Below are positions 1-64,000 of a stretch of DNA of 64,000 bases, piece after piece. The notes beneath the pieces were generated by a model that saw nothing but the letters and a program-made list of their open reading frames with translations, was not told the origin of the DNA and searched no databases. A program made the translations under genes and the position numbers. How positions within the stretch are numbered: position 1 is the first letter of the stretch; the number at the start of each line of letters is the position of its first letter. Source of the stretch: Phaeosaccion multiseriatum (lineage: Eukaryota > Protista > Ochrophyta, other classes). Location: NCBI GenBank assembly GCA_965112735.1, contig OZ218964.1, forward strand, positions 1,426,001-1,490,000, written 5' to 3'.

Positions 1-312
1 TTTCGCGTCGTGAACCGCGTCGGCAAGGAATTGATAGTCGAGCATGCGAGGGTGGATGCAAAGCTGGCCCGTGGAGCGCTGGCACCATCGACACCGACAG
101 CACTGCGCCCGTTTACACCGCCTGCTCCGCCGCCTACTTTTGAGAAAACAGCTGAGTGAAGAGAGGAAGGCCGGGCAGCCTTCGCCGTCAGCCGTGTTGA
201 CGTCACACGGGCAGAGAACGTCACGTCAGGCCGAAGCTGCTGACACGTAAAAAGACAAAAGAACAAGAAAAAAATGTACATTGTGTGTGTGGCGAGGGGC
301 TTGTCTCCACTT

Positions 313-3300
313 CTACTTCGTACCAGCGACTCGCATCACCACTCTCCCGGGGTGGTGTTTGTCTTCCCACACTTCGACTCCTGCTCTCTCCTGCAAGTAG
401 GCCAGCACCACAGGCAGCTTTCCTCTACCTGTGAGGACGTTGATCACACTCTCCACCTTCGCTTCTGAGAGCACGTGACGAAGCGCTGCCTTGCCCGTTC
501 CCTTGCCAACCCGTGTCAAGTCCATAAGCCTCCCCGGTACCACCCAGTGTTTGAACATCCCCCACGACACGGCCTCTGCGTACACCTCGTCAGCAGCCTC
601 CTCGTCGCCGCCTTCCTGTAAAGCGTCAATAGTGGCGCTGTAGGTGAGTGTGTTGGGAACGAGTCCTTCAGCCTTCATTTCCCTGAAGAGCCCCAACGCC
701 TCCACGTGTTGGCCGGCCTTGGCGCATGCATCAATGGCGGTGTTGAAGGTCCATACACCCGGAGGGGGTCCTTCGTCCTTCATCTCCCTCAACAAACCCA
801 ATGCCTGTACGTGTTTACCAGCCTTGGCGCATGCATCAACGGCGGTGGTGTAGGTCCATACATCCGGAGCGGGTCCTCCTTCCTTCATCTCCCTCAACAA
901 ACCCAACGCCTCCACGTGTTGACCAGCCTTGGCGCATGCGTTCATAGCAGCGTTGTAGCTCTTTACATCCGGAGCGGGTCCTCCTTCCTTCATCTCCCTC
1001 AACAAACCCAATGCATCCACGTGTTGGCCGGCCTTGGCGCATGCGTGCATAGCAGCGTTGTAGGTCCATACATCCGGAGCGGGTCCTTCGTCCTTCATCT
1101 CCCTCAACAACCCCAACGCCTCCACGCGTTCACCAGCCTTGGCGCATGCATCAATGGCGGTGGTGTAGGTCCATACATCCGGAGCGAGTCCTTCTTCCTT
1201 CATCTCCCTCAACAAACTCAACGCCTCCACGTGTTGACCAGCCTTGGCGCATGCATTAATAGCAGTGTTGTAGCTCCTTACATCCGGAGCGGGTTCTTCT
1301 TCCTTCATCTCCCTCAACAAACCCAACGCCTTCACGTGTTGACCAGCCTTGGCGCATGCGTGAATAGCAGCGTTGTAGCTCCTTACATCCGGAGCGGGTC
1401 CTCCTTCCTTCATCTCCCTCAACAAACCCAACGCCTCCACGTGTTGACCAGCCTTGGCGCATGCGTTAATAGCAGCGTTGTAGCTCCTTACATTCGGAGC
1501 GGGTCCTCCTTCCTTCATCTCCCTCAACAAACCCAACGCCTGTACGTGTTTACCAGCCTTGGCGCATGCATCAACGGCGGCGGTGTAGGTCCTTACACCC
1601 GGAGCGGGTCCTTCGTCCTTCATCTCCCTCAACAAACCCAACGCCTGTACGTGTTTACCAGCCTTGGCGCATGCATCAATGGCGGCGGTGTAGCTCCATA
1701 CACCCGGAGCGGGTCCTCCTTCCTTCATCTCCCTCAGCAAACCCAACGCCTCCACGTGTTGGCCGGCCTTGGCGCATGCATCAATGGCGGTGTTGTAGCT
1801 CCATACATCCGGAGCGGGTCCTCCTTCCTTCATCTCCCTCAACAAGCCCAATGCATCCACGTGTTGACCAGCCTTGGCGCATGCGTTCATAGCAGCGCTG
1901 TAGCTCCTTACATCCGGAGCGGGTCCTCCTTCCTTCATCTCCCTCAACAAACCCAACGCCTGTACGTGTTGGCCGGCCTTGGCGCATGCATCAATGGCGG
2001 TGTTGTAGCTCCATACATCCGGTGCGGGTCCTTCTTCCTTCATCTCCCTCAACAAACTCAACGCCTCCACGTGTTGACCAGCGTTGGCGCATGCGTTAAT
2101 AGCAGCGTTGTAGTTCCATACACCCGGAGCGGGTCCTCCTTCCTTCATCTCCCTCAACAAACCCAACGCCTTCACGTGTTGACCAGCCTTGGCGCATGCG
2201 TGAATAGCAGCGTTGTAGCTCTTTACATTCGGAGCGGGTCCTCCTTCCTTCATCTCCCTCAACAAACCCAACGCCTCCACGTGTTGGCCGGCCTTGGCGC
2301 ATGCATCAATGGCGGTGTTGTAGCTCCATACATCCGGTGCGGGTCCTTCTTCCTTCATCTCCCTCAACAAACTCAACGCCTCCACGTGTTGACCAGCGTT
2401 GGCGCATGCGTTAATAGCAGCGTTGTAGCTCCTTACATTCGGAGCGGGTCCTCCTTCCTTCATCTCCCTCAACAAACCCAACGCCTTCACGTGTTGACCA
2501 GCCTTGGCGCATGCGTGAATAGCAGCGTTGTAGCTCTTTACATTCGGAGCGGGTCCTCCTTCCTTCATCTCCCTCAACAAACCCAACGCCTCCACGTGTT
2601 GGCCGGCCTTGGCGCATACACCAATGGCGATGGTGTAGCTCGTTACGTTCGGAGCAGGTCCTTCGTCCTTCATCTCCCTCAACAAACCCAACGCCTCCAC
2701 GTGTCGACCAGCCTTGGCGCATGCGTTAATAGCAGCGTTGTAGCTCCTTACATTCGGAGCGGGTCCCTCCTTCTTCATACTCTTCAGCAGCTCCAGAGGT
2801 TTGTCGTACTCCCCGCTCTTGGTGCAGGCATCCATTACAATAGTACAGTGGTATGCATCGGGTATCACGCCTTCCCCTTCCATGCCCCTCAGCAGCTCCA
2901 AAGCTTTATCCGATCTCCTCGACGCGACACAGAGACGCAAGGCCGCAGAGTACAGGTACATGTCCAGGACGATGTCTCCTGCCAGCACCTCATCCCACAG
3001 GTCCCATGCCGCGTCCAACCATCCTGCCCGACTGCACGCCTCGATGGCGGCGGCGAAGTTGCCGGCATCGGCCTCCAAGCCATACTCGGGCACTCTTTCC
3101 AGCAGCCGCAGCGCTTCTTCAGGCTCGCCAGCTCTACCCACAGCGGACATTACGACGCTCAATTGTTGATTATTCAGCGGAAGCCCTTGTGCCTGCATGT
3201 CCTTCAGAAGCTGCAGTGCCTGGTCTGCCCTCCCCCCGAAGCCACACGCCACAATCGCTGCCGAATAGGTCCGCGAGTCCGGCTGCAATCCCGCGACAGG

Positions 3301-3885
3301 CATCTCCCGAAGGAGACCCATAGCTTCATCGTATCTCCGAGCCCGGCCACAGGCGTCAATGGCGGCGTTGTAGTGGGCAACGTGTGGTACGAACGCTCCG
3401 TGCTTCTGCGTCTCGATCTCCCTCAGCAATCCAAGCGTCTCTTCCCATCGGCCGCAGTGGCCGAAAGACTCCATGACTGCGTCGAGAAGAGGCGCATCAA
3501 TGGGCAGCGGCGACCGCACCGCCGCCTCCCACTCGCCGCGCACTCTCTCCCAGTCCTTGACCTCCCGTGCGGCCTCCAAACGCTCCAGTGTCGCGAGCCA
3601 CAACGAGGGCGCCGGGAGCCCCTCCTCATCTTTAGGAGGGGGAATATTACTTGTTGAGAAACAAGCCCCCTCACCTGTACTGCTCGACCCGAGAGATCCA
3701 ACCCACGCGCTTGACAAACACGGTGGGGATCCGGGGCGAAAGGTTGCCAGATACGCTGGACTAACACCACAGGCAGGGGCTGAGACTGTGCCAGACGGAG
3801 CATCTCTTCCACCAGGAGCTCTCCTCCGCCTCCCGTTTATGTGCCTCCTTCTCCCGCTTCTGCTGCTGCTGCACACTCTCCTCAT
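313..3885 (-). CDS. P-class pentatricopeptide repeat protein (~28 PPR motifs) with C-terminal SMR-like domain; probable organelle (mitochondrial-type) presequence
   Basis: Intronless ORF; first ATG at 3885 (MRRVCSSSRSGRRR..., Arg/Ser-rich, few acidic residues). About 7 divergent 35-aa PPR motifs, then 20 near-identical ones (VxSYNAAIxACAKAGQHVEALGLLREMKEGGPAP[DNG]). The C-terminus MDLTR...VLTGRG...HPGRV matches SMR LDLH/TGxG/GR landmarks. Confidence 0.93.
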   Translation of the reverse strand: MRRVCSSSRSGRRRHINGRRRRAPGGRDAPSGTVSAPACGVSPAYLATFRPGSPPCLSSAWVGSLGSSSTGEGACFSTSNIPPPKDEEGLPAPSLWLATLERLEAAREVKDWERVRGEWEAAVRSPLPIDAPLLDAVMESFGHCGRWEETLGLLREIETQKHGAFVPHVAHYNAAIDACGRARRYDEAMGLLREMPVAGLQPDSRTYSAAIVACGFGGRADQALQLLKDMQAQGLPLNNQQLSVVMSAVGRAGEPEEALRLLERVPEYGLEADAGNFAAAIEACSRAGWLDAAWDLWDEVLAGDIVLDMYLYSAALRLCVASRRSDKALELLRGMEGEGVIPDAYHCTIVMDACTKSGEYDKPLELLKSMKKEGPAPNVRSYNAAINACAKAGRHVEALGLLREMKDEGPAPNVTSYTIAIGVCAKAGQHVEALGLLREMKEGGPAPNVKSYNAAIHACAKAGQHVKALGLLREMKEGGPAPNVRSYNAAINACANAGQHVEALSLLREMKEEGPAPDVWSYNTAIDACAKAGQHVEALGLLREMKEGGPAPNVKSYNAAIHACAKAGQHVKALGLLREMKEGGPAPGVWNYNAAINACANAGQHVEALSLLREMKEEGPAPDVWSYNTAIDACAKAGQHVQALGLLREMKEGGPAPDVRSYSAAMNACAKAGQHVDALGLLREMKEGGPAPDVWSYNTAIDACAKAGQHVEALGLLREMKEGGPAPGVWSYTAAIDACAKAGKHVQALGLLREMKDEGPAPGVRTYTAAVDACAKAGKHVQALGLLREMKEGGPAPNVRSYNAAINACAKAGQHVEALGLLREMKEGGPAPDVRSYNAAIHACAKAGQHVKALGLLREMKEEEPAPDVRSYNTAINACAKAGQHVEALSLLREMKEEGLAPDVWTYTTAIDACAKAGERVEALGLLREMKDEGPAPDVWTYNAAMHACAKAGQHVDALGLLREMKEGGPAPDVKSYNAAMNACAKAGQHVEALGLLREMKEGGPAPDVWTYTTAVDACAKAGKHVQALGLLREMKDEGPPPGVWTFNTAIDACAKAGQHVEALGLFREMKAEGLVPNTLTYSATIDALQEGGDEEAADEVYAEAVSWGMFKHWVVPGRLMDLTRVGKGTGKAALRHVLSEAKVESVINVLTGRGKLPVVLAYLQERAGVEVWEDKHHPGRVVMRVAGTK
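652..2751 (-). repeat. Coding minisatellite: 20 x 105-bp tandem repeats (PPR array)
   Basis: Exact 105-bp period, e.g. gccttggcgcatgc and tccttcatctccctcaacaa recur every 105 nt with no indels. Confidence 0.97.
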
Positions 3886-4620
3886 TATAGAGGGAAAGAG
3901 GAAGCAAGCAACCAAGCGAGCGAGTCGAATGAAAAGATAGGCGTCATATGCCTCACAGATGGCCGCGGAGTACCAACACGTATTTTCTGTGTGTATGTGT
4001 GGATTGCGCGCACATGCGTGGTAGACAGCGATCGAGTGCGCGCGTTAGAGCCTTGCATTGGTGTCGAGATCCGGAGCCAGCCGGTCAACGCTCTGTGAGG
4101 GGCTGCCGGAGGTCCGGAAATGTGTGTGTGTGTGTGTTTTTAATTTTTGCCTTGTAAAAAAATTAATTTATACCCCCCCCCTTCTCGTTAACCAATCCTC
4201 ACTCTAATTGTGTACACATCCACGGCCCCCATATGCCTCCCTGCCTCCCTCCCTCTCTTCCTGCCTCTCATGTTCATCTTCATCCTCCTCCTCCTCCTGC
4301 TGCTGCTGCTACTGTGCTACTGATGCTGCTCCTGCCGCTCTCCCGAGTAAAGGAAGGGACCCACCCACCCACTGTGTCTCTCCATTGGGATGTCTCTCTC
4401 TAAGAGTAGCTGCAGTTTCAGTTTCAGTCTATTGACTCGACCAGACATGACCCCTATATACTCCTCCTTCCGCTCCGCCACTCTCCGTCCCCCAACTCTC
4501 TCAAAACCCTCAGGAGTGAGTGGACTGTGACTGAGTGTGAGAGTTTGTGAAGAAGGGGGGGAAGCAATTGCCGAGACAGAAGAGCTGCAATTGCCGAGAC
4601 AGAAGAGTTGCAAGCGCCGC

Positions 4621-7600
4621 TCACCACTGTTGGTTGGACGGCTGTTGTCCCCCTTGTTGCGTCCCTTGCGTGGAAAAAAACTGTTGCTGCATCATCCCCT
4701 GCTGCTGCCCTCCCATCCCCTGCTGTGCCATCATCTGCTGAGGCGGATTAGGCGGGGCAGCAGGCCGCGTGGCCGAAGTGGCCATAATCGGGGCGGCTCC
4801 GGGCGGAGCTGTGGCCATGGAGCCGTTAAACCCCCCTCCGCCAAACATCTGTGCCTGCCCCTGCCCCTGTCCAGCCCCCTGCTGCTGACTTATTGGCTGG
4901 GCCCCGAAATTGCTCGCCATCGCCCCCCCGCCTCCGCCCATTGCCGTGTTCATCATTCCCCCGGTGTTCATTCCGCCATTCATTCCCCCGGCGTTTATTC
5001 CGCCATTCATTCCGCCGGTGCTCATTCCGCCCATGGCAGACATGCCGTTCATCGAGGTCATGGGCATAGACATCTGTGGGGAGGACAGAGGAGGGGGGGG
5101 GGGGGGTGAGAGAAGAGAAGAGAAGAGACGAGGCGAGAAGACAAGATGAAAAAAAGTTGGTTTCAGAAAAGAGAGGAAGAACAAGAGAGAATAGTGTTGG
5201 TGTGTGGTGTGGAGCACTTGAGTGGGGACATGAGGGAGGGAGGAGGGGAGGCATGTGGGCAGGCAGACAACACACAAACGTTGATGTGCCGAGTGCTCTG
5301 CCGATTCCTGTCGCACACACGCACACACACACACACGCACGCACACACACGAACCTGTGGCTGCTGTGCTTGCTGCTGCTGATACGCTGACAGGGGGGGC
5401 TGATGCGTCTGAAAGGCCTGCTGCTGTGGCGGTTGCTGCTGTGGCTGGGAGATGCTCATGTTTGTGGCGAAGATACTCGCAAGGTCGTTACTCAGCAGAT
5501 CATTGCCCCCACCGAAAGGCTGCTTGGGCGGTTGGTTCGTCTTGGCTGCTGCCTCGTCCTCATCGTCAGATTCGTCAAAAGCCAGTAAGTCCACGGGAGC
5601 CTTCCCCTTCCCCTTTCCCTTCCCCTTCCCCTTGCTGCTACCGCTACTGCTGCTGCTGCTGCTGCTGGAGCTCCTACCAGCCGCTGTAGATCCATTGAGT
5701 GCCCTCCCCTGCTTACGAGGGTTGAAACAAAGGCGAGAACATCAGAGAACACCATTTGCGGCGGGTGAGGGAGTCAGTCAGTAAGTCAGTAAGTCAGCAA
5801 GTAAGTGAGTGAGTAAGTTGTATAGCCCCCCCACTGCCTTCCCCCTTCCACCCCCATAAGCTAGAAGGGGCCAATTATACTCTGCCTCATCCTTGCTCAG
5901 CAACCCGGGAGGGCTCCGTCTCACCTTGTTGGCAGGCTGCTTCATACTGCCGCTGCTGCTGCTGCTGCTACTGCTACTACTGCTGCTGCTGCCACTCACA
6001 CTGCTGTTAGTGCTTGAACTACTACTGCTGCTACTGCTGCCGCTCCCCTTCTTCCCCACCGCCCCCGGTGCACTCCCCAGCGTCTGCTTGCCGCTCCTCA
6101 GCTCCTTCACGTACTCCAACGCCGAGAGCCACTTGGTCTTTTCGGTTACAGAAAGCGCCATGACCACCATCGACCCCGGCATGCCTGTCGTGGCGGTGGG
6201 CCCCCCTACAGAGCGGTACTCCACCCTGAACATCCTCGAGCTCCAATCCACGCCGCACAGCTCCTTGGGCAGCTCCTGCAACACGTCCATTCGGCACCGC
6301 TCGTCGATGTACACCACCTGGGGTTTTTGTTTTGTTTTGTTCGTTGTTTTAATGTGTGCGTGCGTGCGTGCGTGTGTTTGTTGTTCGTGCGTGTGTGTGT
6401 GTTTATGTCACAGCACACACCAGCAGGAGGGAAGGGAAGAGGGAGGAAGGAAGGAGAAGGTGGTCAGCAAAAAAGCACAAAAGCACAAGAGAGTCGGTCA
6501 GTCAAAGCCAATCAATCAGTTAGTTAGTCAGTCAGTCAGTCAGTCAGTCAGTCAATCACTCAGACAGTCAGGCAATCAATCAGTCAGTCAGTTAGGTGAT
6601 CAGTCGGACCCCTCTCCCTCCTCACCTCCATGGTCTCCTTGTGCTTGAACTTGCCCTTCCACAGCGTCTTTCCGCGGATGAGCACGTCCGTAAAGAGGTA
6701 AAAGTACCCGTCCGAGATGGGCGGGTCTTTGGCGGGGTTGATGACTGCCAGGGGGCCCTGTTGTGTGTAGTATTATTATTACCACGAACAGTCACAGTGA
6801 GTGAGTGAGTGAGTGGGTGAGTGGGTGAGTGAACGAGTGAGTGAGTGAGTGAGTGAGTGAGTGAGTGAGTGAGTGAGTGAGCGCACTGAGTAAGTCAATG
6901 TGCATGTCCTTCAGATCGGCGCACGTACCTTGTGTATGAGTTTCCGCTGACCGCTCTTGATGGACAGATTCAGCACCTTGGCCCAAGACTGCTTCTCCGC
7001 CAGAGAGGTTGCCGAGAGGAGGTAGATGTGCCCAGCAGTCACCACGCGGAAGGGGAACAGGCCGCTCTTGCCGTCCATAGTACCAACGTCCTCGACCTAC
7101 AGGGCATAGTGTAATGCAAGATACACGGCACACAGCGCACGTTACATGGAAGAGGGGGAGGAAGAGGAGGAGGAGGAGGAGGAGGAGGAGGAGAAGGAGG
7201 AGGAGGAGGAGGAGAAGGAGGAGGAGGAGGAGGAGGAGGAGGAGGAGGAGGAGGAGGAGGAGGAGGAGAAGAAGGAGGAGAAGCGGCAGCAGCAGCAGCG
7301 GCGACGGCGGTTGTGGTGTTTGTCAAATGCAATGCCGTAAAGTAGATCATCCACAACGTTTCTCTTCTCTCCACAGTGCGTGCCAACTGTCACTCATTGA
7401 AGGACCAACTGGCCCAACTGACCTGCAGCACGGGGTCTAGCCTTCTGAAGACGTACTTCCTGCCCAGGAGGGCGGGACGCGCCTGCATGAGCCCGTCGCT
7501 GAAGAGCACGAAGAAATCCTTACGGTCCTTCATCTTTCCCAGCTTCAGCAGCACGCCCTCCTGCAGCGGGAGAGGGGGGAAGAGGAGAGGGGAGAGGTAG

Positions 7601-10600
7601 CGCGAGGCAGGGGCCGACAACCGACCAAGGCAAGACAAGACCATCAATGAGGTCATGAGTCAATGAGTTGGGCTGTGAGTCTGCCTCTCTTTCATCTCAT
7701 CACTCAACACTCTCTCCCTCTTACACAATCCTTCTCTCATTCACCCACAAGCTCACTCACTCACTATCGCTCTCCTATTCACTCACACAGTCACTCACTC
7801 TTACTCCATCACTCTCTCACAACTCACTCACTCACCTTGACGTGAATGCGCTCGGGTCGGATCAAGCTCATGGGCTCAGACAGCATCTCCTGCACGGCAC
7901 ACAGCAGATGAGTGCAGACCAAAGGCAGAGAGAGGGGGCGGTGTAGGTGAGAAGAAGCACAGGAGGGAGGGACAGGGGCCCAAAGACAGAGAGCACAACA
8001 CAGAGACACAGAGGCGAGAGAGGGCAGACGCAGACAAGAGTCAAGCGAGAGTAGAAGCAGGGTGGTCGGTATCTGGTTGACCTCTTCCCACGTAGACCCA
8101 TATTATATATTATATCTGTACCAACCTCGATGGCGCGAATCTTAGCCTGGTTCTCCCTCTTCTTGATGGTCTCGCTGATGAAGGAGGTGACATCCGCAAG
8201 GTCGTTGATGGCCTTGGTGAGCAGTGAGTGATCCGCGTGGTCGACATCTGTGTAGGCCAGCAGCTTCTCCAGGATGCGCTGGTAGGATGGAATGCGCTGT
8301 TGGGAGGGGAAGAGGGCGGGACGGAGGGGAGAGGGAGGATACATCAAATGAGCGGACTGTCTGACAGTCAATCAATCAACCAAACCCAACCTCCCCTTGC
8401 CCGAGCCCGAGCGAACTCGTCTCTCCCCTCTCTCTCATGTCTCCTTCTCCCCCCCCCCCCCTCTCTGTCTCTCTCTCTCCTTTCAGCTCACACCTTCCCT
8501 ACCCCCCTCCCTCCCTCCCTCCCTGACCTGGATGGGCATGATGAGTAGGGACTGCACGTCCACCTTAGTGCTACTCTTGCTCTTGTCTAGCACCTGGCGG
8601 AATCGCTCGTTGCGGAATGACATCGAAGTCACTTGGGCGGCAGTTTCCTGTAAGGGGGCATCGAAACAGACGAGAACAGTGGGTGGGGCGTCATGGTCAT
8701 AGAGGGAGCATTGGTTAGTTCAGTTCACATCTTTGCCCTGCGAAGCAACTCTTCCCTATCTCATCCTGCTGTCTTCCCTCCCTCCCTCCCTCCCTCCCTC
8801 CTCCCTCCCTCCTCCCTCCCTCCCTCCTCCCTCCTCCTCCTCTGACCTCATGCTGTACAGCGTACTCCACGTAGCTCCTGTTAAGCTGCGGTGCTATGTC
8901 AATGAACAGGTCGCCGAAGCAAGTCACTGCATCGAAATTGCCCACCCGATCCCTCAAGCGGCCCCTGAATGCCGTGTTCAGCTCCAGAATCTTCTCCGCT
9001 CCGAGTCTGATCCCCAGAGAGGACAATGGACATGCATGGAGACACACACATATACACACGCGCACACACACATACACACAGACACACACATACATACATA
9101 CACATATACAAGATGGTGAGAGGAAGTCTAATATCGTGTACCGGTATGGTCGTATGTTGGTCAATCAGTAACCAGTTTCCCCATCTCCTCTCCTCCACAC
9201 AATACCTCTACCTCCCTCCCCTTTCTGAACCCCACAACCCGACAGAATACAGACACACGGGCTGCAACGGCGTGCACCGCGTGCGTGCGTGCGTGCGTGC
9301 GTGTGTACGTACGAAGCACCGACTCATTCACTCACTCACTCACTCACTCATTCACTCACTCACTCACTCACTCACTCACTCATTCACTCACTCACTCACT
9401 CATTCACTCACTCACTCACTCACCCCCCGAACATCTTGCTGGCATCGTCCCAGGCCATTGGGGGTGCCGACCTGCCATTGCTGCCCATGGTCGGGCGAAT
9501 GACGGTGCTGAGGAGGGCATCCATGCTCTTGACATAAGCCTCTTCCGTCTCTAGCAACTCCTTGGCGATGCGACGACGCATCTTGAGGGGGAGGAGGAGG
9601 TGGTGTGTGAGGGGCGGGGAAGGAGGAGGAGGAGGAGGAGGAGGAGGAGGAGGAGGAGGAAGAGGAGGAGGAGGAGGAGGAGCAGGAGGAGGAGGAGGAG
9701 GAGGAGGAGGAAGAGGAGGAGGAGGAGCAGGAGGAGGAGGAGGAGGAGGAGGAGGAGGACGAGGAGGAGGACGAGGAGGAGAAGGAGGAGGAGGAGGTGG
9801 AGGACGAGGAGGAGGAGGTGGTGGTATATGGGGGGGGGGGGAGGAGGAGGACGAGGAAGGGGAGGGGACAAGGAGGCGGACGAGAAGGAGGAGCAGGAGG
9901 GGTTAACGTCGCGCACCTCCCTCCTCTCACTCTCCCTTTCTCACTCTTCCTCCTTCTCTCTATCCCTCTTTCACCCTCTCCCCTCTCCCCTCACTCTCTC
10001 TCTCACCTTGTTTCTCTTCTTAACGTCCTTGGGCACTTCCTCCTTCACCGCCTCCTTCTCCTCCTCCTGCCCCCCCATCTGCTCCATCCACATTCCGAAC
10101 GCGCCGTCCATGTCGTCTCCCCCGCCTCCTCCTCCCCACGCCAGTTGCGCCTGCTGTGCCTGCTGCTGCTGCAGTAGTTGCTGTTGCCTGAGCAGCTCCT
10201 GTTGCCTCAGTAGCTCCTGCTGGCGCTGCATCTCCTGCTGCCGGAGGAACTCTTGTTGCTGCTGTCGCAGCATCTCCTGCTCCTGCTGCTGCCGCTGGAT
10301 CTCCTCTTGCATGGCTAGCTCCTGCATCTCCTGCCAGTATCAGGAGAGGACACAAACACACACACACACACGCACCAAGAAAGCAAGGAACGAAAGTAAG
10401 CAAACCAGCCATCTCTCCAGAGACTACTTCATTCCTTCCTTCCATGTGTGTGAACCTTTCAGATCCCCACCCCACCCCACCCCACCCTACTCCTCCGGCC
10501 ACTCCACCACCACAACCGTGCCTTGGTTATAGCCCCCCAGACCCCCCCCCCCCACATCCCCCTCCCCACCTGCTGCTGCTGCTGCAGAAGCTGCTGCTCC

Positions 10601-11268
10601 TCCATCTCTTGCTGCTGCCGCATCAGCAGCAACTCCTCCTCTGTGGGGCCTGTGGGCACGACAGGTGCCTCCTCCGCCTCTCCGTAGCCCATCTCCTGCC
10701 GCACCCTCGCCTGTCGAGTGGAGCCGTCCCGGTGGTGGTGGTGGTGGTGGCGGCGGGGGGGGCGGGGGGGGGAGATAGATTCGCACCACGCACGCACGCG
10801 CACACGTATGTCAAGACACAGCAGCAGCAGCAGCAGCAGCAGCAGCGCGTCAGAAGAGGCTCTCGCCGCCACGAGCCCATGCAGGCGTGCGTTGAGAGGT
10901 GTACGAGGACAGATGGGGGATGGCAGTGGATGGAGAGTGGGCACCTCGCACCGGGCCTCCTGCTGCCCTACTTCCTCCCTCTCCTCCCCTCCCTCCCTCC
11001 CTCCCTCCCCCCCTCCCTTCCCCCCCCCTCTCTCCCTCCCACCCTCCCTCCTTCCTCTGCCCCCTCTGAGCACGGTCCCATTGAATACACATCCATCACT
11101 GACTACACCGCCACTAACCTCTGCGGCGTCCGGGTCCTCCCCTGCCTCCTCCGCGTCCTGGCGTGCCTTCTTGACCGCCATCTTGAACTTCAGCTCGTGC
11201 ATGCCCGGAAGAGGCTTGAAGAACTTCTGAACGTAGTTGTGTGGAAACCAGCCCTCATCGCCTGACGC

Positions 11269-11302
<34 letters not shown>

Positions 11303-12387
11303 GAAAGAGGGGGGACGGGGGGTGGGGGGGATGAGGAGCAGAGCAGCGAGAACGACACACCTCCCCTCCTCTCGCCCTCTCATCCCTCCTCCCTTCCCCT
11401 CCCTTCCCTTCTTCCTCTTGATGCCTCCTCATTCCCTCCCTCACCGTTCTTGAGCCTTCCCCAGGACCACATATCGTCCTTGGTGAGCACAGTGATTTTG
11501 TCATTGATCTTAAAGCTCAGCTGCGACGCCTCCTTGTCGCCTTGGAAGGGGAAGGTCGCCTCCACCTCGTCTCCTTCCGCCACATTCAGAATGAAGGCGC
11601 GGTCCTGGGCAGTGGCAGCAGCAGCAGTAGTAGCAGCAGTAGCGAGTATGGGCGTGTGTGTAGGATGGGGTTCGCTTTGGACAAGTATGCAAAGGGCGGT
11701 AAGACGCAAATTAGGCATTCGCCCCTCGTGCTCGCTGGAAACTCTTCCTTCCCCCCAAGCCCCCTCCCATCCCTTTCCTCCATCTCCTCTCCCTCTTTTA
11801 CGCCCCCCCCCCCCTCCCTCCCTCTCTCATTCTATATCTCTCTCTCGTCTCTCTCTCTCTTCCCTCTCTCTCTCTGCGTTCTATCTTACCAGTGTAGCGT
11901 CTTGAGGCACACCGTCGTGACCTGTCGTCTCCTGAGACCACTGGCCGCCCTCCTAAGAAGCGAGGACCGAGGTGAGGTAGCGCGACCAACATAGGCACGG
12001 GGGGGATGTAAATACCGGGATGGGCGGTCAAGGAACGGGTTGTTAGGCTCATGAGACGGGGAGTGCACAAGCAAGAACCCGCCCAGGCGGCATTGCGGCT
12101 CAATCCTCACACCCTCCCTCGCCGCCACCATGGTCTCCGCGCGACACATCCACGTGAAGTGCCACGACAGCAGGAACCAAGTCTTCCACTGGAACGTGCT
12201 GCTGCGCCAATCTGCCCGCTTTGTCCCTCCCTTTCCTCCCTGTCCCGTGACGGAAGGTTCTCTCACGGATTCCTTTTGCCTCTCCACTTCGCTCCACACT
12301 CACCGCCGCCCCCTTCTCGTCGTGTGCCTGAGCTTGAGCAAGCATAGCCTGGGCCATGACATTACTGCCCGGCGCCTGATCGGCCAT
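4621..12387 (-). CDS. Multi-exon SH3 + RhoGEF (DH) + two PH domain protein with Q/M/G-rich tail
   Basis: Spliced exons give an SH3 (VEATFPFQG..QLSFKINDKITVL..WSWGRL|GDEGWFPHNYV) and a DH domain (RRRIAKELLETEEAYVKSM..SLLIMPIQ|RIPSYQRILEKLL). Two PH domains follow (EGVLLKL..FVLFSD..EKQSW; YFYLFTDVL..EKTKWL). 5' exons are less certain. Confidence 0.85.
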
Positions 12388-12727
12388 CCTCTCCCTCCAC
12401 GCCAACCCGAAGGAGTTGGTGTGTTCCGCCGAGTATCCGCGAGCCTTTCCCTTTTCTCTTCCTCGTCTCTGCCCAAGGCTCAGTGTGCTTCTCTCCAGTC
12501 ACACAACGCAATGCCTACCAGACATGTGCAATCCTTGGTTTTACGCCTCGCTCTCCTGTCTCTTCGTTCCTTCTCCTCTTTAATGGCACCGGCATCTGTC
12601 ATCCGGCCCGTACACCTCTGCATGACGTCCTCATAAAATTTAAATTTGCCCCCTCCCCCCTTAAAGGCCTATTTCGTCTCTTTTTTTTGTTCCCGGCCCA
12701 GCCACATTGGTGAGTTGCGGGGGCAAC

Positions 12728-17935
<5,208 letters not shown>

Positions 17936-18303
17936 GCTCCGAGACCACGTTCAGTTCAGTTCGTTCAATTCCGGTGCCATAGGGAAGAAAGGGAGGATCG
18001 CACGCGAAAATTTCAATTTCAGCTCTGCTGTGGCCACAGTTGGGCCGGCGCCGCCCAAGTTGTGTGATCGTTGCGGCGCCCACCGACTCGTCAGTCTTTT
18101 TTCTTTTTCGTGTTTCTCTTCCTCCTTCTCAAAGATCCTCCACAGACTAGCTTTGAGGTAAGGCCGTGCGCTTGCAGTGCGCACAACGGCGTCGGGGGGG
18201 GGAAGGGGGCAAGCGCTTCCTGATAATCCCCACAAAGCTTTCTCATTTTCTCGCCGTAGTCCTTTCACCCCAATTGAAACACTCTGCTCTGCACCTCCAG
18301 ACC

Positions 18304-22262
<3,959 letters not shown>

Positions 22263-23084
22263 AGGCCAAAGGTGAGAAGCCATGATAGAGCAGCGGCAGC
22301 AGCAGCAGCAGCAGCAGTAGCAGCAGCAAGGGCAGCAGCAGCAGCAGCAGCATAACAACAGCAGCAGCAGCAGAACGGCAGAGTAGCAGGAGCAGCAGCA
22401 GCAGCATGAAGCAGGGCGGGGAGCAGGGACTTCAAAGAAAAGGAAGGAGCAGGAAGGGAAGGAAGGAAGGGAGGGGAGGATTGAACGTCGGCCGGGCAAG
22501 GCCCACAAGGGCCCACAAGGCCATCAGCAGCAGCGGAGAGTGGGCGAGTGGAGGGTGGGAAGTAGGGGGGGGGGGGGTACTGAACGCAACGCACAGACAA
22601 GCAATGGAGCATTGCCCTGTCGAGCCTTTTTGATGGGAGGCGAGAGATGGAGAGAACGTGTTGCTCAATTTTGGGTGTTGTCTTTTGTCTTTTGAGGGGG
22701 GGGGGGGGGGTTGTCTCGTTACCATAGAACGGCCCAAAGCGTGTTGGTTGGTGAGAAGTCTCCGTGAGCGCGTTTATTGTTTTGTCGTTCGGCCGTGCGT
22801 CAAAAGGATGTGAGTGTGTGTGGTGGGGGGGGGGAGGGGAAGGGAGGCACAAGCAAGCAGGAAGGAGGAAGGGAACGTGGAGAGAGAGGTGGACGGTGAC
22901 GGGCCCATGGTCCGCGTGTAAAGCAAAAGCCTTGAAAGAATCTACCCTTTTTCTCTCTCTCTATACGCTGCGTGTAGGCCTACATAGGGTTGTTGGCGAG
23001 TTGGACAAGACTGGAACGCATGGACACAGTATGTCCTACACAGGGAGTAATCGGCCCTGGAAGAGGTTACAGTATTCGCCGACC

Positions 23085-23293
23085 ATAATCAGTAACCAGG
23101 CCGGCTGGCGCCAATAATCAGTAATCAGGCCGGCTAGCGCCCGTCATAATCAGTAATCAGGCCGGCTGGCGCCGGTCATAATCAGTAATCAGACCCGGCT
23201 GGCGCCGGCCATAATCAGTAATCAGGCCCGGCTGGCGCCATAGTCAGTAATCAGGCCGGCTGGCGCCGGCAGTAATCAGTAAGCATAATCAGT
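23085..23293. repeat. Intergenic tandem repeat, ~6 units of 29-33 bp (ATAATCAGTAATCAGGCCGGCTGGCGCC[GGC]) plus a partial unit
   Basis: Directly visible; units differ by small indels and substitutions; no unique spacers. Confidence 0.92.
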
Positions 23294-23413
23294 TTTTAGG
23301 GCTGAGAGTAAGAGAGAGAGAGGAAAAATGGGAGTCGACTTTTAAGATCGATGCCTCCCCTTCCTCGCCTGGTTTTTTCATCAATTCAACGATCATTCAA
23401 CATAATACAAAGA

Positions 23414-24017
23414 ATGTACCTCTTCCAAGCAATTGCTCTCTGCCTCGCGCTGGCCGCGTCTGTGTCGGCTTTCGTGCCCACGATTTGTAGCGGCAATGGC
23501 CTTCGTACCCATCATCAAAGGCAGCAGCTGACAACCTCGTTGAAGATGGGTGTGTCGCCGCTGGACGTCCAGCACGTGCTGTCCACGGTAAGGGCGGGAC
23601 TGCACTCGCGAGTGCGTCTGATGGAGTTCGTAGCTTGAGTGTGCGCTCTCGTGTGCTCTATCCATTTTTTCCACACTGTTTGTTTGTTCCTTCTGTTGGG
23701 GTCGATGGCGCCACATACATGCACACACACAGACAGAGACCCGCAACCTCACACTTCCTCCGCCCCCCTCTTCTGAATCTTACTGTCCCCCCGCCCCACA
23801 GGTCTTAATCGCAGGCTCTGCGGCTGATGCCGGTGTTGAGCCTGGCACAGTTGCGGCCCCGGACTTTGTTCTTCCCCTTGGTGCCGCTCTGGTTGTGCTT
23901 ACCGCGGGTGTCATTCCGCTTTTGCTCAAGCCTGGAGATGATGCGGCTCGCGAGATGCAGGAGCGCGACCAGGATAGTTTCGGAGAGAACCCCCAGGAGA
24001 CTTTGAAAAGGAAATAG
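23414..24017 (+). CDS. Small (~129 aa) plastid-targeted single-pass membrane protein of unknown function
   Basis: Signal peptide ending VSA|FVP (ASAFAP-type); intron 23588-23801; hydrophobic segment FVLPLGAALVVLTAGVIPLLL followed by KPG and a charged tail; TAG at 24015-24017. Confidence 0.82.
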
Positions 24018-24301
24018 GGAAGGAGAGGAGAGGAGACGGACAGCATAGGGAAGGAGAGGAGAGGAGCCGGACAGCCCCCCCCCCCCCCCCTGGGTTAAAT
24101 TCTATACATATTGTGTGTACACACGGGTTATTATACATAGATCAATGTCAGCAGACTTGGAGTGGTGCTGGCCATCATGCAATGATGAGGGCAGCGGCAG
24201 CAAGAACACCAACCCTTCCCCCTTGAGACAAGTTAGTTGTCTACTTTTTTTCTTAATTCAAAAGAATGATTTCAATGCAAACGATGGACAAGACAAGAGT
24301 A

Positions 24302-25679
24302 CTATGATGAGGCAGGCGAGAGAGCTGCGGAGACGGCCCGAGCCGAGAGAGCCTGAGCCCAAGCAATGTCCTTGGGACTGAAGGCCCTCGCCTTATTGGA
24401 GCCGAGCACCACCACCCCCTCACCGTCCAGTACGGGTAACAGCACACAGCACTGGCAGTTGTCGGGCAGGCAGGTGAACTCCACCTTGCCGGGCAGCGTC
24501 TGCATGGCTGCGAGGTACGTGACGTCAGGCTGCCCGACCCCCGATCCCATCTGACTGCCTTTACTTCTCGCGCTGCTGCCGCTGCCGTTGCTGGCTCTCT
24601 CCTTGGCCTCACGCAGCACTTTGCTCACAATGGGAGCTTCCGTGTTGACCTCGGCCACGCTACCCATGACTCCGAAGCGCGCAATGGTCTCGCCGTTGTG
24701 GTGGATGAGGACAGACGTTGCCGGAGAGGACTGCATGAGGCTGGAGCACAACCACCGCAGCTCTCCCTCCGCAATAATGCTACTAGAACTACTACTACTG
24801 CTACTGCTGCTGCTACTGCTGCTCGTTTCCGGGGCTCCTGGCAGACTAATCTCCTGTTCAAAGGTGCCGACTAGCTTGACTGTTTCCGCCTCGCGAAGAG
24901 TCAAGTCCTGTCGGAGAGGAAGGGGAGAAATGAAGCAGGGTGAGACACACAAAGACCAGAGGGTGGAAGGAAGCGGACGAAAGAGGGCGACACGAGGTTT
25001 CTTTGGAGGTACCGCCTGCGCAAGGAGAGCCACTCCGATATCCCCCCCCGAGTCGTCCCGCTCGCCAGGCCGTGACTGCACAGGGGAACGACGGGGTCGC
25101 TGCGCCCCAGCTCCTCCTCTTCTTCCTAGCTACTGGCGTACGCACCAGCAGATAAATGCCATTCATGACCAGAGTGAGCGTGGCGAATACGCCCAGCAGA
25201 TCTGTTCTGGCTTGCGAGTCGAAGAGGGTGGGCGTCGCTAGCAGCCTGTTCAGCGCGATCATTAACACTCCCACGCTTCCCACCCCCAACGAAAACTTGG
25301 ACCCTGTGAAGACTTGCAACGGAGAGGCGGAAGGGTCTGGGATGCTGCTGCTGCTCTCGCTGCTGCTAGTTCCGGACGCATTCGCTCTGCTCGGGTGGAG
25401 TGCTCTCCTTCTCCTTCTTCCACCCTCTCTCCTCTCTGCCCAAATGTCCGCGCTTCGCTGTTGCATGAACGGAACCCCCCATGGAAGCGGTGCTGCTGTT
25501 GCCGCTGGTGTCGTTGCTTTCACTGACCCTCCTCCACGTGAAGACGATGTTGGAGTGGTCTTTGCACATGGCCCATGGAGAGTGAATCCCGTTCCAACAC
25601 TCGTAAGCACACCGAGGGCCCAGAAAGCCTGCAGTCCAGTGCTGCTGCTCAGACCACTTCTTCTCCAGCGCTTACCCAT
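24302..25679 (-). CDS. Cofactor assembly of complex C subunit B (CCB2/CCB4 family; heme ci attachment to cytochrome b6)
   Basis: Two exons; LNRL..SQARTDLLGV, ELRW, YLAAMQTLPGKVEF..LP.N.Q, VLGSNKARAFSPKDIAW; N-terminal targeting-like extension. CCB2 versus CCB4 not resolved. Confidence 0.85.
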
Positions 25680-25833
25680 CGAGAAAGGATGAATGAATGC
25701 TATTGCTACTGAGCTGGAAGGGCGGACCGGGCAGAAAGGGGAGAAAGTCGTTAGCAACAGGCTGGCGCAGGAAGTTGCAACATTCTAACTGTAAAGCCCT
25801 CTCCCTCTAGATGGGCCCAGCCTCCTAAAAAAC

Positions 25834-26381
25834 ATGTTGACAGGCACCAGTTTCAAAGAAAAAATTATCCAGGCCACCACCGGGGGGGGGAGAGCCATCC
25901 CCGCACCCTCCTGTGGGCATTCTTTCGGAGTCCGAGCCCCTCAGCCCGCGTGGTCCGATTCAGAAGTTTCCATATGCAGAGGGTCCCTGCTTCTGCGGGA
26001 AGAGCAACAGCAAACGGGCGGGAGCAGTGGCGATGAGAAGCGGAAAGAGGTAAGGCCTACGTTCTCCTTTTCTCTTTTGGCGAAGAACAACGCCGCCCTC
26101 ACATTTTATCGTTTCCGCCGATATATGTCATAGGAGTGGAAGCGGCATTGCTGCAGCTTGGTTCCTCGCACCCTCCTGTACATCTACGACGCTGAAGATC
26201 CGACTACTCCGACCGGCGTTTTAGATATCGAGTGCTTCAAGAGGGTGGAGCTCCTGGATGGTGAGAACAGAAAGCTCTGTGAAGTCTCCGATCGGCCAGG
26301 CCTGGGAGCTTTATGTTCAAGCCCGGCCTAATCGCGTTTGCGCGCGCTCTCTCTCTCTCTCTCTCTGTCTCTCTGTCTGTC

Positions 26382-26432
<51 letters not shown>

Positions 26433-27794
26433 ATCTCTGTGTGTGTATATGTCTCCCTCTCTCTCTTTGTCTCTGTGCGGCGCCATCGCAAACCAAATAG
26501 ACGACACCATCCACCTCGTTTCAGATGACGCAACCGCTGGAGAGCTGCCAGCAGCAGCAGTGCCAGTCAGCGATGTGCGAAAAGGGGTGGCGGCAGATAC
26601 TACAGGGGGGCGAAAGGAGGACGAAAGTACAGCGGCGCGCGAGGTGCCTCGGCCCGAAGGAGGGCCCCCCCGAGGGCATCGCGGTGTCTTCTGCCGCGTG
26701 GAGGGAAGGAGGCGGAAGGAGAGAGAGCAGCAAGTGGCTGTGTGGTGGAGCTCACTACACCCTCGGGAGAGCACGCTGAAAACAGTGCGCGAGGAGAGGG
26801 ACGTGTACAGGCAGCTCCAGGGTGACTATGAAGAAGAGGTGGGCCAATTTTACCTCCTTCCTCCTTGCCTACTTAACCTACCTACCAAGGTGCTATTCAC
26901 TCTGACGTGTGACCCCCGTCAGAAAGCATGCTCCTCACTTCCCTCCTCTGTCTATTATTTCTTCCCTCGAGAGAGAGAGAAATCTTTGCCCCTCATTACA
27001 CTTCACCCACTCAACACGCAACATGCCTGCACTTGCAGCTCAACAAGGTGACCGATGAAAGGGACGAGGCAAGGCGAGCGGTGGGAGAGGCCAGGGCAGA
27101 CGCTGCCGTCCTTCGGGACAATGAGCGACAGTGCTCACGTCTAGTTCGGGACTATCAACAGCTGCTGAAGACGAAGGGAGAAGCCGCGGTGGGGGCAGAG
27201 AGAGAGGAGGAAGAAGCACCAGACGTTTGGGTGGTAGAGGATACGGATCCGTCCAAGAGGAGCGGCGACAGTGATGATATTGATGATGAAGGGGAGGAGG
27301 TAAGAGGGAAGACACTCTGGTTCAGAAGCAGCAGCGTCCCAGTCATGAGGGCCGATCGGATGACGATGAGCAATAGCCCTGTAGGAGGTAGGTCGTGGTG
27401 GGGCGGCAGCGGCGGCCTCAAGAGGACCAGCACTGCTCTGTGTGCTGCTGCAATAGGCAGCACGAGGTTACCACCATCCTCTCGCGGTGGTGGGAGTGAT
27501 GGTGGTAGTGGAGCAGTCGTAGGCGATACAAATCGATTGGGGGAGTCAATGTTGGCACTGGGTAGCCTGCTGAAAGAAACGTTGGCCGAGAACGAGCGGC
27601 TGAGAGCGTCACTGAGAGCGGCACGGGAGCGGGAGCAGCAGCAGGAGGGAGAGCTACAGGCCGTCAGAGAGGCGTGCGAGAAGAAGGAGGACGCGGCGCG
27701 ACTGCTAGTCGAGGCTGCGGAGGGACATATACTCGCTCGTACGAAGGTGAGCGAATGACAGATTCGGGAGGGTCGGGAGAGCTTGTGTGTATAT

Positions 27795-27827
<33 letters not shown>

Positions 27828-28790
27828 AGCGCGTGTGCTTGCTCCAGCTTGCCCGCCCTCCCTGAACGGAGGCATCACCCTCTGCGCGCCCCTGCCTCTC
27901 GCTTCTACACTCGCAGCGCCCCTCACCCCCCCCCTTCTCGCTCGCCCCAAATGCATATGTCGATCCCCCCATCCCCCCCCCGGGCCCCCGAACCCACACG
28001 CACGCACGCACGCACACATGCACGCAGGAGCTAAGCCTGGCTTGCACCGAAAGAGACACGTGTCGCAGCAGCCTCGATGCAATGACGGAGGCGTGTGGCC
28101 AGGCGCAGGGGAAGGCAGTGGAGCTTGTGGAGCAGCGGCGGGTGCTTGTCAACGAAGTCAAGGTGCTGAGGCGGCAAAGCGAGGGGCTGGTCAAGGATCT
28201 GCAGCAGAAGGACGAGGTGGTGCAGCGCCTGGCTGGGGCCTATGAGTCGCTCGAGCACAAGATTGTTGCCCCGCAGCCACAACAGTTGGTGATTCAGCAG
28301 AAGCAGCAGCAGCAGCAGCAGCAGGAAGAGGAGGAAGAAGAGGAGGAGGAGGAGGAGGAGCAGAAGGAGGAGGAGGAGAAGGAGGAGGAGGAGGAGCGGC
28401 GGAGGCAGGCTGCAACCTCTACCGCAGCCGAAGGTGGGGATACATCGTCTGTGTCCGAGCCTGACCACTCTTCGTCTCCATTGCTCGCCGAGAGTGCTCA
28501 CCAGGACGAGGGAGGAAGATCCAGTGAAGAGATCAGTGGGTATGCGGGCGACGATGGCGTCGATGGCGATGACTCGTTGCGCCTTCTTTCTCGCCCGGAG
28601 GAAGAGGCACCCAGCAGCCCCCTCTCTGCCACTTGGAGCTTCCGAAATTTAAACCTCTTTGGGAGCGGTGTTCGAAAGAACTCGTTGCTTGGAGGGTCGG
28701 CTGGGGTTGGGGTCGCGGCTGGTGCGCATGTTGGTGCACCAGCGGAGGAGAGGAGTCGCCGGCAGGCGAGGGAGGAGGAGGAGGAGGAGA

Positions 28791-28828
<38 letters not shown>

Positions 28829-28918
28829 AGTGAGGTGCTCGTCTTGTACAGGCGGGGCGTGGAAGGCCCCTACAGCGCCGAGCCTGTGGCCAGGAGCATG
28901 CCCACACAGTGTCGGTAA
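25834..28918 (+). CDS. PH-domain and coiled-coil protein (multi-exon)
   Basis: CRGSLLLRE|EWKRHCCSLVPRTLLYIYD..PTGVLDI..W (PH-like strands and terminal Trp helix), then heptad-rich segments incl. RRVLVNEVKVLRRQ. 3' end tentative. Confidence 0.7.
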
Positions 28919-29384
28919 CAGAGGGAGAGGAGGAGGAGGAGGAGGCGGAGGAGGAGGAGGAGGAGGAGGAGGAGGAGGAGGAGGAGGAGGAGGAGGAGAT
29001 GGTCCAGCTCCAGCGTCTGGTGGCCCACAAAGGTGTGGACCTAAGTCAGAGACTCTTCCACCCCCCGCAGGCAGGAGCAGCAGCTTTCTGCGTCTGAGGA
29101 CCCACACGAGACAGAATGAGGACTCGCATGAATTTTTTTATTTGTTTTTTTGCACAGAAGGAGGTCTATATTCGTATTACGATAAACACAAAGGTCAGAT
29201 ACCCACGTGCGCCATTAAGTGCCTTCTCCTCGCCATAAAGACATGCGGCCCGTTAGCGCAACACCATAACGGACGGACGCTGCTTCTCTTCTCCTCCTCC
29301 TCCTCCTCCTCCAATGCGAAAGCTTGCTTGTCTTCCTCTTCAGCAGCACTCTCCGCCTGCCTGACTGACGTTCTTCCCCTCCCC

Positions 29385-31337
29385 TCAACAGCACCCCCCG
29401 GCTGACGCTGCCGCAGCCCCTCCTGCCGCCGATGAGGACGCGCTCTCGAAAGGCGTATCATGGCCACAGCCCGCGAAGGGCCCGAAGTGTGTCTTACCCT
29501 CCCCGATGAAGTCAAAGTGCTTAGCGAAGCGAGTGCTCTGGTTACAGAATGAAAACACCGGGGACGGGGAGGCGGGGGGCGGGGGTTGAAGAGAGGGTGA
29601 AACAGATTGAAAGGCGTACACTGTACACGGACTACTTTGGCACTCCACTCCCACCCCCATGTCCGTCGCTGTGGGTCATTGTTACCTTGCACATGTGGAG
29701 AGTGTTCTTACACACGGGAAACACCCTGCCGGTCTGCATGTCATGGTGGTTATCCAGCTTGAAGCTCAGGGGGGCCGTGTCGATGGTGCCCTGAGCATTT
29801 GCCATTTGGAGGGTGTGAGAGCCCCCGACAAGCAGATAGGGCAGAACAGGACAGGACAGGATCAGCCAAATAATAAGAGCCTCATTATACAAGTACAGGT
29901 AGTCACGAGCCCCCCCCCAGTTGCTGATGTTGACTTTCTTTCTCTCTCGCTATCTCTCCCTCTCTCCCTCCATCTCTCTCTCCTCTCTCCCGCTCTCTCT
30001 CCCTCTCCCTCGCCCTCTCTCTTTGTCCCGAACCTTGTATATGACTGCCTCTCCGTAGTCCTCGCACTTGTAGTCGAGTTCCGGCAGCTTGAACAGGCGG
30101 TACGTGGCGCTGAAGAAGTTGATGTGCCCCACCTGACAATCATCACAAGGACAGGGAGAGAAGAAAAGAGAAGCGAACGGGTACGCAACAAAGGTGAGGG
30201 CCTTAAATGAGGCAAGAGGTATGAGACACGTCATAGACAGTGAGAGGGGCCATGCAGCCCTACATAGGGCAGCAGGGGCAGCAGGACCAGCAGGAGCAGC
30301 AGCAGGAGTAGCAGCAGCAGCAGAGCCGGAAGGGAAAGCCCGCAAAAGTTTCCAGTCTCGTTCCGCTTCAGCGCCACGCACTCACATGACAGCACCACAC
30401 ACCCACACCCACGCACGCACGCACGTACGCACAACACGTACCTTCTCCTCAATCTTCTTGTTGCTGATGGTGATGCGGCTGTCGCTGACGAGGCGGGGGT
30501 CGTTGAAGCCGTGCTTCTTTGACAAGTGAACGAAGTCGCTCCAGTACAGGGCCCCGCTTAAGCACTCTCCAAACAGCACGGGGTCGTTCACCAGCTCCTG
30601 CGGTACCCGCCTGTGTGCGTACGTGCGTGTGTGTGTGCGTGGGTTTGGTTGGCAGTATCGTCGCATTGCATTCGAACGAGACATTGAAGGTCGCGAGTGC
30701 ATGGGTGGTAGGTGGGTTGAGCATGTGTGGTGTGAGGGAGGAGGGAGAAGGGTCGCTTACTCCGTAGCTAGTCTTTGATTTGAGATTCGAGGGTGGTCAG
30801 GCAGGCAGCAGGGCATCCCTCTCTTCCCGTCGTCCCCTGTCCATCCGCCCTGGAGCAAAGAGGCCTTTGAGGGAAACACGCAACACACAGCCCCCCCCCT
30901 CATCGTCCCTTGTTTGATACATACAGATGCAAGATTGCGGGGCACTGCCACAACGCTTCCACATACCCCTCCCCCCCCCCCTCTGCTGCTCCGTATCACC
31001 AACTGCTGCATGCCGAACGACTACCTCACCTGTCGGAGTACACGTCGGAGAAGTAGAGCTCTCCCCCGGGCTTGAGTACGCGATAGGCCTCGCGGAGAAC
31101 GGCGTCCTGTACATACACGGGAGAGAGGGAGGAGGGAGGAGGCAGGGGTGGCGCGTGAGTCAGACTTCCACTGCAGATTGGAAGATTCGTCCCGGTGTCT
31201 TACGAGGCAGCAAAGAAGATGCAGGTAATGCGTCGCAGCATCATCAAGAGGTTCGACAGCAAGCTTTTAGCGATCATTCGGGACCAGGAAGGGCGAAAGA
31301 CAGATGGCAAGTGATGATGGAGAGAGAGCTTAACTCC

Positions 31338-31382
<45 letters not shown>

Positions 31383-32502
31383 ACTGACCTTATCCGGCGA
31401 GAGGTTGATGACGCAGTTGCTGACGATGACGTCAAAGTAGTTGTCGGGTAGGTCCAGCTCGTCGAGCTTCTCAATGTAGCCCTTCTTAAACACGGTGTTG
31501 GGCTTGGAGTACCCGAAGCTCTTGGCGTGGAAGTCCACGTGCTTGTTGGCCACAGCCAGCTGCAGCGTTGGGGGGGGGGTATGGGAGGGGGGGGGGAGGG
31601 AGGGAAGGTTTCGGCACTTGGGATAGGAAGAATGAGATAGATGAAGACAAGAGGCTTTTGGAGGGGTACAGAATGGAGGACAGCTACACGACTGGACTGA
31701 GAGCGGCCATTGGAATTTCCCAAGCACGAAACAAAGAGTCCGTGGGGGTGTGGCGTGTGGGAAATAGCCCACATGGGGCAGTGGGGATAGTCCCGGGTCA
31801 ATACTTGGAGCTTCGGGACGTTACCCTCCCCCCCGCTCCGTCCGCTCTCACCTGCTCGTCCGTCATGTCGACGCCGATGACATTCCCGTTCTCTCCCACC
31901 AGCTTGCTGATGATGTAGCAGTCCCTGCCTGCCCCGCAGCCCAGGTCCAGCACGTTGCAGCCTTCCAACTCATCCGGCATGACAATGCCGCACCCGTAAT
32001 ACTTGGCAATCACCTCGTCATTGAGCAGTGGCATGACATCCTTCACGTGCTGCGGCATGTTGGAGCTGGTAGTGCACGCATTGGTCTGAAGGTCGTCGCT
32101 CTGGCTCAGCACCTTCCCGTAGTAGTCCTGCACGCTAGAGAGGGTTGCATCCGGGGCGTTGGGGTCGCCCAAGCCGACCATGGAGGCAATTCCTTTCGCT
32201 ACACTCTCAGAGGCTCCAGAGTCTTTCTCACTCGTCGTCGGGGCTGTGGTGGACGGCCCACAACATGAGGAAGAAGAGGACTCGGAAGCCTTGCAGCTCA
32301 TGATGGACCGCTGCGACGCTGCCGGTGCTGCCGCTCCTCCCTTTAGAGGACTACTGTTCGGGTTGGCTCCTCCCACGAAGCCGCGCACGGAGCTGCTCTG
32401 GATCAGCCCGCAAACAAGCGCAAGTTTGACTTGGGCACCAAATCTGCTTGTGCTACTGCTTAATGCTTTCTTGGCTTGCGTGCGCATCAGAAGGGGCAGC
32501 AT
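29385..32502 (-). CDS. AS3MT: Arsenite S-adenosylmethionine methyltransferase (AS3MT/ArsM family), multi-exon
   Basis: VQDYYGKVL..DLQTNAC, YYGCG, VLDLGCGAGRDCY, IGVDMTDEQ, VSNCVINL, RVLKPGGELYFSDVY, GECLSGALY, SATYRLFKL, terminal GGCC. Confidence 0.95.
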
Positions 32503-32582
32503 GTAGGTAAAAAATGTGGGGGGGGGGGAAAGAGAGAATCAGGATATCCTATTATTAGGGAGAGAGAGGAAAAAATCGATAT

Positions 32583-32618
32583 AGTCGATATTGAATTTAT
32601 TTAATTTCAATATCGACT
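32583..32618. promoter_or_regulatory. AT-rich inverted repeat (13-bp perfect arms, 10-nt centre) upstream of AS3MT
   Basis: AGTCGATATTGAA-tttatttaat-TTCAATATCGACT is visible; its function is inferred only from position. Confidence 0.55.
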
Positions 32619-32693
32619 TTCCCTTTCCATGCTACGGTACTGTACTGTACAATTTCGCTTTGAGATAGAGTTTGTCGACGTTCACTCATTCAC

Positions 32694-35142
32694 TCACTGT
32701 ACAGTGCCCTTCCACACTCCTGCCCGCAAGCCATGGAGGAGCCTTTTCCCAGCCCCCACGGCCCCCCGCCGCGCTCCAACGGGCCCCCTCTCCGCCCCGG
32801 CCCGCGCCCCCGGGCTGCTGGTGCTGCTGCTGCTGCTACTCATGGTGCTACTCATGGTGCTACTCATGGTGCTACTCATGGTGCTGACGGGACTGTCGCC
32901 GTGCTGCAGCAGCCTCTGCCGGAGAATCCTCTGTGTGGAGAGCGCGGGCAGCGGGTACACCACCCCCTTCTCCAACACGCTGTTGTAGTGGCTCTGTCCG
33001 TGATAGCTCAGGTTAACCCGTGCCTCCGCCCCGCCCCCCCCGCCCGCCGCCTCCGCCGCCCCTTGGCCCAGCCCTGACATACCGTCTTGCCGCCCCCGCG
33101 CCCCTCCCCCCTCCGCCTCCGCTCCCTTCGATCCTTCAAAGTCCATCTTCATAGGTCGAACGTCGATGTCACACGTCCGCGCCTCCACCTCATCCTCCTC
33201 CTCTTCCAGCTCCCTCTGATCCTCCTCCTCCTCCTCCTCCAGCAGCGACATGTTATGGCCATGCCCTCCTCCTCCTCCTCCTCCTCCACCTCCTCCTCCT
33301 CCTACTGGTGGGGAGAAGATCTGAATGTGCCGATCAAACACTTCCTCTATCGCTCGAATCTCCACGTCGTCCCCCCAGGTGCCCTGTTGCCGGATTCTCT
33401 TGATGTAAACGTCAAAATCCTCCGCCACAAACACGCTAAAACGCTCCCGATGCTTCACCATGTGGTCTGCGCACCTCTTCCGTACCTCTCGGTGTTTGCC
33501 CGGCCCCAACAATTGGTGACTCACAGCTCTGAAACAAAGGTAAAAGGGGAATGGAGTAAAGGGTAAAGGCGCGCGCGGGGGAGGGATGGAGGGGGGGAAG
33601 GAGCACGAGCTGCGGTGAGTATTGAGCAAAAGCACGTGACTGACGTGGAGAATAAGTTTGCTCCTTCTTCTATGCACTTGCTGCAGCTCTTCCACCGACC
33701 GACAGCGCGTGGGAGCGCATGTAAAGAGCAAACTACCTACACCTCCCTCCCTCCATCCCTACAAACTCTCCACAGACATACACACATACGCACACAGGCA
33801 ACACAAACACTCCTCACCTGAAGAGGCAGTTACCATCCGACTCCATCTCTACCACCTCGAGCCCCTTGCGCCCCATGGCTAGGCGGAAACGGGAGTCCGG
33901 AGACACAAAGGAGCTGGAGTGGCGAGGCTCCTGCCGCAGCTGGCCAAAGGGCTGGGCTGAAGACAGAGCAGTGCTGCTGCTCCTGCTGCTACTCCTGTTG
34001 CTGCCGCTGCTCCTGCTGCTGCTGCCACTGTCTCTTCTGCCACTGCTGCTCCTGCGACTGCTACTCCTGCCACTCCTGCTACTGCTGCTCCTACTTCCCT
34101 TTGTGCCGCCGCTGCGGTGGTGGCCCCTTGTTTCGTAGGAGGAAGAGGTGTACATGCGGGAGACGCCTTGCTGCTGGTGGTGGTGCCGGTGGTGGTCGTG
34201 GTGCTCTTCGCTCGGGTAAGTAAAGTCACGAGTTCGCCCCGTCTGCGAGAGGTGCTGCCGCTCCCACTGATGATGATGCTGATGAGGGATGAACCCCCGG
34301 CTACTGCCTGCACGTGGCCCCCTTGTGTCGTTTCGCAACGCCTTGAGCTCTACGCTGGACCGCAAACGGTGCCTGTTCCGGCCCACAGACACCCACTCGT
34401 TCCACTTCGGCGGCCAATTAATGTAGTGCACCAACACGGATGCGAGCTCCTTCTCCCCCCTCTCCCCCACCCCCCTGCTGGACTTGTTGCGGGGAGCGTA
34501 CTTTAGCTCCATCACCTTTGCCAGTCGCCATTTGCTGAGCGGCTTACCCGATTTTGGGCCATTGTAAAAGTCAAGACACATGATTTCATCACCCACTCGG
34601 AACTCATGTACAGTGCTTGTCCTCACCCTCCGCCCACCGCCGCTTGGCTGCTGTACCACCAACTGCTGTTCCTGCTGCTGCTGCTCCTGCTTCTGCCGCT
34701 CCTGCTGCTGCTCCTGCTTCTGCCGCTCCTCCTGCTGCTCCTGCTGATGCTGCTGCTCCTGCTGATGCTGCGGCTGCTGCTCCTGCTGATGCTGCGGCTG
34801 CTGCTCCAGTTGGCCACTGCTACCCCTCGAAACGGAATACCCTTCGCCTACTGGACACGGAGATGGCAGGGACGGAGGCGCCGTAGACACCTGAGAGGAC
34901 GAGGGCGAGTCTGGCTTGCACGGGGGCCGTTCCGTAGACACTTCAAGTCCGCCAGAAGAAGCAACGCGCGAAACTGTCGCCGGCGGCGGTAGTCCTGACA
35001 TTGCCGCTGGCGCTTGTGCTGGTGCTTCTGCTGCTGCTGCTGCTGATGATGATGCTGTTGATGCCGGTGGTGGTGTGGCTGCTTCTGGTGGTGGTGCCGC
35101 TGTTCCTGCTTGTGGTGCTTCGGTTGGTGGCGCTGCTACTTC

Positions 35143-35183
<41 letters not shown>

Positions 35184-36510
35184 GTGGCCCCTCCGCCACA
35201 AAGGCAAAGTCCGCCCTGCTGCGCTCCAGGATTTCGGGAAGGTCGTCGAGAGCGGTGCCCTGCTTAACCTCCTTGGCAGTGAGGGCTCCTTGCCTGGTTA
35301 GCCTCCTCCACCCATCCCGCTCCTCCAGGAGACTGAGCCTCACATCGTACTTAGAGCTCCAGCCGTGAAAGTGCACCAGCGCAGTAACGCTCTGCACGAG
35401 GCCGACGTCACCGCCTGCCGAGCTCCCCTCATCCTCGGAGTCCTCCTCATGCTCTCCATTCTTCCCCCTCCCCTCCTCACCGCCTCGTCCTCCTCCCCTG
35501 AGCAACGACGGGAAAACCGGCGGCTGCTCCTGCTGCTCCTCCTCCTCCTCCTCCTCCTCCTGCTGCTGCTGCTGCTGCTGTTGCTGCTGCTCCCGGCCTT
35601 TAATCTCCACCTCCAAAATGGTTGCCTCTCTCCACCTGGCCAGAACCTCTTTCGAATTCCTATTGATGAATATGTCCCGACACAGCACCGGCACCTGTGT
35701 CAAAGCACTCGCCTTGGCAGCCAGGGACAGGTTGTGAAGGGTATCACCTCGACGAGCGGCATCCATAACGGTGCGCTGCTCACATCTTTCATCACCCCCA
35801 CCGTGGTTCTTCGTCTGCTGCTCCTCCTCACCCCTCTCTTCCCCTCCCTCTCGTTGCTGCTGCTCTTGCTGCTGCGGCAATGACGGTTGCGCTGGCGCTG
35901 GCGGCGAGGGCTTGCCTCCTCCTGCCAGCTTCTCTGTGGTCGCTGGGGCGTCTTCTGCTGCTTCCACAACGCCTCCTTGTTGTCCACCATCGAAACTCTT
36001 CTCCGCACCCTCACACGCACCCAACACGCTCCTCCGCTCTCCGTCCACATCTGCTGCCTCAGGACATTTGTTGGGGATGGTGGAGGCGGTGAAGGACGAA
36101 ACAGAGGGGGGGGAGGCGTCTGTCTCACTCCCGAAGGAGGAGTACGCGCTGGATGCCGCAGTCCCACCCTGGCCCACTTCGTCCTCTTCCTCGTCAACAT
36201 GACCCTCAAGACCTCCTTCTTGCCTCCATTCGCCGCCAAACACGGGTCTTGTCTCTCTGCTGACGTCCGCGACAGGTGCAAAGGGTCGAGCAATTGGCGA
36301 GTCTGGCTTCTGAGCGCGCTTCTTCCTCCAAGGAAGACAAACGAAATCCACCCCGCCAGCACTTCCTCCACGCAACCCAGTCTCGTTTTTTGGGTTCCTC
36401 TCGTCACCGCCGCTGCTCCTCCTGGACATTCTCCCCCCATCCAGACTGGACCTCCTTCCGACGAGCGACAAGCTGAACCTCCGGGGGGGGGGAGGCTTTG
36501 CCCCCTCCAT
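32694..36510 (-). CDS. OTU-family deubiquitinase (OTUD5-like) with two N-terminal chromo-barrel/Tudor-knot-like domains
   Basis: DGNCLFR|AVSHQL, WGDDVEIRAIEEV, LSYHGQSHYNSV (Cys/His catalytic motifs). Upstream LVHFHGWSSKYD and VLVHYINWPPKWNEWV. One intron at about 33531-33818. Confidence 0.9.
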
Positions 36511-36976
36511 CTTTGGGAAAGGACGCGGACCTTGCTCACCACCGTGATAGGTCAGTGGGAAGGGAGGCAGGTTGATTTAATTGCAAGGCCGAAAAACAAC
36601 TTTGCGAGAGCCGCCCCAAGCAGTAGCAACACGCATTGAATCAAAGATGTGAGGACAACAAGTGCGGGAGTTGCTTGTTTTTGATGAAAGGCGAAGCGAC
36701 CAAGAAGCAACTCCCCCGGAAGCAAGGGGGCGAAATTTCAGTTTACTTCCCCTCCTTTTGAGAGGGGCCTAATTCTCCTCCGATTTATCACCCCGACAGA
36801 AAAGAGAAGTCCGCTTTTAGACTGACGGTATCCTACGGGAATAGCGGCACAGTGCATCTGGAAGCCTGCTTCCTCTCTCTCTCTCTCCCCCTCCTCTCCC
36901 TCTCTTCTCTCTTGACTCTTGACCTACTGCTCTACGATCTGCTCTGCCCCTCCTCCTGTCCTTCCTCCTCGCCTCC

Positions 36977-39321
<2,345 letters not shown>

Positions 39322-39529
39322 CCCTCTACGTCACAGTCAGTAGTAGAGAACCGCACCACAACATGCAGCACACAGCCTGATGCGGCGTAAGGAAGACGCG
39401 CAATTGGGCGGAGAGATTCGTCACAAAGAAAAAAGTAAGTTATGTCAACGATTGATCATCAACGATTTTTCTCGGCGGTTGAGATGGTGTGAATCATAAA
39501 CAAAACAAACAACAACAACCTTTAACCCA

Positions 39530-41268
39530 ATGAGGTCATGGTGGGAGACGGTATCCCCTCCGAGGCGACGGCCAAAGAAACCAAGAACAAATCAGGAAGC
39601 AGCTGGCGGGCCTTTCGCGCGCAGACCGTTGAAGCTCTCCCAGGAGCAGCACCAGGAGCAGAAGCGGGAGCGGTGGCAACAGCACGAGGAGGTGAGGCAA
39701 CAGCAGCAGGACGCGAGCTATGACGCCGCCGCGAAGGATCCTGCTTTCCTTGCCTTCGCGTCGCAGGCGTTGCTCTCCAAGCAAAAAGAGCGGCAGGGTG
39801 ACGACCAGGTGGACGCGGTGCTCCGAAGAGAGGTCCCTGAATGGCGCAAGGTCTCCCCGACGATCAAGGGGAGGTTGCAGAGCCAGGTACGCAAGGAGAA
39901 CAGCGTAATTGCCTCTTTGCTTCCTAGTCTTCGACGCTACATCTACTATGAGTTCACTCACGCACATGCTCGCTTCCGTCGTCGCTCATACTCCACAGGT
40001 TACCCGCGACCACCAGGCGCTACTGCAGCTGCTCAGAGACGGCCGGAAACTGCGGGTCGTGGAGAAGGCGATTGGAGCTGCCCAGAGAGACATACGTGAC
40101 CTCCGCGAGGAGCTGGCCAAGGTGAGGAGTTGGGGATGCCAGGGGCGATTTCCTTTCCTACCCCCTTTCCGTGGCCTTATGGCACTTAAAACTACGTCTT
40201 AACCCGGCCACAGGCTTTAAAACTTGGCTGCAACGCCTGGCCGCCACTTTGACATTAGCGTCTCTGCTGCCTTGGCATCTTGCCTCGTCCTCAAAACTCC
40301 CATTCGGCCCTACCTCGCCTCTCTACTACACCACAGAGGCTGGACCATGGCAGTGGCAAGGCACGCACCGCCCAGACCTCTCGCATGGCCATCCTGCGCG
40401 ACTCGCTTCCCTCCGATGACGTGACTCACTACGCCAATGCACTCGACAGCAGCCTCACCACTCTCGCCACCACGGCAGTCAGGAGCAGCGTGACCATCGG
40501 AGCTCTAAGGGAGGCCTTTGAGAAGGAGACTTTGGGCGGGTCCTCCTCGCCTCACTGTGTGTGGGTCAAGGCCTCGGCCTTTCTTGGTAGTCGTGCTACT
40601 GCTACTGCTACTGCTACTGCTACTGCTACTGCTGGATCTTCCTCCGCAGCGCCTGCTACGGCGGAGGCAGGATCACCGGCACTAGCACTAGCACCACCAG
40701 CAGCAGCAGCAGCAGCACCAGTGGCAGAAGCTGTGGGTAAGGTGAAGCTCATCACGTGCGAGCGCTTCATACACATGTGCCAACAGGCTTTCGGCACAGA
40801 AACAGCGATGGGAGGCTCTCCCGTCAGACCCTACATGGGCCGTGGGCCACAGTCGGGGGGAGGTGGGGCTAGCAACAGTAGTGGTCCCTCGCTTCTCACT
40901 ACCGCAAAGGCCATAGTGGAAAGAGAGGCCTTTTCGTCCGCCCTCCAAAAAGTGCTCACTCATTTAGACGGAGATGGGAAGGGCAACGTGTCCCCGGGGG
41001 AGTTCCTCCTCTTGCTGGGCTTTTACATCCCTGAAGGTGAGGGAGTGAGGGGCAGCTACGACGGATTACCGACACACACACACAAGACAGCGAGCCGTGC
41101 CTGTCTGCTGTGCATGTGTCATCTTGTTAGTCCTGCCGTGCGTCCCCCTCCACATGTTGGTTCTTCTTGTGTTGTTTGGAAAATGTAGCACCGTTTCCGA
41201 TGTGCTCTTCATGTCCATCTTTTTGCCTGGCACACAGTGTTCTCTCTATCTTTCTGCCTCTCCCTCTC

Positions 41269-41316
<48 letters not shown>

Positions 41317-42704
41317 TCTCTCTCTCTCTCCCTTGTGCTTACCTTTCATCGGCCCCCTCGTCCCTCCCCTCCTCACTCAACTCCAGTCTCGCTGGAGTGC
41401 ACTCTGCATCGGAAGGAGGGCGCTTTGGTCAAGGTCCGGGAGGAGGCCCGGCTCATCAGGAGTGGAATCCGTATGCAACACAAGCCGAAGCAGGGTGACG
41501 CTGAGAGCGAGGCCGGAGCAGTGCTTGTCCTCTCCCCCCCTGCCGGCGCTGCTGCTACTACAGTTGCTAAAGGTGCTACTGCTACGATTACTGCTGCTGC
41601 TGCTGCTGCTCCCAAGGAAGACGCTCTCCCCTTTTCTGGCGAAGACCCCTTCTCCCTTCTCAAAATGGCATCCACCCTGCGTCCGTCACGACCCGGAGCC
41701 GCCGGGATACGCGCGGCGTGGATGGACGGGATAGGCTTACGCGACCACTCCGACTTGCCCGCAGAGGGGGAGGATGACGTTGCGGAGGGGGAGGAGGCCG
41801 CCGCCGTCGGAGAGGAGGCGTGGAGGGTGGCACTGGGGAATCTACGGTTGCTGAGCGTGGGCTGGAACCGCCTTGTGCGAATGCCCACCCCTCCTACCCA
41901 GTTTGGGGGTCTCTCGCTCCTGGGGCCCAATCTGCAGGTGCTGCGTCTGACGCACAATAGGCTGACACACCTGCCTGCAGATGTCGGCCTACACCTGCGG
42001 GTTCTGAGAGAGCTGGACGCCTCTTCCAATCGCCTCGTCATGCTGCCCCGGACGCTGTCTCTGCTGTCGGAGCTGCGGGTACTGCTGCTGGACGAGAACA
42101 GGCTTGGCCTTGGAGGAGGCATGCCGGATGCTTGCTTCGGAGGCCCGGGGCACAGGGAGGAGGAGGAGGAGGAGGAGGGGGAGGGGGAGGAGAGACACCT
42201 CACCAGACGAACAGCAGCGTGCCATGATCGAGGGGCCTCCCTCCCTCTGTTGCGGCACCTCTCTTGCCGCCGGAACGACCTCACGTCGCTACCGCCCTCA
42301 CTTTACCGCCTCCCCTCGCTTGAGGTCTTGTGTGTGGACCACAACGAGCTTACTGAGCTGCTGTCAGAGGAGCCCTTGAGTATGCCCCCCCATCAGGAGC
42401 AGGCAACCGCCCCGCCCCACGGCAGGGCAGCGAGAAGTAGTAGTAATAGGGGGAGTAGTGGTTATAGCAGATCTGAGGTGGGGGGGACGAAAGAGAGTGT
42501 CGTAACGCCGCCGCTGAGGATGAGTCGCCTCAAGGTGCTGCGAGCAAGTCACAACAAGCTGCGGGGGGGCGGCGGGGGCTTATTCCAGCTATTCCCAGGA
42601 CAGGAGCAGGAGCCCTTGGTGATACAGCAGGCCCACAGCAGCAGGGGTGCGAGTAGTACGAGGAAGGCCGGCCACAGAAACGGTGCCAGTGGCAGCAGCA
42701 GCAA

Positions 42705-42748
<44 letters not shown>

Positions 42749-44200
42749 AGTCCAAGGGCGACAGCTGCTGTCGACGGTTTCCGCTCCTGGCTGTGTTGGA
42801 CCTGTCTCACAACGAGCTGCAGAGCCTCGGCACCATCTTTTGTGGTAGTGGTGGCCCTGTAGCCCCCCGGGGGAGAGGCGGCATGCCTGTTGCTGGTATG
42901 CCTTCTCTTACGAGCCTTTCTCTAGCGAGTAACCGATTGACGGACCTGCCTGCAGATGTCGGGTGGGGGTGGGTGGGAGGAGGAGGAGGAGCAGCAGCAG
43001 CAGCAGCAGGAGGAGGAGGAGGAGGAGGAGGAGGAAGAGAGGCACAACGAGGGTCAGAAGCAGGAGCAAGAGCAGGAGAAGGAGAAGGCTGCTGCCCCTT
43101 ACCGCAGCTCAGTGCGCTCGTGCTGAGGCACAACGCCATAAAGCGCCTACCCTCGTCCTTCCAACTGCTCCACAACTTACGCGCTCTGGATCTCTCCAGG
43201 AACGCGCTGGGGCAGCAGCAGCAGCACCACCACCACCACCACCCGTTGGTGATACAGCAGCGCGATGACGCTAGCCCTGGCACTGCCTACGTCGAGGCCG
43301 CCACTACCGCTAGTACGAGTACCAGTGCTACTGCAGGGCTGGAGTGGCTGCCGTCCTCGCTCGTCTCCCTCGATTTGAGCGGCAACGACGCTCTCGCTCG
43401 ACTGCCTGAGGCCCTCGGTCTTCGCCTCTCTCGCCTTGTGGAGCTCAAGCTGAGTGGCCTGGGGCGGCTTAGGGAACCGCCTCGCAGTCTCTGGAGGCTG
43501 CGTCGATTGAGAACTTTGGCCATGCCTCAGCAGGCTCTCCATACGACTGCTGCTGCCGCTGTTGCTGCTACTACTTCTGTGGCTAATACGGGAGGGGGGA
43601 AATCAACGGCAATCTCCTTGCCTGATCACGTAGGGCACCGGCAGGGAGCAGGAGCAGAAGGGGAAGGAGGACCACAGCAGCAGCATGCCAGCAGTGGTCT
43701 GCTGAAAGGGCTTGGCTCCGCGCTCGAGAGGAAGGCCTGGCTCAGCCCAGTGGAACGCCTGGCGTGGGACGTAAGTGGAGTGGAGTTAAGAAAGAGGAGT
43801 GCCCGGGCCGATTGCTTAGCCCCGCCGTCCCTCCCTCCGTCTCCCTCCTTCCCTCCCTCCCTCCCTCCCTCCGTCTCCCTCCCTCCCTCCCTCCCTCCCT
43901 CCCTCCCTCCCTCCCTCCCTCCCTCCCTCCCTCCCTCCCTCCCTCCCTCCCTCCCTCCCTCCCTCCATCCCTCCCTCCCTCCCTCCCTCTCTCCGTCCCT
44001 CCCTCCCTCCCCTTTCCCTCGCTGCGCTGCACTCACAGGCGGTGAACAGGCTCGTATCCTCAGCAGCGAAGGCTCCTCCCCCTGCCTCTGGGGTGACTTG
44101 GTCGGAGCTCCTCTCCAAGCTCGGAGGCTTCGGGGCCACTGCCGGACAGGACAGGGACGATGTGGACAACAACTATAGCAGCAGCAGCAGTAGCAGCAGC

Positions 44201-44298
<98 letters not shown>

Positions 44299-45077
44299 GA
44301 AGGAGGATGGACAGGGGGGTGGCGATGGTCTTTGTAGCAACGCCATGTTTGGTAACAAGACCTTGGTGGTGCGGCCTGCCGTGCGCAGTCTGCTTCTCCA
44401 CCTCTACCATAACTTTACCGCGCTCAGCGCTCGGCTCAACGTCATGGTGAGGGAGAGAGAGAGAGTGGGAGAGAAGAGACAGAGGGAGAGTGAGAAACTC
44501 GGAGCTGCTTGGGGGGCTTCATTCCACAGATACGGCATTGAGGAGGAGGAGGTAGAAAAGGGAAGACTCATCCTCCCTCTCTCCCTCCCTCCCTCCCTCT
44601 CTTGTGCCGCCTTCCCACCCTTATCCTCTCCTCAGGCGGGCGGCGCTGCCTTCCTCACCAAGCCCCACCACCTTCCTCTTGAAGCGATGATGCGCTCCTT
44701 CCAAGCCCTCTCCGCCCTCCACGTGGGCGCATCCGTGACTCCGAATGATGTGCTGTCCCTCGCTGTCCTCGCGCAGCAGACACGGCTCATGTCCACGCAG
44801 GCTGAGGGGCAAGATGAAAACGGCACCAACGGCACCAGAGGAGGAGGAGGAGGAGGAGAAGGAGGAGGAGGCACATCCACCGCTGCTTCTGCTGCTGTAT
44901 CACCAACTGCTGCGATGAGCACCCCGACCGCAAGCAGTCCGGCGGTGCCACCCACGCTCCACCCCCTTCAATACGCCACTGACGCCCTTGCCTCCGACCC
45001 CGAGGTGGACTATCTCCAATTGCTGAGGGTCGTGGCGCTGCTCGGAGGGGCAGCTCACGGAAGCAACAGCTGGCAGT

Positions 45078-45162
<85 letters not shown>

Positions 45163-45383
45163 CGTGTGTGTGTGTTTGACTCTTTGGTCTCTGCATCTGC
45201 GGTTGAGTGAGTGGCAAAACGAAACGGTCGTTCCCATCAGACTTTTGCCATCGAATGAGAGAGTTGGGCAGAGGTGCTTGGAGATTGAATACTGAGTACC
45301 AAACCACACACACCCACACTCACACCCACATCCACACACAAACACACGAACACACACACACACAAACACACACACACAAACAC

Positions 45384-45424
<41 letters not shown>

Positions 45425-45628
45425 TACTCACACTCACATAGGTACCAAGGGAAGGGTACAACCGCTGAGTTGTGTCGTCGCTGGGCGTATTGGCGGTCCA
45501 TCGAGAAGTGGTGGAGGGGTGTGGAGACCAACGGCCTGCCTGACCACTGGACACAGCCCACCGCCGGAGAGAGAGGAGGAGGAGGCACACAGCGACCGGT
45601 CAGCGTTCTGCAGCTGCCGAAGAGGAAC

Positions 45629-45669
<41 letters not shown>

Positions 45670-46991
45670 GTTGGTGGTGCAGCAGGGTAGGCAGGAGCGA
45701 GGGAGAAGAGGCAGTAGGAGAGGCAGCACGAGGAGGAGGAGGAGCAGTGTCGACGACGACGAGGAAGGGGAGGATGATGAGGGAGGGGAGAGTGGCGGCA
45801 GTGAAAGCGACGAGTGGTACGATTACCCGAATGATGATGAGGATGATGATGGTGATGGTCATGAGGCACATGCGAAGAAAGCGGGAGACAGAAGGGGAAG
45901 CGACAACAACGACGAGGACGGAGATGAAGAGATGGCAGTGGATGAAGTGGACCTCGTGGCTACTCGGCGCTGGCTGCTGCAAGGGGAGCTGCAGCTTCGA
46001 TCCTTCGTCGCGCAGGAGCGCGGCATCGAGGAGTACGACTTGGAGCCGCTGACGGGCAAGACGGTACGGGTGGTGCCAGGTATGTATGGCAGATGGTACC
46101 CGACGGTCTGGTGCTTTGCTTTTGTTTTGGTTTGCTTCGCTTCGATGATGCGTGGCCTTCCTTCGTCTTTCACTTTCACTCCTTGCTTCTTGCTTGCTTG
46201 AGTGATTGCTTTGCCTTTTGCTTTGCTTCGCTTACTTCCATCGCGGCAGCTGCTGGATGCTTTTCGTTCACCCTTTTGCCCTTTATTTTTTGTCGCTCCC
46301 CTCCCCCCCACCTCTTCTCCCATCCATCCTCTCTCTCCACCGTCGGCAACAACTGCCTGAGCTTAACGTGCCGACTTTCGTGTGTATCCTTCATTCCGGT
46401 CTACAACTACTCTGCAACCGTTTTGCAACAGGTGAGAGGGCCCCCCTGTCTGCCTCCGGTGCCGCGGATGGAGCCTTCAGTAGCGGCAGTGGCAACGGCG
46501 CGAGCGGCAGAGCCAGCTTGAGCACGGACCGAGCATCATCATCAGCAGGAGGAGCAGCAGCAGCAGCAGCAGCAGGAGCAGCAGCGGTAGGAGGAGGGGG
46601 AGGGGGGGCTAGTGCTAGTGCTAGTCGGCGTCGATCTCGCAGAGGCTCGACACAAGGGGCCCACGTGGCCAAGTACATCCCCATCTGTGTACCGGAAACC
46701 AACACCTCCTTCCAAGTCAAAGTGCCTCTGGTGCCCACCAAGGAGGGGGTGGGCCTAAGTCTCCCACTCGACTTCACCGTACTGTCTCTCAAGGAGAGGC
46801 TGCAGGAGGAGAGGGGCGTGCCTCCCGATGCTCAGGTGTTGGTGCTCGGAGGGCAAAAGCTGTTTGATGAGAGGCCGTTACACACCCTCAGCAGCGGGCT
46901 CCGGAAGAAGGACGCACACGTGGACTTGGTCATTGACCACTGGTGTCAAGACGAAAGCAAGCGAAGTGACGAGAGGCGCTTGATGGTTTGA
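39530..46991 (+). CDS. Large (~1,870 aa, 8 exons) EF-hand + leucine-rich repeat protein with C-terminal ubiquitin-like domain
   Basis: Phase-consistent GT-AG splicing across the span. EF loop DGDGKGNVSPGE; about 12 LxxLxLxxNxL repeats; C-terminal TVLSLKERLQEERGVPPDAQVLVLGGQKL (UBL). Confidence 0.78.
44201..44296 (+). repeat. (AAC)32 coding repeat (poly-Asn)
   Basis: Directly visible in the predicted exon 44039-44446. Confidence 0.95.
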
Positions 46992-47200
46992 TGATGACTC
47001 ATCACTCTCGGCGTAGAGTGGCAAGGGCCTGCTCAATGTGGGGTGAGGAGGTGCAACGCTCTCTCTCTCTCTCTTGTGTCCTTTTTTCTCCTCTTCGACG
47101 TAAGGGCTGCGGCTATGCCATACCAGCAGCAGAAGTTGCTGATACAGAAGCCCCGCGTCTAGCCTGCTTTTTTTTAAGAAAAAAAAAGGCACTTACGCCA

Positions 47201-47426
47201 TTGGTACTGACAGATATAGATTTTCTTGTGTGTGTGTGTTGGTACTGACAGATATAGATTTTCTTGTGTGTGTGTGTTGGTACTGACAGATATAGATTTT
47301 CTTGTGTGTGTGTATTGGTACTGACAGATATAGATTTTCTTGTGTGTGTGTATTGGTACTGACAGATATAGATTTTCTTGTGTGTGTGTGTTGGTACTGA
47401 CAGATATAGATTTTCTTGTGTGTGTA
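47201..47426. repeat. Six-copy 38-bp tandem repeat (TTGGTACTGACAGATATAGATTTTCTTGTGTGTGTGT[G/A])
   Basis: Units start at 47201, 47239, 47277, 47315, 47353, 47391; last unit truncated. Confidence 0.97.
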
Positions 47427-48238
47427 TATCTCTCTCTCGCTCGCTCTCTCTCGTCCAGAGCAGCAAAGAAGCGCTGACAGAAGAGACCTGAAGAAGGATC
47501 ACTCCTGCCAACATCAAAGCACTACCCACTGGGGCGCCGCCGCCCTCACCCACACAGGGAGCGGCCGAACGGAATGGCTGTGTGACCGACCGCCAAGTCG
47601 AGCCCGCTCCTCTCTCCTCCCCCCCACCCAACCCTCTTGTCCGAAGGCCATGTCCACTCATGCCCACTCGCTCTCCTGCCCTGCTTCTCCTCGCAGCTCT
47701 CTCCTCGCCCCCCTCTCAGTGCCATTCTTTCACCTCCGTCGCTTCGCCCTCCCTCGCTCCTTCCTCCTGCCCCGCCCCCGCTCCTACCACCCATCGAATC
47801 GATTCCACCACGTGTGCTGCTGCTGCTACTGCTGCCGCCGCTGCCGCTGCCGCTGCTAGACTGTTTTCATTGACTCTCCATACCTTCCATCCATCCATCC
47901 ATCCTCCCCCCCCCCCCCATCTCAACCCCGCCTATGTACTCTTGTTTGTTGTGCGCTCTCTCTGTGTCCTCTTGCACTCACTTACGTGCCACGACCATCG
48001 CCATCATCAGGAGGCCATTCCTTCCTCTCTCTCTCTCGTTCTTCCTTCCTCTCTCTCTCTCGTTCTTCCATCCCATCGAGCTGGTCGGTCTGGCCTGTCA
48101 TTGCTCTCCTTTCCCTTCCCTTTGATCCTCGCACGTGTGTTCGCTCCGTCGCCTCCACCCCACTCCACCCCACCATATCCCAATCCGCCCCCCCCCCCCC
48201 CCTCCCCTCTCCCACTGCCTTCCTCCTCAACCTGCTCA

Positions 48239-50270
48239 TCAGCCTGCTGAAACGCTTGCCTCGGACGGCACCCCCCCTCCTCCTGCGCCTCCTCCGCCTG
48301 TCCCTGCCCCTGCTGCTGCTGCTGCTGCTGCTGCTGCCGCTCCTCCTCCTTCGGCTACAGCTACCCTCGCAGCCTCCTGCGCTGCTGCCATCATGGCTGC
48401 CTGCCCTCCCTCTTGCGGCTGCAGCTGGGCAAGTTGCTGTGGGTGGTCCTCCGGCTGCTTCTGCTCCAGTACCATCTGCTGCTGCTGCTGCTGCTGCTGC
48501 TCGTGTAGTTTCCGCTCCTGCTCCTGCTCCTGCTGCTGCTTGACCTGCTGCTGCGCCGCCGCGTGTGGTGGTAAGAGGGTGCTCATGCTGTCCCCTGCAA
48601 TGTTCTTTTCAAGGTCTGTAAAGGCGAAGATGTCGGGCATAGGCACGTTGTTGGGGAGCGCCGTGGTGGGGTCTCGCAGCTGGAAGGAGGGAGGGAGGGA
48701 GAGAGGGAAGGAGGGAGGGAGGGAGAGAGAGAGAGAGTGAAGAGAGGTAGAGAGGGAAAATTCAGTTGTGAGTTGTGAGTTGTGAGTTTTAGTAAAGGGT
48801 CTACCTCCTCCCAAAACCCACCCACTCACCCACCTAACCAGACAAAACCCCCACCCAACCCAAACCAAAAGCCCATCCTCCGCCCCTCCATCCTCTCCAT
48901 CATCACACCTCCCCCACACCCTCCCATACCCACCCCCCTCCCCTTCCCCCTCCTCACCTCATCGCAGAATGCGTGTGCACAAGCTTCCAAGGGCTTGACT
49001 CTCCCCTTCGGATCGTACGCCAACATTCGCTGCACAATCTCCACAGCCTCCGGCGGAGTGCCACTGCGGAACACCTCCTTCCAGGGGTGAGGCTTGATGT
49101 GGGGGAACTTGAACTCCGTGTAGTTTGAGTTCATGGCACTGATCTCCTCGCGAGTGGGGGTACCCAAGACCTTGATGATCTGTTGACAGATTTGACATGT
49201 GTTGTTGGTAAGAGGGGGAGGAAGGAAGGAAGGAAGGAAGGGAGGGAGGGAGGGGAGGCAGATATATGTGTGTGAGTGTGTGTGTGTGTGTATGTGAGTG
49301 CGCTGACTCACATACTCACTGACTCACTTCCTCACTCACTCTCACTCACTCACCTCAACAAGCTGATCCACTCCGCTGTCGCCAGGGAAAAGCGGCTGTC
49401 CAAGCAGAAGCTCCGCCGCCACACAACCGAGTGACCAAGTGTCGATGGAGCAAGCGTAATCTGTGGAACCGAAGATTAGCTCCGGTGCGCGGTAGTAGCG
49501 ACTAAGGGCGAGAAAGGGAAGAGAGGAAAGGGAAGGGAAGAGAAGGGGGTGGCAAAGTTTCGGGTTTCGGGGTTGAGCAGATGTATACGCAAAGACCCAA
49601 AGATGGGCATACAGGAGAAGAGAAGGAGGACGGGGAGGAGGGCGGGATACAGGGAGGGAGGGAGGGAGGGAGGGAGAGTGACAAAAGATCAAAGACAACA
49701 TAACATAGCCAGAGTGAGAAACAGAGCGAAGGGAGTGACAAAAGATCAAAGACAACATAACATAGACAGAGTGAGAGAGAAACAGAGCGAAGGGAGAGAG
49801 AGACCACCGCGAGAGAGGCATCGCATGAGACAGCGGTAGAGCTACATAAGAGAGAGAGAGCGACAGACAGACAAACAGAGTGACAGACAGACAGAACGAG
49901 ATGGAGAGAGTCAAGTCAAGCACCCACATACCTGCAAATGTACGACACATTAGGCTCTCCCACCACGAGGATCTTGGCGCTGCCGAAGTCGCAGAGCTTC
50001 AGCATGTGCGAGCTGAGGGGAGGGGGGGGGGGGGGGCGGAGAAAGTCAATTGGGTAAGTGAGTGGGTCGGGGCGTGGGTGGATGGGCTGGTACGGGGTAA
50101 CGGGTTGGAGCATATAACGCTACGGCGTAGCAAGTAGAGTTGACAGAGAAAAGGGGGATCGAAAAGAACAAACTTCGCTGACTCACTCACTGACTCCCTG
50201 ACTTACTACTGACTCACTTTGGGTCTAAGAGCAGATTCTGGGGTTTGATGTCCCGGTGGCAGATGCCCTT

Positions 50271-50331
<61 letters not shown>

Positions 50332-50905
50332 CAGTGTTCGAGAGGGGTACGAGGGAGGAACCATACACGAGAGAGAATACCATCGTACACGGCAAATGCA
50401 GACAGATTGGGCAGAGACAGTACCAGCAGCGGAGGTGAGGGTCAGAGAGGGTCAGAGTGGAAGGAGAGGAGCGGGGGGCGTCACACACAGATGGACAGCT
50501 TTTGCAGACTCAACAGGAAAGCAAGCAAAGAGCGTATTTCATTTGCACAGCGACGTCAAGTGAAAAGTTTTGTTCCTCCTCCTCCTCCCCTCTTCCTCCT
50601 CCTCTTCTTGCTCTTCTTGTCCGTGTTGTGTGGGATGTGAGCGTGCGTAGGCACTCGTACCATGGCGTGAATGTGCGCTAAAGCCCTCGCCAACTGGTAC
50701 ACATAGAGCTTGACAAGCACCAGAGGGAGAGACTGTTTGCTCTTTTGATAGCTCCGAGCCACGCTGTACACCTGAGATGAGATGAAGGGAGGGTCCCGGT
50801 GGGAGGAGGAGAGGTGAGGTGCGTGAGGTGGAGGCCAGAGAGAGAGAGAGAGAGGCTGCTTGCACTCGTTCCTCACAAGACAGTATGGATGGGTGGAGGG
50901 AAAAG

Positions 50906-50941
<36 letters not shown>

Positions 50942-52141
50942 CCAGCACCACCAGCACTACAACCACCACATCCATAATCAATCCCCCCTCATCACACCCT
51001 AACCGTTTGTGGCACGAACTCCAACACGAGGTTGAGATAGAGCTCGTCGGGCTTGTCTCCATCGGAGTAGAAGCAGTGCCTGAGGTGGACAATGTTGGGG
51101 TGCCCTTGTTTGACCAGCATGCGCATGATCTGCAGCTCCCTGTTCTTGAAACGCTTGTCCTGCAGAACCTTTTTTATGGCGACGGTTTCGCCCGTCTCCA
51201 CGACGGTTGCGGCAAAGACGACGCCAAAGCTGCCGTTTCCTATGATGCTCTCCGCGTTGTAGCTCACTGTCTGCCCGTCGCCATTGCCAGATATCTTGTG
51301 GTGGTTGGGTTAACAGTCGTGATGGAGGGGTGAGAACAAGGTGGACGTACAGGTGAGATAGAGAAGACCAATGTTCGGCCGGAATTGGCCCCGACCGACC
51401 GAGCCACATGCAGGAAGGAATGATGGAGAGGGGGTTTACGGATGGTAACACTTGGAAGCCAAAAAAGCTTGCACTGCACGCCAAGCAGGGGGAACGCCCC
51501 GCGGCACGGCGTGGTGGCATCAATGCATGAGCGAAGCAGTAGGAAGGAACATGCGGAGATCTACCTACCTACATGCTTGTAGTATATTTGTGCAAACAAA
51601 ACGTGGAGTGGAATGAATGGTGGATTGTGCGCTCCCTCTCTCTCCTCACCCTCTCACCTGCTTTCCCTTCTTCCCCCCCGAGGATCCTGTCACACCCCCT
51701 GAAGCGCCGGCGCCCTCTCCACCCCCTCCTGCTGCTCCTGCTGCCGCGAGGGCACCACTCACCCCGGCGCCAGCGTTGTCCGCGGCAGCCCCTGAGAGGG
51801 AGGGAGAGAGAGAGAGAGCAACCCCAACGCAAGAAAAAAAATGCAAACGCGCAAAAAGGCAAAAGCGTCACACCACTACTCAAGTCCCTTCCTTCCTTCC
51901 TTCCTTCCTTCCTTCCTTCGTCCTTGAAACATCATACATACGATGCTCCATCCACCCTGCCGCTTCGTCTGCCGTTTCGCCTGCCGTTTCGCCTACCGCC
52001 CCACCCCCCCCCCCCTGCCCCTTCCACCCTTGGCCCACTCCACTCACCTGCTGCGGCGTCGACACCGCCTCCAACAGGGTCTATGGGTGGAGCCGAGCCC
52101 GATGAGCCTTCTCGGTTGTTGATGGTCACATGCCTGCCCAT
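48239..52141 (-). CDS. GSK3: Glycogen synthase kinase-3 / shaggy-like kinase (multi-exon)
   Basis: [86 protein letters not shown]|IIKVLGTPT. Confidence 0.97.
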
Positions 52142-52181
52142 GACAAAGAAGCACCACACGCAGCAACATGCAACACCAAAA

Positions 52182-53681
52182 TTACGTAATAGTTACGTCA
52201 AGTTTTAGATACGAGTTGTGGCTGGGGGGGAGTTGGGCTATCGTGTTTATCGGACTTTGCCAAAGTTCATATTCCACTCACACCATCCTAGCACACGCCC
52301 CGCCCCTCCCTCCTCCTCCTCCTCCTCCTCCTCCTCCTTCCCTCGTCCTCTTCTCCAAACCCCAAACCCAGGGCTCTCCCCCAATTCGCTCACTCGCACA
52401 CTCACCCACCCACTCACTCACTCGCTCACTCACTCACCCACCCACTCACTCACTCACTCACCGCATGTGCTGAGTAATGGGCTCCATGGTTGAACCTCTA
52501 CTCTCCCTGTGACCCAAAGACTGGTGCGCGGAGGCAGGAGGAACCTGCTGGGCGAAACGGTTGCTGTTATACCGAGACAGCACTACTTCGTTGTTGTCTA
52601 CCTGCCGCTGCTGCTGCGCCCTCGCCTTGGTGTGCAGGGCCCTGTCCTTCTCCACCAAGGGGGCCGCCAGTTGCTGGCTGATGTAGTTCTCCACTTGTCG
52701 AGAGGGCGCCAACTCCCTGCGCGTAGAGATCATACATACACACACACACACAGACAGCAACAGAACAGAACAGAGAGAAGGGAGGGGGAATACAAACGTG
52801 TGTTCCACACACGGGACACAAGAGGGGCACGTGGGGATGCTGTGAGTGCGTGCACGTACAAGCTCGGTGCTGTGCGTTGACGGGACACAGGAACGGCCCC
52901 CGCACCCACTCAACACACACACAAAAGCAGCCCACGATACGCAAACACGGGGCAGCCTCCCTTCCCCATTCCACATAGAACACCAGGCCAAGGTGTGCAA
53001 AGTATCGTATCCCCGAGGGGGGCTATGCTCAAGCAATCGGCAGCACCAACCCCAAGGAGACACTCCTTGCTGCTGGCGAAGGCGTTGAGGTGATGAGGTC
53101 GACAAGTAGTGCACATGACTCAAGGCGGTGGCGGCTTGGGCAACCCTTACCCCCTCTGCACCACCGTGAGAGTGAGAGCAGCTTGCAACTTGCAGGCGTG
53201 AGGGGCTTGCAGCGGACTGACTGCTCTCTGCCTGCGAGGTTTTGTCTCCTTCCCCATCCCGAATTTGCAACTCCATCTTCCCCCCCCCTCCCCCCCCCTT
53301 TCGACCCATGTCTAAGCAAGAGCAAGTGGTACACCCAACGACGCACCTCAACTGCGCGCCGGTACTCTTGGCCTCGAGGAGCTTCGCCCTGAGCTGCTCT
53401 TGCTCACGCTGCTGCTGCTGCTGCCCCTGCTGCTGGTGCTGCTGCTGCCGCTGGAGATTCTTCCTGCTGCTTCTGCTGTTGCTGCTCCGGCCGCTATTCC
53501 TATGGCTCGCAGCCTCGTCCTGGGTGTTGCTGGTGTGATTGCTGTGAGTTCTTGCGGGCTCGTGTACGTGTCTCGGCTCCACTGGGGCGGGATCAGCAGC
53601 CGTCCCACGGCCGCAAGCAAGATTGCCTATGTTTTGGTGCGGTTGGCAGCACTGCGCCGCCACAACTGAGCAAACGATCAA
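52182..53681 (-). CDS. Hypothetical multi-exon protein (5' end unresolved)
   Basis: Phase-consistent exons: ..LRAKLLEAKSTGAQL|SCKLLSL..SVSLG|ELAPSRQVENYISQQL..QHM|RHNSYLKLDVTIT*. Introns carry the genome-typical (GTGA)n/G-rich 5' ends. No recognisable domain. Confidence 0.45.
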
Positions 53682-54137
53682 GACAGTAAAATCGGCGAAA
53701 AGGATAACGAGCTGTCCAAGTCCTCCCTTGGTGGCGCTCCTGCTGTTCCTGCCGCCGCTGCTACTGCTGCTGATACTACTGGTGGTGTCTGCCTTGCTCC
53801 ACCTGTCTCCTCCAACGGACAGCTGAGTGTACCTTGCCGTACACCACTCAGGGGCCGCGCTCCCCCCTTACTGTTTTGTTTCCCTCTCTCCGCGCCGAGA
53901 CGCAGTGGGCTTGTCTTTGACGTTCTCAAAGGCTTTCCCTGCCCCACCCTCTCCTCGCGGAGACGTTCGTCAGCCCCAAACCCGTCTTCCTTTGGTTTCT
54001 TCTTCGCACTATCTCCTCTCCCTCTGGGAAATGGGCAAGCTTTTAACAATCCTCACGTAACCTTACGTATGCCATCCCGTCTTTTGCTCACTCACCACAT
54101 TGCCCCCTGTGTTCGTTAGAGAAGGGAGGGGCGTGAG

Positions 54138-54547
54138 ATGGGCACCTCTGTGCCGCTGCTGCTCCTTCTGCTGGTGGTAGTGGTCCATGTGGAGGCCTTC
54201 TCCCGCTCTGGTGGGTTGCCTCGTCTTGCGCAGCAGAAGAGATTCAGCCCGGAGGTCCGGCACGTGCAGGAAGCGCAGCAATTGCAGCAGCCCCAGCAAT
54301 GGCTTCACCGGGGTGCTCCCTTGTTAATGTCGGTGTCTCAAGCACCCCATCCCAAGCAGCAGCAGCAGCCACCGCAGCTGTGGCCGGAGCGGGAGTGGGC
54401 GGGGGGGCGGCGGGGTCGCGTGCCGGAAGGCTGGGGTTTGCATCACAGGAGCAGCAGCAGGGGGGTGCTGGTAACGGGAGAGGAGGGAAGCCCAGAATGG
54501 CCGTCTCAACGGCTTGAGGCAGAGGGGCGACAAGAGCTCTCGCGAGG

Positions 54548-54586
<39 letters not shown>

Positions 54587-56468
54587 TAGCAGCGAGGACC
54601 AGCAATGGAGCGCCGGCCAAGAGAATCGGCGAGGGTTAGGCGAAGTTGTGGCTGCCGAGGGGCGCGCCGGCAACAGCTTCATGTGGGCCCCTTCTACTGG
54701 GGTAGATGGTGACCATCACAGAGCGACAACGGCGAAGGTTGCGGGCGCTGGTCCTACTGTACCACCAACTGCTGCTGTTCAAGAGGGGGGCGAGGTGCCG
54801 AGGCGGACAGTGTCCAAAACGCCGGGGGCATCGCCCCCAAGCTCCTCCTCCTCCTCCTCCTCCTCCTCCTCCTCCTCCTCCTCCTCCTCCTCCTCCTCCT
54901 CCTCCTCCTCCTCCGCTGTAGAGGCAGCCATCGCGGCTCTCGCTGCGTCAGAGGCCAGTCGCGCTGCCAGTGATGCGCAGAGGCTCGCCGAGGAGAGAGA
55001 GGCGGAGCGGGAGTGGAGACAGGTCATCGAGATGTTGGGTGGCAGAGTGGGCAAGCTACCCACCTTTCGGCTGTACTCGGACGGCAAGCTGTGGAGGGAG
55101 GTGCGTGGAGGGGATGGGGAAAGCAAGGAGGGTACTGTCCAGGAGCTCCACCAAAGCGTCAAGGCTTTCCTGGAGCAGGACCCGGACCATGACCAGGCTA
55201 CTGCAGCAAGTAGCAGTAGTGGGCACTCTCCTCCTCGTCTCACCTCTTCCTCCTTCGGCTTCGGCGCCTTGGGGCCGACTACTCCCCGGCGCCCCTCCTC
55301 CAAGCTGCCTCAGCTGCAGAGCCTAGGAGAGCTGTGCAACGTGGTCAAGAGGACTGAGCGGCGGCCCGGCCACCATGCCCAGGCAGGAGCAGCAGCATCA
55401 GCAGCACCAGACTCCTCCTCCTCATCATCATCCTCCTCCTCCTCCTCCTCCTCCACACCGAAGAGGGGCTCGACGAGGAGGAGCCTGGTGGTGGTGGACT
55501 TTGAAGCCACGTGGTGTCGCACCTGCACATTCTTCCGGCCTGTGGTGGCCGAGCTTGCAGAGGCGCATCCGGAGCTCCTCTTCTATACGGCTAATATCGA
55601 TGATATGCCCGAAGTGGCCGCTACAGGGCCCGTCCTCAGACGCCTGCCTCGACCTCGTCGCCGGAGCAGCACCACCCCCCCCCCCATGAACAGTAGTACA
55701 AGTAGTAGTACAAGTAGTAGCAGTAGCAATAGTATCGGCACTGCCAGTAGCAGCAGCAGTAGTAGCAGCACCATTGGCAGAAGGCAGCCCCCCGGCACGT
55801 CCAGCGGAGCACGAGTGACGGGCACAAGTTTTGTGTCACAGTTCAACACCCCACCCCCACCACCCCGGGGGGCAGCAGGAGGGGCAGGAGGGGCAGGAGG
55901 AGAAGGAGCAGCGGCGCCAGCAGCGACAGCGGCAGCAGCGGCAGCGGTGGGAATGGCAGGGGCGACGGCGGTAGCTGCAGCAGCAGGGTTAGCTGCCATG
56001 GCGAAGGCAGAGCGTCAGGCGGATGAGAAGACCATGGTCTCGCAGGTGGGGGCGTCTGCACAGACACTTTCAGAGGCCGGAGTAGGCGGCTCTGACGTGC
56101 AAAGCAGTGGCAGCGGTGGCGACAGCGCTGCCACGGGGCTGGGTATGTTTTCCTTCCTCAAGCCTGTGACAGAGCTCATTGGTGAGTGTAACGCCGTGGA
56201 GGCAACAGCGGAAGCGGCGGCGGCATCAGCAGCGAAGCTTGAGCGCGATGAGGCAGTGTTGCCGGTGGAGGAGGTCCAAGAAAAGCACTTAAGTTTCGGG
56301 TGTCTGAACTGTCGGCAGGTGGGCTTCCTGCCCTGCAGCGAATGCGATGCACAGGGCTTTGTGATGCGGGAGGGGCAGGGGCACAAGGTGGCCGTTACGT
56401 GTCCCGTGTGTGTGGGGTATAAGAAGGTTCGCTGTCCGGTGTGCGGGGGCAGCTGTCTCATGTGTTGA
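54138..56468 (+). CDS. Plastid-targeted atypical thioredoxin (WCRTC) with C-terminal DnaJ-type zinc finger
   Basis: Intronless 776-aa ORF; signal peptide ending VEA|F; LVVVDFEATWCRTC; LPTFRLYSDGK; five CxxC pairs at the C-terminus. Confidence 0.85.
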
Positions 56469-57533
56469 CGTATGGGGGTTTTGAGATGAGGTTGGGGATT
56501 GGAGAAGGGTTGGATGCAGGCGAGGAGGGGACCGTCAAGGAAGGCAGAAGGATTGGAGAGTGAGGGTGATGCGTAGGGGAGAGGAGAGCCACAGGTGCCG
56601 CGGCTGCCGCTGCGGTTGTGGGCCGGGGGTGGGAGGAGGTGGTGGTGGTGGTGGTGATGATGATGACCGTATCATTCAATCGAGCAGAGTCAGTGCAACG
56701 GATTATAGTATACTAGTGACATACGAGTTGCTGTAGAGTGGGTGGGTGGGAAAAGGAGCCGGTGTGGAGAGAATGCACGTGCGTGTGTGTGCGTTGGGGA
56801 GAAGGGAGTGGCGGGGGGGAGGCGTCTAGTTTGCTTAGACGGGAGGGATGTGAAAAGGGGAAGGACAAAAAACTTGTATACACTATTATACGTAGCATTA
56901 CTTATGCGACTAACACCACCGGGGGGGGGGGGTACTAATGGGGTGGTTGCGGGAGGAATGCCGTGCAGTGCAGAGCATTGAGCGGCTTGACCCCCCAAGG
57001 GGTGAAGGGCGTGAACGGGAGAGGGGAGGGCGTCGTCCCCGCTTGCACACACACACACACACACACAAACATCCAACACCATTACCTAACTCCTATGTAA
57101 TATTATATTTAATATATAAAAAACGTAAAATACCCTTCTCTTTTTGGTACGTTTTTCTTGGACTCTATGTAATGTTTGCACGCCTTCATTTCACGCATGT
57201 GTTGCGTTGCACCATAATCGTTCTTCCCTTCCCCCTTCCCTCCCAAGGGCAAGGTCAGAACGCTGGAAGTATAATAAAGGGTGTAAAAATGTCTAAACAC
57301 CGTGTAAAGTGTAAAGTGTGGGCCCCGAAAAAGGCACACGGAACACGGCAAGGGATGAAGGGGGGAGGAGGATGCCATGTGCCTGTGGGAGAGGAGGGCG
57401 GCGAGGGAGGCAGCGGGCACAAGGCCAGCAATCTGTTGATCTGTTAGCAATCTGTTGATCTGTTGATCCTCTCCTCTTGCAGGGCTCCTCTCGTCTCGTC
57501 TCCTCTCCTCTCCTCTCCCTCGCCTCCTCTTCT

Positions 57534-58178
57534 CTATCGAAGGCAGGCTTTGTAGACGGACACACCCGCCCCGAGTCCGCCCAGCACCGAGCCCAGCGCG
57601 ATGACAAAGATATTGAACAGAAATTCGTTCCGTCGCCAGCCCGTCTCTACCTTGCCAGAGACCTTTCGATCCGCCTGGCATTTCCGCACCCACATGAGGG
57701 CGGGGAATACATAGGCCACTGCCGAACCCAGCACTGCCCCACCGAGAGCCACCACGAGGCCCAAGTCTTGCAGCACCATAGCCAAGCCTGTGAAGGCGGC
57801 GACGAGGGTTACGGTAGCCACCTTGACGGTCTTGCTGTCGGTAGGGTCTTGTCGTAGAGCGTTGAGCAGGCCTTCTCGCACCGGGATGAAGGTCAGCGGG
57901 TACCCAAAGAGGATGGACACGCCTATGGCCAGGCGGCAGTAGGTGGCGAGCATGTCGGACGAAGCGTAGTTGTTGAGGATGAAGGGCGCGGAGGCGCCTC
58001 CGAAGGTGAGGAAGGGAAACACGGTCATGCCCGTGATGACCGCCGCGGAGATGATGAAGGAGGGCCACACCACCAGGCTGAAGCGCGGCACTGCGGGGTG
58101 TCGGATGGTTGGTGGTCAGCGTGTGTGTGTGTGAGTGAGCACCACAGAGGGCAGCAGCCGTAGAGGGGGAGCACGATG

Positions 58179-58216
<38 letters not shown>

Positions 58217-60355
58217 CAGCACGTGCGGGGAAAGGGGGTAGAGTTAGGAAAGAAGGCGGGCAGAGATCACGGTGGGTTGATTCCTGTTGTATACCCCGAT
58301 ATCGATTGCAACAATATCCTACATGTTTGTTTCGCACAAGCCTGTCTGCCTGCCTGTCTGTCTGCCTACACGCCTGACTTCCCATGTCTGCCTGCCATCA
58401 TGATGGAGGAACGAGCCGAGAGCCCCGCGCGAGCATTGACTGGGGCATTCGAGCACGCCTTGGATGGATCTTGGATCATTCCTTGGGCGCACTCGACCCC
58501 AGACCTTCAAACTCAGATCCCCAAGTTCAAACGATAGCCGAGCAAGTCTCTGCTGATCATGCCCTATTATCCACTGTCTCACCCTCATCCTCCCCCTCAT
58601 CATCAATGCTCACCCTCAGCCTCATCATCACACCCTCACCCTCACCCTCACCCCCTCACATGCTCACCTGACTTATCCTTGAGCTCGGTGTAGAATTTGG
58701 GCGCGTTGTAATGTGCGATGAAAGTGGTGGAGAGCATGGACACGAGGATGAGGGACAGGGCATTGAGTTTGCCCGAGCCACCAAAGGCAGGCAACGCCGC
58801 CCCAGTCGTCTTGGCCAAGGCATTGTAGAACTGCCCTCCCGCCCTGTAGGATCCGTCGAAGTACCGCAGGACCATCACTAAGGCCGTGTAGAGTGTGCCC
58901 GTGAGCCCTAGTAGGCTAAACTTGCCCAACGGGGCGAGGTTTTTGAGAAAGCACAGGGGCAGCACCACGCCGCTCGAGACCAAGGAGAGGGCAACGTTGC
59001 GGTTACGGAGGAGTGAGGGGGCGTTGAAGGTGGTGGCCAAGCTCTGAAGAACGTCTCCGATGATGATGGAGTAGCTCAGGCAGGCAAGCCCGGTCTTGAA
59101 TATTACGCTGCCGGACACCTTTGGAAAGGAAAGTGAAAAGTTAATATTCGGGCCAAGAGGAGAGAGGGGAAGGGGTGGGCGTGGGCTGCACCACCTGGTG
59201 CTCTCTTCCTTCCATGCGCACAAAAGACAGGCAGGCAGGGGGGAAGGAGGCGTACCATCCACTTTGTCTTCTTGCTGACGGTCAAGGCCCAGGCCTCTGG
59301 GTAGGAGGTGGCACCGGTGGCCGCACAGGTGCGTCCGATGAGGGAGAAGCAGTAGCAGCTGAGCATACCCATGAAGGAAATGAGCAGAGCGGTGGGGAGA
59401 GTGGCACTCCTCGCCATGGAGAAGGCGGCCACCCCTCCAGGCAATGCCAAGGTGCCTGTCAACATACATCCATTCACGCGCACGCGCGCACACATACACG
59501 CACACGTACACACGCACACACACAGACACACAGGGAGAAAGGAAGAGAGAGATGCACATGGACACACAAGAGAGAGAGAGAGAGAGAGTCAGGGAAGAGG
59601 GAGACGTTAGGGGGAGGGTGGTGGAGCGATTGGATACGAGCAAAGGGATGCCGTGCGCAGCAGACAGGGGCGAGAGAGAATGACGCGGGTACCGAAAATG
59701 GACGGACACTTACACGCACACACCTGCGCCCAAAATGTTCTTGACAATGTTAAAAATGGAGCCGAGGACGGGTGCCCCAACCCCATCCTTTGACTTGTTT
59801 GTCACTGCCGCCGCGCCACCCCCCCGAACGTTCACTCCCGCCGCTACCGCTGCTGTCAGACCCGAAGGTGGAGGAGATGATTGACTCGGTTGGGGGAAAG
59901 AAGCGCCCCCAGGTGGGACGGACAAACATTTGAGGCAAGCCTGGCGGTGCTGAGGGCTGGGTTGGCGGGACAGCAAGGAGGGGGAGGAGGAGACGTGACG
60001 AGTGGAGCGCGCATCTGCTTTGGGGACAAGAGAGAGAAGAGAGAGAGGAGGGGAGGGAGAGAGAGAAGGAGAGAGTAGGTGGGAGAGGGAAAGAGAGGAA
60101 GAAAGGGAGGAGAATTTGAGTATTGGTGTGGGAGAGGGAGAGAGTGCGTAGTATGGACGGAAGGACAGTAATGTGCAGGCGCGGGGGGGGGGGGTGCATG
60201 GGTGCGTAGAAGGTAGACAATGGGTCATGCACCAGCCTCCCCTGCGACTCCTCTTCGTCTGTCTCTCCCACGGCAGGCCATTGGTTTTCTCCTTACCTCT
60301 GCTGTGGTCTTTATTACTGTGGCGAGCGAGAGAAGGACCAGCGAATCCGAGACTC
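57534..60355 (-). CDS. Amino-acid transporter (AAAP/SLC38-like, Aa_trans family); start codon not resolved
   Basis: SIFNIVKNILGAG|TLALP, CLSYSIIIGD, LPLCFLKNL, FIAHYNAPKFYTEL, FLTFG..ILNNY, YPLTF, GAVLG..YVFP; many hydrophobic segments. Confidence 0.9.
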
Positions 60356-61088
60356 CTGCGGGCAGGCAGCACACAGGGGAGGGGAGGGAAGGGAAGGTGG
60401 GGTAAGGAAAGGTGGTGATGGGGAAGGGAGAGAGGCCATTTGAAAAGCGTGGCGATGATCGTAATTGAGAAAGCAGAGGCGATCGGTCTTCTTTCGGTGT
60501 GGCAAGAAAGCAAAAGCTCACAGCAAGACGTCAGTCTTTATTCTTGCCAACAGCTGCTGCCTCTTCCATCCAATCTGTCTCGCCCCCCCCGGACGCCACC
60601 GTGAATGTTCCGCTTTCAGAGCGCTGTGCATTGCGCCGAGAGGCGAGGTGGGCAAGTTCTACCTAGACAGAAGCATCTTCAAGCACAGCATGCTCCTCCT
60701 TGGCCAACTTCTTCCTGCGTTTCCTCTGGTCCCCTCCTACACCCTTTCTTTTTCACGACAACCGAGACTGTGCAAACTTCGTGGCATTAACACCAATCCT
60801 TGCCCAAATTCTCTGCAAGACACCCACCTTGGCCTTGCAATCGCCTGGGAATAGAGCAGAGTAACGAGAAGAATCCTGAGCATGATGGAAACGGAAATGA
60901 AAATCATGTGGATGAATTGAATTGGAGAGGGGGAAGTAAGTCAGTGAGAGACTAGAGGCACATGGGCCGGTGTATGGACCCCTCCCCTCCTTCCTCCTTT
61001 CCCCTTTCCTCCCCCACCTTTTGGGTGCCCGAATACCTTCGATTGGGATTCAGTGAAGTAGCGCTCCGGCCGGAGGGAAGGGGTTGAT

Positions 61089-62190
61089 ATGTCTTCCTCT
61101 CCGCGGAGCGCTGCTGCAGGCACTGCTGCGGGAGAGACAAGAAGCCAGAAAGAGCAAGACCTCAGCATCTTCCTCGACCTGCTGAAGCAGAAGGAGACCT
61201 CGCTACCTGTGGTGAGTAGGGGCGCGTTCGAAGAGGGGATCTTTTGTCTCGGATCTTCACCTGGCCCGACAGTGGATTAATACTCGTGAGAGGGAAGATG
61301 ACTTTCCAAATCGTACCCTCATCATCCTATGGAATGGTGTCTTTTGCGCGTTGCCACCATTTTGCTACTCCACCTCCCCTCTCCATGTACTTGCTCTTAC
61401 CCTAACTGCCTTGTCCACCCCTCGTTCCTTCTTCGTCGCCCCTTCTCCATCCGCAGGCCGCCATCACCGTCTTGATTGCGGCCATCAAGCGGAGCACAGC
61501 GACCACAATGATGGGGCTGCAGCAGGAGCTACGAGACGTGGAGCACACACTGCTGGAGTTCGTTGCCGATCGATCTCACGTGCGTGAGTAGAACACAAGG
61601 CAAACGTGAAACCTGGCTACCACTTGGCGCGACGTGTGTCTCTCCGTCTGACTTTTGCTTTCGCCGTGCCTTCCCCTCTGAGTAGTAACCTACAAATCTA
61701 CCTAACTAACTGCCTGCTTCCCTACGTACTTCCCTACCTCAGATGCTGCACGACAAGACCACCATCTCTCTCTCCTCCGGCTGCGAGCTCTTCTTGCGCT
61801 ACGTCACACGCTGCTCGCTCGACATTCCGGAGTTCGACGCCTGCAAGCAGCTCATTTTCGAGAGGGGAAAGCAGTTCCAGGAGACTTCGGTGAGGAGCCG
61901 GCAGAAAATCGCGCAGAGCAGCCACAGTTTCGTCCGCGACGGGGCGGTGGTCATGACGTACAGCTGGAGCAGGGTGGTGGAGGCGCTGCTGCTAGAGGCC
62001 TCCAAGACTAAGCACTTTTCGGTCATTATCCCAGAAGGTAGGTAGGGAGGGAGGGATGGAGGGATGGAGGAGAACGGAGGAGGGGTGAGAGGATGGATGT
62101 GGTCGTTATTATACCAGCACCCGGCCTTGTTGTAGCCATCCTCGCTCTGAGGCAATCCCTTCCACCACCTGCTGCCCCTGCCCCTGCCGC

Positions 62191-62244
<54 letters not shown>

Positions 62245-63397
62245 TCCTCCTCCTGCTCCTCCTCCTCCTCCTGCTCCTCCTCCTCCTCCTGCTCCTCACC
62301 CTCCTCCTCACCCTCCTCCTCCTCCTCCTCCTCCTCCTCCTCCTCCTCCTCCTCCTCCTCCTCCTCATATTCAAACCCCCATCCATCATGAATTGCAGGT
62401 GGGGGGGAGGGCGTGGCTGCTGCCAAGGCGCTGGCCGCGACGGGCATTCCAGGTGCGTTCTTTCTTCGGGTGACAGAGCACAGAGGACCGAGGACAATAG
62501 AGGGGTTAAGGTGGACAGGCTTGGTAGCTGCAACCTATCCGATTCACCGCGGCTGCCGCTGACGCCTGACCACCCGCCCCCCGCCTCCTCTCCCCCTTTC
62601 TCCCCTTCCCTTCTCGCCCCCCTCCTTCCCTTCCCTTCCCTTCCTCTCCCTCCTCTCCCAGTGTCTGTGATTCTCGACACTTCCGTGGCCTTTCATATGG
62701 CACAGGCCGACATTTGCATTGTGGGGGCCGAGGGGGTGGTGGAGAACGGGGGCATCGTCAATAAGGTGCGTGCGTGCGTGTTATCGCTACGAGAGCTCTC
62801 CCTCTCCCTGTCTCGTTTGGTTCAGTGGGGCAGCCCCCCTCTCTCTCACGTTACCTGGTAGCATTTCTAGCATGTGGGGTGGGAGCAGAAAGACACGAGA
62901 AAGCCCATCCGAAAGGCACGAGAAAGCCCACCCCCCCTCCTCCAAAGCTTCTGCATGACATGGAGGAGAGAGAGAGCCCTCAGTCCTCCACTCACTCCTC
63001 CTCTTCTGCCCACGTCCTGAGGCTTGCATCCCCCCCCCCCCTCTCCACCCCTCTATGCCCCCACCCCCCGGCCTCTCCCTCCTAACCCTCCTCCCTCTTC
63101 GAACAGATTGGAACTTACCAACTCGCTATCGTGGCCAAGGCGCTATCCAAGCCTTTTTACGTGGCGGCCGAGAGCTACAAGTTCGCTCGCCTCTACCCGC
63201 TGTCGCAGAGAGACCTGCCCTTTAGTCGCAACCCCGGGACTGAGCTGGAGGAGGAGCTGAGCAAGATTGCCAACATCTCGGTGGAGAACCCCGCCGTGGA
63301 CTACACACCAGCGGAGTACATTTCGCTGCTCTTCACGGACCTGGGCGTGCTCACTCCTTCCGCGGTTTCGGATGAGCTCATTCGGCTGTACCAATAG
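61089..63397 (+). CDS. EIF2B1: Translation initiation factor eIF2B alpha subunit (multi-exon)
   Basis: [46 protein letters not shown]|[50 protein letters not shown]. Confidence 0.96.
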
Positions 63398-64000
63398 CAC
63401 GAGAGTGCAGTGCCTGGGCCTGGGCCGGCCGTGTTGTACACGTGTTGGTTGTACCTGGGGCAGAGTAGACCCCTCACACGCTATTGAGCAATCACCCCCC
63501 CCCCCCCCCTTGTTGGCATATGGGCAGGGCAGGGCAGGGGCTCGGTCGGCGTCAACTGGCGCGTTCTCGCCACTAGCCCAGCGACAAAAAGTACCGTGTC
63601 AAGGGTCGAGGGTCGAGGGTCGAGGGTTGAGCAGCAAAGAATCGGGAGTCAGCCGCCAAAGAATCGGGAGCCGGTTTGTCGGTTGTGTGCGCGAAGAGCG
63701 GCGAGCGGCGAGCGAAGAGCGAAGAGCGAAGAGCCGAAGGGCGGTACCGAAGGCCGTAGGGCAACCGTAAGTAGGGCGTTATGAGTTGTTGTGCGGAATT
63801 ACCGCAATGTACGCACTTAATCAGTAAGTAAGTTTGGGGGAAACGGCCCCGTTCCTCTTCCTCTTCGGGCACCGAAGGACCGAAGGCTTCCCTATTCTCC
63901 CTTTCGACCCGATCGGTGTTTCACAGTGATTTTTAGAGCGGTTTCCAAACTGCTGAGGGGGTTTGGCTTGGCCCGTCAGACCCGTGAAACGAATCTTGAA

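What the first reader, a model, noticed from the sequence alone, without database searches (positions are those of the whole stretch)
652..2751. TALE/PRDM9-like PPR array: 20 near-identical repeats varying at RNA-code positions, fused to SMR
Seen: unlike the divergent N-terminal PPRs, these 20 repeats share an almost invariant DNA scaffold. Variable sites include position 2 (R/W/K/T), 5 (N/T/S) and 35 (D/N/G), plus 3, 6, 8, 9, 13, 16, 19, 22 and 29-30. The 5/35 pairs N-to-C are NN, TN, NN, ND, NN, NG, ND, ND, SD, NG, TG, TN, ND, ND, ND, TD, ND, ND, TG, NN. Known: PPR positions 2, 5 and 35 specify the base (TN=A, TD/SD=G, ND=U, NN=C/U). The code predicts about 5'-YAYUY(Y)UUG(Y)(R)AUUUGUU(R)Y-3', with brackets marking non-standard G35 pairs. 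Inference: a natural recombination-reprogrammable RNA binder or nuclease, probably mitochondrial, shuffling modules as in genetic-conflict systems (restorer-of-fertility PPRs, antiviral or selfish-RNA targeting). It is also a ready-made designer-PPR scaffold.
Basis: partly seen in the sequence, partly recalled or inferred. Interest (0 to 1): 0.88.

Follow-up and report, generated by a model that had tools for sequence, protein, structure and literature searches.

The report
Algal PPR protein with 20 near-identical repeats
This is a real, intact gene of an alga-like eukaryote for an RNA-binding repeat (PPR) protein whose 20 central repeats are near copies that differ most often at the residues that choose the RNA base; its small "nuclease-type" tail has lost a catalytic residue, so it is an unusual variant of a known protein type, not a shown re-aimable nuclease.

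Summary
One uninterrupted frame (window 313-3915, minus strand; first Met at 3885) encodes about 7 divergent PPR motifs, then 20 tandem 35-residue motifs (652-2751; 105-bp period, no indels, 88% mean DNA and 79% protein identity), one degenerate motif and a 77-residue tail. Positions 35 and 2 change most often between closest repeats, whatever phase the unit is cut in. A three-repeat block was recently duplicated.

The "SMR" tail gets no Pfam hit. Profile comparison (97% probability) and a predicted fold (Z 11.2 to a solved Smr domain) support a reduced Smr. Its DxH motif reads D-L-T, so the catalytic histidine is absent.

Best reading: an organellar, probably mitochondrial, P-class PPR RNA binder. 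It belongs to a multi-copy family that this scan has already noted many times elsewhere in the same genome. Its array evolves by unequal crossing-over, much as plant restorer-of-fertility-like PPRs do. Cutting, re-aiming and any conflict role are not shown.

Short-read unitigs confirm the gene's unique junctions but not the repeat number. Similar uniform PPR arrays with Smr-like tails exist in a Symbiodinium protein and in bacterial genomes.

Verdict: new variant of a known kind, moderate interest.

The parts
313..3885 (-). Coding sequence of the PPR/Smr-like protein: first Met codon at 3885, stop at 313-315, 1190 residues, single exon as read.
   Evidence: Open frame 313-3915 without stops. 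The first Met is at codon 11 of that frame. Pfam PPR families E 5e-229.
3487..3885 (-). N-terminal region before the PPR motifs. The first 30 residues hold 11 Arg and one acidic residue, with no hydrophobic signal peptide, so it looks like a mitochondrial presequence.
   Evidence: Composition count. Localisation is inferred, not tested.
2752..3486 (-). About 7 divergent PPR motifs. Their 5/35 pairs are M/H, N/D, S/N, S/D, A/D, S/D and T/N.
   Evidence: Pfam PPR E 4e-35 on this part. Mean pairwise identity 25% in protein and 43% in DNA.
652..2751 (-). Array of 20 near-identical 35-residue PPR motifs (105-bp period).
   Evidence: TRF 20.1 copies, 88% matches, no indels. Motif table. Identity statistics. 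Code-position enrichment.
1915..2617 (-). Recent tandem duplication of a three-motif (315-bp) block. Motifs 3-5 and 6-8 of the array are 98.5% identical over 388 nt at a lag of 315 nt.
   Evidence: Lag analysis. The motif-by-motif comparison shows 7 differing bases in 6 codons. Five codon changes are nonsynonymous (35 N>G, 2 R>W, 3 S>N, 19 E>Q, 35 N>D) and one is synonymous.
547..651 (-). One degenerate terminal PPR-like motif, 26% identical to the array consensus.
316..546 (-). Reduced Smr-like domain of 77 residues. D-L-T replaces DxH, TGRG is kept, and there are two loop deletions.
   Evidence: No Pfam Smr hit. hhalign against 9 PPR-linked Smr domains gives probability 97.4%, E 1.5e-11. Alignment. 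[quoted passage not shown] Best structural match is the Smr domain of T. thermophilus MutS2 (2zqe), Z 11.2, rmsd 1.6 over 71 residues. Foldseek's top rows include the PPR-Smr subunit of the plastid RNA polymerase and the NEDD4BP2 Smr.
706..3657 (+). Antisense open frame of 983 residues. It is a by-product of the repeat: a stop-free 105-bp unit is copied 20 times. It is not taken as a gene.
   Evidence: Listed. Its translation is a periodic low-complexity string. It was not scanned on its own, and one search covered the minus-strand protein.

Best explanation
A single-exon nuclear gene of a GC-rich, intron-bearing alga, probably an ochrophyte stramenopile, encodes a P-class PPR protein of about 28 motifs. 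It most likely enters an organelle, probably the mitochondrion. There it would bind a long single-stranded RNA stretch, one base per motif, acting as a passive binder that protects, blocks or marks the RNA.

The 20 central motifs predict roughly 5'-YAYUYYUUGYRAUUUGUURY-3', and the 7 N-terminal motifs add about ?UAGGGA upstream.

The C-terminal domain is a reduced Smr that has lost the catalytic histidine. It more likely serves in RNA, ribosome or partner binding than in cutting.

[quoted passage not shown] Meanwhile the base-choosing residues 35, 2 and 5 are exchanged among a small functional alphabet.

Shown: gene structure, repeat statistics, Smr homology and fold, loss of His, and multi-copy status. 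Inferred: RNA binding, the target sequence, the organelle, lack of nuclease activity and the recombination mechanism.
For: - Intact 1200-codon frame.
- Very strong PPR matches with an exact 35-residue period and no indels.
- At eight codons (7, 14, 15, 18, 20, 23, 26, 34) the DNA varies but the amino acid never does. Pairwise pN/pS is 0.42 outside the code positions. The scaffold is therefore under constraint and the gene is not decaying.
- Position 5 uses only N, T and S, and position 35 only D, N and G. These are all residues with known base preferences.
- Positions 35 and 2 are the most recurrently changed in every phase.
- A three-motif block is duplicated at 98.5% identity, and repeats fall into DNA subtypes interleaved along the array.
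- Summed unitig depth over the gene is about 3-100 times the flanking single-copy depth, with variant contigs. This indicates many paralogues at >=95% identity, as the scan's earlier notes on this genome also say.
- The tail is homologous to Smr and has the Smr fold, but carries D-L-T.
- The DxH histidine is required for metal-independent catalysis, and DLR-type MutS2 does not cleave mRNA (PMC10897456).
- The N-terminus is Arg-rich without a signal peptide.
Against: - No RNA run holds the gene, so expression is unknown.
- The 5' end and start codon are not confirmed, and an upstream exon carrying a signal peptide cannot be excluded.
- Repeat number and order are not confirmed by spanning reads.
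- The tree-style count gives 71 nonsynonymous to 24 synonymous codon changes, close to a neutral ratio overall. Constraint on part of the scaffold is therefore weak.
- Some plant PPR-SMR proteins with non-canonical motifs still act on RNA, so loss of His does not prove lack of nuclease activity.
- The Smr fold model was built from an alignment of Smr domains. The single-sequence model was uninformative, with pLDDT 43.
Confidence: 0.6

Rival explanations
1. One reading: the gene is part of a restorer-of-fertility-like, conflict-driven repertoire. Recombination and positive selection keep re-aiming the arrays at new organellar, selfish or viral RNAs, and the Smr tail or a recruited nuclease destroys the target.
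For: - Changes are concentrated at positions 35, 2 and 5.
- pN/pS is 1.9 at these codons against 0.42 elsewhere.
- In the youngest duplicate block, 3 of 5 amino-acid changes hit code positions, P 0.006.
- The gene is intronless, has a long array of consensus-like motifs and many paralogues. These are the hallmarks described for plant RFL genes (PMC5075784).
Against: - The code positions are also the structurally freest positions, so purifying selection on the scaffold plus drift gives the same enrichment.
- The pN/pS of 1.9 rests on very few synonymous sites.
- The Smr lacks the catalytic His.
- No target, no polymorphism data and no expression data were obtained.
- No other PPR gene lies in this 64-kb window, so this copy is not in a local cluster.
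Confidence: 0.2
2. A young, largely unselected copy of an amplifying repeat-rich gene family. It has an open frame today but no specific function, and the array grows by replication slippage or unequal exchange.
For: - There are many near-identical paralogues.
- The overall nonsynonymous to synonymous ratio on the repeat tree is near neutral.
- The Smr tail is degenerate.
- No RNA evidence was found.
Against: - A 3.6-kb frame without a stop or indel.
- Eight scaffold codons show only synonymous variation.
- Positions 5 and 35 use only a restricted, code-competent alphabet.
Confidence: 0.12
3. The repeat number or order is an assembly artefact, for example paralogous arrays merged or a block over-expanded.
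For: - No contig spans the array.
- The gene region is shredded into 80-300-bp unitigs with multi-copy depth.
- There are a few low-depth joints that skip 209-948 bases.
- The 703-bp duplicated block is 98.5% self-identical.
Against: - Unique junction unitigs (51-340, 589-721, 716-795, 2794-2886, 3319-3430, 3795-3981) match without differences at single-copy depth in runs of two studies.
- The frame is intact and the period exact.
- The skipping joints have sides of only 20-27 bases and depths far below single copy, as expected from paralogues.
Confidence: 0.08

Closest known systems
PPR-SMR proteins of plants and heterokont algae (SOT1, GUN1, pTAC2/PAP2, PPR53, ATP4/SVR7; reviewed in PMC3858433)
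   Same: - P-class PPR tract followed by a C-terminal Smr domain.
- TGxG motif kept.
- The best structural matches include the PPR-Smr subunit of the plastid RNA polymerase.
- PPR-SMRs are already reported in brown algae and diatoms.
   Different: - Known members have divergent motifs, few paralogues and a full-length Smr that Pfam detects.
- Here 20 motifs are near copies and the family is multi-copy.
- The Smr is shortened by two deletions, has D-L-T for DxH and fails Pfam.
Restorer-of-fertility-like (RFL) PPR genes of angiosperms (PMC5075784)
   Same: - Intronless P-class genes with 15-20 motifs that match the consensus unusually well.
- Excess change at base-recognising residues.
- Motif duplication and deletion by unequal crossing-over.
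- Many similar paralogues.
   Different: - RFLs are a land-plant clade without a C-terminal domain, and their motifs are far less uniform.
- This gene is algal and its nearest relatives are stramenopile and dinoflagellate PPRs at 30-40% identity.
- It carries an Smr-like tail.
- No male-sterility-type conflict is known in such algae.
Synthetic designer or consensus PPR proteins (dPPR, cPPR; PMC4837458, PMC6468296)
   Same: One fixed 35-residue scaffold is repeated, with specificity set by positions 5 and 35 (and 2). The code pairs in use (ND, NN, TN, TD, SD, NG) have measured base preferences.
   Different: - This protein is natural.
- The scaffold still varies at 17 other positions.
- TG pairs are of unknown preference.
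- It has flanking divergent motifs and an Smr-like tail.
Uniform PPR arrays with Smr-like tails in public but uncharacterised proteins: Symbiodinium sp. Y106 (P0231), Roseateles noduli OWQ47593.1 and its two tandem paralogues (P0169; L001), and an IS-rich bacterial-looking contig (P0150)
   Same: 6-10 near-identical motifs (35-residue self-identity 0.83-0.89) that differ mainly at positions 5 and 35, followed by an LDLH-type Smr start. In Roseateles there are tandem paralogues with different code strings.
   Different: - Only 37-39% identical to the window's tail region.
- Shorter arrays and different scaffolds.
- Two of the three are in bacterial genomes.
- They keep the DxH histidine.
TAL effector and PRDM9 zinc-finger arrays
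   Same: Tandem near-identical modules that each read one base or base triplet, with recurrent change at the reading residues and evolution by unequal exchange.
   Different: - Unrelated folds that read DNA, not RNA.
- In TALEs almost all variation sits at the two reading residues. Here only about 31% of inferred changes do.

Membership tests
P-class PPR protein | Tandem 35-residue helical-hairpin motifs matching the PPR profiles. | tested here: met
   PF13041 E 5e-229 (23 stretches) and PF01535 E 8e-212.
P-class PPR protein | Only canonical 35-residue motifs, with no L/S variants and no E/DYW extension. | tested here: met
   Exact 105-bp period with 0% indels. No DYW or E domain among the Pfam hits.
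PPR-SMR | C-terminal Smr domain recognised by the curated family model (PF01713). | tested here: not met
   No Smr hit for the tail even at E <= 10.
PPR-SMR | [quoted passage not shown] | tested here: met
   hhalign probability 97.4%, E 1.5e-11 against 9 PPR-linked Smr domains. AF2 topology with pLDDT 77. 2zqe Smr Z 11.2 and 3fau Z 9.3. The model used an Smr-rich alignment, so the fold test is not independent of the homology test.
PPR-SMR | DxH (LDLH) motif with the catalytic histidine. | tested here: not met
   The aligned motif reads M-D-L-T. The closest tail, P0213, reads V-D-L-L. The role of His is taken from PMC10897456.
PPR-SMR | TGxG motif. | tested here: met
   T-G-R-G-K aligned to the TGxGK column. 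The 9-residue loop that follows is deleted.
PPR-SMR | RNA endonuclease activity and organellar location. | not testable with these tools
   Only the N-terminal composition could be examined: 11 Arg in 30 residues and no signal peptide.
Restorer-of-fertility-like PPR | Membership of the angiosperm RFL clade. | tested here: not met
   The nearest proteins are stramenopile and dinoflagellate PPRs at 30-41% identity. Plant hits are weaker and not RFL-named.
Restorer-of-fertility-like PPR | Intronless, 15-20 or more consensus-like P motifs, with excess change at base-recognising residues and motif gain by unequal exchange. | tested here: met
   The features are as listed in PMC5075784.
Restorer-of-fertility-like PPR | Paralogues clustered at the locus. 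| tested here: not met
   No other PPR motif or repeat copy in the 64-kb window. The family is multi-copy elsewhere.
TALE-like array | Variation essentially confined to the specificity residues. | tested here: not met
   20 of 35 positions vary. 22 of 71 inferred amino-acid changes fall at positions 2, 5 and 35. Synonymous divergence between repeats is pS 0.185.

The most novel reading that the evidence does not exclude
This gene would be one member of a recombination-driven repertoire of organelle-RNA-targeting PPR proteins that arose in a stramenopile alga independently of angiosperm restorer-like genes. New RNA specificities would be made by toggling residues 35, 2 and 5 and by shuffling whole motifs on a fixed scaffold. 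The same solution, a uniform PPR array with an Smr-type tail and often tandem paralogues, recurs in a Symbiodinium protein and in bacterial genomes. That would make it a general natural way of re-aiming PPR proteins.
Probability: 0.2. Interest if true: 0.75.

Novelty: new variant of a known kind. Interest (0 to 1): 0.5.

Why it matters
PPR proteins are the main sequence-specific RNA binders of organelles and the basis of designer RNA-binding tools. Those tools were built from an artificial consensus because natural motifs are very divergent.

A natural protein with 20 near-identical motifs is therefore useful. Its most changeable residues are the base-choosing ones, and it uses only code-competent amino acids there. 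It offers a ready test bed for the PPR code on a native scaffold, including the poorly known G35 pairs.

If the paralogues prove to be diversifying, it would be evidence that RFL-type nuclear-organelle dynamics exist outside land plants.

The loss of the Smr histidine in this copy also gives a natural contrast for asking what the Smr tail does in PPR-SMR proteins.

Tried and rejected
- Exact look-up of the protein and two neighbours in the 15-billion collection found nothing. The genome's proteins are not in that collection under these models.
- Searches with the N-terminal 400 residues and with the array plus tail gave only generic PPR relatives, at most 52% identity over 43% of the query.
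- A scan of JGI metagenome contigs found no relative.
- Taxon identification through a presumed AS3MT frame (28082-28915) gave no hit. The stramenopile assignment rests only on the taxa of the best PPR hits (Cladosiphon, Nannochloropsis, Scytosiphon, Ectocarpus, Chrysoparadoxa) and on the scan's earlier notes.
- Pfam and a PDB sequence search do not detect the Smr tail.
- The single-sequence AlphaFold model of the tail was uninformative, with pLDDT 43.
- The exhaustive search with the tail was dominated by the 45 PPR residues I left at the start of the query. Only a few hits extend into the tail.
- I considered that the toggling at positions 35 and 2 might be an artefact of where the repeat frame is cut, because recombinant chimeras would look different at the unit's ends. 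I rejected this: the two positions stay on top in all 35 phases.
- Skipping joints in the unitigs were considered as evidence for shorter alleles. I rejected them: their sides are 20-27 bases and their depth is far below single copy.
- A scan of public collections for the predicted 20-mer was not run. With 9 two-fold degenerate positions it would give many chance matches in collections of that size.
- Four literature searches found no description of natural near-identical PPR arrays in algae. The library lacks most subscription journals, so this is not proof of absence.
Full report
**What is there**

The first 4 kb of the window hold one uninterrupted frame on the minus strand, 313-3915. The first Met codon is at 3885, giving 1190 residues.

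Tandem Repeats Finder reports a 105-bp unit in 20.1 copies at 672-2778, with 88% matches and no indels. Read in frame, the protein consists of these parts:
- a 133-residue N-terminal region
- about 7 divergent PPR motifs (window 2752-3486)
- one degenerate motif (547-651)
- a 77-residue tail (316-546)

Pfam scores the protein at E 5e-229 for PPR_2 and E 8e-212 for PPR. The window holds no other PPR motif or copy of the repeat.

An antisense frame of 983 residues (706-3657) is a by-product of copying a stop-free unit.

**Check of the observation**

Array motifs are on average 79% identical in protein and 88% in DNA. The N-terminal motifs are 25% and 43% identical. The 35-residue self-identity of the best 350 residues is 0.83, against a median of 0.21 and a maximum of 0.54 in 147 relatives from the first two searches.

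So the array is real in the sequence and far more uniform than ordinary PPR tracts. However, "almost invariant scaffold" is too strong:
- 20 of the 35 positions vary at least once
- synonymous divergence between repeats is 0.185
- the repeats fall into four or five DNA subtypes interleaved along the array

**Is the variation at the RNA-reading positions?**

By entropy, the most variable positions are 9, 19, 2, 35, 6, 16 and 5. Positions 2, 5 and 35 carry 24.7% of all pairwise amino-acid differences (exact P 0.0044 over all triplets of positions).

Counting changes along a minimum spanning tree of the repeats is a better measure of recurrent change. That count gives 71 nonsynonymous and 24 synonymous codon changes:
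- position 35 changes on 10 of 19 edges
- position 2 changes on 8 edges
- position 5 changes on 4 edges

This is 22 of 71 changes at three positions (P 6e-8, or 5e-4 if only the 20 variable positions are allowed).

Recombinant chimeras could mimic this at the ends of an arbitrarily cut unit. I therefore repeated the count in all 35 phases. Positions 35 and 2 are the two most often changed in every phase.

Position 5 uses only N, T and S, and position 35 only D, N and G. The pairs ND, NN, TN, TD, SD and NG have measured base preferences, and NG binds C and U like NN (PMC6468296). The preference of TG is not known to me.

At eight scaffold codons (7, 14, 15, 18, 20, 23, 26, 34) the DNA varies but the amino acid never does.

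Together this means a constrained scaffold with freely exchanged, code-competent reading residues. It does not by itself prove positive selection, because these are also the least structurally constrained positions. The pN/pS of 1.9 at the three codons rests on very few synonymous sites.

**How the array changes**

At a lag of three motifs, a 388-nt stretch is 98.5% identical (window 1915-2617). This is a recent tandem duplication of a 315-bp block.

Motif by motif, the two copies differ at 7 bases in 6 codons. Five codon changes alter the protein: 35 N>G (two bases), 2 R>W, 3 S>N, 19 E>Q and 35 N>D. One is synonymous. Three of the five amino-acid changes hit code positions (P 0.006).

[quoted passage not shown] The same processes are described for plant restorer-of-fertility-like PPR genes (PMC5075784).

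**The tail**

Pfam finds no Smr domain, even at E <= 10, and a sequence search of the PDB finds nothing.

An exhaustive search with the last 124 residues found a few proteins aligned through the tail. In P0235, P0248, P0189 and P0007 the aligned part is a Pfam Smr domain.

A profile of nine PPR-linked Smr domains, built without the query, matches the tail at 97.4% probability and E 1.5e-11 over 79 columns.

[quoted passage not shown] Its best structural matches are:
- Smr of T. thermophilus MutS2 (Z 11.2, rmsd 1.6, 71 residues)
- human Smr (Z 9.3)
- the PPR-Smr subunit of the plastid RNA polymerase (Z 8.8)
- SmrB (Z 8.5) (Foldseek agrees)

The single-sequence model was uninformative, so the fold evidence is not independent of the alignment.

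The domain is reduced. The LDLH motif reads M-D-L-T, TGRGK is kept, and the loops before the second strand and after TGxGK are deleted. The closest tail, P0213 from a Logan contig (33% identity, E 3e-12), shares the deletions and also lacks the histidine.

In SmrB-type domains the DxH histidine is needed for catalysis. DLR-type MutS2 binds ribosomes but does not cut mRNA, and loss of this histidine recurs in the family (PMC10897456).

I therefore accept "fused to an Smr-like domain" but regard a nuclease role for this copy as unlikely.

**Address and target**

After the first Met, 11 of 30 residues are Arg with a single acidic residue, and there is no hydrophobic signal peptide. In an alga with a secondary plastid, plastid import needs a signal peptide. 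A mitochondrial address is therefore the better guess, provided the start codon is right.

The N-terminal motifs add roughly ?UAGGGA upstream.

**Reads**

Five runs from two studies of one coded organism hold the stretch, and none is on record as RNA. Only short unitigs were available.

Unique junction pieces (51-340, 589-721, 716-795, 2794-2886, 3319-3430, 3795-3981) match without differences at single-copy depth in both studies. The gene body is shredded into 80-300-bp pieces whose summed depth is about 3-100 times that of the flanks, with variant contigs also in the N-terminal part.

This shows many paralogues at 95% identity or more. It leaves the repeat number and order unverified.

**Context in this scan and in public data**

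The scan has met this family many times on other pieces of the same genome, and earlier follow-ups reached similar conclusions. This copy has the longest array among the eight notes shown, which mention 11-16 repeats. It also stands alone rather than in a cluster.

No close relative exists in the protein collections or JGI metagenome contigs. The best hits are ochrophyte and dinoflagellate PPRs.

Among the tail-search hits I found other uniform PPR arrays with Smr-like tails:
- a Symbiodinium protein
- three tandem paralogues in the bacterium Roseateles noduli
- a pair on an IS-rich, bacterial-looking contig

So the architecture is wider than this genome. My literature searches found no description of it.

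**Verdict**

This is a real, probably functional P-class PPR gene with a reduced Smr tail.

In evolution it works like an RFL gene and in architecture like a designer PPR, but it is a member of neither. It sits at the edge of the PPR-SMR group: it has Smr homology and TGxG, but lacks the Pfam match and the DxH histidine.

I class it as a new variant of a known kind, of moderate interest.

Noticed in passing
L001:6001-11075 (Roseateles noduli NIOE01000004.1): Three tandem bacterial genes (569, 500 and 579 residues; GC 69%) each encode 6-8 near-identical PPR motifs that differ mainly at positions 5 and 35. Each also has an LDLH-type Smr-like tail. They are flanked by ordinary bacterial genes. 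This is a bacterial counterpart of the algal family.
   Followed up: partly
P0150 (contig of 207,729 bases, sample ERZ25068966; no DNA held): A 546-residue protein with 8 almost identical PPR motifs (self-identity 0.89) that vary at positions 5, 33 and 35, plus an Smr-like tail. It is present twice within 7 kb among IS630 and DDE transposase genes, on a contig that looks bacterial.
   Followed up: partly
L003:8001-12293 (JGI 3300045961 contig Ga0484968_0000011): A 1430-residue PPR protein, the best hit of the tail search, lies in a prokaryote-like gene neighbourhood. Nearby are a sigma-54 activator and an E2-CBASS-type and ThiF gene pair.
   Followed up: no
P0231 (Symbiodinium sp. Y106, EukProt): Ten near-identical PPR motifs (self-identity 0.88) followed by a WLDLHDHS Smr start and a further long C-terminal region. 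Uniform PPR arrays therefore also occur in this Symbiodinium protein.
   Followed up: no
window 1-168 (+): The end of a convergent gene stops at 166-168, about 145 bases from the PPR gene's stop. Another reader of the scan called it an Rnl2 RNA-ligase-like fragment. The 52 residues inside this window are too few to test.
   Followed up: no
window 2906-3560: Unitigs with 1-4 differences and depths above single copy also lie on the divergent N-terminal PPR part. Some paralogues therefore resemble this gene at 95% or more over its whole length, not only in the array.
   Followed up: partly
window 4621-5594 (-) and 5314-5350: Upstream of the PPR gene lie frames rich in Gln, Gly and Met with 15-27-bp tandem repeats, and a CA-dinucleotide run. 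This is probably a low-complexity protein gene on the same strand.
   Followed up: no
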